Below are positions 1 through 64,000 of a DNA stretch of 64,000 nucleotides, piece after piece. Location: contig OZ024744.1 of NCBI GenBank assembly GCA_964016885.1, forward strand, positions 49,538,001 through 49,602,000, in the 5' to 3' direction. Made by a program: the position numbers and the translations under genes. This DNA comes from Eledone cirrhosa (taxonomy: Eukaryota). Every line of letters begins with the position of its first letter. Position 1 is the first letter of the stretch. The notes beneath the pieces are model-generated. The model searched no databases and was not told where the DNA came from. It was given only the letters and a program-made list of their open reading frames with translations.

Positions 1-205
1 ATGTTTTCAAGAAACATCTTGATACTCTTCTATCCAGGATCCCAAATGAACACACGGCATGGAATAAAGGTAACTTAAGGGTAGGAACAATGAACTCCCT
101 CCTCCATCAATGGCCAACCAATGCAGGCTGGATACAGAACATGTAGCAACAAGGGCAGTGCCCCAGCTTGGCCTCAGCTGGATGGCTGGAACAGGTAAAA
201 GAGTA
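1..205 (+). mobile_element. CR1-clade LINE 3' end fragment
   Basis: Reads FKKHLDTLLSRIPNE...NSLLHQ, then tail ggatggctggaacaggtaaaagagta; same tail on the CR1 copy at 61340-62765 (-) and at 1445-1632. Confidence 0.75.
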
Positions 206-960
206 TATATACATACATATATGTAAGAAGTTAAAGGCCGAAACTCACTTGAGATTTTCTCTGAAGAACTGCTGCCCAGCTCGCCTGAGAGTTTCTTACT
301 ACTATATGTATATATACATATATATATAAACACAAGTCTTACCTTTAATATATAATCCCCAGGTAACAATAGACACCAATATTTACCATATCTTGAAGAA
401 TGGAACGTTATATAAGCTAAGTTTAGCTTGGGCTACAGGCCGAACTCTTTCATCCAATATTGACCCTTTGACACCTGTCAAAATATAAAAAAAATATATA
501 TGTATGTATGTATATGTGTGAATGTATATACTTATATATATATATATATGCCATCATCATCATTATTGTTGTTTAACATCTATTTTTCATGGGTTAGATG
601 GGTTGTCACATGATGTAAAGTGGTTGCTAAGAGAAAAGGTATCCAGCTATTAAAAGCTTACCAAACAAAGAGTTGGGCGAACCCTTCAGTTGTGTCAAAG
701 ATATGACATTTCCTGTGCACTCAATAGTACAAGATAATAAACCCCTTGGCCTGTCTGGGCGGTAAGTAGCTCAGTTGCAGTACTGACTTGATCTATGTAG
801 AGCTGTCCAACCCTTGCTGATATGAGGCTGTTTATTCTAAAACATATGTTACCGGTGCTTTGACAAAGCAACACCAATGATCAGCCCAGGACATGCTAAT
901 GAAGTGAAACAGCAGGAGTAATTTTAATTTATTCTTCATGTTATTTATGTTCAAAGATAG

Positions 961-1014
961 CTGTCTGATGATATCATAACTGTTGCAAAACAATTATTGA
1001 AATATATATAACAG
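961..1014 (+). ncRNA. Minimal type I hammerhead ribozyme motif
   Basis: CUGU-CUGAUGA-stem II (auaacuguu/aacaauuau)-GAAA-UAUAUA-UA-ACAG; stem I CUGU/ACAG, extendable past one mismatch. Confidence 0.7.
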
Positions 1015-1444
1015 ATATTGTATAATGAATAAATGAAGTAAATTCAAAGGTGTTGACTTGTACATCATTATTAATATTATATGTGTATATTTTTTGTGGG
1101 GGAGGTGGGCAGTAGACTGAGAGACCCCTAGTCTTCATTAAGATCTAAGAGAAGGTCGTGCTGATGTAGACCAATTCCATTTTTTAGGTAAATGCATTTG
1201 ATGTTTAGAGAGTGGGATGGGCTCGGTGCAAAGCCTTTCCTCATTTAAAAAAGCTTCAAGCACAGACATTCCTTGATATCTGACATCTTCTTAAGCATCA
1301 AGTGATAACATTACTCAAAATCAATTGGCTGCCATTATATATATATATATATGTAAATAATAATAAAGCTGAAGACCCCGTTAAGGGTGAAAGATTCTTT
1401 GCTTAAACTTTAATCTGTTATTTTAATAAATATATATATATAAA

Positions 1445-1632
1445 CTCTGCTATCCAAAATCCCAGATGAACCCACAGCATGGAATGAAAGTAACCTAAGG
1501 CGAACAGCAACAAACTCCCTCGTAAATCAATGGCCAGCCAACATTGGCTGGGTATAAAAACTGAAGCAACAAAAGCAATTCCACAGCATGGTCTCAGCTG
1601 CATGACTGGAACAGGCAAAAGAATTAACGAGT
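1445..1632 (+). mobile_element. CR1-clade LINE 3' end fragment
   Basis: Homologous to 25-205 (atccaaaatcccagatgaacccacagcatgg...ggaacaggcaaaagaa). Confidence 0.7.
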
Positions 1633-1664
1633 AATATATATACAAAAATTCCCGACATGGAAGC

Positions 1665-2385
1665 ACAATCTGGAATTAAAATGTCTTAAAGCCAACTTAG
1701 CAAAGACTTAAGTCCAAGTAAGCAGAAAGGAAAACAAGACATTGACCCCCTTATGGAAATGTCCCTGCTTAGTGTGTAGAAATTCCATCCTGTTCCAAAG
1801 GCAAACTATGGGTACACAACAAATGTAGTGGGATCTCAAGTAAGTTAGGTAAGAATGTAGGTTTTACATGTAGTCATTACACAAGTGCAGTAAGCATCAA
1901 TTGAACCCAAGAAACAAGCAATATCAAATTTTTGAAAGATTCTGTGGAAGCAGTTGACAGCTTCTGATACCTGGGTGTTCCAAACGTACAATAACCAGAG
2001 TGAGAACAAGCTGGAAAAAGTTCAGGAAGCTACTACTATTACAAACTACAAACGTTTTTCCCACAAAATGAAGGGCAGATTGTATGATGTATGTATACAA
2101 ACAGCTATGTTGAATGGCAGTGAGACCTGGGCACTGTGTGCAGAGGACCTACAAAGATTGGAAAGAAATGAAGCTGGTATGCTTCGATGGATGTGTAATA
2201 GTAATATACATGAATGGCAAAGCATAAATTAACTGAGAGGGAGACTGGGCACAAGAGGGATCAAATGCAGTGTGTAGGCGAGAAGATTACGTTGGTATGG
2301 ACATGTGATGTGTATGAAGGATGACAGTTGCACAAAAAGAGCAGTCAAAGTCGGTGGAAGCTTTGGAGTGGGAAGGCCCATCAAA
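1665..2385 (+). mobile_element. RTE-clade LINE fragment, decayed 3' part
   Basis: MKGRLYDVCIQTAMLNGSETWALCAEDLQRLERNEAGMLRWMC; frameshifts and stops. Confidence 0.85.
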
Positions 2386-2878
2386 TACATGTTTCCTTGG
2401 GGCTGATTGGATGATATACACACCATCTGATGAGGGTTCAATAAAATCTGCAAACCGATTAACAGGGACATTCGTATTTTCTGGCATCTTTCAGTGCGTA
2501 AAAATGAGACATGTTTATATATTTATACATATTTGTGCAGCCTTGGTTATACAGATATAACTTCATCTTGTTCCCCTCCCTTGCACACTTGCCTGGGTTT
2601 TACAGCTCCTTTTCACTCATCATGTTTCTATGAATATATATGTATATATATATTTCAAGCCTTAAACTAATATAATCCTTCCATATACTGTAGCGTTTGT
2701 GTTGTTATTTCTGTTTACTTTTTACATGCATACATACACACAAACACACACATATATATATAGGAATGTGATGAGTGAAAAAAATGGTGTGTTGAAAAGG
2801 ACCTGTCAAACCCAAGCAATACAGCAGTATATTTGTGTGTGTGTTTATATATATATGTATGCATATATATATATAGTT

Positions 2879-2911
<33 letters not shown>

Positions 2912-3216
2912 AATATTACATAGATTTGACCGATATATTCAGCCTTTCCCCAGACCAATCTTTCATAACCCATCAGTGTAAAACTTGGCACAATGCCCAG
3001 TTAACTCTTCAATATAATAACACATTTCTTGCCTTTTGTTTTGAAAAGCATGCAGCAACCCGCATGATACATATATATATATATATATATACATACATAT
3101 ATATATGTGTGTGTGTATATATATACATAAATATATATCTGTATATATACAATAAATATATATCTATATCTATCTAAACCCATGCTGGAAGATAGACGTT
3201 AAACGTTGATGAAGAT

Positions 3217-3336
<120 letters not shown>

Positions 3337-3689
3337 CTGTATATATATCTATAAATATATATCTGTATGTATATAAGCTTGTTGCTGTGACTTCAAACAA
3401 ATGTTCAAAAAGTACATCCTAGGACACAGAGGGTACACAAAACCAACACTGGATAAGATTCATCATAATTTCTCTTGGTCTCATTCTTTCGCACTTTTTA
3501 TTCAGTTCTGTATGTTTAACCCTCTCCATTTGAAATGTTTTAACTCCACTTCAAATGCCATTTCTCCAGGCCACTATATCTACTGCATATGATTCAAGAT
3601 TTTTGTAGGATATATTAAGGAATCTTAAATTTGTTTTTAGAGCGTCTCTGTATCTCCTCCTTGGTTTACTATTTAACCAACATTATGAC

Positions 3690-4810
3690 TGTATACTAAA
3701 AAGCTGCTAGATGTGATTTATCTTGACTTTGCAAAGGCCTTCAACAAGGTAGATTGTGGAATGATATATAACAAACTACGTAGCTTTGGCATAGTTGGAA
3801 AACTAGGTGAATGGCTTCAAGACTTCTTATAAGACAGAAGCCAGACTGTTGCAGCCAATGGGATCCTCTCAAAGGAAATATCTATCGCAAGTGGCATGCT
3901 CTAGGGAACGATGTATTTGTGGTGGCTCTCTCAGACATGCTTTCTGTAATACAGATAGCCTCCCTCACAAGCTAAGCTGATGACATGAAAGTAGCACAGG
4001 CAATCAAGAAACTGGCTGATGCTGCTCTCTTACAAGATTTAGATGTCAAATATGGATGGAATGAAGGCAACAATATGCAATTTAATGCAGGTGAGTTTCA
4101 AACCCTCTGCTATCAACCCATAAACATATGGCCAAACCACCACAACAAAGATACTCTGGACCAGAAGTAATCAAAATCCCAGAGTCAAAATCAATACAGG
4201 ATCTGGGTACTGAGATGAGTAATTATGCATCCTTTCATGCACATATCACCAAAATAATGGCAATGTCCAGACGGTTGGTGGGTTGGATTCTGAGGTCATT
4301 CAGAACAAGAGGTGTGGAAACCATGTTGGTCCTCTAGAGTACTTTCGTCCTCAATCAACTGGACTATCGTTCACAGCTGAGGTTGTTCCACAGTGACAAA
4401 CTAACTGCAGAACTTGAAGCAATCCAACAAAGCTACACCAAGAAAGAGATGAACTGCTGGGAGAGACTGAAAAATATTAAAGCTTTACTTGCTGGAGCGA
4501 AGACAGAAGAGATACACAGTGATATATGTATGGAAGATCCTGGAAGGGTTAGCACCAGCCTTCGGTATAGAAGGTAGGATCAGCCCATGAATAGGATGCT
4601 ATTGTATAGTCCCAAATGTCCCATCCATTGCATCAAGTATAAGGACCACATACTTCAATAGTCTGGGGTTCAAGGGACTCAAAATCTGAGCGATCTACAT
4701 GGTGAGCATGATGTTTTCAAGAGACATTTCAACATACTACTGACCAAGATCCTGGATGAACCCTCAGCAAAAGGTGAAAAACAAATAAGAGAAGCAGCAA
4801 CAAACTGATA
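3690..4810 (+). mobile_element. CR1-clade LINE reverse transcriptase fragment, decayed
   Basis: DVIYLDFAKAFNKVD near 3710, YADD-like (taa gct gat gac) near 3973, RLVGWILRSFRTR. Confidence 0.85.
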
Positions 4811-5128
4811 GTGTAGGACAGAACAAAGGAGAGACACACAATAACAAATTGGTTACTGCGGAGGTAACAGAATGTGTGACGAAGGAACTTTGACAATAAA
4901 TAAACAACCATCCAGTTATTAAACCAATCAACTGGAAAGTTGTAATAAATCAAAGAGAAAAACTAACAGGTGTGTGTGTTTTTTATTGGCAGCATGACCC
5001 TCCCAAATATTAACAATATCTGTTTCAACACATATTTTCAGATAAGAAATCTTGTAAACAGATACAAAAACAAAGTATATAAATATACATAGATATATAT
5101 GTATATACATATATAAATATATGTGTCT

Positions 5129-5159
<31 letters not shown>

Positions 5160-5169
5160 ATAATAATTG

Positions 5170-5357
5170 TTTCTACTATTGGCACAAGGCCAGCAATTAC
5201 CCAGTACATTACTGGTACTTTATTTTATCGACCCCCGTAAGGATGAAAGGCAAAGTTAACCTCAGCAGGATTTGAACTTAGAATGGCAAGGGCCGTCACT
5301 CTATGCGTCAAAGCATGGCGTCTGACCCTCTACCGATACTGCCAATTCACCACACCA
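5170..5357 (-). mobile_element. SINE family B copy
   Basis: Minus strand gttcaaatcc B-box followed by gaggttaactttgcctttcatcc...gtcgataaaataaagtaccag; repeated at 19575, 27595, 29370, 51113, 51821. Confidence 0.75.
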
Positions 5358-5510
5358 TTTGCACAAATATATATATATATTAATAATACAAGGACGAATG
5401 GTTACTCCTTCATTATGTTTATTGGTTGGTGACGAGCGTTTTGCTACTGATATATATATATACATATTTATTGGCAACATGACCCTCCCAAAGTATAACA
5501 ATATATATAT

Positions 5511-5846
5511 GGAGGCACATGGCTTAGTGGTTAGAGCATTGACCTTGCAATCAAAAGGTTGTGAGTTCAATTCTCAGACCGGGTGATGTGTTGTTTCTTT
5601 GAGCAAGACACTTTATTTCACATTGCTCCAGTTTACTCAGCTGTAGAAATGAGATGATAGGGACTGGTGTCCCTATCATTCCACTGCAAAGTGGTCGTGG
5701 AGGTGCCACGGCAAAAAAAGCACCCAGCACTCACTGTAAATGAGGTTGGTGTTAGGAAGGGCATCCAGCTGTAGAAATCAAGCCAGCATCAGTTCCCGTC
5801 CCACCCTTGCAAGCAGGGAAAAAGCGGACGTAAAATGAAATGATGA
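5511..5846 (+). mobile_element. tRNA-derived SINE family A, full length
   Basis: A-box TGGCTTAGTGG, B-box GTTCAATTC, central ccttgagcaagacacttta, RTE-like tail cccgtcccacccttgcaagc; five full-length copies plus one partial in the window. Confidence 0.9.
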
Positions 5847-6142
5847 AGTGATATATATGTATATATATATATATGTATATATATATGTATATATATATGT
5901 ATTTTTATCTTTTTTATTCTATATTCTATATTCTATTCTATATATATACATATATATACACACACACATATATATATATAACAAACTACGTAGCTTTGGC
6001 ATAGTTGGAAAACTAGGTGAATGGCTTCATGACTTCTTATAAGACAGAAGCCATATGTGTGAGTATATATATATATATACACACACATATGTTGTCATGC
6101 CGAATGATTGATGCAGCAGCCTTATGATCAACAGCTAATAGG

Positions 6143-7120
6143 CTAAAAGAGATGCACTAGATAGAGGAAACTATAGAGGTATAAAACTGATAAAACAGAA
6201 AGAGTCATAGCACAGTTGATTAAGGAGAGGGTATATCTAGACAAAATGCAGTTTTGATTTGTGCCAGGCAAAAGCACCACTGATGCCTTCTTCCTGGTGA
6301 AGCCGCTACAGGAAAAGTACCTAACTAAGAGTAAGCTTTCAACAGTGTGCCCTGTGCCATAATCTGGTGGGTTCTGAGAAAACAAGGAGTAGATGATGGC
6401 TTGTGTAGGCTGTACAAGCCATATATATAGGAGCATTCAGCAAAGTTAGGATTAACAATGACTATAGTGAGGAATTAAGCATGCAGGTTGGCGTCCATCA
6501 GAGCTCTGTTCTTAGCCCTCTCCTGTTTATTATTATACTGCAAGCTATAACAGAGGAGTTTAAGACCGGCTGCCCATGAGAACTCCTGTACACAGATGAT
6601 CTTACACTTTTAGCTGATTCAATGGTGAAACTAGAGAAGAAATTCCAAACATGGAAGCGGGGCCTAGAAACTTAAAGTCAACCTGACACTAAAAGAGAAA
6701 ATGGAGCCCTGATCCCCTCTGGGAAATGGCCTTGCTCAGTGTGTAGGAAAAGAGTAGGTAGAATTTCCATCCTCTATGTGTACACAAGAGATATAGTGGC
6801 ATCTAGGGAAGTTTAGCTAAGAATGTAGGTTTTACATGTTAGCAGTTGCACCAGAGCAGTAAGCAGCAAATGACCACAGGAAACAAGCACTACCAAACTC
6901 TGGGAAGGTTTAATAGAAGCAGTAGACAGCTTCTGCTACCTGGGTGACCAAATTAGTAGTGGAAGTGGGTGCTCTGGAAGTACGGTAACAAGAGTGAGGA
7001 TGGAATGGAAGAAGTTCAGGAAGCTACTACCACTGTTAGCTACAAAAGGCTTTTCTCTCAAAATGAAAGGCAAACTGTATGATGCGTGCATACGAACAGT
7101 AATGTTACATGGGTGTTGTG
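6143..7120 (+). mobile_element. RTE-clade LINE RT fragment, decayed
   Basis: DALDRGNYRGIKLI, VGVHQSSVLSPLLF, LLYTDDL and LYDACIR motifs. Confidence 0.85.
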
Positions 7121-7129
7121 TGCAGAACT

Positions 7130-7335
7130 TACTCCATTAGTTTATTCCTCTATAGTTGCTTCTTTATAGGTCATCACCTTTGCCCTTGTAGCAATTTATG
7201 ATTGGACTGCTGTGTCAGTACTTGGGTGTGATACCATCCTGTATTACCTGATTGATTTTGTGGGCTACTAGTTTGATTCCTACTTTTCCCCGATGTTTTT
7301 AGCATCTCAGCAGTTATCTCTGAAGGTCCTGTAGC
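7130..7335 (-). mobile_element. RTE-clade LINE fragment
   Basis: ATGPSEITAEMLKTSG on minus, followed by NCYKGKGD-like sequence. Confidence 0.75.
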
Positions 7336-7809
7336 TTCTGTCCTACAGAAACATGATGGTGTAGGACAGAACATAGCAGAGACACAAAATAACAAAGTTT
7401 GTCACTGAGGAGGTTACAGAATGTATGAACAAAGATCTTTGACAATAAACAACAAAAAACCATCCGGTTATTAAACTATCTAACTGGAAGTTTATAATAA
7501 TAAATTGAAGTGAATTCCTACAGGTGTGTGTGTGTTTTTAATGAGCATGATCCTCTCAAAGTATAACAATACCTGTTTTAACAGACGTTTTTAGATGAGA
7601 AAACTTGCAAAACAAATATAAAAACGAAGTACACACACACGTACACACACATATATATATATATATATACACGTGAGTATTTAAATTTAAGTATTTATAT
7701 CTATCTATATATATGAGTATGTGACTGTCTATCGATCTAATCTTTCTCTCTCTCCCTCTATTCCCATGATTAGTGGTCTCCTCAGTCTCAGCACTGCAGG
7801 GTTTATATA

Positions 7810-8600
7810 TCATCATCATCATCATCATCATTTTATGTCCGCTTTTCCCTGCTTACAAGGGTGGGATGGGTCTTATTAAGCACAGCATCTCTCCATTCGT
7901 CACGGTTTTTCATCATCTCCTCCACGAGCTTCAGCGATCTGAGGTCTGCTCTCATCACCTCCGCCCATGTTTTTTATGGTCTTCCTCGACTGCGTCTTCC
8001 TTCCACAGGGATTTCTTGGCACTTCTTAACCCAGCAGTCATCCTCCATGTGCATCACATGACCATACCAACGCAGTCTTCTCTCCCACACACTACAGCCT
8101 ATCCCTCTTATACACAGTTTCTTTCTCAACTTGTCTATGCTTGGTCGTTCACACACATTGACATTGCACAACCAACAGAGCATGCTTGCTTCATTTCTCT
8201 CCAGCCATCACATATCTACCATGCAGCATTGCACATTTCACACAGTCATCATATAACTGGCCTTTCGTACGCAGAGAGAAACCCTTCTTTGTCAACAGAG
8301 GAAGCAATTCCCTAAACTTCTTCCAACCTGTCCTTATTCTGGATAATATGGCCTTGGAACACCCTCTTCCCTTACTAATCTGATCACCTAGGTATCGGAA
8401 GCTATCAACCACCTCTACAGGTCCTACCTGCATTTGAAAAATGTGTCTATCACTACGACTTCTACAGTCAAATTTCCCGGTACATCTACTGCATATATAG
8501 TTTTCTCTACCTGTTAGCTTGCCTGCTATCCCACTACATCTCTTGTGTACCCAAGATCTGCATTGTGTACATTTTACAGAAATTATGCCAACATTTTCCT
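7810..8600 (-). mobile_element. RTE-clade LINE 3' fragment
   Basis: VVDSFRYLGDQI...WKKFRELLPLL, RRLRWYGHVMHM...RGRP; (GAT)n tail. Confidence 0.9.
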
Positions 8601-8793
8601 AATGAGGTTGGTGTTAAGTAGGGCATCCAGCTGTAGAAATCAAGCCAGAATCGGTTCCCGTATGAGCAAGACAAGGTCAGCCAACTGGACACTGCCCACA
8701 TCAGGACAACCCGTCTAACCCACGCTAGCGTGGAAGAACGGACATAAAACGGTGATGATGATGATATGTATGTATATATATATGTATGTATGT

Positions 8794-8828
<35 letters not shown>

Positions 8829-9532
8829 CATCATCATCATCGTTTAACATCTATCTTCCACGCTAGCATGGTTTAGACGGTTTTGTTCCATTTGATGAAG
8901 GAATGGTCAAAAGACCGTGTCTTGCTCGTACAGAAGTGTCTCTAGCAGGTTTTCTACTGCTGGATGCCCTACCTAATACCAACCACCTTTACAGTGTGGA
9001 CAGGGAGTCTTTTTACCATATCTCCGACATGACCACTTTACAGTGTGGACTGGGTGCTTTTTGTTGTGTCATTGACACAGTGGACGGAAATGGGAGGATG
9101 GGGTAGGGTGTGTGGGGTGGGGGTGTACAGTGGGGACTGTTGTATCATCGACACAGTGGACGGAACAGGAAAGGGGGAATGGGGTAGGTGTGGGGGGTGG
9201 AGTGTACATTGGGTTAAGAGGTGCCTACTGACTGTAGGTTTGTATGTAATGGCAATCAGGTCTTCTGTACAACTGCATGGCACCAAAGATCTCAGTCCAG
9301 TGACATTGTCTTAGAGAGGTGTAGGTGGGCAAGGTCAGTTTTTATCCCCTCATCCCAGGTTTTTCTTGGTCTACCCACTCCATAGCTTCCATCAATTTTC
9401 ATTGCTCTGCACTTTTGTATACAGCTGTCATCCTTCATACGCATCACATGTCCATACCAACGTAATCTCCTCTCCAGAACTCAACATTTGATAACTCTTA
9501 TCTTAGTCTCTCTCTTAATTCGTTTATGCTTC
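8829..9532 (-). mobile_element. RTE-clade LINE 3' end with long 3' UTR
   Basis: Reverse complement of the 30240-30873 type; tail-to-tail with a plus-strand tail fragment at 8600-8765. Confidence 0.8.
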
Positions 9533-9546
9533 GCATATATATATAT

Positions 9547-10223
9547 ATTACTTCAAAATATTAATAAATATAGACATTCACATGATCAAATATATTTTAT
9601 TATACATATTTCAGAGGTACTGAGCTATTTCAACAGTATGTCCTCATCAGATAAAATAAGTTGATGCCTGACATACCTTGACTATCTGCAATAATGAGGT
9701 ATGAAGATATTATTATTATTTAAATTTTTAACAGTTATATAAGTTTATCATCATCATCATCATCATCACCGTTTTACGTCCGTTCTTCCACGCTAGCATG
9801 GGTTAGACGGGTTGTCCTGTTGTGTGCAGTGTCTGGTCGGCTGACCATGCCTTGCTCATACAAGAACTGATCTGGCTTGATTTCTACAGCTGGATGCCCT
9901 TCCTAACACCAACCTCATTTACAGTGAGTGCTATTATATATTATTAATTATTTATATATCTTTATACACATTCTCATATGCACCCTCTGTATTATATGTA
10001 ATTTTTCATATTTCAACTTAAGGTATATAAATATTGAGTTTTGTCATAACTAATCACTGCCATGACTAAATTATAAGCATCAACATAGGTATGTCAAGCA
10101 TCAACTTATTTTATCTGATTAGGACGTACTGTTGAAATAGTATCTCTGAAATATGTATAATAAAATATATATAAAAAATATTGATTACATGAATGTCTAT
10201 ATTTATTAATATTTTGAAGTAAT
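9547..10223. repeat. Spaced inverted repeat with a hammerhead motif in each arm
   Basis: About 9547-9678 is the diverged reverse complement of about 10087-10223; the spacer holds an RTE/SINE tail fragment. Confidence 0.85.
9594..9657 (-). ncRNA. Minimal type I hammerhead ribozyme motif
   Basis: AUUUUAU-CUGAUGA-stem II (gga..uacug/cagua..ucu)-GAAA-UAUGUA-UA-AUAAAAU; 7-bp stem I; mirror copy at 10108-10166 has CUGAUUA. Confidence 0.75.
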
Positions 10224-10338
10224 ATTAATAAGTCCAGAAAACCTTCCTGTAGAGAGCTTCTAATCTATCGTGAAACTTTATTCATTGATGAATTCATTGA
10301 ACCTTGTTAAACTTTTAATTATATATATATATATATAC

Positions 10339-11330
10339 ATATTGTTATACTTGGGGAGGGTCATATTTGTGTAATATTGCCAGAATTAATAACAGAACAC
10401 ACTCACTGTTTGGTTTGGTTGGTTTTCGCTTTTCACTTCTTTGTCTTTTATATCGGTAATCTAATTTATTCGGTCCTCAATGTTGCCATTGACTGATCAA
10501 CGGTCAAAAATACAGATACAATATAGACACAAACACATATATATAGTTTATCAAAGTACTTTCATTGCACATCTGCAACATCGTCAGTGGTACTATTGTT
10601 TCCTCCCATTGCATTGTATTTTCTACGCCATCTTTATTTAGTCTGTTTATATATTTATTTATTTGTTTATTTTATTTTGTCTTTTTTGCGCATGCGTTTG
10701 CGTGTGTGTATAGTGTTTTGTTTGATGTGTGTTTGTGATTGGGTGACTGTGTATTGGTTAATGTATTCTATCTTTACTAGTGTGTGTTTATATGTGTTTG
10801 TTGTTATTGTGCTTGTGTATGTATTAATTTATTTATTTATCTATTTATTTATTATTTATACTTCTCTTAGGTCAGTGTTGTTTGTTTGGGTGTTGTTATT
10901 CCATTCATTTTTTCTGTTTAGCCTTGGCCTTCTAAGTTCTATTTCACTGGCCTCTCTGATTTGCCTATCTGCTGGGTCATTTCTATGTTTAGATATTCTA
11001 ATTTCTATGTTGTCTATGTTACCGTCGTGTTGTTGTCTGGCATGTTCGTATAGTACTGAACCGTTTTTTCGTCCTTTTAGTTCCCCCCCTCCCCCCAGTG
11101 TTGGTCTATCCTTTCACCTATGCTACGAGCTGTCTTACCTATGTATGTTGTTGTCATGTTTCTGCAAGTACCCTCTGTACATCTTATGCTATAGACTACG
11201 TTTCTAGTTTTACAGTTTATTAATTCTGGCAATATTACACAAATATGACCCTCCCCAAGTATAACAATATTTGTTTCGACACACGATTTCATATCAAAAA
11301 CCTCGCAAAACTAATTCATCACCGTTATAT
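10339..11330 (-). mobile_element. Penelope-like retroelement 3' fragment (GIY-YIG endonuclease) with inverted flanks
   Basis: INCKTRNVVYSIRCTEGTC...TYIGKTARSIGERIDQH...DRQIREASEIELRRPRLN at about 10890-11225; 10339-10391 is the inverse of 11219-11270. Confidence 0.85.
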
Positions 11331-11356
11331 ATACATATATATATATATATATATAC

Positions 11357-11441
<85 letters not shown>

Positions 11442-11456
11442 ATGTATATATATATA

Positions 11457-12591
11457 TCTGTATATATATAAAATTAAGTATGTGTGTGTGTCTGTGTGTC
11501 TGTGTATTACCTATAGGGGCCTATATCTTATGACCAATTTTCATGAAACTTTACAGGTTCTTAGAGAAGTCATCGGGGAGTGTTTTCTATATATCAACGT
11601 ATCGTTTTTTTTTTATTCCGGGGTCATTCTGCAGATAAAAAGCTATAGAGAGGGGGGGGGGGTCACCTTTTTAGGTATCGAAAAATAAGATTTTTGGCTC
11701 TAGCTCCCACATTTTGCCACCGCTTTCGTTCAAATTTTAAAGCAAAATAGAATTTATCATTACACATCCTGTAATGGCTTTATATTTTGCATTTGTTGTT
11801 CAGGGACAGCGTGGCAGCCGCTTAAATATTTAAAAATATCACTTTTAGACTCAAATTTCCACCTTTTTAGCTCTAGCTCCTACATTAATCAACCTACTTT
11901 GTTCAAATTTTACACTACGCTAGATCTGATTATTTCACGTCTTAAAGTGGCTTTACATTTTGTATTATTTGTTCAGGAATGGCGTGGCAGCCGTTTAAAT
12001 ATTCGAAAATACCACCTTTTCGCTCAAATTTCTGCCTTTACGGCTCTAGCTCCCACATTTTAAAACCAATTTCGTTCAAATTCGAAACTTCGGCTCCACC
12101 TCACACATAAATCAATTTATTTGGTTCAACTTTTATACTACGATAGAACCTATCATTAGCTCCCACATTTTTCAACCGATTTTGTTCAAATTCGAAACTT
12201 CGGCTCCACTTCACACATAAATCAATTTATTTGGTTCAACTTTTAATCTACGATAGAACCTACCATTGCACATCTTATAGATGGTCAAAGGCAAAACGAT
12301 GGCCACTGACGTCGTCTGAGCTTTTAGTTGTGTATTTGAGAATTCATCGGTTTCCAATCAAGAAGCGTGAGGAAATTTGGCTTAGTGTTAGAGATCACTA
12401 CCTCCCTTCCCCAGCATGCCCCTTCGCCAGTCACCCACGTTTCTCAGTAATAGAGGTCATCACCACCCTCCCCCGCAAGGCCTGTGTGTGGCCATAGATG
12501 AGTCATCGAGAAGCAGTCGCTAAGATCAACACCTTTTCATCAAAGCAGATATTATTTTACTTACCCAAGCAATGCTGGGTACTGCTGCTAG
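11457..12591 (+). mobile_element. Non-autonomous Helitron
   Basis: 5' TC(tgtatatatataaaa), 3' hairpin acccaagcaatgctgggt then CTAG, inserted between A and T; internal 110-175 bp tandem repeats at 11690-12270. Confidence 0.8.
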
Positions 12592-12654
12592 TATATATAT
12601 ATATTCACATATATAAATACATGTATACATATATACATATATATACATATATAA

Positions 12655-13460
12655 AACCATCGGCAAGATACTGCAGAAACAATACTGCTCTGTTTTCAGC
12701 AATCCTGATATGGCCGATCTAGGCTGTATCAGTGATATTAACCCCCAACACACTATATCAGACATAACGTCTGGCGCCCTTGATGCCTTAGTGGAAATAA
12801 ACGAAATTAAACACAATTCAGCAGTAGGCCCCGACAGGTTCCCTGCTTGTGTCCTGAAGGTGTGTCGACACCAACTTGCATCTCCTCTTGCTAATCTGTG
12901 GAGGAACTCACTGGATATTGGCTATATTCCTGAAAACTTTCTGTCCCAGTCTTCAAAAAGGGAAATAAGTCCCTTGCAGTGAACTACCGTCCGATCTCAC
13001 TCACCTCTCATATTATCAAGGTATTTGAGAGGGTGGTGAGATCATGAATAACCCACTTTCTTGAAAGCAACGGCCTGCTGAACTCCAACCAACATGAGTT
13101 CCATAATGGAAGGGACTGTCTAATGCAGCTCCTGCATCACTTTGATGATGTTTTGAGAGCCCTGGGAAAGGGCTCCAACACTGATGTCATCTAACTTGAT
13201 TTCAGCAAGGCCTTTGACAGGGTTGATCATAAGATTCTACTGAAAAAACTATCCAATATTGGTGTCTCTAGAAAGTTACTACAGTGGATCAAATGATTCC
13301 TGACAGACAGAACCTAACATGTAGTCGAAGGAGTAAAATCAAGCCCTGCCAAAGTCAGCAGTGGCGTACCACAAGGCACTGTGTTGGGCCCACTTCTTTT
13401 CATCATCTACATTAATGACATTACTGACATCATCAAGCACACCAACATAAGAATGTTCAG
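12655..13460 (+). mobile_element. CR1-clade LINE RT fragment
   Basis: [63 protein letters not shown]. Confidence 0.92.
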
Positions 13461-13701
13461 GTAATTCAAAATATAACGAAGGAATATAGCAGATAAAAAT
13501 CTTTGGTGTTTAAATCAGAGACAAGAGGGCGGCTGGTATTTTAACTACTTGTAGCTGTGTCAACCGCCCTCAAGTCAACGAGATCTTGAGGGCGGTCGAC
13601 GCAGCTTCAAGTTGCTAAAATACTGGCCGCCTTCTTGTCTCTGATTTAAACACCAAGGATTTTTATCTCTATATTCCTTTGTTATATTTTGAGTTACCTG
13701 A
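13457..13701. repeat. Fold-back palindrome, about 117-bp arms, 10-nt loop
   Basis: caggtaattcaaaatataacg...ccgccctcaag / cttgagggcgg...gttatattttgagttacctg; about 11 substitutions and 1 indel. Confidence 0.92.
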
Positions 13702-13750
13702 TGATGTCACCGGATTCATACTGAACCCGGTCATTGAAATGATCGTAGTA
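13695..13750 (+). ncRNA. Minimal type I hammerhead ribozyme motif
   Basis: UAC-CUGAUGA-stem II (accgg.uuca/ugaa.ccggu)-GAAA-UGAUCG-UA-GUA; stem I only 3 bp. Confidence 0.6.
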
Positions 13751-13914
13751 TAATAAACCTTTCATATATATATATAAAAAACATGGGAAGAAAGAGGAAA
13801 ACTGCATGGTTGCACATGGGTTACATATTATAAAATTAGTCCCTCATCAGTGATTTGCCAACCATCATTGGTATTTCATCACATATAATTTCACACATAT
13901 ATATATGTTTATAT

Positions 13915-14739
13915 GGAAACATGGAAACAAGTACCACCAATCTCTGGGAGGGCTCTGTAGAAACAGTAGACAGCTTCTGCTACCTAGGTGACCGAATTAG
14001 CAGCGGAGGTGGGTGTTCAGAAAGTACAATAACTAGGGTAAGAACAGGATGGAAGAAGTTTAGGAAACTACTACCACTGCTAGCTGCAAAAGGCTTCTCC
14101 CTCAGAATGAAAGGCAGACTGTATGATGCGTGTATCCGAACAGCAATGTTGCATGGTAGTGAGACCTGGGCGCTGAAGGTGGAAGACTTACGTAGATTAG
14201 AGAGAAACGAAGCCTGCATGCTCCGATGGATGTGGAACAGTAATATACGTGAACGACAAAGCATAAATGAATTGAGAGAGAGACTGAGCATAAGAGGAAT
14301 CAAATGCTGTGTGCAGGAGAGGCGGTTGTGCTGGTATGGACATGTGATGAGTATGAAGGATGACAGCTGGATAAAAAGGTGCAGAGCACTAGAAGTTGAT
14401 GGAAACCGCAGAGTGGGGAGACCCAAGATGACCTGGGATGAGGTGATAAAAGCCGACCTTACCCAATTACACCTCTCAAAGGCAATGACACATGACCGTG
14501 ACCTCTGGCGTCACGCAGTGATACAGAGTACCCGACCTCCCATGGGTACAAGCTGAAGCATATAGACAATATGCCCCCATGTTAGGAAGGGCATCCAGCT
14601 GTAGAAATCAAGCCAAATCAGTTCCTGTATGAGCAAGGCATGGTCAGCCGACCAGACACTGCCCACAACAGGACAACCCGTCTAACCCATGCTAGCGTGG
14701 AAGAACGGACGTAAAACGGTGATGATGATGATGATGATG

Positions 14740-14740
<1 letters not shown>
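13915..14740 (+). mobile_element. RTE-clade LINE 3' fragment, well preserved
   Basis: ORF 13855-14556: VDSFCYLGDRISSGGGC...LYDACIRTAMLHGSETW...GRPKMTWDEVI; (GAT)n tail. Confidence 0.93.
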
Positions 14741-15177
<437 letters not shown>

Positions 15178-16072
15178 CGAAGGAATTGTGGTAAGGAACC
15201 AGATGGACCATAACACACCAAAGTACTCAATACTTAGGGTAGTAGAGTGAGTAATAGGAACAAGTATGCCATCGGGGTCATACTTGTTCTTATATATATA
15301 CATATATATATATACACATATATATATATTCATATATATACATATATATATACTTACATACATATATATATGGTGGCTGCCAACTCGTTTTCGAGTACGG
15401 CCACTACTTTATATCCATGTAGGAGAACCCCTACCGATGCGCTGAACGAGACTTTTTAGTCCAGCCACCGACTTGAAAACTCTAGCACAAACACCCCACT
15501 TGTGACCATTATTGACATATAGTGCTGGGCCCATGGTATATGTGATGACAAGTGCAGAGATATCTCCAGATATAAAGCAATGCCTGTGCCGTGAAGCTTT
15601 TATAGTGAGCAAAGGCACTGCACAAAGCCAGTCCCACTCTCTTAACCAAGATGATATTTACCAAAAAGAAGAACAAGTCAGCATCATTGGATACCATCAG
15701 GGTTGCAGGTGTTATATCAGAGTTTTCCTTCTCCTAGAATTCTGCCTTGACAAAGGCTAAGGGGTCATCTCTCCCTGTGATTTTGGATGGCCATTGACTC
15801 TTAAGAGCTCCTTTGCCCTTTGACAGGTCTTGTTTTTAGTCCTGCAGGATGTCCAAAGTCACCCTCCTCACCAAGAAACCTTGGTGGGGTTGCCAGTTTA
15901 GTCGCCAACGACCCGACCATGAGACAGGTTGTACTGGGATACATGTTACCAGTAGCACCAACTGGTGACCTGACATAAATATATACATATATATATACAC
16001 ACACATATACATACATATATATATATACTTACATACATATATATATACACACACATATACATACATACATAC

Positions 16073-16138
<66 letters not shown>

Positions 16139-16363
16139 GCACTCACACATATAGAGGTAGTTGAGACATGATCACAGCTTGAAATACGTGCACCTAGACT
16201 ATATATATTTATTATACATAAATATACTCTATAAACGTTGATGTACACCCCCACATATATATATATATACATTTATATATATCTATACATACATAGCTGG
16301 CTGTACTTAAAACACCAATACCTCTATAGATAGAGAGATATTGATCAGAGATCAATGACATAG

Positions 16364-17972
<1,609 letters not shown>

Positions 17973-18089
17973 TTGGGGGGATGTTTGATACAGTTGGTGT
18001 GTTGGTAGTGTGGCATGGTATTAGTACTACTAGTTTTTCCACTGGCAGGCTGACTATTGACGCTACTAATTCTACCAAAAACCAGCACT

Positions 18090-19270
18090 GGTTCTATGGG
18101 TTCCTATTTAAATTAAAATCTTCCAAAATGATTTCATATACGAACGAAATGTTAAATTACTATCTTAGTAATGAATTAATTAATAATATTAGTAAATCTT
18201 TCAGAAAGCTGAGTTCATTTTTTTAATTCAATATCTTCCAACATAATTTTATATAAAAACCTTGTCTTATGTTACTCTCTTAGCAATCAAATAATTAATA
18301 ATTTTAGTAAATACTCCAAATTCTTCATTAACCCTTTTGATACCAACCTATAGAAAACCTGCTCTGCTTCTCTGAAACAAAACTATCCACTTTAAAAGGT
18401 AGTTATTTAATTTTATACAAGGACCATATGTTAGTAATGAAAATTATTAAAAATTCTTCCTTGACCCTTTTAATACAAAACTAGTTCTGCTTCTATAAAA
18501 CAAAACTAGCCACTTTAAAGGTTCCACTTAAAATCTTTTATTATCAACCTAGCTTTAAAGATTTATGATACAAAACTGTTCATTTTAAAATAGATATCAT
18601 TCTATTAAAACCTTCCATCCTAACATTATTTTAGTAATCATTGTTAAGTAATATTCTAAATATCAGTTTACTTATGAAAAAGTTATTTCATAAAATTTCT
18701 CTAAATGTTTGGTTATTCTAAAGATTAATAGAAATACATATGTAGTGTATTTCATGAGAAATATGGAAATAAAAGGCTTAAATTAAAATCTTCAAACATA
18801 ATTCTGAAATCTTTAATTATATGAATAAATCCCTCAAAATTTTTCATTAAAAATACATGCATGAAAAGGTTAAAGGGATTCTAGTTAAACTGAAATATTT
18901 AAAGACAATTTTATGCCAGAACCATATACGTTAAGTTACTATCTTTGCAAAGAAATCATTAATAATTTTACTAAATCACTCAAAATTCTTCATTAATTAA
19001 TGGAAACAGTGTTCATATTTAAATTAAAATCTTCCCATATGATTTTATATATTAACCATATATTAAGTTTCTATATCAGTAATGAAATAATTAATAATTA
19101 AAAAGATACCTCAAAATTCTTCGGTAATTATTTCAAATACAGTGTTCTTATTTAATATAAAATCTCCCAACAGAGTTTTATATAAGAATCATTATAACAT
19201 AGTGAATTAGTAACAAAATGATTAAATCACTTAAAATTCTTCATTAATTTTCATATTTCATATATAAAAC
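18090..19270. repeat. Degenerate AT-rich tandem repeat, period about 120-130 bp
   Basis: Recurring ttaaattaaaatcttcc and aaaattcttcattaa motifs. Confidence 0.55.
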
Positions 19271-19574
19271 CCATCCATACTTACCAGACACTAAGCACAA
19301 CTCAGAAACAAACTTTAACTATTTTGTAACTGTATTTCTAATGAAATAAACTAAATTTCCATTGGTTAAAGAAGAATATATAAATATATATTATATATAT
19401 ATACACATATGGTATGGAACCGTAACTCCTGAGGGAGTCGTAGGGGCGCCATATTGACATCTTTTAAACCTGGCAGAGCTCATCTCCTCTCCAGGTCTGA
19501 ATACAGTGGATGTCTTCCAGAGAAGGATAGATAGAGTGAGAGAAAGGAAGTGAGAAAGAGATATAGAGGAAAAA

Positions 19575-19715
19575 TCGACCCCAGTACTTGACTGGTTCTT
19601 TTTTTTATCGACCATGAAAGATGAAAGGCAAGTTGACCTCGGCTGGATTTGAACGCAGAGAGGCGGGGGCTGGAATGAATACTACAAAACATTCTATCTG
19701 ACGTTTTAACGACTC
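19575..19715 (-). mobile_element. SINE family B copy, diverged
   Basis: tttatcgacc...gatgaaaggcaagttgacctcggctggatttgaac. Confidence 0.7.
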
Positions 19716-20875
19716 ATTGTTTTAATGTCTGCATTTCCTACCAGCAAGGTGTGTACAAGGCTCCTAGACAGGCCAAGGGGTATGCATCTTGCTTATTTAC
19801 GCTCTCCCTTTTACTGAGTGCACAGGAGTGATTATCATGTCTTTAACACAACTGAAGGATTCTCCCAACCCTTTGTTTAGCAAGCTATCTATAGCTGGAT
19901 GCTCTTCCTATAACCAACCACTTTACAGCATGTACAAGGTACTTTTATCATATAGATCACCAACACTAGAGAGGCTGTCATGTCATTGACTCGACTGAAG
20001 GGTCCTCCCAACATTTTATTGGGTAGGCTTTCTACTGTTGAATGCCTTTCCTATCACTACACTTTACTGCATGTACTGGGTGCATTTACGTGTAGATCAG
20101 CAACACTAGAGAGGTTGCTGTACTATGGCATGACTGTAAGGTCCTCACAACTTTTTTTTCATGGAAATAAGGACACCAGTGCTAGAAATGGGAAGTATAC
20201 TGAAGGAGAGAAGAGCTAAGGAGTGATAGTGAAGCAGGCATGGATCGAGTGGGGGCATGTAGTAATAGTGAGATATGCATGTGTGTGTATGTATCATCAT
20301 CATCACTGTTTAACATCTATTTTTCCACGCTAGCATGGGTTAGACAAGTTGTCATGTTAAGGGCAATGCCAGGTCAGGTGACCATGTCTTGCTCATACAG
20401 AACTGATTCTAACAGGATTTCTACAGCTGGATGCCCTTCCTAATGCCAACCTCATTTACAGTGTGGTCTGGGTGCTTTTTGCCATGACACATACACAACT
20501 ACTTTACAGTGTGGACTGGGCGCTTTTGTTGTGACACTTACACGACCACTTTATAGTGTGGACTGGGCATATTTGTCATGGCTCCAGGGGAAACACTTTA
20601 TGGTGTAGGTTGGGGATTTGGGTGGAGATGGGAAAGATGCCTGGGGAATTAGGGAGGTAGGTATAGTGGGGGGATGATTACAGCAAGGGGAGTGTATGGA
20701 AAGGCTGGTTGTACAGCCGGTCCCTCTGTTGTGTCGACATGTGACACTTTCTTCTTCCCATGCATTCTCCTCATTCAGTAATCTCTCTCTATATATGTAT
20801 GTATATATATATAATATATATATATATAATATATATATACATAATATATATATATACATATATATACATATATAT

Positions 20876-21750
<875 letters not shown>

Positions 21751-21834
21751 TGTGTGTGTGTGTATATATATATATATGTAGTTGGGTGTATATATATATG
21801 TGTGTGTATATATATATATATGTAGTTGGGTAAG

Positions 21835-21965
<131 letters not shown>

Positions 21966-22319
21966 GAGCGGCACAGAAAACCTGTTGACGAAATGGCTAC
22001 CTTGTTCGATCGTTATACCAAAAGTTTACAACGAAAGCAGACAGTATATTTCAGTTAGGAGTCACAGAAACCTCCCATTGGATTTTACCAACACTTTCCA
22101 GGAGGTCGAGGTAATTTTTTGTTAACCTGTTTAGCTTGTTTCGTTTTTTCGGCTACGGTGGCTGATGGCTTCATGACCACTGTTTTCATTTTATCTGGTC
22201 TTTATAATGAATGTCAATTGCTCTGGTTTCTTCTTAGTCCATTGAGCATATCTCGAGGATTGCGTTTCGTTTTGTTTTGGCCACCACCGAAATACGATCT
22301 CGCTGAAATTATATACACA

Positions 22320-22373
<54 letters not shown>

Positions 22374-22531
22374 TACATACATACACACATGGGGGCTGCC
22401 AACTCGTTTTCGAGTACAGCCACTACTTTATATCCATGTAGGAGAACCCCTACCAATGCGCTGAACGAGTGTGACTTTTCAGTCCAGCCAGCGACTTGAA
22501 AACTCTGGTACAAACACTACACTTGTGACAA

Positions 22532-22615
<84 letters not shown>

Positions 22616-22617
<2 letters not shown>

Positions 22618-22950
22618 AGGCACATGGCTTAGTGGTTAGAGCATTGGCCTTGCAATCAAAAGGTTGTGAGTTCAATTCTCAGACCGGGTGATGTGTTGTT
22701 TCCTTGAACAAGACACTTTATTTCACATTGCTCCAGTTTACTCAGCTGTAGAAATGAGATGATAGGGACTGGGGTCCATATCATTCCACTGCAAAGTGGT
22801 CGTGGAGGTGCCACAGCAAAAAAGCACCCAGCACTCACTGTAAATGAGGTTGGTGTTAGGAACGACATCCAGCTGTAGAAATCAAGCCAGAATCAGTTCC
22901 CGTCCCACCCTTGCAAGCAGGGAAAAAGCGGACGTAAAATGAAATGATGA
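22616..22950 (+). mobile_element. tRNA-derived SINE family A
   Basis: Same sequence as 5511-5846. Confidence 0.9.
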
Positions 22951-23350
22951 TATATATGTGTGTGTGTGTGTGTGTTGCTGCTATTGTCAAAAATTCCACT
23001 ATGTTCACCACTAATTGATTTGACAGGTGTCAATAACCCATTGATACCAAAAATTCTTTAGCCAGAACCTGACAATTATCAGTCACTCATAAATTGTATA
23101 GATATATGCTTAGAATAAATGAACCCTTCAACAGTGTGGGTGTTCATGTGTATGTGTATGTGCGTGTGAATGTGATCATTGTCTTTTATCTATGTCCTTG
23201 TATTGTTGTGTATATATTTAAAAATAGTTTTTTCAAAAAATCCCTGTTCTTTAAAACTCCTTGGCCAATTACCTCCACCCTCCCCCAAAATGACCACCTT
23301 CCCTAACCACCAGAAAACATAAATACAACAGTTTTACAAGGTCAATCGAC

Positions 23351-23397
23351 TTTTCTGATGATTTCTTCTGAATGAAACAGTTCTAATTCTGTAGAAG
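23351..23397 (+). ncRNA. Type I hammerhead ribozyme motif, weak stems
   Basis: UUUU-CUGAUGA-U(UUC uucu GAA)U-GAAA-CAG[uucuaauu]CUG-UA-GAAG. Confidence 0.5.
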
Positions 23398-23413
23398 CCA
23401 TTTTATATATATA

Positions 23414-23866
23414 TATAAAGAAAAAAAGATGAAATCGAAAATGCAACTGGAGTCTTATTTAAAAAAAAAATATATATATTTATTTGGTTCCTTTACCGGT
23501 TTCGCAGTTCTTCTGCTTTCAAAAGTAGAGTTGAGATGGAGGGTCTGTGGTTTTTCTCACATCTGGTTGGTCTCTAAATGTTACTTGTTTTATATGGAAA
23601 AAGTGGCTCGAAATGCCAGGTTTTTATATATAATTTCAATCAAATTACTTCTCGAAAAACCTGGCATTTCGAGCCACCTTTTCCATATAAAACAAGTAAC
23701 ATTCAGAGACCAACCAGATGTGAGAAAAACCACAGACCCTCCATCTCAACTCTACTTTTGAAAGCAGAAGAACTGCGAAACCGGTAAAGGAACCAAATAA
23801 ATATATATATTTTTTTTTTAAATAAGACTCCAGTTGCATTTTCGATTTCATCTTTTTTTCTTTATA
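23414..23866. repeat. Near-perfect palindrome, 212-bp arms, 29-nt loop
   Basis: 23414-23625 vs 23655-23866, 2 mismatches; each arm carries a hammerhead-like motif (23755-23789 on +). Confidence 0.96.
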
Positions 23867-23921
23867 CTTTCACTCGTGTAGGACACCTCGGTTATTTTTC
23901 ATTTTGTAAAAAAAACCTCAC

Positions 23922-23983
<62 letters not shown>

Positions 23984-24184
23984 ATGTGTGTGATTGTAGT
24001 TTTCCTTGTTCAATACATATATATATATATATACATTATAAATTATATTGATATACAATAATTTTGACCTATATAAAATTATATATACTCTCAAGTCTTG
24101 AATAATCATCCCCATTAATTTTTTGAGAAAGTGTCTTAGAAATGGCACAAGTGTATTTAACACCACTGATGCTCAAAAAGAGCC

Positions 24185-24810
24185 CTAAAAATGTTATTAT
24201 AAGAGACTGATGAATGTAGAGAATGAATGGGAGGTAAAGGGACTACCCACAACCCACCCAACTGAAGGGCCAGGCATTGAAGTTGACAGTTATAGGGTTA
24301 AAAAACTAATCAATGAGATTAAAAATGGCAAAGCAGCAGACCATCAGAGATAACTGCTGAGATGTTAAAAACATTGGAGTCAAACTAGTAGCCCACGTTA
24401 TCAATCAAGTAATACAGGACTGAGTCATACCCAATGAGTGGTGCAGCTGTACAAACATAAATTGCTACAAGCGCAAAGGTGATGGCCTAGAAAGGAGCAA
24501 CTGTGGAAGAATAAAACTAATGGACCAAGTTATGAAAGTGTTTGAAAGAGTTATAGAGCAACTAATTAGAGAAAGAATCAAATAAGATGAGATACAGTTT
24601 AGTTTCATGCCTGGAAAAAGTAGTACAGCCGCCCTCATTTTAGTGAGACAACTGCAAGAGAAATTCTTAGCCAAAAATATGACACTATACCTAGCTTTCA
24701 TTGATCTAGAAAAGGTCTTTGACAGTGTACCTCAATCTATTATCTGGTGACTCTTAAGGAAATTATGTGAAGAGGAATGGTTATTGAGAGCAGTGCTAGT
24801 CATGTACAGA
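24185..24810 (+). mobile_element. RTE-clade LINE RT fragment, decayed
   Basis: EITAEMLK, NCYKRKGDGLER, LYLAFIDLEKVFDSVP. Confidence 0.85.
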
Positions 24811-24906
24811 GAAGTTTATATATATATATAATTGGTGTTGGATGCTTAAAGCGTCCGTATGCGGTAGGCTGTTTGAGCACTCAATGCCCTCGTAGAGCAG
24901 AGTATG

Positions 24907-25027
24907 ATATCACAGAAAAAGAGAGAATCAGTGTTGCGACGAATGGAATTTATTGGACATATTACAATTGTAATATGTCCAATAAATTCCTTTTGCCGCA
25001 ACACTGATTCTCTCTTTTCTGTGATAT
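24907..25027. repeat. Loopless palindrome, about 60-bp arms
   Basis: atatcacagaaaaagagagaatcagtgttgcg...attacaa|ttgtaat...cgcaacactgattctctcttttctgtgatat. Confidence 0.92.
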
Positions 25028-26193
25028 ATATATATATTTATTTTTATTAAGGCTAAAAAGAGAGTCTTTCTACTCCGGTGTTTCACCTGCTTATCACAGT
25101 GTCATCAGACAAGAACTAATGTTTCAATGGAAGACATAGTATAAATAAGGAAGACTTGGGGCTGGGGGAATGATGATTTAATTGAGAAGGAGTAATTAAG
25201 ATAGGATGGGGAGACTGGTGGTGGTGGGGGTGTGGGGTGGATGCTGTGTGGAAGAAGAAGGTGATAAAGGGTAGTAATGGGTGTAGCCATAGAAAAATAG
25301 GAATTTAACCATAGAAATTTATCTGGTCAGTGGATGGCAGGTGGTGAATGGGGAACTGAGTGTATAGAGGGCTAGTGAAATATGTTGTGGGATTGGCAGG
25401 ATAAAGGGGTGGATGGAATATACATATGTATACAATTATATGCTTACAAGCACATACATCTAAAACCACATAATATTAAAGAGAAATATTTGTTGACTGG
25501 TTGGTTCCTTAGCCCCTCACACAAAACAAAAATTAGCAATCGAAAAGTAAGCACAGCAATAGAATAAGGGTATATCCAGGAAGTTTTATAACATCAAAGA
25601 AGAAGAAAAACATCCCAGGTATGCTAACCAACCTGACTGCCATTTCTAGCAGGTTGGGAGACAACCATAAGGGATTCTCCCTTCGTGTTTGTTGTCAGTG
25701 CTGATCGTGTTTCACAGCCAGCATCTTCAATTCAAATGCTGCTTTACACACACACACACACACATATCTATATATCTAAAACAGAGAATATCTGTCTGTC
25801 TGTCTGACTCCCTATAACTCGAGAACCACCCAACCGATTGTTTTCAAACTTTACACATGTAATACTTATGGTCCTGTGAGTGTTTTGAGCAAAAATGATT
25901 TCAAATTTTCAATGCCCTAGGGACCGCATTAGGCGATTTAGTCATCTCGCTCTATAATTCTTAGTCTTTCTTTTAAGATAGATTCATAGATATAACGTTG
26001 CGCCCTTATAATATCTGTCTGTATGTCTGGCTGTCTGCATTACGACATTATGACGCTATATGTGTGTGTATATATATAGTGTGTAACGTTTTTCGAAATA
26101 TTTACTTCTGCATTCACAGATTGATTTTTTTAGTTTCAGAAGATCCCGCTAAGAGTGAAAGCACTGATTCTTTGCTTAAACTTTAATCTGTTA

Positions 26194-26239
<46 letters not shown>

Positions 26240-26327
26240 ATGTAGGAGGTGAGTTTTATTGTAGTACAATAAAGCAATGCAGATATCGGATAAGAAGCAC
26301 TCTACAGTTTGTAGGACTGGAGTATAC

Positions 26328-26668
26328 ATAATATAAGATCAAAAGATGGTTAAAGGAGTTCCATGTATTTTATTATGCGCATTTCAAAAACAAACATCAT
26401 CATGCAATAATATTTGTGTTTTCATCAAATAAAACAGGAGAACATGATATGAAGGCTAAAAAACACTTGTGGATAGTGCAGTTTTAAATCAACATATGAT
26501 ATGTTGATTTAAAACTGCACTATCCACAAGTGTTTTTTAGCCTTCATATCATGTTCTCCTGTTTTATCTGATGAAAACACAAATATTATTGCATGATGAT
26601 GTTTGTTTTTGAAATGCGCATAATAAAATACATGGAACTCCTTTAACCATCTTTTGATCTTATATTAT
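26328..26668. repeat. Near-perfect palindrome, about 169-bp arms, 3-nt loop
   Basis: Centre aaatcaacata-tga-tatgttgattt at 26497-26499; one mismatch seen, in the hammerhead core. Confidence 0.96.
26561..26629 (+). ncRNA. Minimal type I hammerhead ribozyme motif
   Basis: GUUUUAU-CUGAUGA-long stem II-GAAA-UGCGCA-UA-AUAAAAU; perfectly palindromic stem III hexamer. Confidence 0.8.
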
Positions 26669-27283
26669 ATATATATATATATATATATAATTATATATTC
26701 GTGTACAGATATTTTTGCATACACAATAACAAAATATTAACAAACGCATTTATTTCACGAGGCTCGATAAGGGTAAATATATAAGAAATATATAAGAACA
26801 CTAGGTCAAATCCCGAGCAACGCCGGGCCATTCTGCTAGTAATTATTAAATGAAAGAGAGATGTTTGTTGGTTGGTGTCTTCATGCATCATACAAAAAGG
26901 AAAACTGACAATCTCTCATGATAAAATTGATGTTATTTGAAATTGATATATGGCATATACGAATTAAGCTTTTTGAGGATATTGTTGTATGTTGTTATTG
27001 ACCTAATTCTGACAGTGTCAACCTATCCTCTAGGGCTGTCATATAAGATTGGCTGCTATTTTGCATCTATTTGTATTTTTATATTCCTTTGGTTACATCT
27101 TCATTACGTTAATTGGTTGGTGACGCGCGCCTCGACACTGATGTGAACCTAAACATTGAGCGCTCACCTGGGTGAACCTACAGTAACTTTGTGTTACTCT
27201 CCCTGGATATATATATATATATATACACAAATAGATTAAGTAGATTGAAAGTCAGTGTTACAACATATGTACAAACTTTATTG

Positions 27284-27371
27284 GCATATCACAATTGTTT
27301 CGATATCAATCAGCTCAGGGTAAAATCAAAATAACAGGGCCCAATCTTTTTCAATATCTCATTAGATATAC
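27284..27371 (-). ncRNA. Degenerate minimal hammerhead motif
   Basis: GUAUAU-CUAAUGA-GAUAUU...GAUAUC-GAAA-CAAUUG-UG-AUAUGC; stems intact but G5A and G at position 17. Confidence 0.55.
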
Positions 27372-27594
27372 AAGTTTATATGTGCAAAGACACAGCTAAA
27401 CTGTTAATGGAGGGGGTGAAGGAGGCAGAAACAGTAGGTTTACATTTAAAAACAAATTAAAAAGGTAAAACAAATAAAAAAGGTTAAGGGGGGGGGGTAA
27501 AAAGAATAACAAAAAGAATAAAATAAAAATGAAAACAGAAAATAAGAACATAAGGAAATGTAGTGGTAAAGAGTCAAAGATAAATAATAATAAT

Positions 27595-27765
27595 AATTGT
27601 TTCTACTTTTGACACAAGGCCAGCAATTACCCCAGTACATTACTGGTACTATATTTTATCGAGGCAAAGTTAACCTCAGTGGGATTTGAACTCAGAACAT
27701 AAAGGGCCATAATTATGCTGCAAAGCAGGGTGTCTGTCACTCTACCGATACTGTCAATCCACCCC
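27595..27765 (-). mobile_element. SINE family B copy with internal deletion
   Basis: Homologous to 5170-5357. Confidence 0.75.
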
Positions 27766-28159
27766 CTAATAATGATGATGATGACGATGATGATGATAGT
27801 GATAATAGTAAATAAAGGAAAAAATTAATGAATGGATAAATATAAAATGGACAGAAGGAGTAACAGTGAAGACAAATGAAAGGGGTCTGTTTTAGTAATA
27901 GAAAAAAGAGTATCAACATCAGCTTCAACAACAAACAATTGTCATTAAGGATGGTGGTAGTGGCATTTATAATGGCCGCCTAACATATGGCTAAAGCAGG
28001 TGCTTTTAGGCTAGTTATTTGTCCATGTGGGTCAGATCGGGTATTTTGCGTGTGATGAAAGTCTTTATGAGTGAGTTGGTATTACTGCCGACAACAGAAG
28101 CAGCTTCCAAATGTATATTTATATAAACATATACACCTACACATACATACACACACACA

Positions 28160-28641
28160 TATATACATATATATATATATGTTATGTTGGTACCACAACA
28201 TCCAGTCCGAAACAAATGAGGTCGTGTAGGTGTCACGACAAAAAAAAAAAACACACAGTCCACGCTGTAATGTGGCCGTGTAGGTAACACGGTAAAAAGT
28301 TCCCAGTCCACACTGTAAACGTGGTTGGTGTTAGGAAGGGCATCCAACCGTAGAAAACCTGCCAGACAGTCCTATACGAGCAAGACAACCAATCTTGCCT
28401 CAAGTGGGAAAATTCCCGTCCAAACCCATGCAAGTGTGGAAGATGGACTTTAAACGATGATGATGATGATATATATATATATATAGATATCATCATCATC
28501 ATCATCATCATCGTTTAACATCCATCTTCCACGCTTGCATGGGTTTGGACGGGAGTTTTCCCACTTGAGGCAAGAGTGGTTGTCTTGCTCGCATAGGACT
28601 GTCTGGCGGGTTTTCTACGGCTGGATGCCCTTCCTAACACC
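28160..28641. mobile_element. Two RTE 3' UTR fragments, tail-to-tail around (GAT)n(TA)n(ATC)n
   Basis: 28325-28470 is the approximate reverse complement of 28495-28641; matches the 3' UTRs at 33370-33673 and 56805-57078. Confidence 0.85.
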
Positions 28642-28707
28642 ATACATATATATATGTATATAGATACACATATACACATACATATAAACATACATACATA
28701 TATATAT

Positions 28708-29043
28708 GGAGGCACATGGCTTAGTGGTTAGAGCATTGGCCTTGCAATCAAAAGGTTGTGAGTTCAATTCTCAGACTGGGTGATGTGTTGTTTCCTTGAG
28801 CAAGACACTTTATTTCACATTGCTCCAGTTTACTCAGCTGTAGAAATGAGATGATAGGGACTGGGATCCCTATCATTCCACTGCAAAGTGGTCGTGGAGG
28901 TGCCATGGCAAAAAAGCACCCAGCACTCACTGTAAATGAGGTTGGTGTTAGGAAGGGCATCCAGCTGTAGAAATCAAGCCAGAATCAGTTCCCGTCCCAC
29001 CCTTGCAAGCAGGGAAAAGTGGACGTAAAATGAAATGAAATGA

Positions 29044-29045
<2 letters not shown>
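28708..29045 (+). mobile_element. tRNA-derived SINE family A
   Basis: Same sequence as 5511-5846. Confidence 0.9.
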
Positions 29046-29083
<38 letters not shown>

Positions 29084-29129
29084 CATATATATATGTATAT
29101 AGATACACATATACACATACATATAAACA

Positions 29130-29167
<38 letters not shown>

Positions 29168-29369
29168 ATGTAGAAAAGTAACACACGAGTTGATATATAT
29201 AAAAACAAATAGTAGAAAGTAAAAAGATGCTTTCTGTAGAAAATGTTGAAGAGATTTTTTCAGTGAGATATCAAAACATTAATTTATTTACAATAATAAT
29301 ATGCATTGTCAATTGCGGATATGCAAAATATTGTTAAGTTGCATATTTGTACAAATAGTGATAATAATG

Positions 29370-29555
29370 ATTTCTACTATAGGCACAAGGCCAGCAATTA
29401 TCCCAGTGTATTACTGGTACTTTATTTTATTGACCCCGTAAGGATGAAAGGCAAAAATTTAACTTCGGCAGGATTTGAACCTAGACCATAAAGGGCCGTA
29501 ACTCTATGCTGCAAAGCATGGCGTCAGACCCTCTACCGATACTGCCAATCCACCA
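29370..29555 (-). mobile_element. SINE family B copy
   Basis: Homologous to 5170-5357. Confidence 0.8.
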
Positions 29556-29649
29556 CAAATAGTGATAATAATAATAATAAAAAGGAGAAGAAAAATTAAT
29601 TTTCACATACATGTTCATTCAGAGAAGAGAGTTCATTTCTTCCCTGTTC

Positions 29650-30873
29650 ATAAGCTTAGCAAGGGAAGAGAATACTCTGAGGCCATAGTATCTAGAATAA
29701 GGATAGGATGGAAGAAGTTTAGGGAGCTGCTTTCTCTGTTGACAATGAAGGGTTTCTCCCTGCAAACAAAAAGTCAGTTGTATGATGCCTGTGTGAGATG
29801 CACGATGCTGCATGGTAGTGAGACATGGGCAGCAACTGTGAAGGATATGCGAAGGCTGGAGAAAAATAAAGAAAAACATGCTCCGATGGATGTACAATGT
29901 CTATGTGTGTGAACAACCAAGCATGGACGTTGAGAGTTTAACTGTGTATAAGTGAGCAGGAGAGAAAACTGCGTTGGTATGGCTATGTGATGCGCATGGA
30001 AGATGACTGCTAGATGAAGAAGTGCGAAGTAATCCCTGTAGAAGGAAGACATAGAAGAGGAAAAATATGGGCGGAGGTAGTGAGAGCTGACCTCAGATTG
30101 CTGAAGGTCGGAGGACATGATGAAGGACCATGACAAATGGAGAGTTGCTGTGCTGAAGAGGATCTGTCCCACCCTTGCAAACAGGGTAAAGTGGGCATAA
30201 AATGATGATGATGAAGATGATATAAATATATATATATATATAGTAATGTGCGCGAATGGTGAAGCATAAATGAATTGAGAGAGTGACTATGCATAAGAAG
30301 TATCAAATGTTGAGTTCTGGAGAGGAGATTGCGTTGGTATGGACATGTGATGCACATGAGGACGACAGCTGTATAAAAAAGTACAGGGCAATGAAAATTG
30401 ATGGAAGCTACGGAGTGGGTAGACCAAGAAAAACCTGGGATGAGGTGATAAAAACTGACCTTGCTCACTTACACCTCTCCAAGACAATGACACTAGATCT
30501 TTGGCACCATGCAGTTGTACAGAAGACCCGATTGCCATTACATACAAACCTACAGTCAGTAGGCACCTCTTAACCCAATGTACACCCCACCCCACACATC
30601 CTACCCCATCCTTCCTTTCCCGTTCTGTCAACTGTGTCGATGACACAACAGTCCACACTGTAAGGTGATCATGTAGGAGACACAGTAAAAAGGCTCCCAG
30701 TCCACACTGTAAATGTGGTTGGTGTTAGGAAAGGCACCCAGCTGTAAAAAACCTGCCAGAGATACATCTGTGCGAACGAGACATGGTCTCCCGACCATTC
30801 CTGCATCAAATGGAACAAAACCGTCTAACCCATGCTAGCGTGGAAGATGGACGTTAAACGATGATGATGATGA
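29650..30873 (+). mobile_element. Two adjacent RTE 3' fragments (29650-30210 and 30240-30873)
   Basis: WKKFRELLSLL...LYDACVRCTMLHGSETW; GRPRKTWDEVIKTDL; each ends in (GAT)n. Confidence 0.85.
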
Positions 30874-31073
30874 TACATATATTTATGTATACATATATAT
30901 ATATATATATACATACACATTTATATATATACACACATATATATATATACACACATATATATATATATACACACATATATATATATATATCAACTAGAAA
31001 TTGATTGACATATATATATATACACACACACATATATAAATATATATATCAATTAGAAATTGATTGATATATA

Positions 31074-31514
31074 TCTATATTACTAAAACAGAGAATGTCT
31101 GTTTGTCTGTCCAATCACTAAAACTCGAGAATCACCCAACCGAGTTTTTTCAAACTTTACACATGTAATACTTATGGTCCTATCAGTGTTTTGAGCAAAA
31201 ACAAATTTCAAATTTTCAATGCCCTAGGGACCGCATTAGGCGATTTAGCCATCTATCTCTATAATTCTTAGTCTTTCTCTTTTTAGATAGATACATAGAT
31301 ATAATGTTGCGCCCTTATAATATCTGTCTGTATGCCTGGCTGTCTGCATTACGTCATTATGACGCGGTATGTGTGTGTGTGTGTGTGTGTATATATATAG
31401 TGTGTAATGTTTTTCGAAATATTTACTTCTGCGTTCACAGATTTATTATTTTAGTTTCAGAAGATCCCATTAAGGATGAAAGCAGTGATTCTTTGCTTAA
31501 ACTTTAATCTGTTA

Positions 31515-31554
<40 letters not shown>

Positions 31555-31868
31555 TATATTCGTGTACAGATATTTTTGCATACACATATAAACAAAAGTA
31601 TTTATTTCGTGATAAAGTATTGATTTTCTTCGAACGGAGAAAAACAAATTTTTCTTATAAGCACAAAATGTAGACACCAACCCGAGGCCGAGGCATTCCA
31701 TACTTCTCTGTACTGTTATTTATATATTTGTGTACAGATATTTTTGCATACACAATAACAAAATATAAACAAACGCATTTATTTCACGCGGCTCGATAAG
31801 GGTAAATATATAAGAAATATATAAGAACCCTAGGTCAAATCCCGAGCAACGCCGGGCCATTCTGCTAG
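31074..31868 (+). mobile_element. Non-autonomous Helitron
   Basis: 5' TCtatattactaaaacagag; 3' cccgagcaacgccggg...CTAG; A^T insertion site; homologous to 25767-26839. Confidence 0.88.
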
Positions 31869-32157
31869 TATATATCTAAAATAAACATATGAAACAATCA
31901 CAGGGAATAATTTGTAAAGTGTGTAAGCACACACATCTAGGTAGGTAACTAATTAAAGATTAACTAGAACTTTAAATATAGATACCTTTTAAAATGATTA
32001 AATGATTTAAAAGGTATCTATATTTAAAGTTCTAGTTAAACTTTAATTAGTTACCTACCTAGCTGTGTGTGCTTACACACTTTACAAATTATTCCCTGTG
32101 ATTGTTTCATATGTTTATTTTAGATATATATATATGTCAATCAATTTCTAGTTGATA
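31869..32157. repeat. Palindrome, about 124-bp arms, 12-nt loop, left arm split by the Helitron
   Basis: 31869-31993 vs 32006-32130, 2 mismatches; 32131-32157 pairs with 30988-31014 and 31048-31073. Confidence 0.93.
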
Positions 32158-32277
32158 TAAAATGCTCGGATCTATTCATTGGAATCTTTGATCATATTCT
32201 ACAGTGGATATGGTGCATGTCTCTCGGACATGACACCCTTAATTTAATTTTGGATATATATATATATATACACACAC

Positions 32278-33673
32278 ACTGGCTGCCCATGGGAACTCCT
32301 ATATGCAGATGATCTAACGCTCATAGCTGAATCAATGGCTGGACTAGAGAAGAAATTCGAAACATGGAAGCATGGCCTAGAATCAAAAGGCCTTAAAGAT
32401 AACTTGTCTAAGACTAAAGTTCTAGTTTGTAGAAAGGAAAATAGGGCACAGGTGCCCTCAGGGAAATGGCCATGCTCAGTGGGTAGGAAAGGAGTAGGCA
32501 GAAATTCCATTTTATGTCCCAAATGCAAAGTATGGGTACATAAAAGCTGTAGTGGGATCACAGGTAAACTATTTAAGAACGTAGACTTTATATGTGGCCA
32601 ATGCTCAGGTACAATAAGTAGCAAGTGTCCAAAGGATACTAGCTCCTTCTATTGCCCAGGTGGTTCAATAGAAATAGTAGACACTTTCCGTTACCTGGGT
32701 GACGAAATCAGCAGTGGTGGAGGGTGTTCTGAAAGTACAGTAGCCAGAGTCAGAACGGGATGGAAAAAGTTCAGAGAGCTTATACCGCTGTTGGAGACAA
32801 ATGGTTTCTCTCTAAAAATGAAAGGCAGATTGTATGATGCCTGTATACGACAGCAATGATACATGGCAGTGAGACATGGGCATTACGTGCAGAGGACCTG
32901 CGTAGACTGGAAAGGAATGAAGCATGCATGCTCTGTTGGATGTGTAATAGTAATATACGTGAACGGCAAAGCATAAATGAACTAAGTGAGAAATTAGGAA
33001 TAAGAGGGATCAGATGCTGTTTACTTGAAAGAAGACTATGTTGGTATGGTCACGTGATGTGCATGAAAGACGACAGCTGCATAAAAATGTGCAGGGCGAT
33101 CAAAATTCATGGTAGCTACAGATTAGGTAGACCCAGAAAAACCTGGGACGATCTGATAAACTCCGACCTCACACACTTACATCTCTCTAAGACAATGTCT
33201 CTGGACCGAGATCTTTGGCACTACGCAGTAATACAGAAGACCCACCTTACCTATGTACAAAGTGAAACCTACAGTCAGTAGGCACCTCTTAACCAAATAT
33301 ACACTCCAATCCACTACCCCGACCCTATCCTCCCACTCCCACCAACACCACCCTTTCTCTGTAAAGTTGGTACCACAACATCCAGTCCAAATAAATGAGA
33401 TAATGAGATTGAGATCGTGTAGGTGTCACAACAAAAAACACACACAGTCCACGCTGTAATGTGGCCGTGTAGGTAACACGGTAAAAAGTTCCCACTTCCA
33501 CACTGTAAATGTGGTTGGTGTTAGGAAGGGCATCCAGCCATAGAAAACCTGCCAGATAGTCCTATATGAGCGAGACAAGGTCACCTAACCAATCTTGCCT
33601 CAAGTGGGACAACTCCCGTCTAACCCATGCTAGCGTGGAAAATGGACGTTAAACGAAGATGATGGTGATGATG
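32278..33673 (+). mobile_element. RTE-clade LINE 3' half with 3' UTR
   Basis: GCPWELLYADDL, KWPCSVGRKGVGRNSILCPKCKVWVHKSC, HGSETW, GRPRKTWDDL. Confidence 0.93.
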
Positions 33674-33679
33674 ACACAA

Positions 33680-33715
<36 letters not shown>

Positions 33716-34014
33716 CCTGATCCTTTACAATTCGAACACATGTATGTTTATATTTGTGTTTATCTCTCTTGTATATTCAATTATATTACACGGCTCAGAA
33801 AAACTTCTTTCTTGGAGCTATTTAATTGTAAGAGACTATTTTGAGTTTCTAACTCAATATCTGATATATTTATATATAGATATATAAATAAATAAATATA
33901 TATATATCTATATACATATATAAATATATATATGTATATTAATATATACATATATAAATATATATATGTATATTAATATATACATATATAAATACTGAAA
34001 ATTTCAAACAAGAT

Positions 34015-35330
34015 CTGTAGTTGGAGCACGGCCCCAGGGAGGAGCAGTAGAACCACCTGGTGATGGAATAACAGGTGTACATGGTAATTTGAAGCCAGGT
34101 ATGGAAGAAATAGAAAAACGGAGGTAGCAAATACCTGGCAAGAAGTGAAGTATAACAGGAAAAATTTAAAAGTGTACTAGTACATGAGGACTAAAAGCAT
34201 GAAGTGTTAAGATCTCAAGGCAATGTGTCAAGGAAGGCAGAGATGTTCTTGGGGAGAAATACGTGCAAAACAACAATGGCTCACTTGTCCTCACCGACGC
34301 CAAAAAGAAAGCTGCTTGGAAATGGCACTAGATGAGGCTGCTGAATGAGTAAAACATTTGGGCAGTAAACAACCTTCCCAAAGTGTACCCTATAGAAGGC
34401 CCAGCCGTATGCATAAGTAACAAGCAGCTGGACCATTGGGAGTAGTTGCTGAGATGTTGAAAGCATCTGGGATAGCAGATCACATCACAACCACCCGCAT
34501 TGTAAACAAATATTACACAATGGTGTCATTCCTAGTGATTGGAATAACAACATCATCATCATCAACTGCTACAAGAGTAAAGGAGACGCCCTAGAGAGAA
34601 GTAACTACAGAGGCATAAAGCTGATTGACCAGGTCATGAAAGTTACAGAAAGAGTCATTGCACAACTGATAAGTGATTGAATACACCTAGATGAAATGCA
34701 GAAGTACTTGGCTAAAAGCAAGCCACTCTATCTAGTAGTCATGGATCTAGGAAAAGCTTTTGACAGGGTCCCTCGACGCATAATATGGTGGGCCCTCAGA
34801 AAACAAGATGGGGATGAGTAGCTCATGAGAGCAGTACAGGCCATGTACAAAAGGGCCACCAGGTTCACCAGTGTTCCATCTTTAGCCCCGTCCTCTTCAC
34901 TCAAGATAAAAGAGTGTGCACTCAGAAATGCTACATTGTAGGGAAACATGGGTTCTGTGTACTGAGGACCTATTGGGACTGGAAAGAAATGAAGCCTATA
35001 TGATCTGATGGATGTATAACAGAAGTGTACATGAACAGCAAAGTGTGAATGCATTAAGGGCTAAACTGGGTAAAAAGTGGGATCAAATGCTGTGTGCAGG
35101 AGAGAAGACTATGGTGGTATGGTCATATGATGCACATGAAGGGTGTCACTGCTTAAAAAGGTGCAGGACTTTAAAAGTTACAGGAGGCACCAAGAGAGGA
35201 AAGCTCAGGAAGACATCAGATGAAATGTTAAGGGCGGACCTGACTCAACTAAATCTCCCAATGGGGATGTCACAGGACTGAGCCCTCTGGTGCTAGAACA
35301 TTTGACAAAAGACCCATGCCAACAACTCAA
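34015..35330 (+). mobile_element. RTE-clade LINE, heavily deleted
   Basis: INCYKSKGDALERSNYRGIKLIDQVMKVTERVI, DLGKAFDRVP. Confidence 0.8.
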
Positions 35331-35409
35331 CACTGGACTCAACTCAAAACCGCACCATCCATCCCCACACCACAAACAAAGTTGATGGAAGGCCCATGAT
35401 GGATTAATC

Positions 35410-36935
35410 ATGGTCATCCGGTGCGAGGCTACAGAAGTAAAATGTGATTTCGTATTGAGATGGTTTGTGTGGAGAGTGGCTGGCTTCGAAACTGGGGAGG
35501 GGCGCTGTGAGAAGGAGAGCCATGTGGCATCCAACATTTGAACTTGGGTCAGCTGTGTATAGGGTTCAGCGCAGCCAACTGGTCTATCCCTCCTCATAGT
35601 GGTGATATCCAGTCCCAGGCTCCCAAAATGTGGTTTCGTATTGAGAAGGGTTCGTCGTGTGGAGAGTGCCCAACTCTGAAATTGGTGGGCTGCTGTGAGA
35701 AGGATTCAGTGCGGCCAGCTGGCCAGTCTCTCCTCATAATGAAGTCATCTAGTGCCTGGCTCCGAAACTGTAGTTCTGCTGTGAGATGGGTCCAGCACAG
35801 CCAACTGTCATGTCCCTCCTCATAGTGATGTCACATGGCATCCAATACCTGAACTGAAGGTCTGCTGTGTGAAGGGTTCAGTACAGCCAACTGGCCTACC
35901 CCTCTTCATAATGGTGCCATCTAGTCCCAGGCTTCCAAAATGTGATTTCATATTGAGAAGGGTTCTTCACATAGTGAGTTCCCAGCTCTAAAACTGGGGT
36001 GCTGCTGCGAGAAGGGTTTGGCTGGCCAACAGGCCTGTCCCTCATCATAATGGTCTCATCCAATGCTGGACTCTGAAACTGTGGTTCCGCAGAGAGATGG
36101 GTTCGGGATGGTCAACTGACTGTCCCACGACATAGTGGAGTCACTCAGCATCCAATACCTGAATTGAAGATCTGCTGTGTGAAGGGCTTGGCGCGGCCAA
36201 CTGGCCTGTCCCTCCTCATAGCGGTGCCATCCAGTCCCAGGCTCCCAAAATGTGGTTTCGCATTGAAAAGGGTTCATCACGTGGAGACTCTGAAATTGGG
36301 GTGCCACTGTGAGAAGGATTCAGCACGACCAAATTGTCCTGTCCCTTTTCATAGTGATGTCATCCTGTGTCAGGCTTTAAAAACTGTTTCTGCTGTGAGC
36401 CAGGCTCCCAAACTGTGGTTCTGCACCTGTCCTTCCTTATAACAGCATCATCCAGTACCAGGCCCCACAACTATGGTTACGCTGTGAGATGGGTTCTTCA
36501 AGGCCAACTGGGCTGTCTCTCCTCATAGCAGTGCCATCCAGTAGTGGACCACAAAACTATGGCTATACTGTGAGATGGATTAGGTTCCTCATATCAGTGC
36601 CATCCAGTACTGGCCCCTCCGCATAGTGGTGCCATCCAATGTAAGGCTCCCAAACTGTGGTTCCACCCCTGTTCCTCCTGATAGTGGTGTCATCCAGTGC
36701 CAGGCCACAAAACTGTGGTAACATTGTGAGATGGGTTTGGCACGGCCGACTGGCCTGCCCCTCTTCATAGCGGTGCCATCCAGTACCGGGCCCTAAAACT
36801 ATGGCTACGCTCTGAGATGGGTTAGTCTCCTTGTATTGGTGCAATCCAGTACCAAGCTCCAAAACTATTACTCCATTGTGAGATGGGTTTGGCGTGTCCG
36901 ACTGGCCTGTCCCTCCTCATAATGGAGCCATCCAT
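35410..36935. repeat. GC-rich minisatellite, about 85-bp monomer with about 310-bp higher-order repeat
   Basis: Monomer ctgtgagatgggttc...ggccaactggcctgtccctcctcatagtggtgccatccagt...ggctcccaaaactgtggtt; gcatccaa anchor at 35527, 35838, 36148. Confidence 0.85.
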
Positions 36936-37116
36936 TTCCACACTGTAAATGTGGTTGATGTTAGGAAAGGCATCCAACTGTAAAATACTTGGCCAAATTT
37001 ACAGTCCTCGCCGAAGCAAGGTGCGACATGGAAAACTCTAGCCAGACTTGCCTGTCGGCATGGATCAGCCCTCTAACCCATACAAGCATGGACAAATGGA
37101 CACTAAACAGTAATGA

Positions 37117-37183
<67 letters not shown>

Positions 37184-37808
37184 TAAATATATATACATAA
37201 TACACACACATAAATATATATACATAAATACATATATATATATATTTAAATGAAGGAAATGTGGTAAGGAACCAGGTGGACCATAACGCACCAAAGTACT
37301 CAATACTTAGGGTAGTAGAGTGAATAATAGGAACGAGTAGGACCCTGACGGCTGAGCTCAGCCGTCCGGGTCCTACTCGTTCCTATATATATTTAAATGT
37401 AGATTCCATATTGTAGAGGGCTTCTCAACAGATAGACCACAATATATATATATTTAAATAAAAATAGAAATGGAGTAAACATTACAATACAATGGGAGGA
37501 AATGTAATAGTACTTCTGATGATGTCACAGGTGTGTGATGAAAGAACTTTGATAGACTATATATATATTTATATCTATATTTTTAACTGTTGGTCAATCA
37601 ATGATAAACATTGATTGCCAGCTAAATTAACTATAGAGATATAAAATACACAGAAGTGAAAACCCAATCCAAACTAAACAGTGAGTCTGTTTTATTATTA
37701 TTTCTGGCAATATTATAACAATATGACTCTACCCAAATATAACAATATTTGTTTTAACACACGATTTCATATCAAAAACCTTGCAAAACAAATTCATATA
37801 TATACATA

Positions 37809-38144
37809 GGAGGCACACGGCTTAGTGGTTAGAGCATTGACCTTGCAATCGAAAGGTTGTGAGTTCAATTCTCAGACCGGGTGATGTGTTGTTTCCTTGA
37901 GCAAGACACTTTATTTCACATTACTCCAGTTTACTCAGCTGTAGAAATGAGATAATAGGGACTGGGGTCCATATCATTCCACTGCAAAGCGGTTGTGGAG
38001 GTACCACGGCAAAAAAGCACCCAGCACTCACTGTAAATGAGGTTGGTGTTAGGAAGGGCATCCAGCTGTAGAAATCAAGCCAGAATCAGTTCCCGTCCCA
38101 CCCTTGCAAGCAAGGAAAAGCGGGTGTAAAATGATGATGATGAT
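37809..38144 (+). mobile_element. tRNA-derived SINE family A
   Basis: Same sequence as 5511-5846. Confidence 0.9.
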
Positions 38145-38313
38145 GTTATATAATATATATCAAATTAAAAAACGGAGTTAAAGACTCACGTTAGTCTTCT
38201 ATAATTTAATGAGCTCAAGGAATAGATTCCAGGCTCTTTATAAAACAGTATATAGAGAGAAATACACAAAGAGATATGTGTTTAATTTTAGAAGTGTAGA
38301 CCATATTGTGGTC

Positions 38314-38393
38314 TACCTGTTGACAAGCCCTCTACACTAGGGAATCTTCATTTTTTGTGGCGAAACATGCTATAGTTAGTGCATGTCCAGGTG
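38314..38393 (+). ncRNA. Complete type I hammerhead ribozyme, U3-A8 core variant
   Basis: UACCUG-UUGACAA-GCC[..]GGC-GAAA-CAUGC[uauaguuagu]GCAUG-UC-CAGGUG; all three stems pair; GUC site, predicted cut after 38387. Confidence 0.85.
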
Positions 38394-38573
38394 TAATATT
38401 TATTATCGGATGGTTTGTACATTTTAAGTTATTATTTTAATTGATCTGTATTCTCCTTTCCTTTCGTGGACAATGTCCTTCACTCTAGTGGTTTTCTATC
38501 CCCTATAATTAAACATACCTCTTTGTGTATTTCTCTCTTTATACTGTTTTATATAAATATATATATATGTATA

Positions 38574-38636
<63 letters not shown>

Positions 38637-38679
38637 TTATATATACTCATATATACATTTTTTTTTCCTCGGTTTATAC

Positions 38680-39365
38680 GTTACTAGTTCTACTATGTTT
38701 TGGTCAAAAGAAAATCGTTGGTGTCACTTTCACATTGTGGATGAGCTCCGAGTTATTTGGGAAGCAGAGATCCAGGATATTCTAACCTCTTGTTAGATGA
38801 AGTACCATTTGTCCCACAAAGAAAAGTTTGTAAGATCCAACATGGATTCTGTCTGCCTTTGTTCAGGTGCCATCATCCCTGATAGGGACTGGCCCTCAGG
38901 CCAGTTCACCTTGGGGAGATTAAAATCTCCCAGTAGTAGGATGTTGAGACTCTGATCCTAATTTACCAGTATTTCTTCAATCTTTCTGAGTGTGTCTTCA
39001 AACTTGTCCTTGTGACTAGAGGTGTGTGTTGGTCGATATATGACATTTATTACCATTTTGAGTTGCTTCACATGTAATATTAACATGTCACAGAGTGAGT
39101 TGGAATGTGACAAGAGTACTAACGGTGTGACATCTTCATAGATGTGCAAAGCCACTCCACCATGGTTTCTTTCCATCCTGGTAGTGTGAAATACAATACA
39201 TTTTTGTACGTGTATTTCCACATCTGCTATGCTAACTTTCAGTTACGTTTCAGTTAGTGCCATGCATATTGCTTAATTGCTTGTAGTTAGGTCTCTCAGG
39301 CAGATGGTCTTATTCATGATGGTCTTATTCAGGCCTCTGACATTTAGTAGTAGCAATGACATTTG
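38680..39365 (-). mobile_element. CR1-clade LINE APE endonuclease fragment
   Basis: SLLLLNVRGL, RNHGGVALHI, IYRP, LLLGDFNLP on minus. Confidence 0.8.
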
Positions 39366-39399
39366 TAATAGTAGTAGCAATGATGTGACATGGTAAAGA

Positions 39400-42012
39400 A
39401 TGATACTACAAATTTTTCTGTGTGGGAAATGATTACAGTCTAAGTGGAGTATGTATTTTGTTAGCTGAAAAATGGGTAGATAATGTAAATAGAGTAAAGA
39501 GAGTAAATAACAGAATCATTAAACTCAGGATAGTCCTAGGTAGAACAACTGTTATTATTATATCTGCATTAGGGACTAACAGATGAACTAAAAGATGACT
39601 TTTATGAATCCCTCATACAGACTACTTCTCTAGTGAGTGACAAAGAACTATTAATCATAACAGGAGACTTTAATGGAAAGTTGGGAAACACAGTGATGGC
39701 TTCTACAGGATACATGGTGGGTACAGGTTTGGTGCTAGAAATGAAAAAGGATCCAGGCTCCTGGAATTATGTGGCGCTAATGAACTGACAATCTGTAACA
39801 CTAACTTTAAAAAAAACTAAAAACCAATTCATCACCTATAGATTAGGTGAGCACACCATCCAAACAGATTTCATCCTCACCAGAAAGAGTGATGATCGTA
39901 AACACAAAGTCCCTTCCTGGTAAGGAATACGCCTTTCAGCATAACCTAGTAGTCAGTGACTTACTAATTAGAGCTAGTTGAACTCAGAGATAGAGTTCAT
40001 CTAGTCCTCAGTCTGTAACAAATTTAAGGATATTTTACTTGACACTTTTGACAATAAGGAAGAAGAAATAATAACATACAATATAGAGGAGCAGTGGGAA
40101 TTCTTGAGAGACTTTACTGAAGGCCACAAATAAAGTATGTGGCTGGAGCAGAGGTCCAAGGACTAGGAGAGTGGCTTGGTGGTGGAGTAGTAGGGTACAT
40201 GAAACAATTAAGGCGAAGAGACAGGCATGGAAGGAATGATAAAATGAGGGTAGCAAGGAACTTTACCGAGTGGCAAAAAGAGAGGTGAGGCGACAAGTGT
40301 ACTTTGCAAAGAGGGAAATGGAAGGTAAAAAAATTATACATGTTATACTGCATAATGACCAAAGATGTGAGTATTCATGATCCCAAGACAGTATGTCAGG
40401 AAAAATAGTGATGTTGTGGGAGAGAGATGTGTCCAAAGGTACACTTGCCATCGCTAAAACCGAAAAGAAGGCACCATAAAAATGTTATTATGAGAGACTG
40501 ATGAATGAGGAGAATGTGTGGGAAGAAGATAGCCAGCTCCAGGTGGATCCTACAGAGGGACCAGCAGTATAAGTCAGTAGTAGTGTAGTAAGTAAGTCAA
40601 TTAAGGACATGAAATCAGGCAAAGCAGTGGGGCCATTGGGAATAATTGCTGAGTTGCTGAAAGCATCTGGGATGTTAGGACACACCATAACTACTTATAT
40701 TGTTAATACCAAATGGTGCCATACTCAATGACTGATGTAGCTGCATCATTGTCAATTGCAACAAAGGTAAAGGGTGATATACTAGATAGGGGAATTATCA
40801 TGGCATCAAAATGATGGACTAAGTCATAAAAGTTACAGAAAGAGCCATTGTACAACAGATTAAGGATCAAATTAAAGTAGATGAGATGCAATCTGGGTTT
40901 GTGCCAGAAAAATGTACCATGGAAGCCCTCTTCCTTGTGAGGCAACTGCAAAAGAAGTACCTAGCTAAAAGCAAACCTTTCTACTTAACATTTGTTGAAC
41001 TAGAGAAAGCTTTTGACAGGGTCCCCTATTCTGTAATGTGGTGGGCACTTAGGATAGGAGACTAGGAGTAGAAGAGTGGTTAGTGACGGTGGTACAAGCC
41101 ATGTACTGAGGTACTGTCAGCAGGGTTAACATTAATAATGACTATAACGAGGAATTTACTGTGCAAGTTGGGGCCCACCAAGGCTCTGTCCTTAACCCTC
41201 TCCTGTTTATTTTCATCCTCAAGGCTATAACAGAAGAATTTAAAACAGGATGCCCATGGGAACTCATGTATGTTGATGATCTAACTCTCATAGCTAAATC
41301 TATGACAGAACTAGAGAAAAAAATTCCTGACCTGGAATCAAAAGGTCTTAAAGTCAACTTGGAAAGACCAAAGTTCTAGTAAGTAGTAAGGAGAACAAGG
41401 CCCTAATACCTTCTTGGAAATGGCTCTGTTCAGTGTGTAGGAAAGGTGTGCATAGAAATTACATCTTTTGTTTCAAATGCCAACTATGGGTACACAAGAA
41501 ATGTAGTAGAATCTCGGGTAGGTTAGCTAAGAATGTTGGTTTTACATGTGGCCATTACATAGGAGCAGTAAGCAGCAAACACCCACAGGAAACAAGTGGT
41601 ATCAAATTCTTGGAGGCTTCTGTAGATGTAACAGGCAGCTTCTGCTACCTGGGTGACCAAATTAGCAGTGGAGGAGCGTGTTCAAAAACTATAGTTTCCA
41701 GAGTGAGAACAAGACAGGAAAAGGTTCAGGGAACTACTACCGCTGCTAGATATTAAAAGGTTTAAAATAAAAACCAATGGCAGAATGTATGATGCATGTA
41801 TACCAACAGCCATGTTGCATGGTAGCGAGACATGTGCATTGTGTGCAGAGGACCTGCGATGAGTGGAAAGAAATGAAGCTTTCATGCTTTGATGAATCAA
41901 AAGGCAAAAATCAACTGAGAGAGGAATTTGGCATAAAAGGGATCAGAGGAGATTGCGTTGGTATGGACATGTGATGCTTATGAAGGATGACAGCTGTATA
42001 AAAAGGTGCAGA
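39400..42012 (+). mobile_element. RTE-clade LINE, long decayed copy (APE plus RT)
   Basis: GVCILLAEKW, GDFNG, RNEKGSRLLE, VGAHQGSVLNPLLF, YVDDL, Cys-rich segment. Confidence 0.9.
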
Positions 42013-43388
42013 ATAAAAACTCAACTTTCTTTTAATATAGTTTTACTCCAAAACTAAAAATCTTTTAAGTTTTTAGATATTTACTCAAGTGTAAATAAGA
42101 ATAAAGACTATAAAATTGACCCATTATATAAAATAATGGTAATATAGAATAAAATCTTAAATGCGTGTATCAACAGGTACAATTGTTCAATGGACTAGCA
42201 GAACCAATTGATATTGATGTTAATCATATACTTAGGCTGGCTGGAGGCCATAATAAAGCATGCCCTTTGGTTGAAATATATACATACCTACACTCCCACT
42301 GACCTAGATAAAAATCATAAGAACTGTGAAACCGGTAAAGTAAATAAATATTCTTAAAAGACTTCAGATGCATTTTCAATTTCATTTCCTTATATAGACA
42401 TACATATACATATATCTCTATATATATAAACATATATATATATGTCTATAATAGAAAAAACAAGGAAGTTTCGTTTACATATGAAAAATATTTGTGTATC
42501 AACCTGTGAAAGACTTGTTTTGGTGTAAACCGGAAGCAGGGTGTGTGTGCACACGTGTATGTGTATGTGCGCACCCACCTGCGCACATACACACCCACAC
42601 TGCTTGCTGTTTACACCAAAACAAATCTTTGATTGACCAATACACATTCCAAAACGCGCTCACACACATTCATACAAATCCTTAATTGCTCACGTAAATA
42701 TGCACATGAATACCAGTGAATACACACACGCATTGCCGCCCCACAAATTACACCAAAATATACACATACGCCCACAAACAAAAGAAATAGGGCCAATGCC
42801 TATATATATACATTCTCGGTCCACATACCACAACAAAAATATATCTTTTGTCACATCATCAGTCTGAGGAGCAGATTGACACTGGAGTCAGGTCCATAAC
42901 TCCAATGGGTCACCTTGAGCCAATCCTCTGCAAAACATGCAAAACAGGTCGATACACAATAAATATTCTTCATATGTAAACAAAACTTTCTTGTTTTTTC
43001 TATTATATACACTCTGCCTGTGCATAGAGTGCTTGATTTGGTACCAACACCAGTATTTTACCATACTACCTATACTATATATATATATATATATATAAAC
43101 ATATATGAAAAGATTCAAGACTACAAGGGCTGAACTCTGACCATTTCGACAGATAGATCCAATAGATATATATATATATATGTATATATATGTTTATATA
43201 TATCAAAAGTATATATTGAGTTAAAAACTCACAATAGTCCCTTATAATTAAAATAGCTCAACGAAAAAAATTTTCAGAACCTTATGATATAATATAATAA
43301 AGAGAGACAAATACAGATATATACATATAAAACACATGCATCATTTAGTCTTTTAAGATATTTAGGAGTGAAGAGATTACTAATCTGT

Positions 43389-43467
43389 ACATCCACTGAA
43401 GAACAATCGGATTTGTAACTCTATCCACTTATTTGCAAAACAGTTCTACCAAAGGCTGTCTGGATGT
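43389..43467 (+). ncRNA. Degenerate complete type I hammerhead
   Basis: ACAUCCA-CUGAAGA-aCAA...UUGc-AAAA-CAGUU[cuaccaaa]GGCUG-UC-UGGAUGU; 7-bp stem I, GUC site; G12 changed to A. Confidence 0.65.
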
Positions 43468-43739
43468 TGATAGTTATCATGATTCGGTTGGTAATTCTTA
43501 ATTTATCCTTTTAATTGAGTCTAACAAACCGTGTTATTTTTAATTAGTATTTTCTTCACCCTAGCAGTTCATGTCCCTTGTGATTTGAACACATATATGT
43601 ATATATCTGTGTTTGTCTCTCTTTATTATATTATATGTTTATATATAAAAATATATGTCTGCCTCTATATATATATGACTTTGTATGTAGTAGATGTTCC
43701 AGGAAAATTGATAGTAAAAGTGTTAGTGATAAGTACATT

Positions 43740-44330
43740 TTTCAACTGTAGGTAGGATCTATAGAGGTGGTTGATAGCTTCTGATACCTAGGGAATCAAA
43801 TTAGCAAGGGAGGAGGATGCTCCAAGGCCATAGCATCTAGAATAAGGACAAGACGGAAGAAGTTTAGGGAGCTAATTCCTCTGTTGACAACGGAAAGTTG
43901 GTTGGATCAAGCTTGTGTGAGATGCACAATGTTGCATGGTAGTGAGACATGAGCAGCAACTGTGGAGGATTTGAGAAGGCTAGAGAGAAACGAAGCAAGC
44001 ATGCTCCGATGAATGTGCAATGTCAATGTACGTAAACGACCAAGCATGGTTGAGTTGAGAGAAAAACTATGTATAAGATAAATAAACTGTAGTGTGCAGG
44101 AGAGAAGACAGCGTTGGTATGCACATGGATGATGACCGCTGGGTCAAGAAGTGCCAAGTAATACCAGTGGAAGAAAGATGCTGTAGAGGAAGACCATGGA
44201 AAAATATGTGTGGAGGTGGTGAAGCTCACAGAGGAGATGACGAAGGACCATAACAAATGGAGAGATGTTGTTCTGAAGAGGACCCGTCCCACCCTTGCAA
44301 GCAGAGGCAAAATGATGAGGGTGATGATGA
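43740..44330 (+). mobile_element. RTE-clade LINE 3' fragment
   Basis: KFRELIPLL, MLHGSET, KWRDVVLKRTRPTLAS tail. Confidence 0.85.
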
Positions 44331-45080
44331 TGGTGTTAGTTAACTCGACAGAAGATAATCTCCAACTGGCACTCAATAGGTTTGATGCCAAGTGCTGCAT
44401 GACTGCAATGAAAATCAGGGCTGCGAAAACTGAGACGCTCATCCTCTCAATGAAGCCTGTGCAGTGTAAATAGAGTTTCACTGAAGCAAGTAGAGAAGTT
44501 TAAGTATCTAGAGGACATCTTCACGAGTGATAGAATGCAGATGGCTGAATTAAGTGCAAGAATTGCATGAGCTGGTGCAGTAATGTGCCAGCTTCAGCAT
44601 TCAGTAATCAGAAGAAGGGAAGTAGGTGTAAAAGCCAAATTCGTATATCTTCAATTCATGAATCCTGGGTAATGACCAAAAAAATATGATCGCGAATAAA
44701 GTGGCCAAAATGTGATTCCTCCGAAGGGTCTTTGGAATAACGTTACTCGATGGAGTGCATAGCTTAGAGATCATAAGGTCACTCCAGGTAGAGCCACTAT
44801 TTCTCAGAATTGTGAGACCACAGCTCCGATACTATAGGCATGTGGTTAGATTGTCTCAGGAAAGAATCACTGGACAGATTTTATGGGCAAAACTAACTGG
44901 TAAAAGACCCAGGGTAGACCCCGAGCAAGCTGGTTGGATTACTTCCATGAGCTTGGCTGGTCTTGCTTGGGGATCCACCTGGATCAGTTGGAAATGGTTG
45001 CTTCTGACAGGACCCGCTGGAAGGAGTGTTTAAGGACTCTTCCCCTACGACCCTTTCTGGAATAAGTGGGCAAAGAAGAA
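44330..45080 (+). mobile_element. Second RTE-like LINE family, 3' fragment
   Basis: EDNLQLALNRF..KTE, LKQVEKFKYL, QLRYYRHVVRL..GKRPR. Confidence 0.75.
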
Positions 45081-45138
45081 GGCTCAGATTTGATCAATCA
45101 TATTGCTTTTGGAATGACTAGGATAGTTTGTCTAAAAT

Positions 45139-45615
45139 CTCCTCCTCCTCCTACCACCACCACCACTACTACCACCATTACTATTACTACTATCATCACC
45201 ACTACCAACACCACCATCACTACTACTACTATCAACACAACTACCACCACCACCATCACAACTACTACCACCACCACTACCACTATTACTACTACTACTA
45301 CTACCACCACCACAACTACTAACACGACCACCACTACTACTACTACCACAACGACTAACACCATCACCACCACCACTACTATTACTATAACTTCTACTAC
45401 TACCACCACCACCACCACTACTACTACCAGCACAACTACTAACACCCCCACCACCATTACCGCATCTGCTACAACTACTACTACTGCTACTACTAACACC
45501 ACCACCACCATTACCACAACAACTACTACTACTACTACCCCCACTACTACTACTACTACTACCACCACCACCACCACCACCACCACCACCACCACCACCA
45601 GCACCACCACCACCA
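45139..45615. repeat. (ACC/ACT)n trinucleotide repeat
   Basis: Direct inspection; produces the poly-Thr and poly-Val ORFs. Confidence 0.95.
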
Positions 45616-45894
45616 GAGTAAGGGAGTATGGTAAAGATATATAGAGAGGGGAAAAGTGTAAAATACAGAGACAGACAGATATATAGAGAGGTATTCCAAC
45701 AGTTGTTGATTCTAATGATGTTCTATATTGGTAATCTTGAAGATGATTTATCTCATAACAATTACATTTTTTGATAACTAACAACCCTGACACATTCTTC
45801 TTGGGATGCAGCTTTCGAGAATGAAAGCTGTTTTTCTCTAGGATGTACCGTTTCGGAGCCTCTGAGAGACATACACATATACATTCTCATTTAT

Positions 45895-48800
45895 TCTATA
45901 TATATAAAACAAAAGATATCTGTCTGTGTGTGTAACCGCATGCATTTCTACATTTTACAACCGATTTGCACCAAATTTCATACATAGGTTTCTGAAGTTC
46001 TATTACACATCATAGGCTATTTTATTTTTCCGTACATCGATTGTGCCCCCACCCCACCCCAGGGGAAGATAACCCCCTTAAGCCTCTTGCTTGGAGTCAG
46101 CAGTACTACTGCATAAAGACCCCAAACCGACTTGATGAATGTTGAAGTTGATATCATCAATGCAACAAAACGTCATAACTGCTTGAGTTGGTGTTTGGTT
46201 TTCACGAAGCGAGACGTATTGGTTACCCTTGGCTTATAAAGGAAGGTGAACACATGAACTTTTACTTGAACTTATTTACGTTCGATTTTAACTTTACTGG
46301 ACACATTGGTTATCCATTGCCTAAAGATGATGTTGAAGACACTGTCTATACCCAGAACAAGCAAGGGGACTCCCCAGGGGGCAGTAAGTCGCAGTGAGTC
46401 ATTTATTGAATTTGGCTATTGTAATGCAGCAAAGCATCATAGCTTCAATAATTGGTAGTCCAATAAAATGAATTTCAACTTAGTTGTTATTCATGTACTA
46501 CAGATGAAGATACAGTGAGGCACATTTACCTTCATTTCAATTCAGCAAGAAGACCCCCTCAGGGACAATGAACCCAATTCATTAACCTATAAAAGTTCAA
46601 ACTGCCACAATAAAAAAGCACCATAACCTCGGGAGTTTACACTTGATGATTCTTACAAAACTAAATGAAATGGTTATTGCCTGCCATAAGATAAATCACC
46701 ACACATTCATTATCACTTGAAATTTGCAAGGGAACCCACTAGGGAGGGCAGTGAGCCCCTTTGGGCCACTTTTAAAGTTCATATGGTTGCAGCAAAGCAT
46801 TTCAACTTCTGGAAATAAAAGTCAATTTAAAAGAAAGTTGACACATCAGTTACTCATGTCCTACAGATGGAGTCGCGAATTTTTAAATCCCCCTGACTTA
46901 ACTTTAGTTTATTTAGTTAACTTTAGGATGATTGAATTTAATTTTGCACCCGGTTGTCTTCCCCGTTTAATTGCACCACAATTAAGTGCGGAATGGGGAA
47001 TTAAATTTTTTTCCTTGAACTTTGGTGTCATTTCACACTCCTAACCAAGAAAGCGTGATTTAACCCAGATGTAAATTTTAACGCCTACTGTATGTGGATT
47101 GTGCTATTTCACACTCATGCCTAAACTGTGCGAATGATTGATTAGTTTAATTGCACCTCAATTAAGTGCAAAATGGCGACCTCTGGTCAACCACACATCA
47201 GTGAGTTGTGTTCAGTAGATTTCATCACACTTATTTGTATTATCTAACCAATCAGACAACTCGAATGTTGTTCATTGAGTGAAATCACTCCTATTTATAT
47301 CGGTCAAGTCCGATCACACTTCTTTTTTTGGCTTTTGACAATTGGTAGGTTTTTTTTACATGCATACTCTCATAAGTACCCCATGTTTCTGAAACGCATG
47401 CTTCTGCAACATTTGTTACCTTAAAGGAGGTTTAGTTAATGTGTTTATGATCATAAGGTTCCAGTTTATCATGTTGTGAATTTTCGGCCAGTTTTGCCTG
47501 TATCCTTTCAATGGTTAGTACTTACTTATTGCTATGTTCGAACTGAACAAACATACTGACACTTATATACCTACCACTGTAGCCACACTATTTAATTTCT
47601 TTTATCACAGGTAGTCCGTACGCTGCGTTGCCCCTAACTTAAAACCTGAAATTTGACTGGTACACAAAATCTTGCAAAACATACCCACTTTCTCAGACCA
47701 CATAAATTTATCACATTTTTTCACAATTTATATCCGTGTTCAGATTTTCTTACTTAAACGTTATTTGTCCACTATTTCTCGTTCTCCCTGGTTAATTTTC
47801 TAAAAACAATGCCCCCCAAGAAAAGAACTTTCATTGGTCGATTATCTAATGATGCAAGTCCCTTGACTCTATGGCTGATCCGGACGAAGTTGTTAATTAC
47901 CCTACAGAATTTCTTAACTCCCTAGACCCTCCCGGATTGCCACTACACTTACTACGACTTAAGAAAGGTGCCCTGTCATGCTCCTCAGGAATTTGGAACC
48001 CCGAAGGCTTTCCAACGGCACGCATCTGGTCGTCCAAAAGTAGATGCCTCATGTTATTGAGGCAACAATACTTACAGGATGTGGTAAAGGGGATACTGTC
48101 TTCATACCAAGGATACCTCTCATTCAGTCCGGTAAAGACATTTCTTTCACATTCAGAAGGCTGCAATTCCCTCTCTGGCTCAGTTTCGCCATGTCGATTA
48201 ACAAATCACAGGGTCAGATGCTGATGGTCGTAGGGCTTAATTTAGAAGAACCGTGCTTCTCCCATGGTCAACTATATGTTGGCTGCTCTCGAGTGGGGAG
48301 CCGACATAACCTATTTGCTTTTGCAACTCGCGAGAAAACCCAAAATATAGTCTATAAGGAAGTTTTGTAGGCACCCCATCCGCCAACAAGTAATCAGTGT
48401 TTTTTTTGTTTGTATAAGTGCTTACATTTGCTGTATCATCATCATCATCAGTGTGCTATTTTTGTCCTTTTGACAATACCACATACGCCTCAGGTTGCTT
48501 TTGCTATGCGTTATAAATGTTCAATGTCTCCGTTTTCCGTATTTATGTTGCTATTACGCTCTGCTATCGATGTTCCATAGTTTTAACCTAATTAATCTAC
48601 TTTTCCCTACATCTTATTTACACATTTTTTTGACATTCCAGTGTGATCTTGCCAAGGCCGTTTGTGTGGCCACCGACTGTTACATGCTTTTCTAGGTTAC
48701 AATCTCAAATAGCAAGCAAAGCAAATATGACACACCAAAGTGGTATGAAGGACTTCTTAAGGGCCACCACCTCTAATCGGAGTCGTCTTTGCTGACAGCT

Positions 48801-49056
48801 CTGCTGCTGGGACTTTTAAGAGTGAACGATCCAAGGTCCTCTTCAGGGCCACCAACTATAAATTGTTATCGCTGGATTCATCTTTGTTGGCAGCACCCCC
48901 ACTGAGATATTTCTGAGTGAACGTTCAAAGGCCCTCTTTAGGGCCAACACCTATAAATTGTTACTTCTATAGTCGTGTTTAACGGAAGTCTTTCAGTTCA
49001 TTTGAACAACTACTCCATTGAGAGTTATACCGGGCAACGCCGGGTACCTCTGCTAG
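45895..49056 (+). mobile_element. Helitron deletion derivative, about 3.2 kb
   Basis: 5' TCtatatatataaaac; 3' accgggcaacgccgggt hairpin then CTAG; internal Pif1 remnant. Confidence 0.8.
47855..48370 (+). pseudogene. Helitron Pif1-family helicase C-terminal remnant, frameshifted
   Basis: [24 protein letters not shown] / [39 protein letters not shown]. Confidence 0.93.
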
Positions 49057-49199
49057 TAGTATATATAGAGAGACACACACACATACACACATATATATAT
49101 AAATGTATGCAAGTATATGTAGAAAATATCTGTAGGAGTGAAAAACGAAAAAGGAAGACAGAGTGCAATCAAGAACAGAGCTGATATATTATATTATTT

Positions 49200-49905
49200 A
49201 TGTTCATATACAACACAAAAGTACTACCTAAGGTTTGAAGGCCCAATATTGATCATATGTCCACTTTTCATGGGAGAGTTTGAGTTCATCTTTAGTTTGA
49301 AACAGTGCCTGTTTCAAATAGGATTCCATCTTGTTCTTTACATGTGTATGATGCTGGTTTGAGATCTTCGTTCTTCTTCTCATAGGATTCTCCTGTATCT
49401 GGGAATATTATTCTTGTGTCTGTTGTCCTTTCTTTCTGGGGAAAAGCTGGAGCATATGGCTAGTATTATTTCCATGAATTTCTCAAGTTGACATCTTCCA
49501 TAGTGAGACTGTCAGTCCAGTCTTGCTTCGGGAGCTCCTCCTGAATCCTTTTACAGTTAACTTTGTGGCAGTTTAAGCAGGGTAGAGACCGAGTACTTCC
49601 CGTCAGCTGTATATATCTACAGTCTGCCTATACATTCCTAGTTCTACTATGTTATGATCCGAGAAAATCTTTGGTGTCACTTTCACAGAGATCCAGGATA
49701 TTCTAACCTCTTGTTAGATGAAGTACCATTCCCATAAAGAAATGTTTGTAAGATCCAACATGGATTCTGTCTGCCTTTGTTCAGGTGCCATCATCCCTGA
49801 TAGGGACTGGTCTTCAGGCCAGTTCACCTTGGGGAGATTAAAAATCTCCCAGTAGTAGGATGTTGAGACTCTGATCCTAATTTACCAGTATTTCTTCAAT
49901 CTTTC
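49200..49905 (-). mobile_element. CR1-clade LINE fragment
   Basis: 49680-49905 is nearly identical to 38765-38985; continues into post-APE sequence. Confidence 0.75.
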
Positions 49906-50192
49906 AATCAGTTCATTTATGTTTATTGCCTCTGTGATTTGTCTAAACATTGCGTCTTTTCTGTGTGTAGATTCTATTTTTATTTCTATGTTCTCAAATT
50001 TGTCCTTATGTTCTATTTTAGCATGTTAGTGGAGTATTGATGATTCTTTTTTATCTTGAAGTTCTCGCCAGTGTTCATTTAACCGTTCTCCTATACTACG
50101 AGCTGTCTCACCTATGAACACTATATTCTTATCTTTACATTGTCCTTCAGTACATCTTATGCTATATTCTACATTTCTAGTTTTACAGTTAA
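49905..50192 (-). mobile_element. Penelope-like GIY-YIG fragment
   Basis: INCKTRNVEYSIRCTEGQCKDKNIVFIGETARSIGERLNEH...FRQITEAINI; related to 10890-11225. Confidence 0.85.
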
Positions 50193-50743
50193 TAAGTATT
50201 TTACAGTTAATATGTATTGCTAATAAGTGTTTTTATGGAGGTACCTCCATAAAAACACTTATTAGCAATACATACCCTTTTCAAAGACCTCCCTGTATAG
50301 ATAAGAAATGCATAATCTGTAAACTAAGCCCCCATATTACCCTTTAGGAGAGAATCAGGTCAGAGGTTCGTATTTTGGCTTGGTTTCTCCAGCTGAATGT
50401 CCTTCCTATCGCCAACCACATTTACAGTGTGTACTGATTGTTTTTTGTCATGTCACCTATACGACAACATTACAGTGTGGACTGGGCACTTTTTGTCATG
50501 TCACTGACTCAATCATTTAGCAGTGAGGGCTGGGTGCTTTTGTCTTGACACCTCGGTGGCCACTAGATGGGATGGGAACTAGGGAGGGTGATAGAGGAAG
50601 CTTGAGGAAATTGTAGGCGTAGGTAATAGGGGAGGGATGGTTACTGCAAAGGGAGGTGTATGGTAGGGGAGAGGATGGAGGAAGGTGTTGCCTATTAGAT
50701 ATATGCCTCAGCTCAATCATATATGAGGGCAGCTCCTCTGTAC

Positions 50744-50774
<31 letters not shown>

Positions 50775-50862
50775 TATATATATATATATACATGTACGTA
50801 AAATGATAGTGATGATATACATACATATATATACATATATATATATACATACATATATATAC

Positions 50863-50893
<31 letters not shown>

Positions 50894-51112
50894 CAAATTT
50901 CAACCCAACGTCTACAACAGCATCTACAACAACAAAAACAACAACACCAATGTCTACAGCAACAACAGCATCTCAATGAAATGAACACCATCAAGAGCAA
51001 CAACAAACAATAACAACAACAACTACTGCTGCACCATTACTACCACCATCCACCACCACCACCACCATCACCAGCGATCGGGCCTTAAGAAAACAACTAT
51101 AATAATAATAAT

Positions 51113-51258
51113 TATTCTGTTTTTGGCACGGGCCAGCGATTGTCCCAGCGCATTACTGGTGCCTTGTTTTGTCGGCTCTGGGGGGGATGAAGGACAGGGT
51201 TGACCTCGGCGGGATTTGGGCCCGGAGCATGGAGGGCCATAGCTCTATGCTGTAAAAC
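51113..51258 (-). mobile_element. SINE family B copy with clustered A-to-G changes on the plus strand
   Basis: Aligns to 5170, 27595, 29370 and the reverse complement of 51821-51937 with about 20 A-to-G substitutions. Confidence 0.85.
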
Positions 51259-51820
51259 AGTTATTATAATAATACTGAACAGTAACACACAGCTTCAATT
51301 ATATGAACTCTTTCGAAAGTCAACAGTTGACATGATCTTGTATCAGTAATGACGGTAATATATGTATGTGGATGTGTAAGTGAGTGGCGTGTGTGTGTTT
51401 GTATGCATGCGTGTTGGTATGTGAGTGTGTGTGAGTGGTATGTGTGTGTTTGTATGCATGAGTGTTGTGTGTGTGTCGTACGTATGAGTGTCAATAAATG
51501 ATTATTATTATTATTATTATTATTTTTCTTTTTTTTTGCGCGGAGACATAGAAATAAGCGGGCTGGATACACGATCGTGCAGTTAAACCACTGGGAGTGA
51601 AGGACCCCTAGCCCTTGTCAGGGCATTCTTCTCGGAGAAGGCATCTCAGGAAACTGGGATAACTCCGATATAAAACCTGCGGCTCAGTAGTTACCGATGA
51701 TGTTGATCTCTTTTCTTCTTTTCAGGTTATAGCTACTGGCGCTCAGAGAATGGGATTGGCTCAGTGCACAGTCTTTCCTCACTTTAAAAATATTCTTCAC
51801 GCACAGGCATTGTACGATAT

Positions 51821-51937
51821 TCTGAGTTCAAATCCCGCCGAGGTTAACTTTGCCTTTCATCCTTACGGGGTCGATAAAATAAAGTACCAGTAATACACTG
51901 GGTAATTGCTGGCCTTGTGCCAAAAAGTAGAAACAAT
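51821..51937 (+). mobile_element. SINE family B copy, 5' truncated
   Basis: gagttcaaatcccgccgaggttaactttgcctttcatcc...ggccttgtgcc. Confidence 0.8.
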
Positions 51938-52199
51938 TAATTAATAATTATTAATAGTGTTATTATTATTATTATTATTGTTATGACCATGCTGTAAAAT
52001 GGAGGGGTAGAGATGGCCCATTAGTCCAGTAAGACATCCTCTCTAGTGCTGGTGGCACGAATAAAAGCACCCAGTCCATGCTGTAAAGTGGCACTGGTGT
52101 TAGAAAGGGCATCCAACCAGTGTATCAATGCCAAAACAATTATGAGCACAACAACAAATATATATCGCAATAACTGCATAAACAGCAATAACACTAACC

Positions 52200-54910
52200 A
52201 TGTTAGGGCTGCGCACGGTAGTGGGGTGGCCGGTGCGGCCATGTGCGAGAACCCTCCGACCGTCTTCAAGCAATCACACTACAGGGAAAGGAACAAGAAT
52301 ATGAAGACGTCTCATCTCAGTGTTGCAGCACTTAATGTTGGCACTCTAACAGGTAGATCTGGTGAAATAGCAGAGATGCTGGAGAGAAGGCATGTGGATG
52401 TGTGTTGCGTGCAAGAGATGAGATGGAGAGGTGCCTCTGCGAGACTAATCACAGGCAAACATCTTAGTTATAAACGTTTCTGGGTAGGTAAGGATGATGG
52501 GTTAGGTGGGGTGGGCATTTTACTGGCTGAGAGGTGGTTCAATAAGACAATAGAGGTAGTTTGAGTTAATAATAGAATAATTAAGTTTAGATTAGTTGTA
52601 GGCAAGAGACTGCTGACAATCATCTCTACCTATGCTCCCCAAGCAGGCCTAGCTAAAAAAGAGAAAGACTACTTTTATGAGCAACATTTACAAACAGCCG
52701 CAATGACAGAGTACAGAGACATCGTTATGCTAGCAGGGGACTTCAATTGACATGTTGGACAGCTCCAGGATGGTTACACTGGGGTACATGGTGGGCACGG
52801 TTACGGCTCAAGAAATGAAGAAGGAGTGAGACTTTTTGAATTTTGTGATGCAAGTACACTAAACATTTACAACACTAACTTCCAGAAACCTGCCAACCAC
52901 CTACAAATCAGGCGAGCACATAAGCCAGATTGACTTCTTACTAGTTAGGCAGCGGAGCAGGCAGATGGTGTCAAATACCAAGGCTACTGATAAAGCTTGT
53001 GGCTGGAGCAGAACTCCAGCCAGACAGAAAGTGACCTAGTAGTGGAACAGCACTGTAGATAGGTGTTCCGCATTGCAAAGCAGTGTGTCAGTGTTAATCA
53101 GGATGTTGGAGATAAATGTGTCCAGAATGATGCCGGTGTACTTAGTGTTATAAATGATCAGAAAAAGGAGGCCTGGAAATGTCATTATGAGAGACTGATG
53201 AATATGGAGAACGAATGGGACAGAGAGAAATTACCCTCAGTAGATCCGATAGAGGGACCAGCTATTGAGATTGATGAATATATGGTCCAAGAGGCAATTA
53301 AGGAAATGAAAAATGGTAAAGGTGCTGGACTGTCGGGGATAGTTGCTGAGATGCTGAAGGCATCAGGGGACATAGGCACTAAACTGGTTACACGCATCAT
53401 CAATCAAGCTATATATGGCGGTGTCATACCCAAAGATTGGTGCAGCAGTATTCCCATAAATTGCTACAAAGGTTAAGGGGATGCTCTGGAGAGGAGCAAT
53501 TATAGGGGTTTAAAACTGATGGATCAGGTTATGAAAGTGGCAGAAAGGATATTAGCACAACTAATTAGAGAAAGGGTCAAACTAGATGAGATGCAGTTTG
53601 GTTTTCTGCCTGAGAAAAGTACAACAGATGCCCTCTTCTTGGTGAGACAATTACAAGAGAGGTTCTTAGAGAAGAATAAGCCACGATACTTAGCTTTTGT
53701 TCACCTAGAGAAGGCTTTGATAGGGTACCCCGATCTGTCATCTGGTGGTCCTTAAGGAAACTAGGTGTCGGGGAATCGCTTGTGAGGACAGTGCAAACGT
53801 TTTACAGATGTACTGTCAGTAAAGTGAGGGTAGGAATGGAGTTTAGAGAGGAATTCCAGATACAAGTAGGAGTACATCAAGGTTCGGTCCTCAGCCCGCT
53901 CTTGTTCATTATAGTCCTCCAAGCCATAAAAGAGGAATTTAAGACTGGTTATCCATGGGAACTTCTCTATGCTGACAATCTGGTTCTTATAGCAGAATCA
54001 GTAGAGGAGCTAGAGAATAAATTCTGGCTATGGAAACAGCAGTTGGAATCAAGAGGACTGAGAGTGAACCTAGCTAAGACAAAAGTGTTGATGAGTAGAA
54101 AAGAGGACAAAACTCTGATTCCGTCAGGGAAATGGCCATGTTCGATATGCAGAAAAGGAACTGGCATAAATTCTATAAAATGTACACAATGCAGATCTTG
54201 ATTGCACCAGAGATGTAGTGGGATAGCAGGCAAACTAACAGGTAGGGAGAAATACGTATGCAGTAGATATACAGGAAAATTTGACAGTATAAATCACATT
54301 GATATACACATTTTTCAAATGCAGGTGGGTTCTATAGAAGTGGTTGATAGCTTCCGGTACCTAGGTGATCAGATTAGCATGGCAGAGTGGTGTTCCGAGG
54401 CCATAGTATCTATAATAAGGATGGGTTGGAAGAAGTTTAGGGAGCTGCTTCCTCTGCTGACGAAGAAGGGTTTCTCCCTGCATATGAAAGGCTGGTTATA
54501 TGATGCCTGTGTGAGCAACTGCAGAGGATATGCGATGGCTGGAGGGAAATGAGGCAAACATGTTCCGTTGGATGTGAAATTTCAATGTGCGTGAATGACC
54601 GAGCATGGATGTGTTGAGAGAGAAACTGTGTCTGAGAGGGATAGATCGTAGTGTGCGGGAGAGGAGACTGCGATGGTATGGACATGTAATGCGCATGGAG
54701 GATGACCGATGGGTGAAGAAGTGCCAGTTGAGGGAAGACATAGTAAAGGTAGACCACGAAAAACGGTGGTGGTGAGAGCAGACCTCAGATCGCTGAAACT
54801 CACGGTGGAGATGACGAAGGGCCGTGACAAGTGGAGAGATGCTTTGCTGAATAGGACCCGTCCCACCCTTGCAAGCGGACGTAAAATCATGATGATGATG
54901 ATGATGATGA
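52200..54910 (+). mobile_element. RTE-clade LINE, near full length with internal deletion and stops
   Basis: LNVGTLTGRSGEIAEMLERRHVDVCCVQEMRW (APE), GVHQGSVLSPLLF, YADNL, tail acccgtcccacccttgcaagc..(GAT)n. Confidence 0.93.
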
Positions 54911-54994
54911 TATATATACATACATATTTATACATATATATATACATACATAGATATGTATACACATATATGTATATATATATACATATATATA

Positions 54995-57078
54995 CTAAAT
55001 GAGGAGAATAAATGGGAGAAAGACAGTCTCCCCCCCACATCGACCCAATAGAGGGACCAGCAGTGTTAGTCGAAGGTAGTATAATAAATAAGGCAATCAA
55101 AGATATGAAGATGGGTAAGGCAGCTGGGCCTTCGGAAATAGTTGCTGAAATGCTGAAAGCTTCTGGAACGGTGGGACACACCATGGTCACCCGGATAGTA
55201 AACCAAGTCATACAGAATGGGGTTGTTCCGAAGGACTGGCGTAGCAGCATCATCATTAACTGCTACAAGGGTAAAGGAGATGCCCTAGATAGGAGTAACT
55301 ATAGAGGCATTAAATTAATCGACCGGGTCATGAAGGTCACAGAAAAAGTAATAGGGCAACTAATCAGAGAGAGAATTGATCTAGATGAAATGCAGTTCGG
55401 GTTTGTGTCAGATAAAAGTACCACAGACGCTCTTTTCATTGTACGACAACTACAGGAGAAGTTCCTAGCTAAAAGTAAACCCCTATACTTAGCTTTCGTC
55501 GACTTGGAGAAAGCCTTCGACAGAGTCCCCCATTCCATTATCTGGTGGGATCTTAGAAAACTAGGTGTTGATGAATGGCTTGTGAGAGCTTTATAAGCCA
55601 TGTATAAAGAAACAGTCAGCAAGGTTAGAATTAACAACGAATATAGTGAAGAGTTTAGCGTAAAAGTTGGTGTTCATCAGGGCTCCGTTCTTAGCCCACT
55701 ACTATTTATTATTCAGGCTATAACAGTGGAGTTCAAGACTGGCTGCCAATGGGAACTCCTATACGCAGATGATCTAACGCTCATAGCTGAATCAATGGCC
55801 GAACTAGAGAAGAAATTCCAAACATAGAAGCATGGCCTAGAATCAAAAGGCCTTAAAATTAACCTGGCTAAGACTAAAGTTCTAGTTTGTAGGAAGGAAA
55901 ATAGGGCGCTGGTCCCATCCGGGAAATGGCCATGCTCAGTGTGTAGGAAAGGAGTAGGTAGAAACTCCATTTTATGTCCCAAATGCAAAGTATAGGTGCA
56001 TAAAAGATGTAGTGGGATCACAGGTAAGCTATTAAGAACATAGATTTATATGTGGCTGGTGCTCTGGTACAATAAGTAGCAGCAAGTGCCCAAAAATACT
56101 AGCTCATTCCATTGCACAGATGGTTCTATAGAAATAGTGGACAGCTTCCGTCACCTGGGTGACAAAATCAGCAGTGGGGGAGGGTGCTCTGAAAGTACAG
56201 TAGCTAGAGTCAGAAAAAGTTCAGAGAGCTTATACCACTATTAGCCGCTAAAGGGTTCTCCCTAAAAATGAAAGGCAGGTTGTATGATGCCTGCATACAA
56301 ACAGCAATGTTGCATGGCAGTGAGACCTGGGCATTGTGTGCAGAGGATATACACAGACTGGAGAGGAACGAAGCTTGCATGCTCCGCTGGATGTGTAATA
56401 GTAATATACGTGAACGGCAAAGCATAAACGAACTAAGGGAAAAATTAGAAATAAGAGGGATCAGATGTTGTTTACTCGAGAGAAGACTACGTTGGTATGG
56501 TCACGTGATACGCATGTGAGACAACAGCTGTATAAAAAAGTGCAGGGCAATAAAAATAGACGGTAGCCACGGAGTAGGCAGACCCAGAAAAACCTGGGAC
56601 GACTTGATAAATTCTGACCTCACACATTTACACCTCTCCAAGACAATGTCACTGGACCGAGATCTTTGGCGCTACATAGTAATAGAGAAGACCCGTCTTA
56701 CCTAAGTACAAAGTGAAACCTACTACAGTCAGTAGGCACCTCTAAAAAAATACACCCGGTCCCACTACCCCCACCCCATCCACACCATCCCTTTCAATGT
56801 AAAGTTATGTTGGTACCACAACATCCAGCCCGAAACAAATGAGGTCGTGTAGGTGTCACGACAAAAAAAGACACAGTCCACGCTGTAATGTGGCCGTGTA
56901 GGTAACACGGTAAAAACCTCCCAGTTCCACACTGTAAATGTGGTTGGTGTTAGGAAGAGCATCCAGCCGTAGAAAACCCACCAGACAGTCCTATGCGAGC
57001 AAGACAACCACTCTTGCCTCAAGTGGGAAAACTCCTGTCCAAACCCATGCAAGCTTGGAATATGGACGATGATGATGA
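54995..57078 (+). mobile_element. RTE-clade LINE, 5' truncated, RT plus 3' UTR
   Basis: KAAGPSEIVAEMLK, NYRGIKLI, AFVDLEKAFDRVP, YADDL, RRLRWYGHV. Confidence 0.94.
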
Positions 57079-57085
57079 TATATAT

Positions 57086-58997
57086 TAGGCTTATGACTTT
57101 GTTGCAACCCTCCCTAAGTTCCTGTGTCATAAGTTTAAAAGAAACAAAAAAACTTTGTTTTAGTTCTTGTAAAATATCAACCTGAACTGAAAATTTGATT
57201 TTACCATATAAGTGTAAAAAATTAAAATATTTCAGGTTTATTTTTCAATATGCTAATGGCATAATTGGATAGTACTTATCTATTTTTAACGCATTTAACA
57301 GATTATAGCTATAACATAAAATATTAACTTGGAAATAAGCAAACATTGCAAACTTTTATATACAATTAGAAACTTACATCTATAAGTAAGAATAACTATA
57401 TAAAGAAAAAGAATGTGGAATATTTAGCATAATTTTAGCATAATTATAGCATAGTATACAATTATTGTGTTTTGTTAGACAAAATAAATCTGATCTTTCT
57501 CTTTCATTTTATAGATGTCCTCAAGATATTGAAAGCACTTGATTGCCCATTCTTCACACTCATTTGTTCTGGGAACTTTGAGTTTCAATGGTTCCGGATT
57601 CCAAAATCTTTTCACAGAGTTTAATGCTTTTTTGTGAGACTAAGCTGCTACATAGCTTCTGATAATCATCTGCATTGTAGATTTGGTCAGGAAACCAATA
57701 GTCTGCCCATCTGTAAGAGATGAGTCTACAAATTTCGAGTTGCAAGTCTCTTTTCTCTGGTAGAAGAATAATAGCGAAAAGAGCTAGTATTGCTTTACAA
57801 TTCCATCTTTTATTTCTCAAGTTAGGTGTTTTTTGAAACTTTGCTTTAGGAAATCTTCCAGTTTCTTCGAAAAAGTGGAAAACTTGAGTTAAATGAAATA
57901 AAATGTTCATATCATCATGCCAGCCTGCTGTTTCAGTAATCTTCTAGAGCTGTTCTAGTTATTGACAAGTTCACGTATAAATGGATATTCGATATTGGGT
58001 GATGTGTTCTTTCCTCCAAGTTTGTCATCCATTACTCCGTGAAGCACTCAGTCAAGAACATGATGTTGACAGCCAATGAATTATAGTTTTTCCAGTTTCT
58101 TTTGAGCAAATAGTCTTTGTAACTGAATTACAATCCTATTCCTCCTCCCAGCGTTCACATTTGTAGTGTATGCAACAATTATTTTTATGCCTTACCATAA
58201 ATTGTATTCATCCAGAACAGCTGTTATGCCTTTGACAACGGTATATGCTTTTCCATTTGATGTCTAACTGAACTTCCCTTCTTTTATTCTTCAAAACGAG
58301 CACTTGATATTTTTGTCCATCAATTCATTTACCATTAAAATGCATTGACCAATTTGCTAAGTGTAGTGTTTTCTTCATTTCTTCTTTAAGTTTAACAGCT
58401 TCTTTGATACTAGATCTGTAAATACCAGATTTGGAAGGTCTCTCAATGTCAATACCTTCTTAAGACAACTGCTGACAAACATTTACAGATTTGCTGGTTG
58501 ATAAGTTTGAAGATGTTACTAATTTGGTTTGCTATCCTTATTTCGTTTTCTTGTAAATTGTTCTCCAGAACTTTCGGACTCTTGATATTCCCTCTCTGAT
58601 TCAGAAGTTGAAGCTGTTGTTGTTGTTACTGTTGTTGCAGTTTGCTCCAAGGTCACTTTCCTTCTTTCGGATAGATGAATAGTTTTGGAACTCCACAGTC
58701 TTTAAACAAGTATATCCAACATGTCCTTTCCTTTCGATCTGAAGATGATATAACTACCTGTCCTCACTACATAGTCATTCACCATGCACATCATAAATGT
58801 TCAGAAAGTACTAGAATGTTCTAGAAAGCCATAGTACTACTATACTTACATACAATTTAACAAAATTTTGTGTTAGGGGTGGCATTTAAAAAAAAAGTAA
58901 ACAAATCTATAACTTTTATCATTATTTTTTAACAAAAGTTCATCGAATTATGATACAAGATATCAATTATTTTACAAAAAGTCAAAATGTCATAAAC

Positions 58998-59000
<3 letters not shown>
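57086..59000 (-). mobile_element. Decayed hAT-superfamily (hATm-like) DNA transposon
   Basis: Imperfect TIRs taggcttatgactttgttg / caaaatgtcataaaccca; minus-strand remnants TTNVNAGRRN, FIGCQHHVLD, NKRWNCKAILAL. Confidence 0.6.
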
Positions 59001-59033
<33 letters not shown>

Positions 59034-59284
59034 AAGTTAGAAACTCAAGATAGTCTCATTACAGTAAATTAGCTCTAGGAAAAAGGTTTTTCCGTGCCGT
59101 ATAGAACAAAAAAGAAAAACGAACACAGACATATTCATGTATGTGTTCAAATCGTAATGGACCAGAATCGCTAAGGTGAAAAAAATACTAACTACAGACA
59201 TTTTTCTTTTTTGTTCAGTTATACTATATATATATATAAAAGAAATTGAAATTGCAACTGGAGTTTTTTAAGAATATTTATTTA

Positions 59285-59328
59285 TTTACTTTACCAGTTT
59301 CACAGTTCTTATGCTTTTCAAAAGTAAA
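59285..59328 (-). ncRNA. Minimal type I hammerhead motif, U3-A8 variant
   Basis: UUUACUU-UUGAAAA-GCA[uaagaac]UGU-GAAA-CUGG-UA-AAGUAAA; 7-bp stem I; sister copy at 23755 has GCAG/CUGC and CCGG. Confidence 0.7.
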
Positions 59329-59372
59329 ATTGAGATGGAGGGTTTGTGTTTCTATTGAGGTTTATACATATA

Positions 59373-60680
59373 CTAGTAGTTTAGCCTGGCATTGCTTGGG
59401 TTTGTTCATTTGCTATGAAAAGTTACATACAGGTAAACGTGGCTTGAAAGCGAATAAGCTTATCAGTTAAGTGCATAAAGCAGTTGAACCGGTTATTAAA
59501 AGTTACGAACCAATTAGCATTTTGGACAATCAATGATGGGTTAATAATCTTCCAATAGCGAATTTAGCAGACCAAAGTTGCAAGATGGTGGCCCTGATGC
59601 CGCTGGGTGTCAGATCTGTCTGCCATGGGTGACTCTACCAGGAATTAGTTTTCCAGACAGCATAGCTCCAACACCTCCACCAACATCTATAGCACCTCTT
59701 TGTAGATGATATTGCATGTCATCCCTTGAGGAGTGTAAGCAAAATGTCCATTCCTACTCCCTACGCGAGAACAGGCAACATAAAGTTGGCCATGGGAAAA
59801 GCATGGCTCCTCCAAATGGATGCCCGCCACCGATAATGTTTTTCCTTGTGACTTGTTAATGGACATGGCAAAACATGGTTTCACCGGGAATTGGGATCGC
59901 CGGAAATCGAACAGGATATCTGATGCCGAGGGGAAAAGGTTTATCCTTGGCAGTGTATTCGGTAGAATTGCCAGAAGTACAACACTATGGGTGTTGTCAT
60001 ATTAATATTTGACCAATGAAAGTTGTAAAAATAAATAATTTAAACATTCTGATTCATATGTCTATAGCATTAATCTGTTATATGAAGAGTTATTTTGCGG
60101 GTTATTATTTGCAATAAGCCGATTTAAAATACCCCAGAAAAGCCGTATGTCAATACGGAACTCCAATGACTCCCCAAGCAGTTAAATTATAGAGAGGGGG
60201 AATAATCTATTATAGAGAGAGGGAAGAGTGATGGAGAGAGTAAAGCTAAGAAACTATAGGGAGTTGTGTTAAACCTCAAAGCATAAAGAGAATAAAGCAG
60301 TTAAATTATAGAGAGGGGGAATGATTTATTATAGAGAGAGGGAAGAGCAATGGAGAGAGCATTATGATTATGTTTGTTGTATAAAATGATGTGTTTCTTA
60401 GTTTTCAAAGTTTATGTCACATTCCTGAACAAAGTTTTGTCGGTGTTGGGTAGTAGAGAGAGGGAATAAATGTGTCAGAGAGAGGGTTACAGCATGTATT
60501 TAGTTTTATCGATTTTTATCATAGAAGCAGGAAATTTTTGACAAAGTTTATTACGCGTTGACCATCGTTGGTAAATTTGGAGCACATTGGAAAAAAAATC
60601 ATCAAAATCGGTAGAGAAATGTGGAAATGCATAAACATCATACACACACAGACAGACATCTTCCGTTTTAGATATATAGA
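59373..60680 (-). mobile_element. Non-autonomous Helitron with Pif1 remnant at about 59687-59985
   Basis: Minus strand 5' TCtatatatctaaaacgg; 3' cccaagcaatgccagg..CTAG; [27 protein letters not shown]. Confidence 0.85.
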
Positions 60681-60834
60681 GATTATCATCATCTTCGTTT
60701 TATGTCCGTTTTTTCCATGCTGGCATGGATTATACGAGTTGTTCTGTTGTGGGCAATGTTATATCAGGTGACCATGTCTTGCTCATACAGAACTGATTTG
60801 GGTTTGTTTATTCATATATTATCATCATTACCAT

Positions 60835-61248
60835 CATCATCATCAACGTTTTACGTCCGTTCTTCCATGCTAGCATGGGTTAAACGGGTTGTCCTGTTCT
60901 GGGCAGTGTCCGGTCGGCTGACCATGTCTTGCTCATACGGGAACTGATTCTGGCTTGATTTCTACAGTTGCATACCCTTCCTAACACCAACCTCATTTAC
61001 AGTGAGTGCTGGGTGTTTTTTTTTCTGTGGCACCTACGCGTCCACTTTACAGTGAGTGCTGGGTGCTTTTTGCCGTGGCACCTCCACGACCACTTTGCAG
61101 TGGAATGATAGGGACCCCAGTCCCTATCATTTCATTTCTACAGCTGAGTAAACTGGAGTAATGTGAAATAAAGTGTCTTGCTCAAGGAAACAACACATCA
61201 CCCGGTCCGAAAATTGAACTCACAACCTTTCGATTGCAAGCCCAATGC
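60835..61248 (-). mobile_element. SINE family A copy (5' truncated) ending in an alternative RTE tail
   Basis: 61040-61248 matches SINE A; 60835-61020 matches the 14581-14740 tail. Confidence 0.8.
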
Positions 61249-61339
61249 TATACATGTATATATACATACATATACACATATATATACATAAATATATACA
61301 TAAACATATATACACACATATATATATATAGATACATAT

Positions 61340-62765
61340 ACTTTTACTCTTTTACCTGTTCCAGCCATCTGGCTAAGGCCATGCTGGGGTACTGCTCTTG
61401 TTGCTACACCTTCAATCTCCAGCCTGTGTTGGCTGGCCATTGGTGTAAGAGGGAGTTCATTGCTGCTGCCCATGCTGTGGGTTCATCTGGGATCCTGGAT
61501 AGCAGGGTGTCAAGATTTTTCTTGGAAACATCAACGTCCACACCATGCAGATCTCTCAAATTTCTTGGCAGCTTGTTGAAGAGTTGAGGTCCTTTGAACC
61601 CAGGCTATTGCTCCTTATTCTAGATATGAAAGACAGGACCTTTGGCACCATACAGTGATGTCCTGTTTGAAGGTTGGTCCAGCTTTCAATGTTAAAGTTT
61701 GGTGTTAGTCCCTCAAGGATCTTCCAAATGTATATCACTGTGTATCTTTCTCGCCTTCAGTCCAAGGAGTTTTTAGTCTCTCCCAGTAGCACATCTCCTC
61801 TTGGTGTAGCTTCGTTGGATTTTCTGAAGCTTGGTGGTTAGTTTGATACTATAGGGTGACCACAGCTGGGAGCAATAGTCCAGGTGGATTAAGACAAATG
61901 TCCTTCATAGTATCAACATGGTCTCTTGGTCTCTTGTTCGGAAAGTCCTCAAGATCCAGCCAGTGAGTCGTCTCCACATTGTCATTACCCTCATGATGTG
62001 TGAAGAAAAAAGATGCATCATCGCTCATGTCTATCCCCAGGTCTCATATCGATTTCGACATGGGGATTTTGATCCCTCCATTTCCGGTGTAGTTGTGTTG
62101 TACTGTCTAAGTGTTAGAAGGTTGGTATTGAAGGGCCTGAAATTTTCCAGCATTAAACTGCATGTTGCTGTCCTTAGCCCATTTGTATATGGAATCCAGA
62201 TCTTGTAAAAGGGTAGCATCAGCTGGGTTCTTGATTGCCTGCTACCTTTATGTCATCAGCATAGCTAGTGAGCGATGTTGTATGTACTACGGAGGGCATG
62301 TCCGAGAGAGCCACCGAAAACAGTAGTGGTCCCAAGACTGCGCCCTGGGGCACCCCACTTTTTTCTGTTTCCTTTTAGAGGGCCCCATTGGCTGCAACTG
62401 TTTGGCTGCTGTCTTTTAATAAATCATGCAGCCACTCACATACTTTCCCAGTTATGCCGAGTCTGTGACATATCATTCCGTGGTTGACCTTGTCAAAGGC
62501 CTTCACAAAGTTAAGATATATCACATTCATGTGAGCTGTCTAGCAGTTGTTTCAGTAGCCAGTCATAGTGTTGTAACAGCTGTGTAAGGCAGCTTCTTCC
62601 TGGGTGAAAGCCATGCTGCGTGTTAATTAGGTGGTCATTTTCCTCGAGGAGTGTGATCAAGTTCTTTTGTGATGAGCTTACTGATATGTGACATCAGGGA
62701 GATTGGCCTGTAGTTTTGGGCCTTTGCTCTGCTTCCTTCTTTATGGATAGGGCATATTGTGCCTT
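61340..62765 (-). mobile_element. CR1-clade LINE 3' half, decayed
   Basis: AQNYRPISLMSHISK, GVPQG, YADD, IYIWKILEGLTPN; 3' tail as at 1-205. Confidence 0.9.
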
Positions 62766-62929
62766 CGTTTAGCTGTCTGTTTTTCATCCACAGGATGTCC
62801 AAATTACCCTCCTCACAAAACAATCTTGGGTGGGATGTCGATTTAGACGCTGATGACTCGACCATAAAACAGGTTGTACTATATTACATTTTACCAGTAG
62901 TGCACAAAAGCGACCTGATACACACACTC

Positions 62930-63800
62930 ACATAACATCGACAATGAATCGTCTTAAGAATTGAAAGTGTTGCAAGTATAAGACCACCTCTAAAACCTGC
63001 TTCATGAAAGTACCACAATTCAGCGAAAGCATAACCACAGCTATCCGCAAAGTATGACTGGACATACAATTAGAACACTCCGGCCCTTTACTGCATGGAT
63101 ACCTGTCTAAAAAGCAATCCAGAGACAACAATAATCAATGGTCGCTGACTAACTGCCCTATCCGTGACACAGGTATGTGCCAGCGGACATATGTGGCATA
63201 CCAGATGGAATGTAACAAATGTAAGGAGTTCTACATTGGTAGCATGATTCCACACTCACATTAAAGAACACCTCAACACACACATATCCTCATTCAAAAA
63301 ACACATTGACAAATGTAGAAACATCAACCAACATATTACCATTAAAGCCAGCGATAGAAATGTGGACAATTTAAGAATTAAGGAAACCTTGCTCATACAT
63401 CGACTCAACCCGAAAATAAATAATAGATTAGAACTCAGGACACAGTACTTTACATAAAAAGACACAACCACAGGAACACAAACTAAACATCACACACAAA
63501 AGAGAAAATTGATTTCGCAAAATACTATATTGGCAATAGACATCATTCTCATGAAAAGTGTAATAACCATAAAAAAACGCTTGAAAAAGACTTAGAACAT
63601 TTTTTTAATCAAAATCAAAATTTAATCCCAAAGAGAGGAAATTGGAATATTATCCACTGAAAGTTCCTGAAACACTGAAGAAGGGATTTGTAGGTCCTGA
63701 AATAGTGGACAGAAAAAAACAAACAACAACAACAAAAGAACAAAGATTACCAGGTAACTTACTTTTCATTACCACAGCTTTCAGTCCATGTTGCATTGTT
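62930..63800 (+). mobile_element. Penelope-like retroelement 3' fragment (GIY-YIG)
   Basis: 63151 on: NCPIRDTGMCQRTYVAYQMECNKCKEFYIGS / HIKEHLN..NLRIKETLLIHRLNPKINNRLE; hammerhead-like core downstream at 63675. Confidence 0.85.
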
Positions 63801-63860
63801 TAGCCTTCTATCTCTTACCAGGTTTTATATATATATATATATATACATCATCTATATATC

Positions 63861-63914
<54 letters not shown>

Positions 63915-64000
63915 TCGGAATAACTATTCCGATGATTTGATTAGGCATACATGTATTTAAAATTGAGTGACACAACTTCAAGTGATTAGCAATTTTTAGA

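Follow-up and report, generated by a model that had tools for sequence, protein, structure and literature searches.

The hammerhead ribozymes carried in the pLTRs of Penelope elements, among them the U3-A8 hammerheads of S. mansoni Cercyon, are described in PMC4209133 as type I motifs with U3-A8 covariation, found mostly in solo truncated copies, arranged in inverted pairs and variable from copy to copy. They are minimal motifs, with helix III all but absent and helix II long. That paper, of 2014, already recorded U3-A8 for Penelope-type hammerheads, with ~1300 matches in a schistosome, and section 8 of PMC3088659 gives the pair as natural and reported active in vitro, so the pair itself is not new. 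The animal non-LTR retrozymes described in PMC7229834 and 10.64898/2026.07.22.740005 are structured, non-coding units of ~300 nt with a low GC content, head-to-tail joins and one type I hammerhead. Pseudoknots joining the ends of stems I and II occur, according to PMC3088659, in ~40% of hammerheads, among all three types, and have been tested; those described there have at least four pairs, six in the tested case. Penelope-like elements are known for partial tandems, inverted truncated partners and tails at one end (PMC8557442, PMC3846280), and the tail of a lizard element, the green anole Penelope/Poseidon element PAc, has been explained by two internal start sites for reverse transcription (PMC11167929). 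PAc also uses AT-rich targets and inserts from uncut RNA.

The element described here, a dispersed repeat of 518-520 nt in the genome of Eledone cirrhosa, has no ORF, carries one type I hammerhead and resembles each of these systems in part. It has the topology, the U3-A8 covariation, the mostly solo truncated copies, the inverted pairs and the variable copies of the motifs in PMC4209133, but differs from them in a helix III of 6-7 bp, a helix II of 3-4 bp, a loop II of 29-31 nt, a long leader helix and the lack of an attached ORF. The non-coding unit, the low GC content (35%), the head-to-tail joins and the structured unit (circular folds of the unit consensuses give z -3.9 to -6.6 over 30 shuffles) recall the non-LTR retrozymes; unlike these, as the two reports present them, it is 518-520 nt long, shows Penelope-style inversions and tails, has no direct tandem of complete hammerheads among its loci and is known from genomic copies, retrozymes being marked by accumulation as unit-length circular RNA. 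The likeness to PAc lies in an optional tail defined by two 3' ends, AT-rich targets and apparent insertion from uncut RNA, but PAc is autonomous and its tail of ~30-40 nt lies inside the ORF, whereas the tail here is of 85 nt and non-coding. Like the pseudoknotted hammerheads of PMC3088659, the element has natural U3-A8 and predicted base pairing that links stem I to stem II at their ends, here by a helix of 21-24 bp that exceeds the span of its return linker.

The window analysed is a stretch of 64,000 nt from contig OZ024744.1 of this genome, and its features are collected in Table 1. A preliminary description had reported a complete hammerhead with stems I to III, a GUC site and a UUGACAA core, and this was confirmed when the sequence was read again. 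The motif has the type I topology, with three helices round the core and helix I open. The strict core (C3 U4 G5 A6 N7 G8 A9, G12 A13 A14, A15.1-U16.1, H17) is matched except at U3 and A8, which supply the Watson-Crick 3-8 pair as U-A. A strict descriptor that accepts a C3-G8 or U3-A8 core gave one match in the window and none in 60 windows simulated with its dinucleotide composition. Stem I pairs in no register but that of UUGACAA, and 25/28 first-round copies carry U3; an alternative register, in which the core would be canonical and decayed by A6U, was therefore discarded. That standard searches would miss such a motif also held true: Rfam gave no hammerhead at gathering score across the window and none at E<=10 in 37000-39000. 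The lowest-energy fold of the copy is not the hammerhead and is no more stable than shuffles (z -0.32, -0.85), and in the consensuses, too, another nested fold has a lower energy than the hammerhead.

Table 1. Features of the hammerhead-bearing repeat and its relatives (positions in the window unless a locus is named; F2 and F3 are sister families)
Feature	Position	Strand	Details and basis
Type I hammerhead motif with U3-A8 core	38314..38393	+	Read from sequence and family alignment; predicted cut between 38387/38388
Stem I	38314-38319 / 38388-38393	+	6/6 paired, distal pair U.G
Core UUGACAA	38320-38326	+	
Stem II	38327-38329 / 38359-38361	+	GCC / GGC, 29-nt loop II
GAAA	38362-38365	+	
Stem III	38365-38370 / 38381-38386	+	Five pairs past A15.1-U16.1
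C17	38387	+	
5'-truncated copy of 518-nt unit	38283..38553	+	Unit positions 169-443; ends at first preferred 3' end; adjoins TA microsatellite; 91.6% identity to subfamily consensus
Inverted partner piece	38155..38286	-	Unit positions 396-528; ends at second preferred 3' end, with 85-nt tail; alignment to unit
AG of possible 3' splice site at base of leader helix	38290..38291	+	Inferred; possible 5' site falls outside truncated copy
5' leader complementary to loop II	38291..38311	+	Predicted long pseudoknot helix; duplex energy vs shuffles
Loop II segment pairing with leader	38332..38354	+	Predicted from duplex energy; weakened by private changes 38337, 38340 plus 38351
Separate 51-nt fragment of 518-nt repeat	37395..37445	-	Unit positions 189-239; 5' half of hammerhead only; alignment to unit
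F2 hammerhead region	43362..43479	+	Canonical C3-G8 core; same leader/loop II helix; lost G10.1 and G12; model from alignment; ~60% identical
F2 copy	43198-43660		~522-nt unit with own inverted partner piece; loci L150-L179
F3 copy	L120:400-525	-	Same architecture, 24-bp leader helix; loci L180-L204

The repeat was sought in the 3.0-Gb genome. The first search gave 41 matches, with 40/95 candidates scored, and searches with other subfamilies as query gave up to 330 candidates; all copy counts below are samples biased towards the queries. In 90 distinct loci the end of one unit is joined to the start of another, head to tail, 32 times. The 3' ends that face outward in these loci lie at unit position ~443 in 43 cases, at ~528 in 41 and elsewhere in 47, and of the 38 insertions that are bounded by 3' ends left and right, half (19/38) have one at 443 and one at 528 while none has two alike. 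The two pieces at the present locus make up an insertion with one end of each kind, and the partner carries the 85-nt tail as it stops at the second preferred end. The repeat thus shows two hallmarks of Penelope-like elements, incomplete tandems accompanied by a partner that is inverted and 5'-truncated, and an optional tail at one end only with two fixed 3' ends. From this agreement we infer that it is likely to be a non-autonomous Penelope-like element of the retrozyme type. Seven near-identical copies (G000 C27 and C19; L129, L137-L142) share their ends and flanks, which suggests segmental duplication and not separate insertions.

The copies also bear on the RNA that was inserted. Two complete hammerheads in direct tandem were found in none of 289 loci of ~3 kb each in the family sample, which hold 113 distinct copies of the hammerhead region. 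When copies were picked by their downstream sequence, 53/60 read through the cut site, and 5' ends showed no pile-up there (1/60 exact, 3/60 within 268-282). It follows that cut linear RNA is not the usual template, which would mostly be uncut or rejoined RNA. Splice-like 5' and 3' signals lie ~143 nt apart in the unit consensus, and an AG stands at the foot of the leader helix, or close to it, in the 518-nt family (F1) and in both sister families; the 5' signal is not clear in F2 or F3. A pattern search for spliced copies gave 7 matches against 13 in the control, i.e. none above control. The AG, a candidate splice site, resembles the end of the intron of the fly Penelope, which adjoins its hammerhead.

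A helper that encodes a reverse transcriptase and a GIY-YIG endonuclease and shares a terminal repeat with the 518-nt unit was sought in one abundant candidate family (25 loci compared), with no convincing common sequence. This family (e.g. L225-L229) is very abundant, with 52,418 candidates of which 150 were scored, and has open frames of 743-816 aa; in L228 and L229 the open frame is preceded by a small canonical hammerhead-like motif. Pfam gave no family for these frames, which by their motifs look like a Penelope reverse transcriptase and endonuclease.

For the 3-8 pair, 100 distinct matches were reduced to 89 of full length and, after removal of five near-duplicates, to an alignment of 84 copies. 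The pair is U-A in 34 of these, C-G in 32, U.G in 10, C-A in 4 and something else in 4. When a tree of 83 copies was made with the hammerhead columns left out (410 columns used), the states fell into a ladder, C-G, U.G, U-A, with 12 changes of state over the 75 labelled tips compared with a mean of 31 and a minimum of 24 in 1000 shuffles. A few C-G copies fall among the U-A copies, which may be due to recombination or tree error. Copy-by-copy CpG decay was considered as the source of A8 and rejected; it would make UUGAUGA as frequent as UUGACAA, but among the 89 copies the former core was read once and the latter 17 times (p=1.4e-4), with UUGAUAA in a further 13. A8 is therefore the state of a source element, and U3-A8 is a compensated state of a multi-copy subfamily, not private decay. 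The compensated core pair of the preliminary description is upheld by the covariation of U3-A8 with C3-G8 inside a single family. The canonical C3-G8 consensus, which had been named as the sign of coincidental decay, was found in sister subfamilies and families, but the subfamily to which this copy belongs has U3-A8.

The direction of change is less directly read. The subfamilies are of equal age (7.8-8.3%), and age order gives no direction. Rooting by outgroup site count was evenly split, 19 to 20. With F2 as the root, a tree of the consensuses ordered them C-G, C-G, U.G, U-A with support of 88/95/97, on a very long outgroup branch. Since both outgroup families have canonical cores, C-G is favoured as the starting state, and the path was probably from C-G through U.G to U-A, as far as the sequences allow it to be traced. 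Many of the C-G copies carry C4, and a U4C change is tolerated in a viroid hammerhead (PMC3088659).

Selection on the source elements is argued from other parts of the ribozyme as well. Stems I and II show compensated swaps among the 84 copies, with UA in 46 and CG in 23 at a pair of stem I and CG in 48 and UA in 18 at a pair of stem II, and the structure is 86% paired across copies (stems 83-92%) against 29-53% in slid controls. By corrected mutual information the 3-8 pair ranks only 22nd and the stem I pair only 27th of 6555 column pairs, and non-pairing diagnostic columns covary as strongly. Because the copies are related, each swap may be a single event and Fisher values are overstated. 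Core columns are less changed than others (26/671 vs 363/5573, p=0.007), a comparison that is uncorrected for base composition and is not counted as proof. Taken with the subfamily states on the flank tree, the swaps in stems I and II suggest that the source elements were under selection. More weight lies with the five subfamily consensuses, each of which retains G5, A6, A9, G12, A13, A14, A15.1, U16.1 and the C11.1-G12 CpG, a dinucleotide lost in 37/84 individual copies, and with the persistence of the core in F2 and F3 at ~60% identity or less to F1.

These observations must be set against the idea that the hammerhead is functional only in the C3-G8 subfamilies and that the U3-A8 lineage was amplified after cleavage had been lost, or nearly so, through a lucky CpG change of G8 to A. 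In the intermediate, C7-G8 subfamilies G8 does lie within a CpG, so that its change to A is an easy mutation; most copies read through the cut site, as described above, and the lizard Penelope inserted in vitro with no need of hammerhead cleavage (PMC11167929). In the complete mutagenesis of one hammerhead reported in PMC9901934, the C3G/G8C swap was the only one given as rescuing the 3-8 pair, and U3-A8 was not among the rescuing pairs. The consensus of the U3-A8 branch nevertheless keeps the other core positions and the C11.1-G12 CpG, a mismatch in stem III is repaired on that branch, and its leader helix is near perfect. Natural U3-A8 in the schistosome motifs of PMC4209133 and its activity in vitro as reported in PMC3088659 also speak against a dead lineage, and we regard such a loss as unlikely.

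A further element, absent from the preliminary description, is a predicted helix of 21-24 bp between the 5' leader and loop II. In the five subfamily consensuses the duplex has energies of -13.4 to -26.4 kcal/mol, each reached by 0 of 1000 shuffles, while no other 22-nt window of the unit does better than -12. The U3-A8 subfamily has the value of -26.4 kcal/mol (0 of 1000), F2 one of -19.2 (2 of 1000) and F3 one of -32.0 (0 of 1000). The helix takes up no strand of the core or stems and would link stem I to stem II at their far ends. In one copy (L039:1475-1563), which has a canonical CUGACGA core, a deletion cuts loop II to ~10 nt and leaves by chance a compact, textbook-like hammerhead.

The sister families, which share this architecture, came by chance from the loci analysed, F2 by means of a model made from the alignment and F3 by the descriptor. 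The core is CUGAAGA in 23/30 copies of F2 and CUGANGA in 25/25 copies of F3, a family with no clear overall similarity to F1. In F3 the G10.1 opposite C11.1 is replaced by A in 16/25 copies and by C in 2/25, a multi-copy break of a usually conserved pair. F1 and F2 share the register of the leader helix, with a 2-nt linker to stem I and 5 nt to A9. Of the 11 proximal positions in F2, 10 pair and 8 are changed on both sides relative to the U3-A8 subfamily of F1, and duplexes made across F1 and F2 are weaker (-8 to -13.9 vs -19.2 and -27.6).

Inversions are frequent in these elements, and the complementarity of leader and loop II could be an inverted repeat kept perfect by template switching, with no part in the folding of the ribozyme. 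The scarcity of two-sided changes within F1, where they are seen at 4/17 helix pairs and in 1-3 copies each, fits such an origin, but it would not explain why the spacing to stem I and A9 is equal in F1 and F2 despite their difference in sequence, or why the helix recurs in F3, and we consider it quite improbable. The helix is instead likely to tether stems I and II as an oversized pseudoknot. The return linker is of 1-4 nt in F1, F2 and F3, too short for the full helix, and by rough lengths stem II can therefore close inside a single unit only if at least 3-6 distal pairs give way. This raises the possibility that the helix is a switch that blocks cutting in a single unit, presenting the ribozyme's 5' half on a hairpin loop to which the 3' half of a second unit docks, so that two units or a helix-opening protein would be needed. 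In the fold predicted for the U3-A8 consensus, as in that of F3, this helix is dominant, inserted copies come mostly from uncut or rejoined RNA, and Penelope-type hammerheads, in the accounts consulted, often require dimers or a protein. Such a block is still doubtful, as the opening of just 3-6 pairs would suffice within one unit and helix III is long enough for a monomer to act. In the literature searched we found no report of this family, of a stepwise 3-8 series within one family or of a leader/loop II helix this long, with the proviso that the supplements of PMC4209133 and PMC3088659, and work on 3-8 exchanges or small Penelope-linked variants, may show similar helices.

The copy at 38314-38393 is one of 26/84 that keep an intact core and proximal pairs. 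Compared with the other 33 U-A copies, its changes at 38337 and 38340 occur in none, those at 38351, 38380 and 38399 in one each and that at 38314 in three. These changes shorten stem III and weaken the leader duplex, which goes from -26.4 to -11.0 kcal/mol. The copy has the look of an ordinary, decaying, 5'-truncated insertion with private changes, and the selected function that had been proposed for this locus was not borne out. That the locus is an exapted host ribozyme under selection is very improbable indeed: the intact core and proximal pairs would suit such a role, but the other intact copies are equally so, the private changes in loop II and stem III weaken the leader duplex, and the copy sits among other repeats. 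The inverted partial sister reported at about 37400-37445 is present on the minus strand with the core UUGAGAA as stated; the fragment ends inside loop II, without GAAA, stem III or cleavage site, and with its 3' half absent it says nothing on function.

The neighbouring repeats are of several kinds. A short, hairpin-rich repeat (window 37250-37385 and 43106-43165; also L005, L018, L059, L137, L182) inserts in TA runs, forms head-to-head inversions and often adjoins hammerhead elements. The copy at 37250-37385 was examined as a second hammerhead family and rejected, as it has the GAAA...GUC pattern but no 5' core half. The sequences at 37810-38125 and 28715-28778 have a tRNA-like head followed by a repeat body and are probably tRNA-derived SINEs, and ~38660-39200 on the minus strand resembles, by eye, the endonuclease region of a non-LTR retrotransposon.

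The reading we favour, to which we give a probability of roughly 0.7, is that the motif at 38314 is a decaying copy of a type I hammerhead on a 518-nt repeat that is dispersed and non-coding and is likely to be a non-autonomous Penelope-like element of retrozyme type, whose source elements were likely selected for self-cleavage while the 3-8 pair shifted among C3-G8, U3.G8 and U3-A8. Transcripts longer than the unit would be cut after GUC, and the cut RNA possibly closed into unit circles. A Penelope reverse transcriptase-endonuclease acting in trans would copy the RNA into TA-rich DNA from two internal starts 85 nt apart. The leader/loop II helix would keep stems I and II alongside each other, taking over from the usual loop-loop contact; as 3-6 of its distal pairs would have to open first, it may also slow the cut. 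Once inserted, the copies would decay. A bolder and much less probable proposal is that these families form a clade of non-coding Penelope-type elements in which the 21-24-bp helix permits cutting only when two units come together or a protein opens it. Its strengthening would have let the 3-8 pair move from C-G by way of U.G to U-A, each state being kept as an amplified subfamily.

Families like the 518-nt repeat escape both Rfam and descriptors with a short loop II. This one contributes a natural series of states of the tertiary 3-8 pair, including a wobble intermediate, in subfamilies of similar age, so that the crossing of a low-activity intermediate by a pair of the catalytic core becomes testable on natural sequences. 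The leader/loop II helix is, in turn, a candidate brace or gate for Penelope-type hammerheads.
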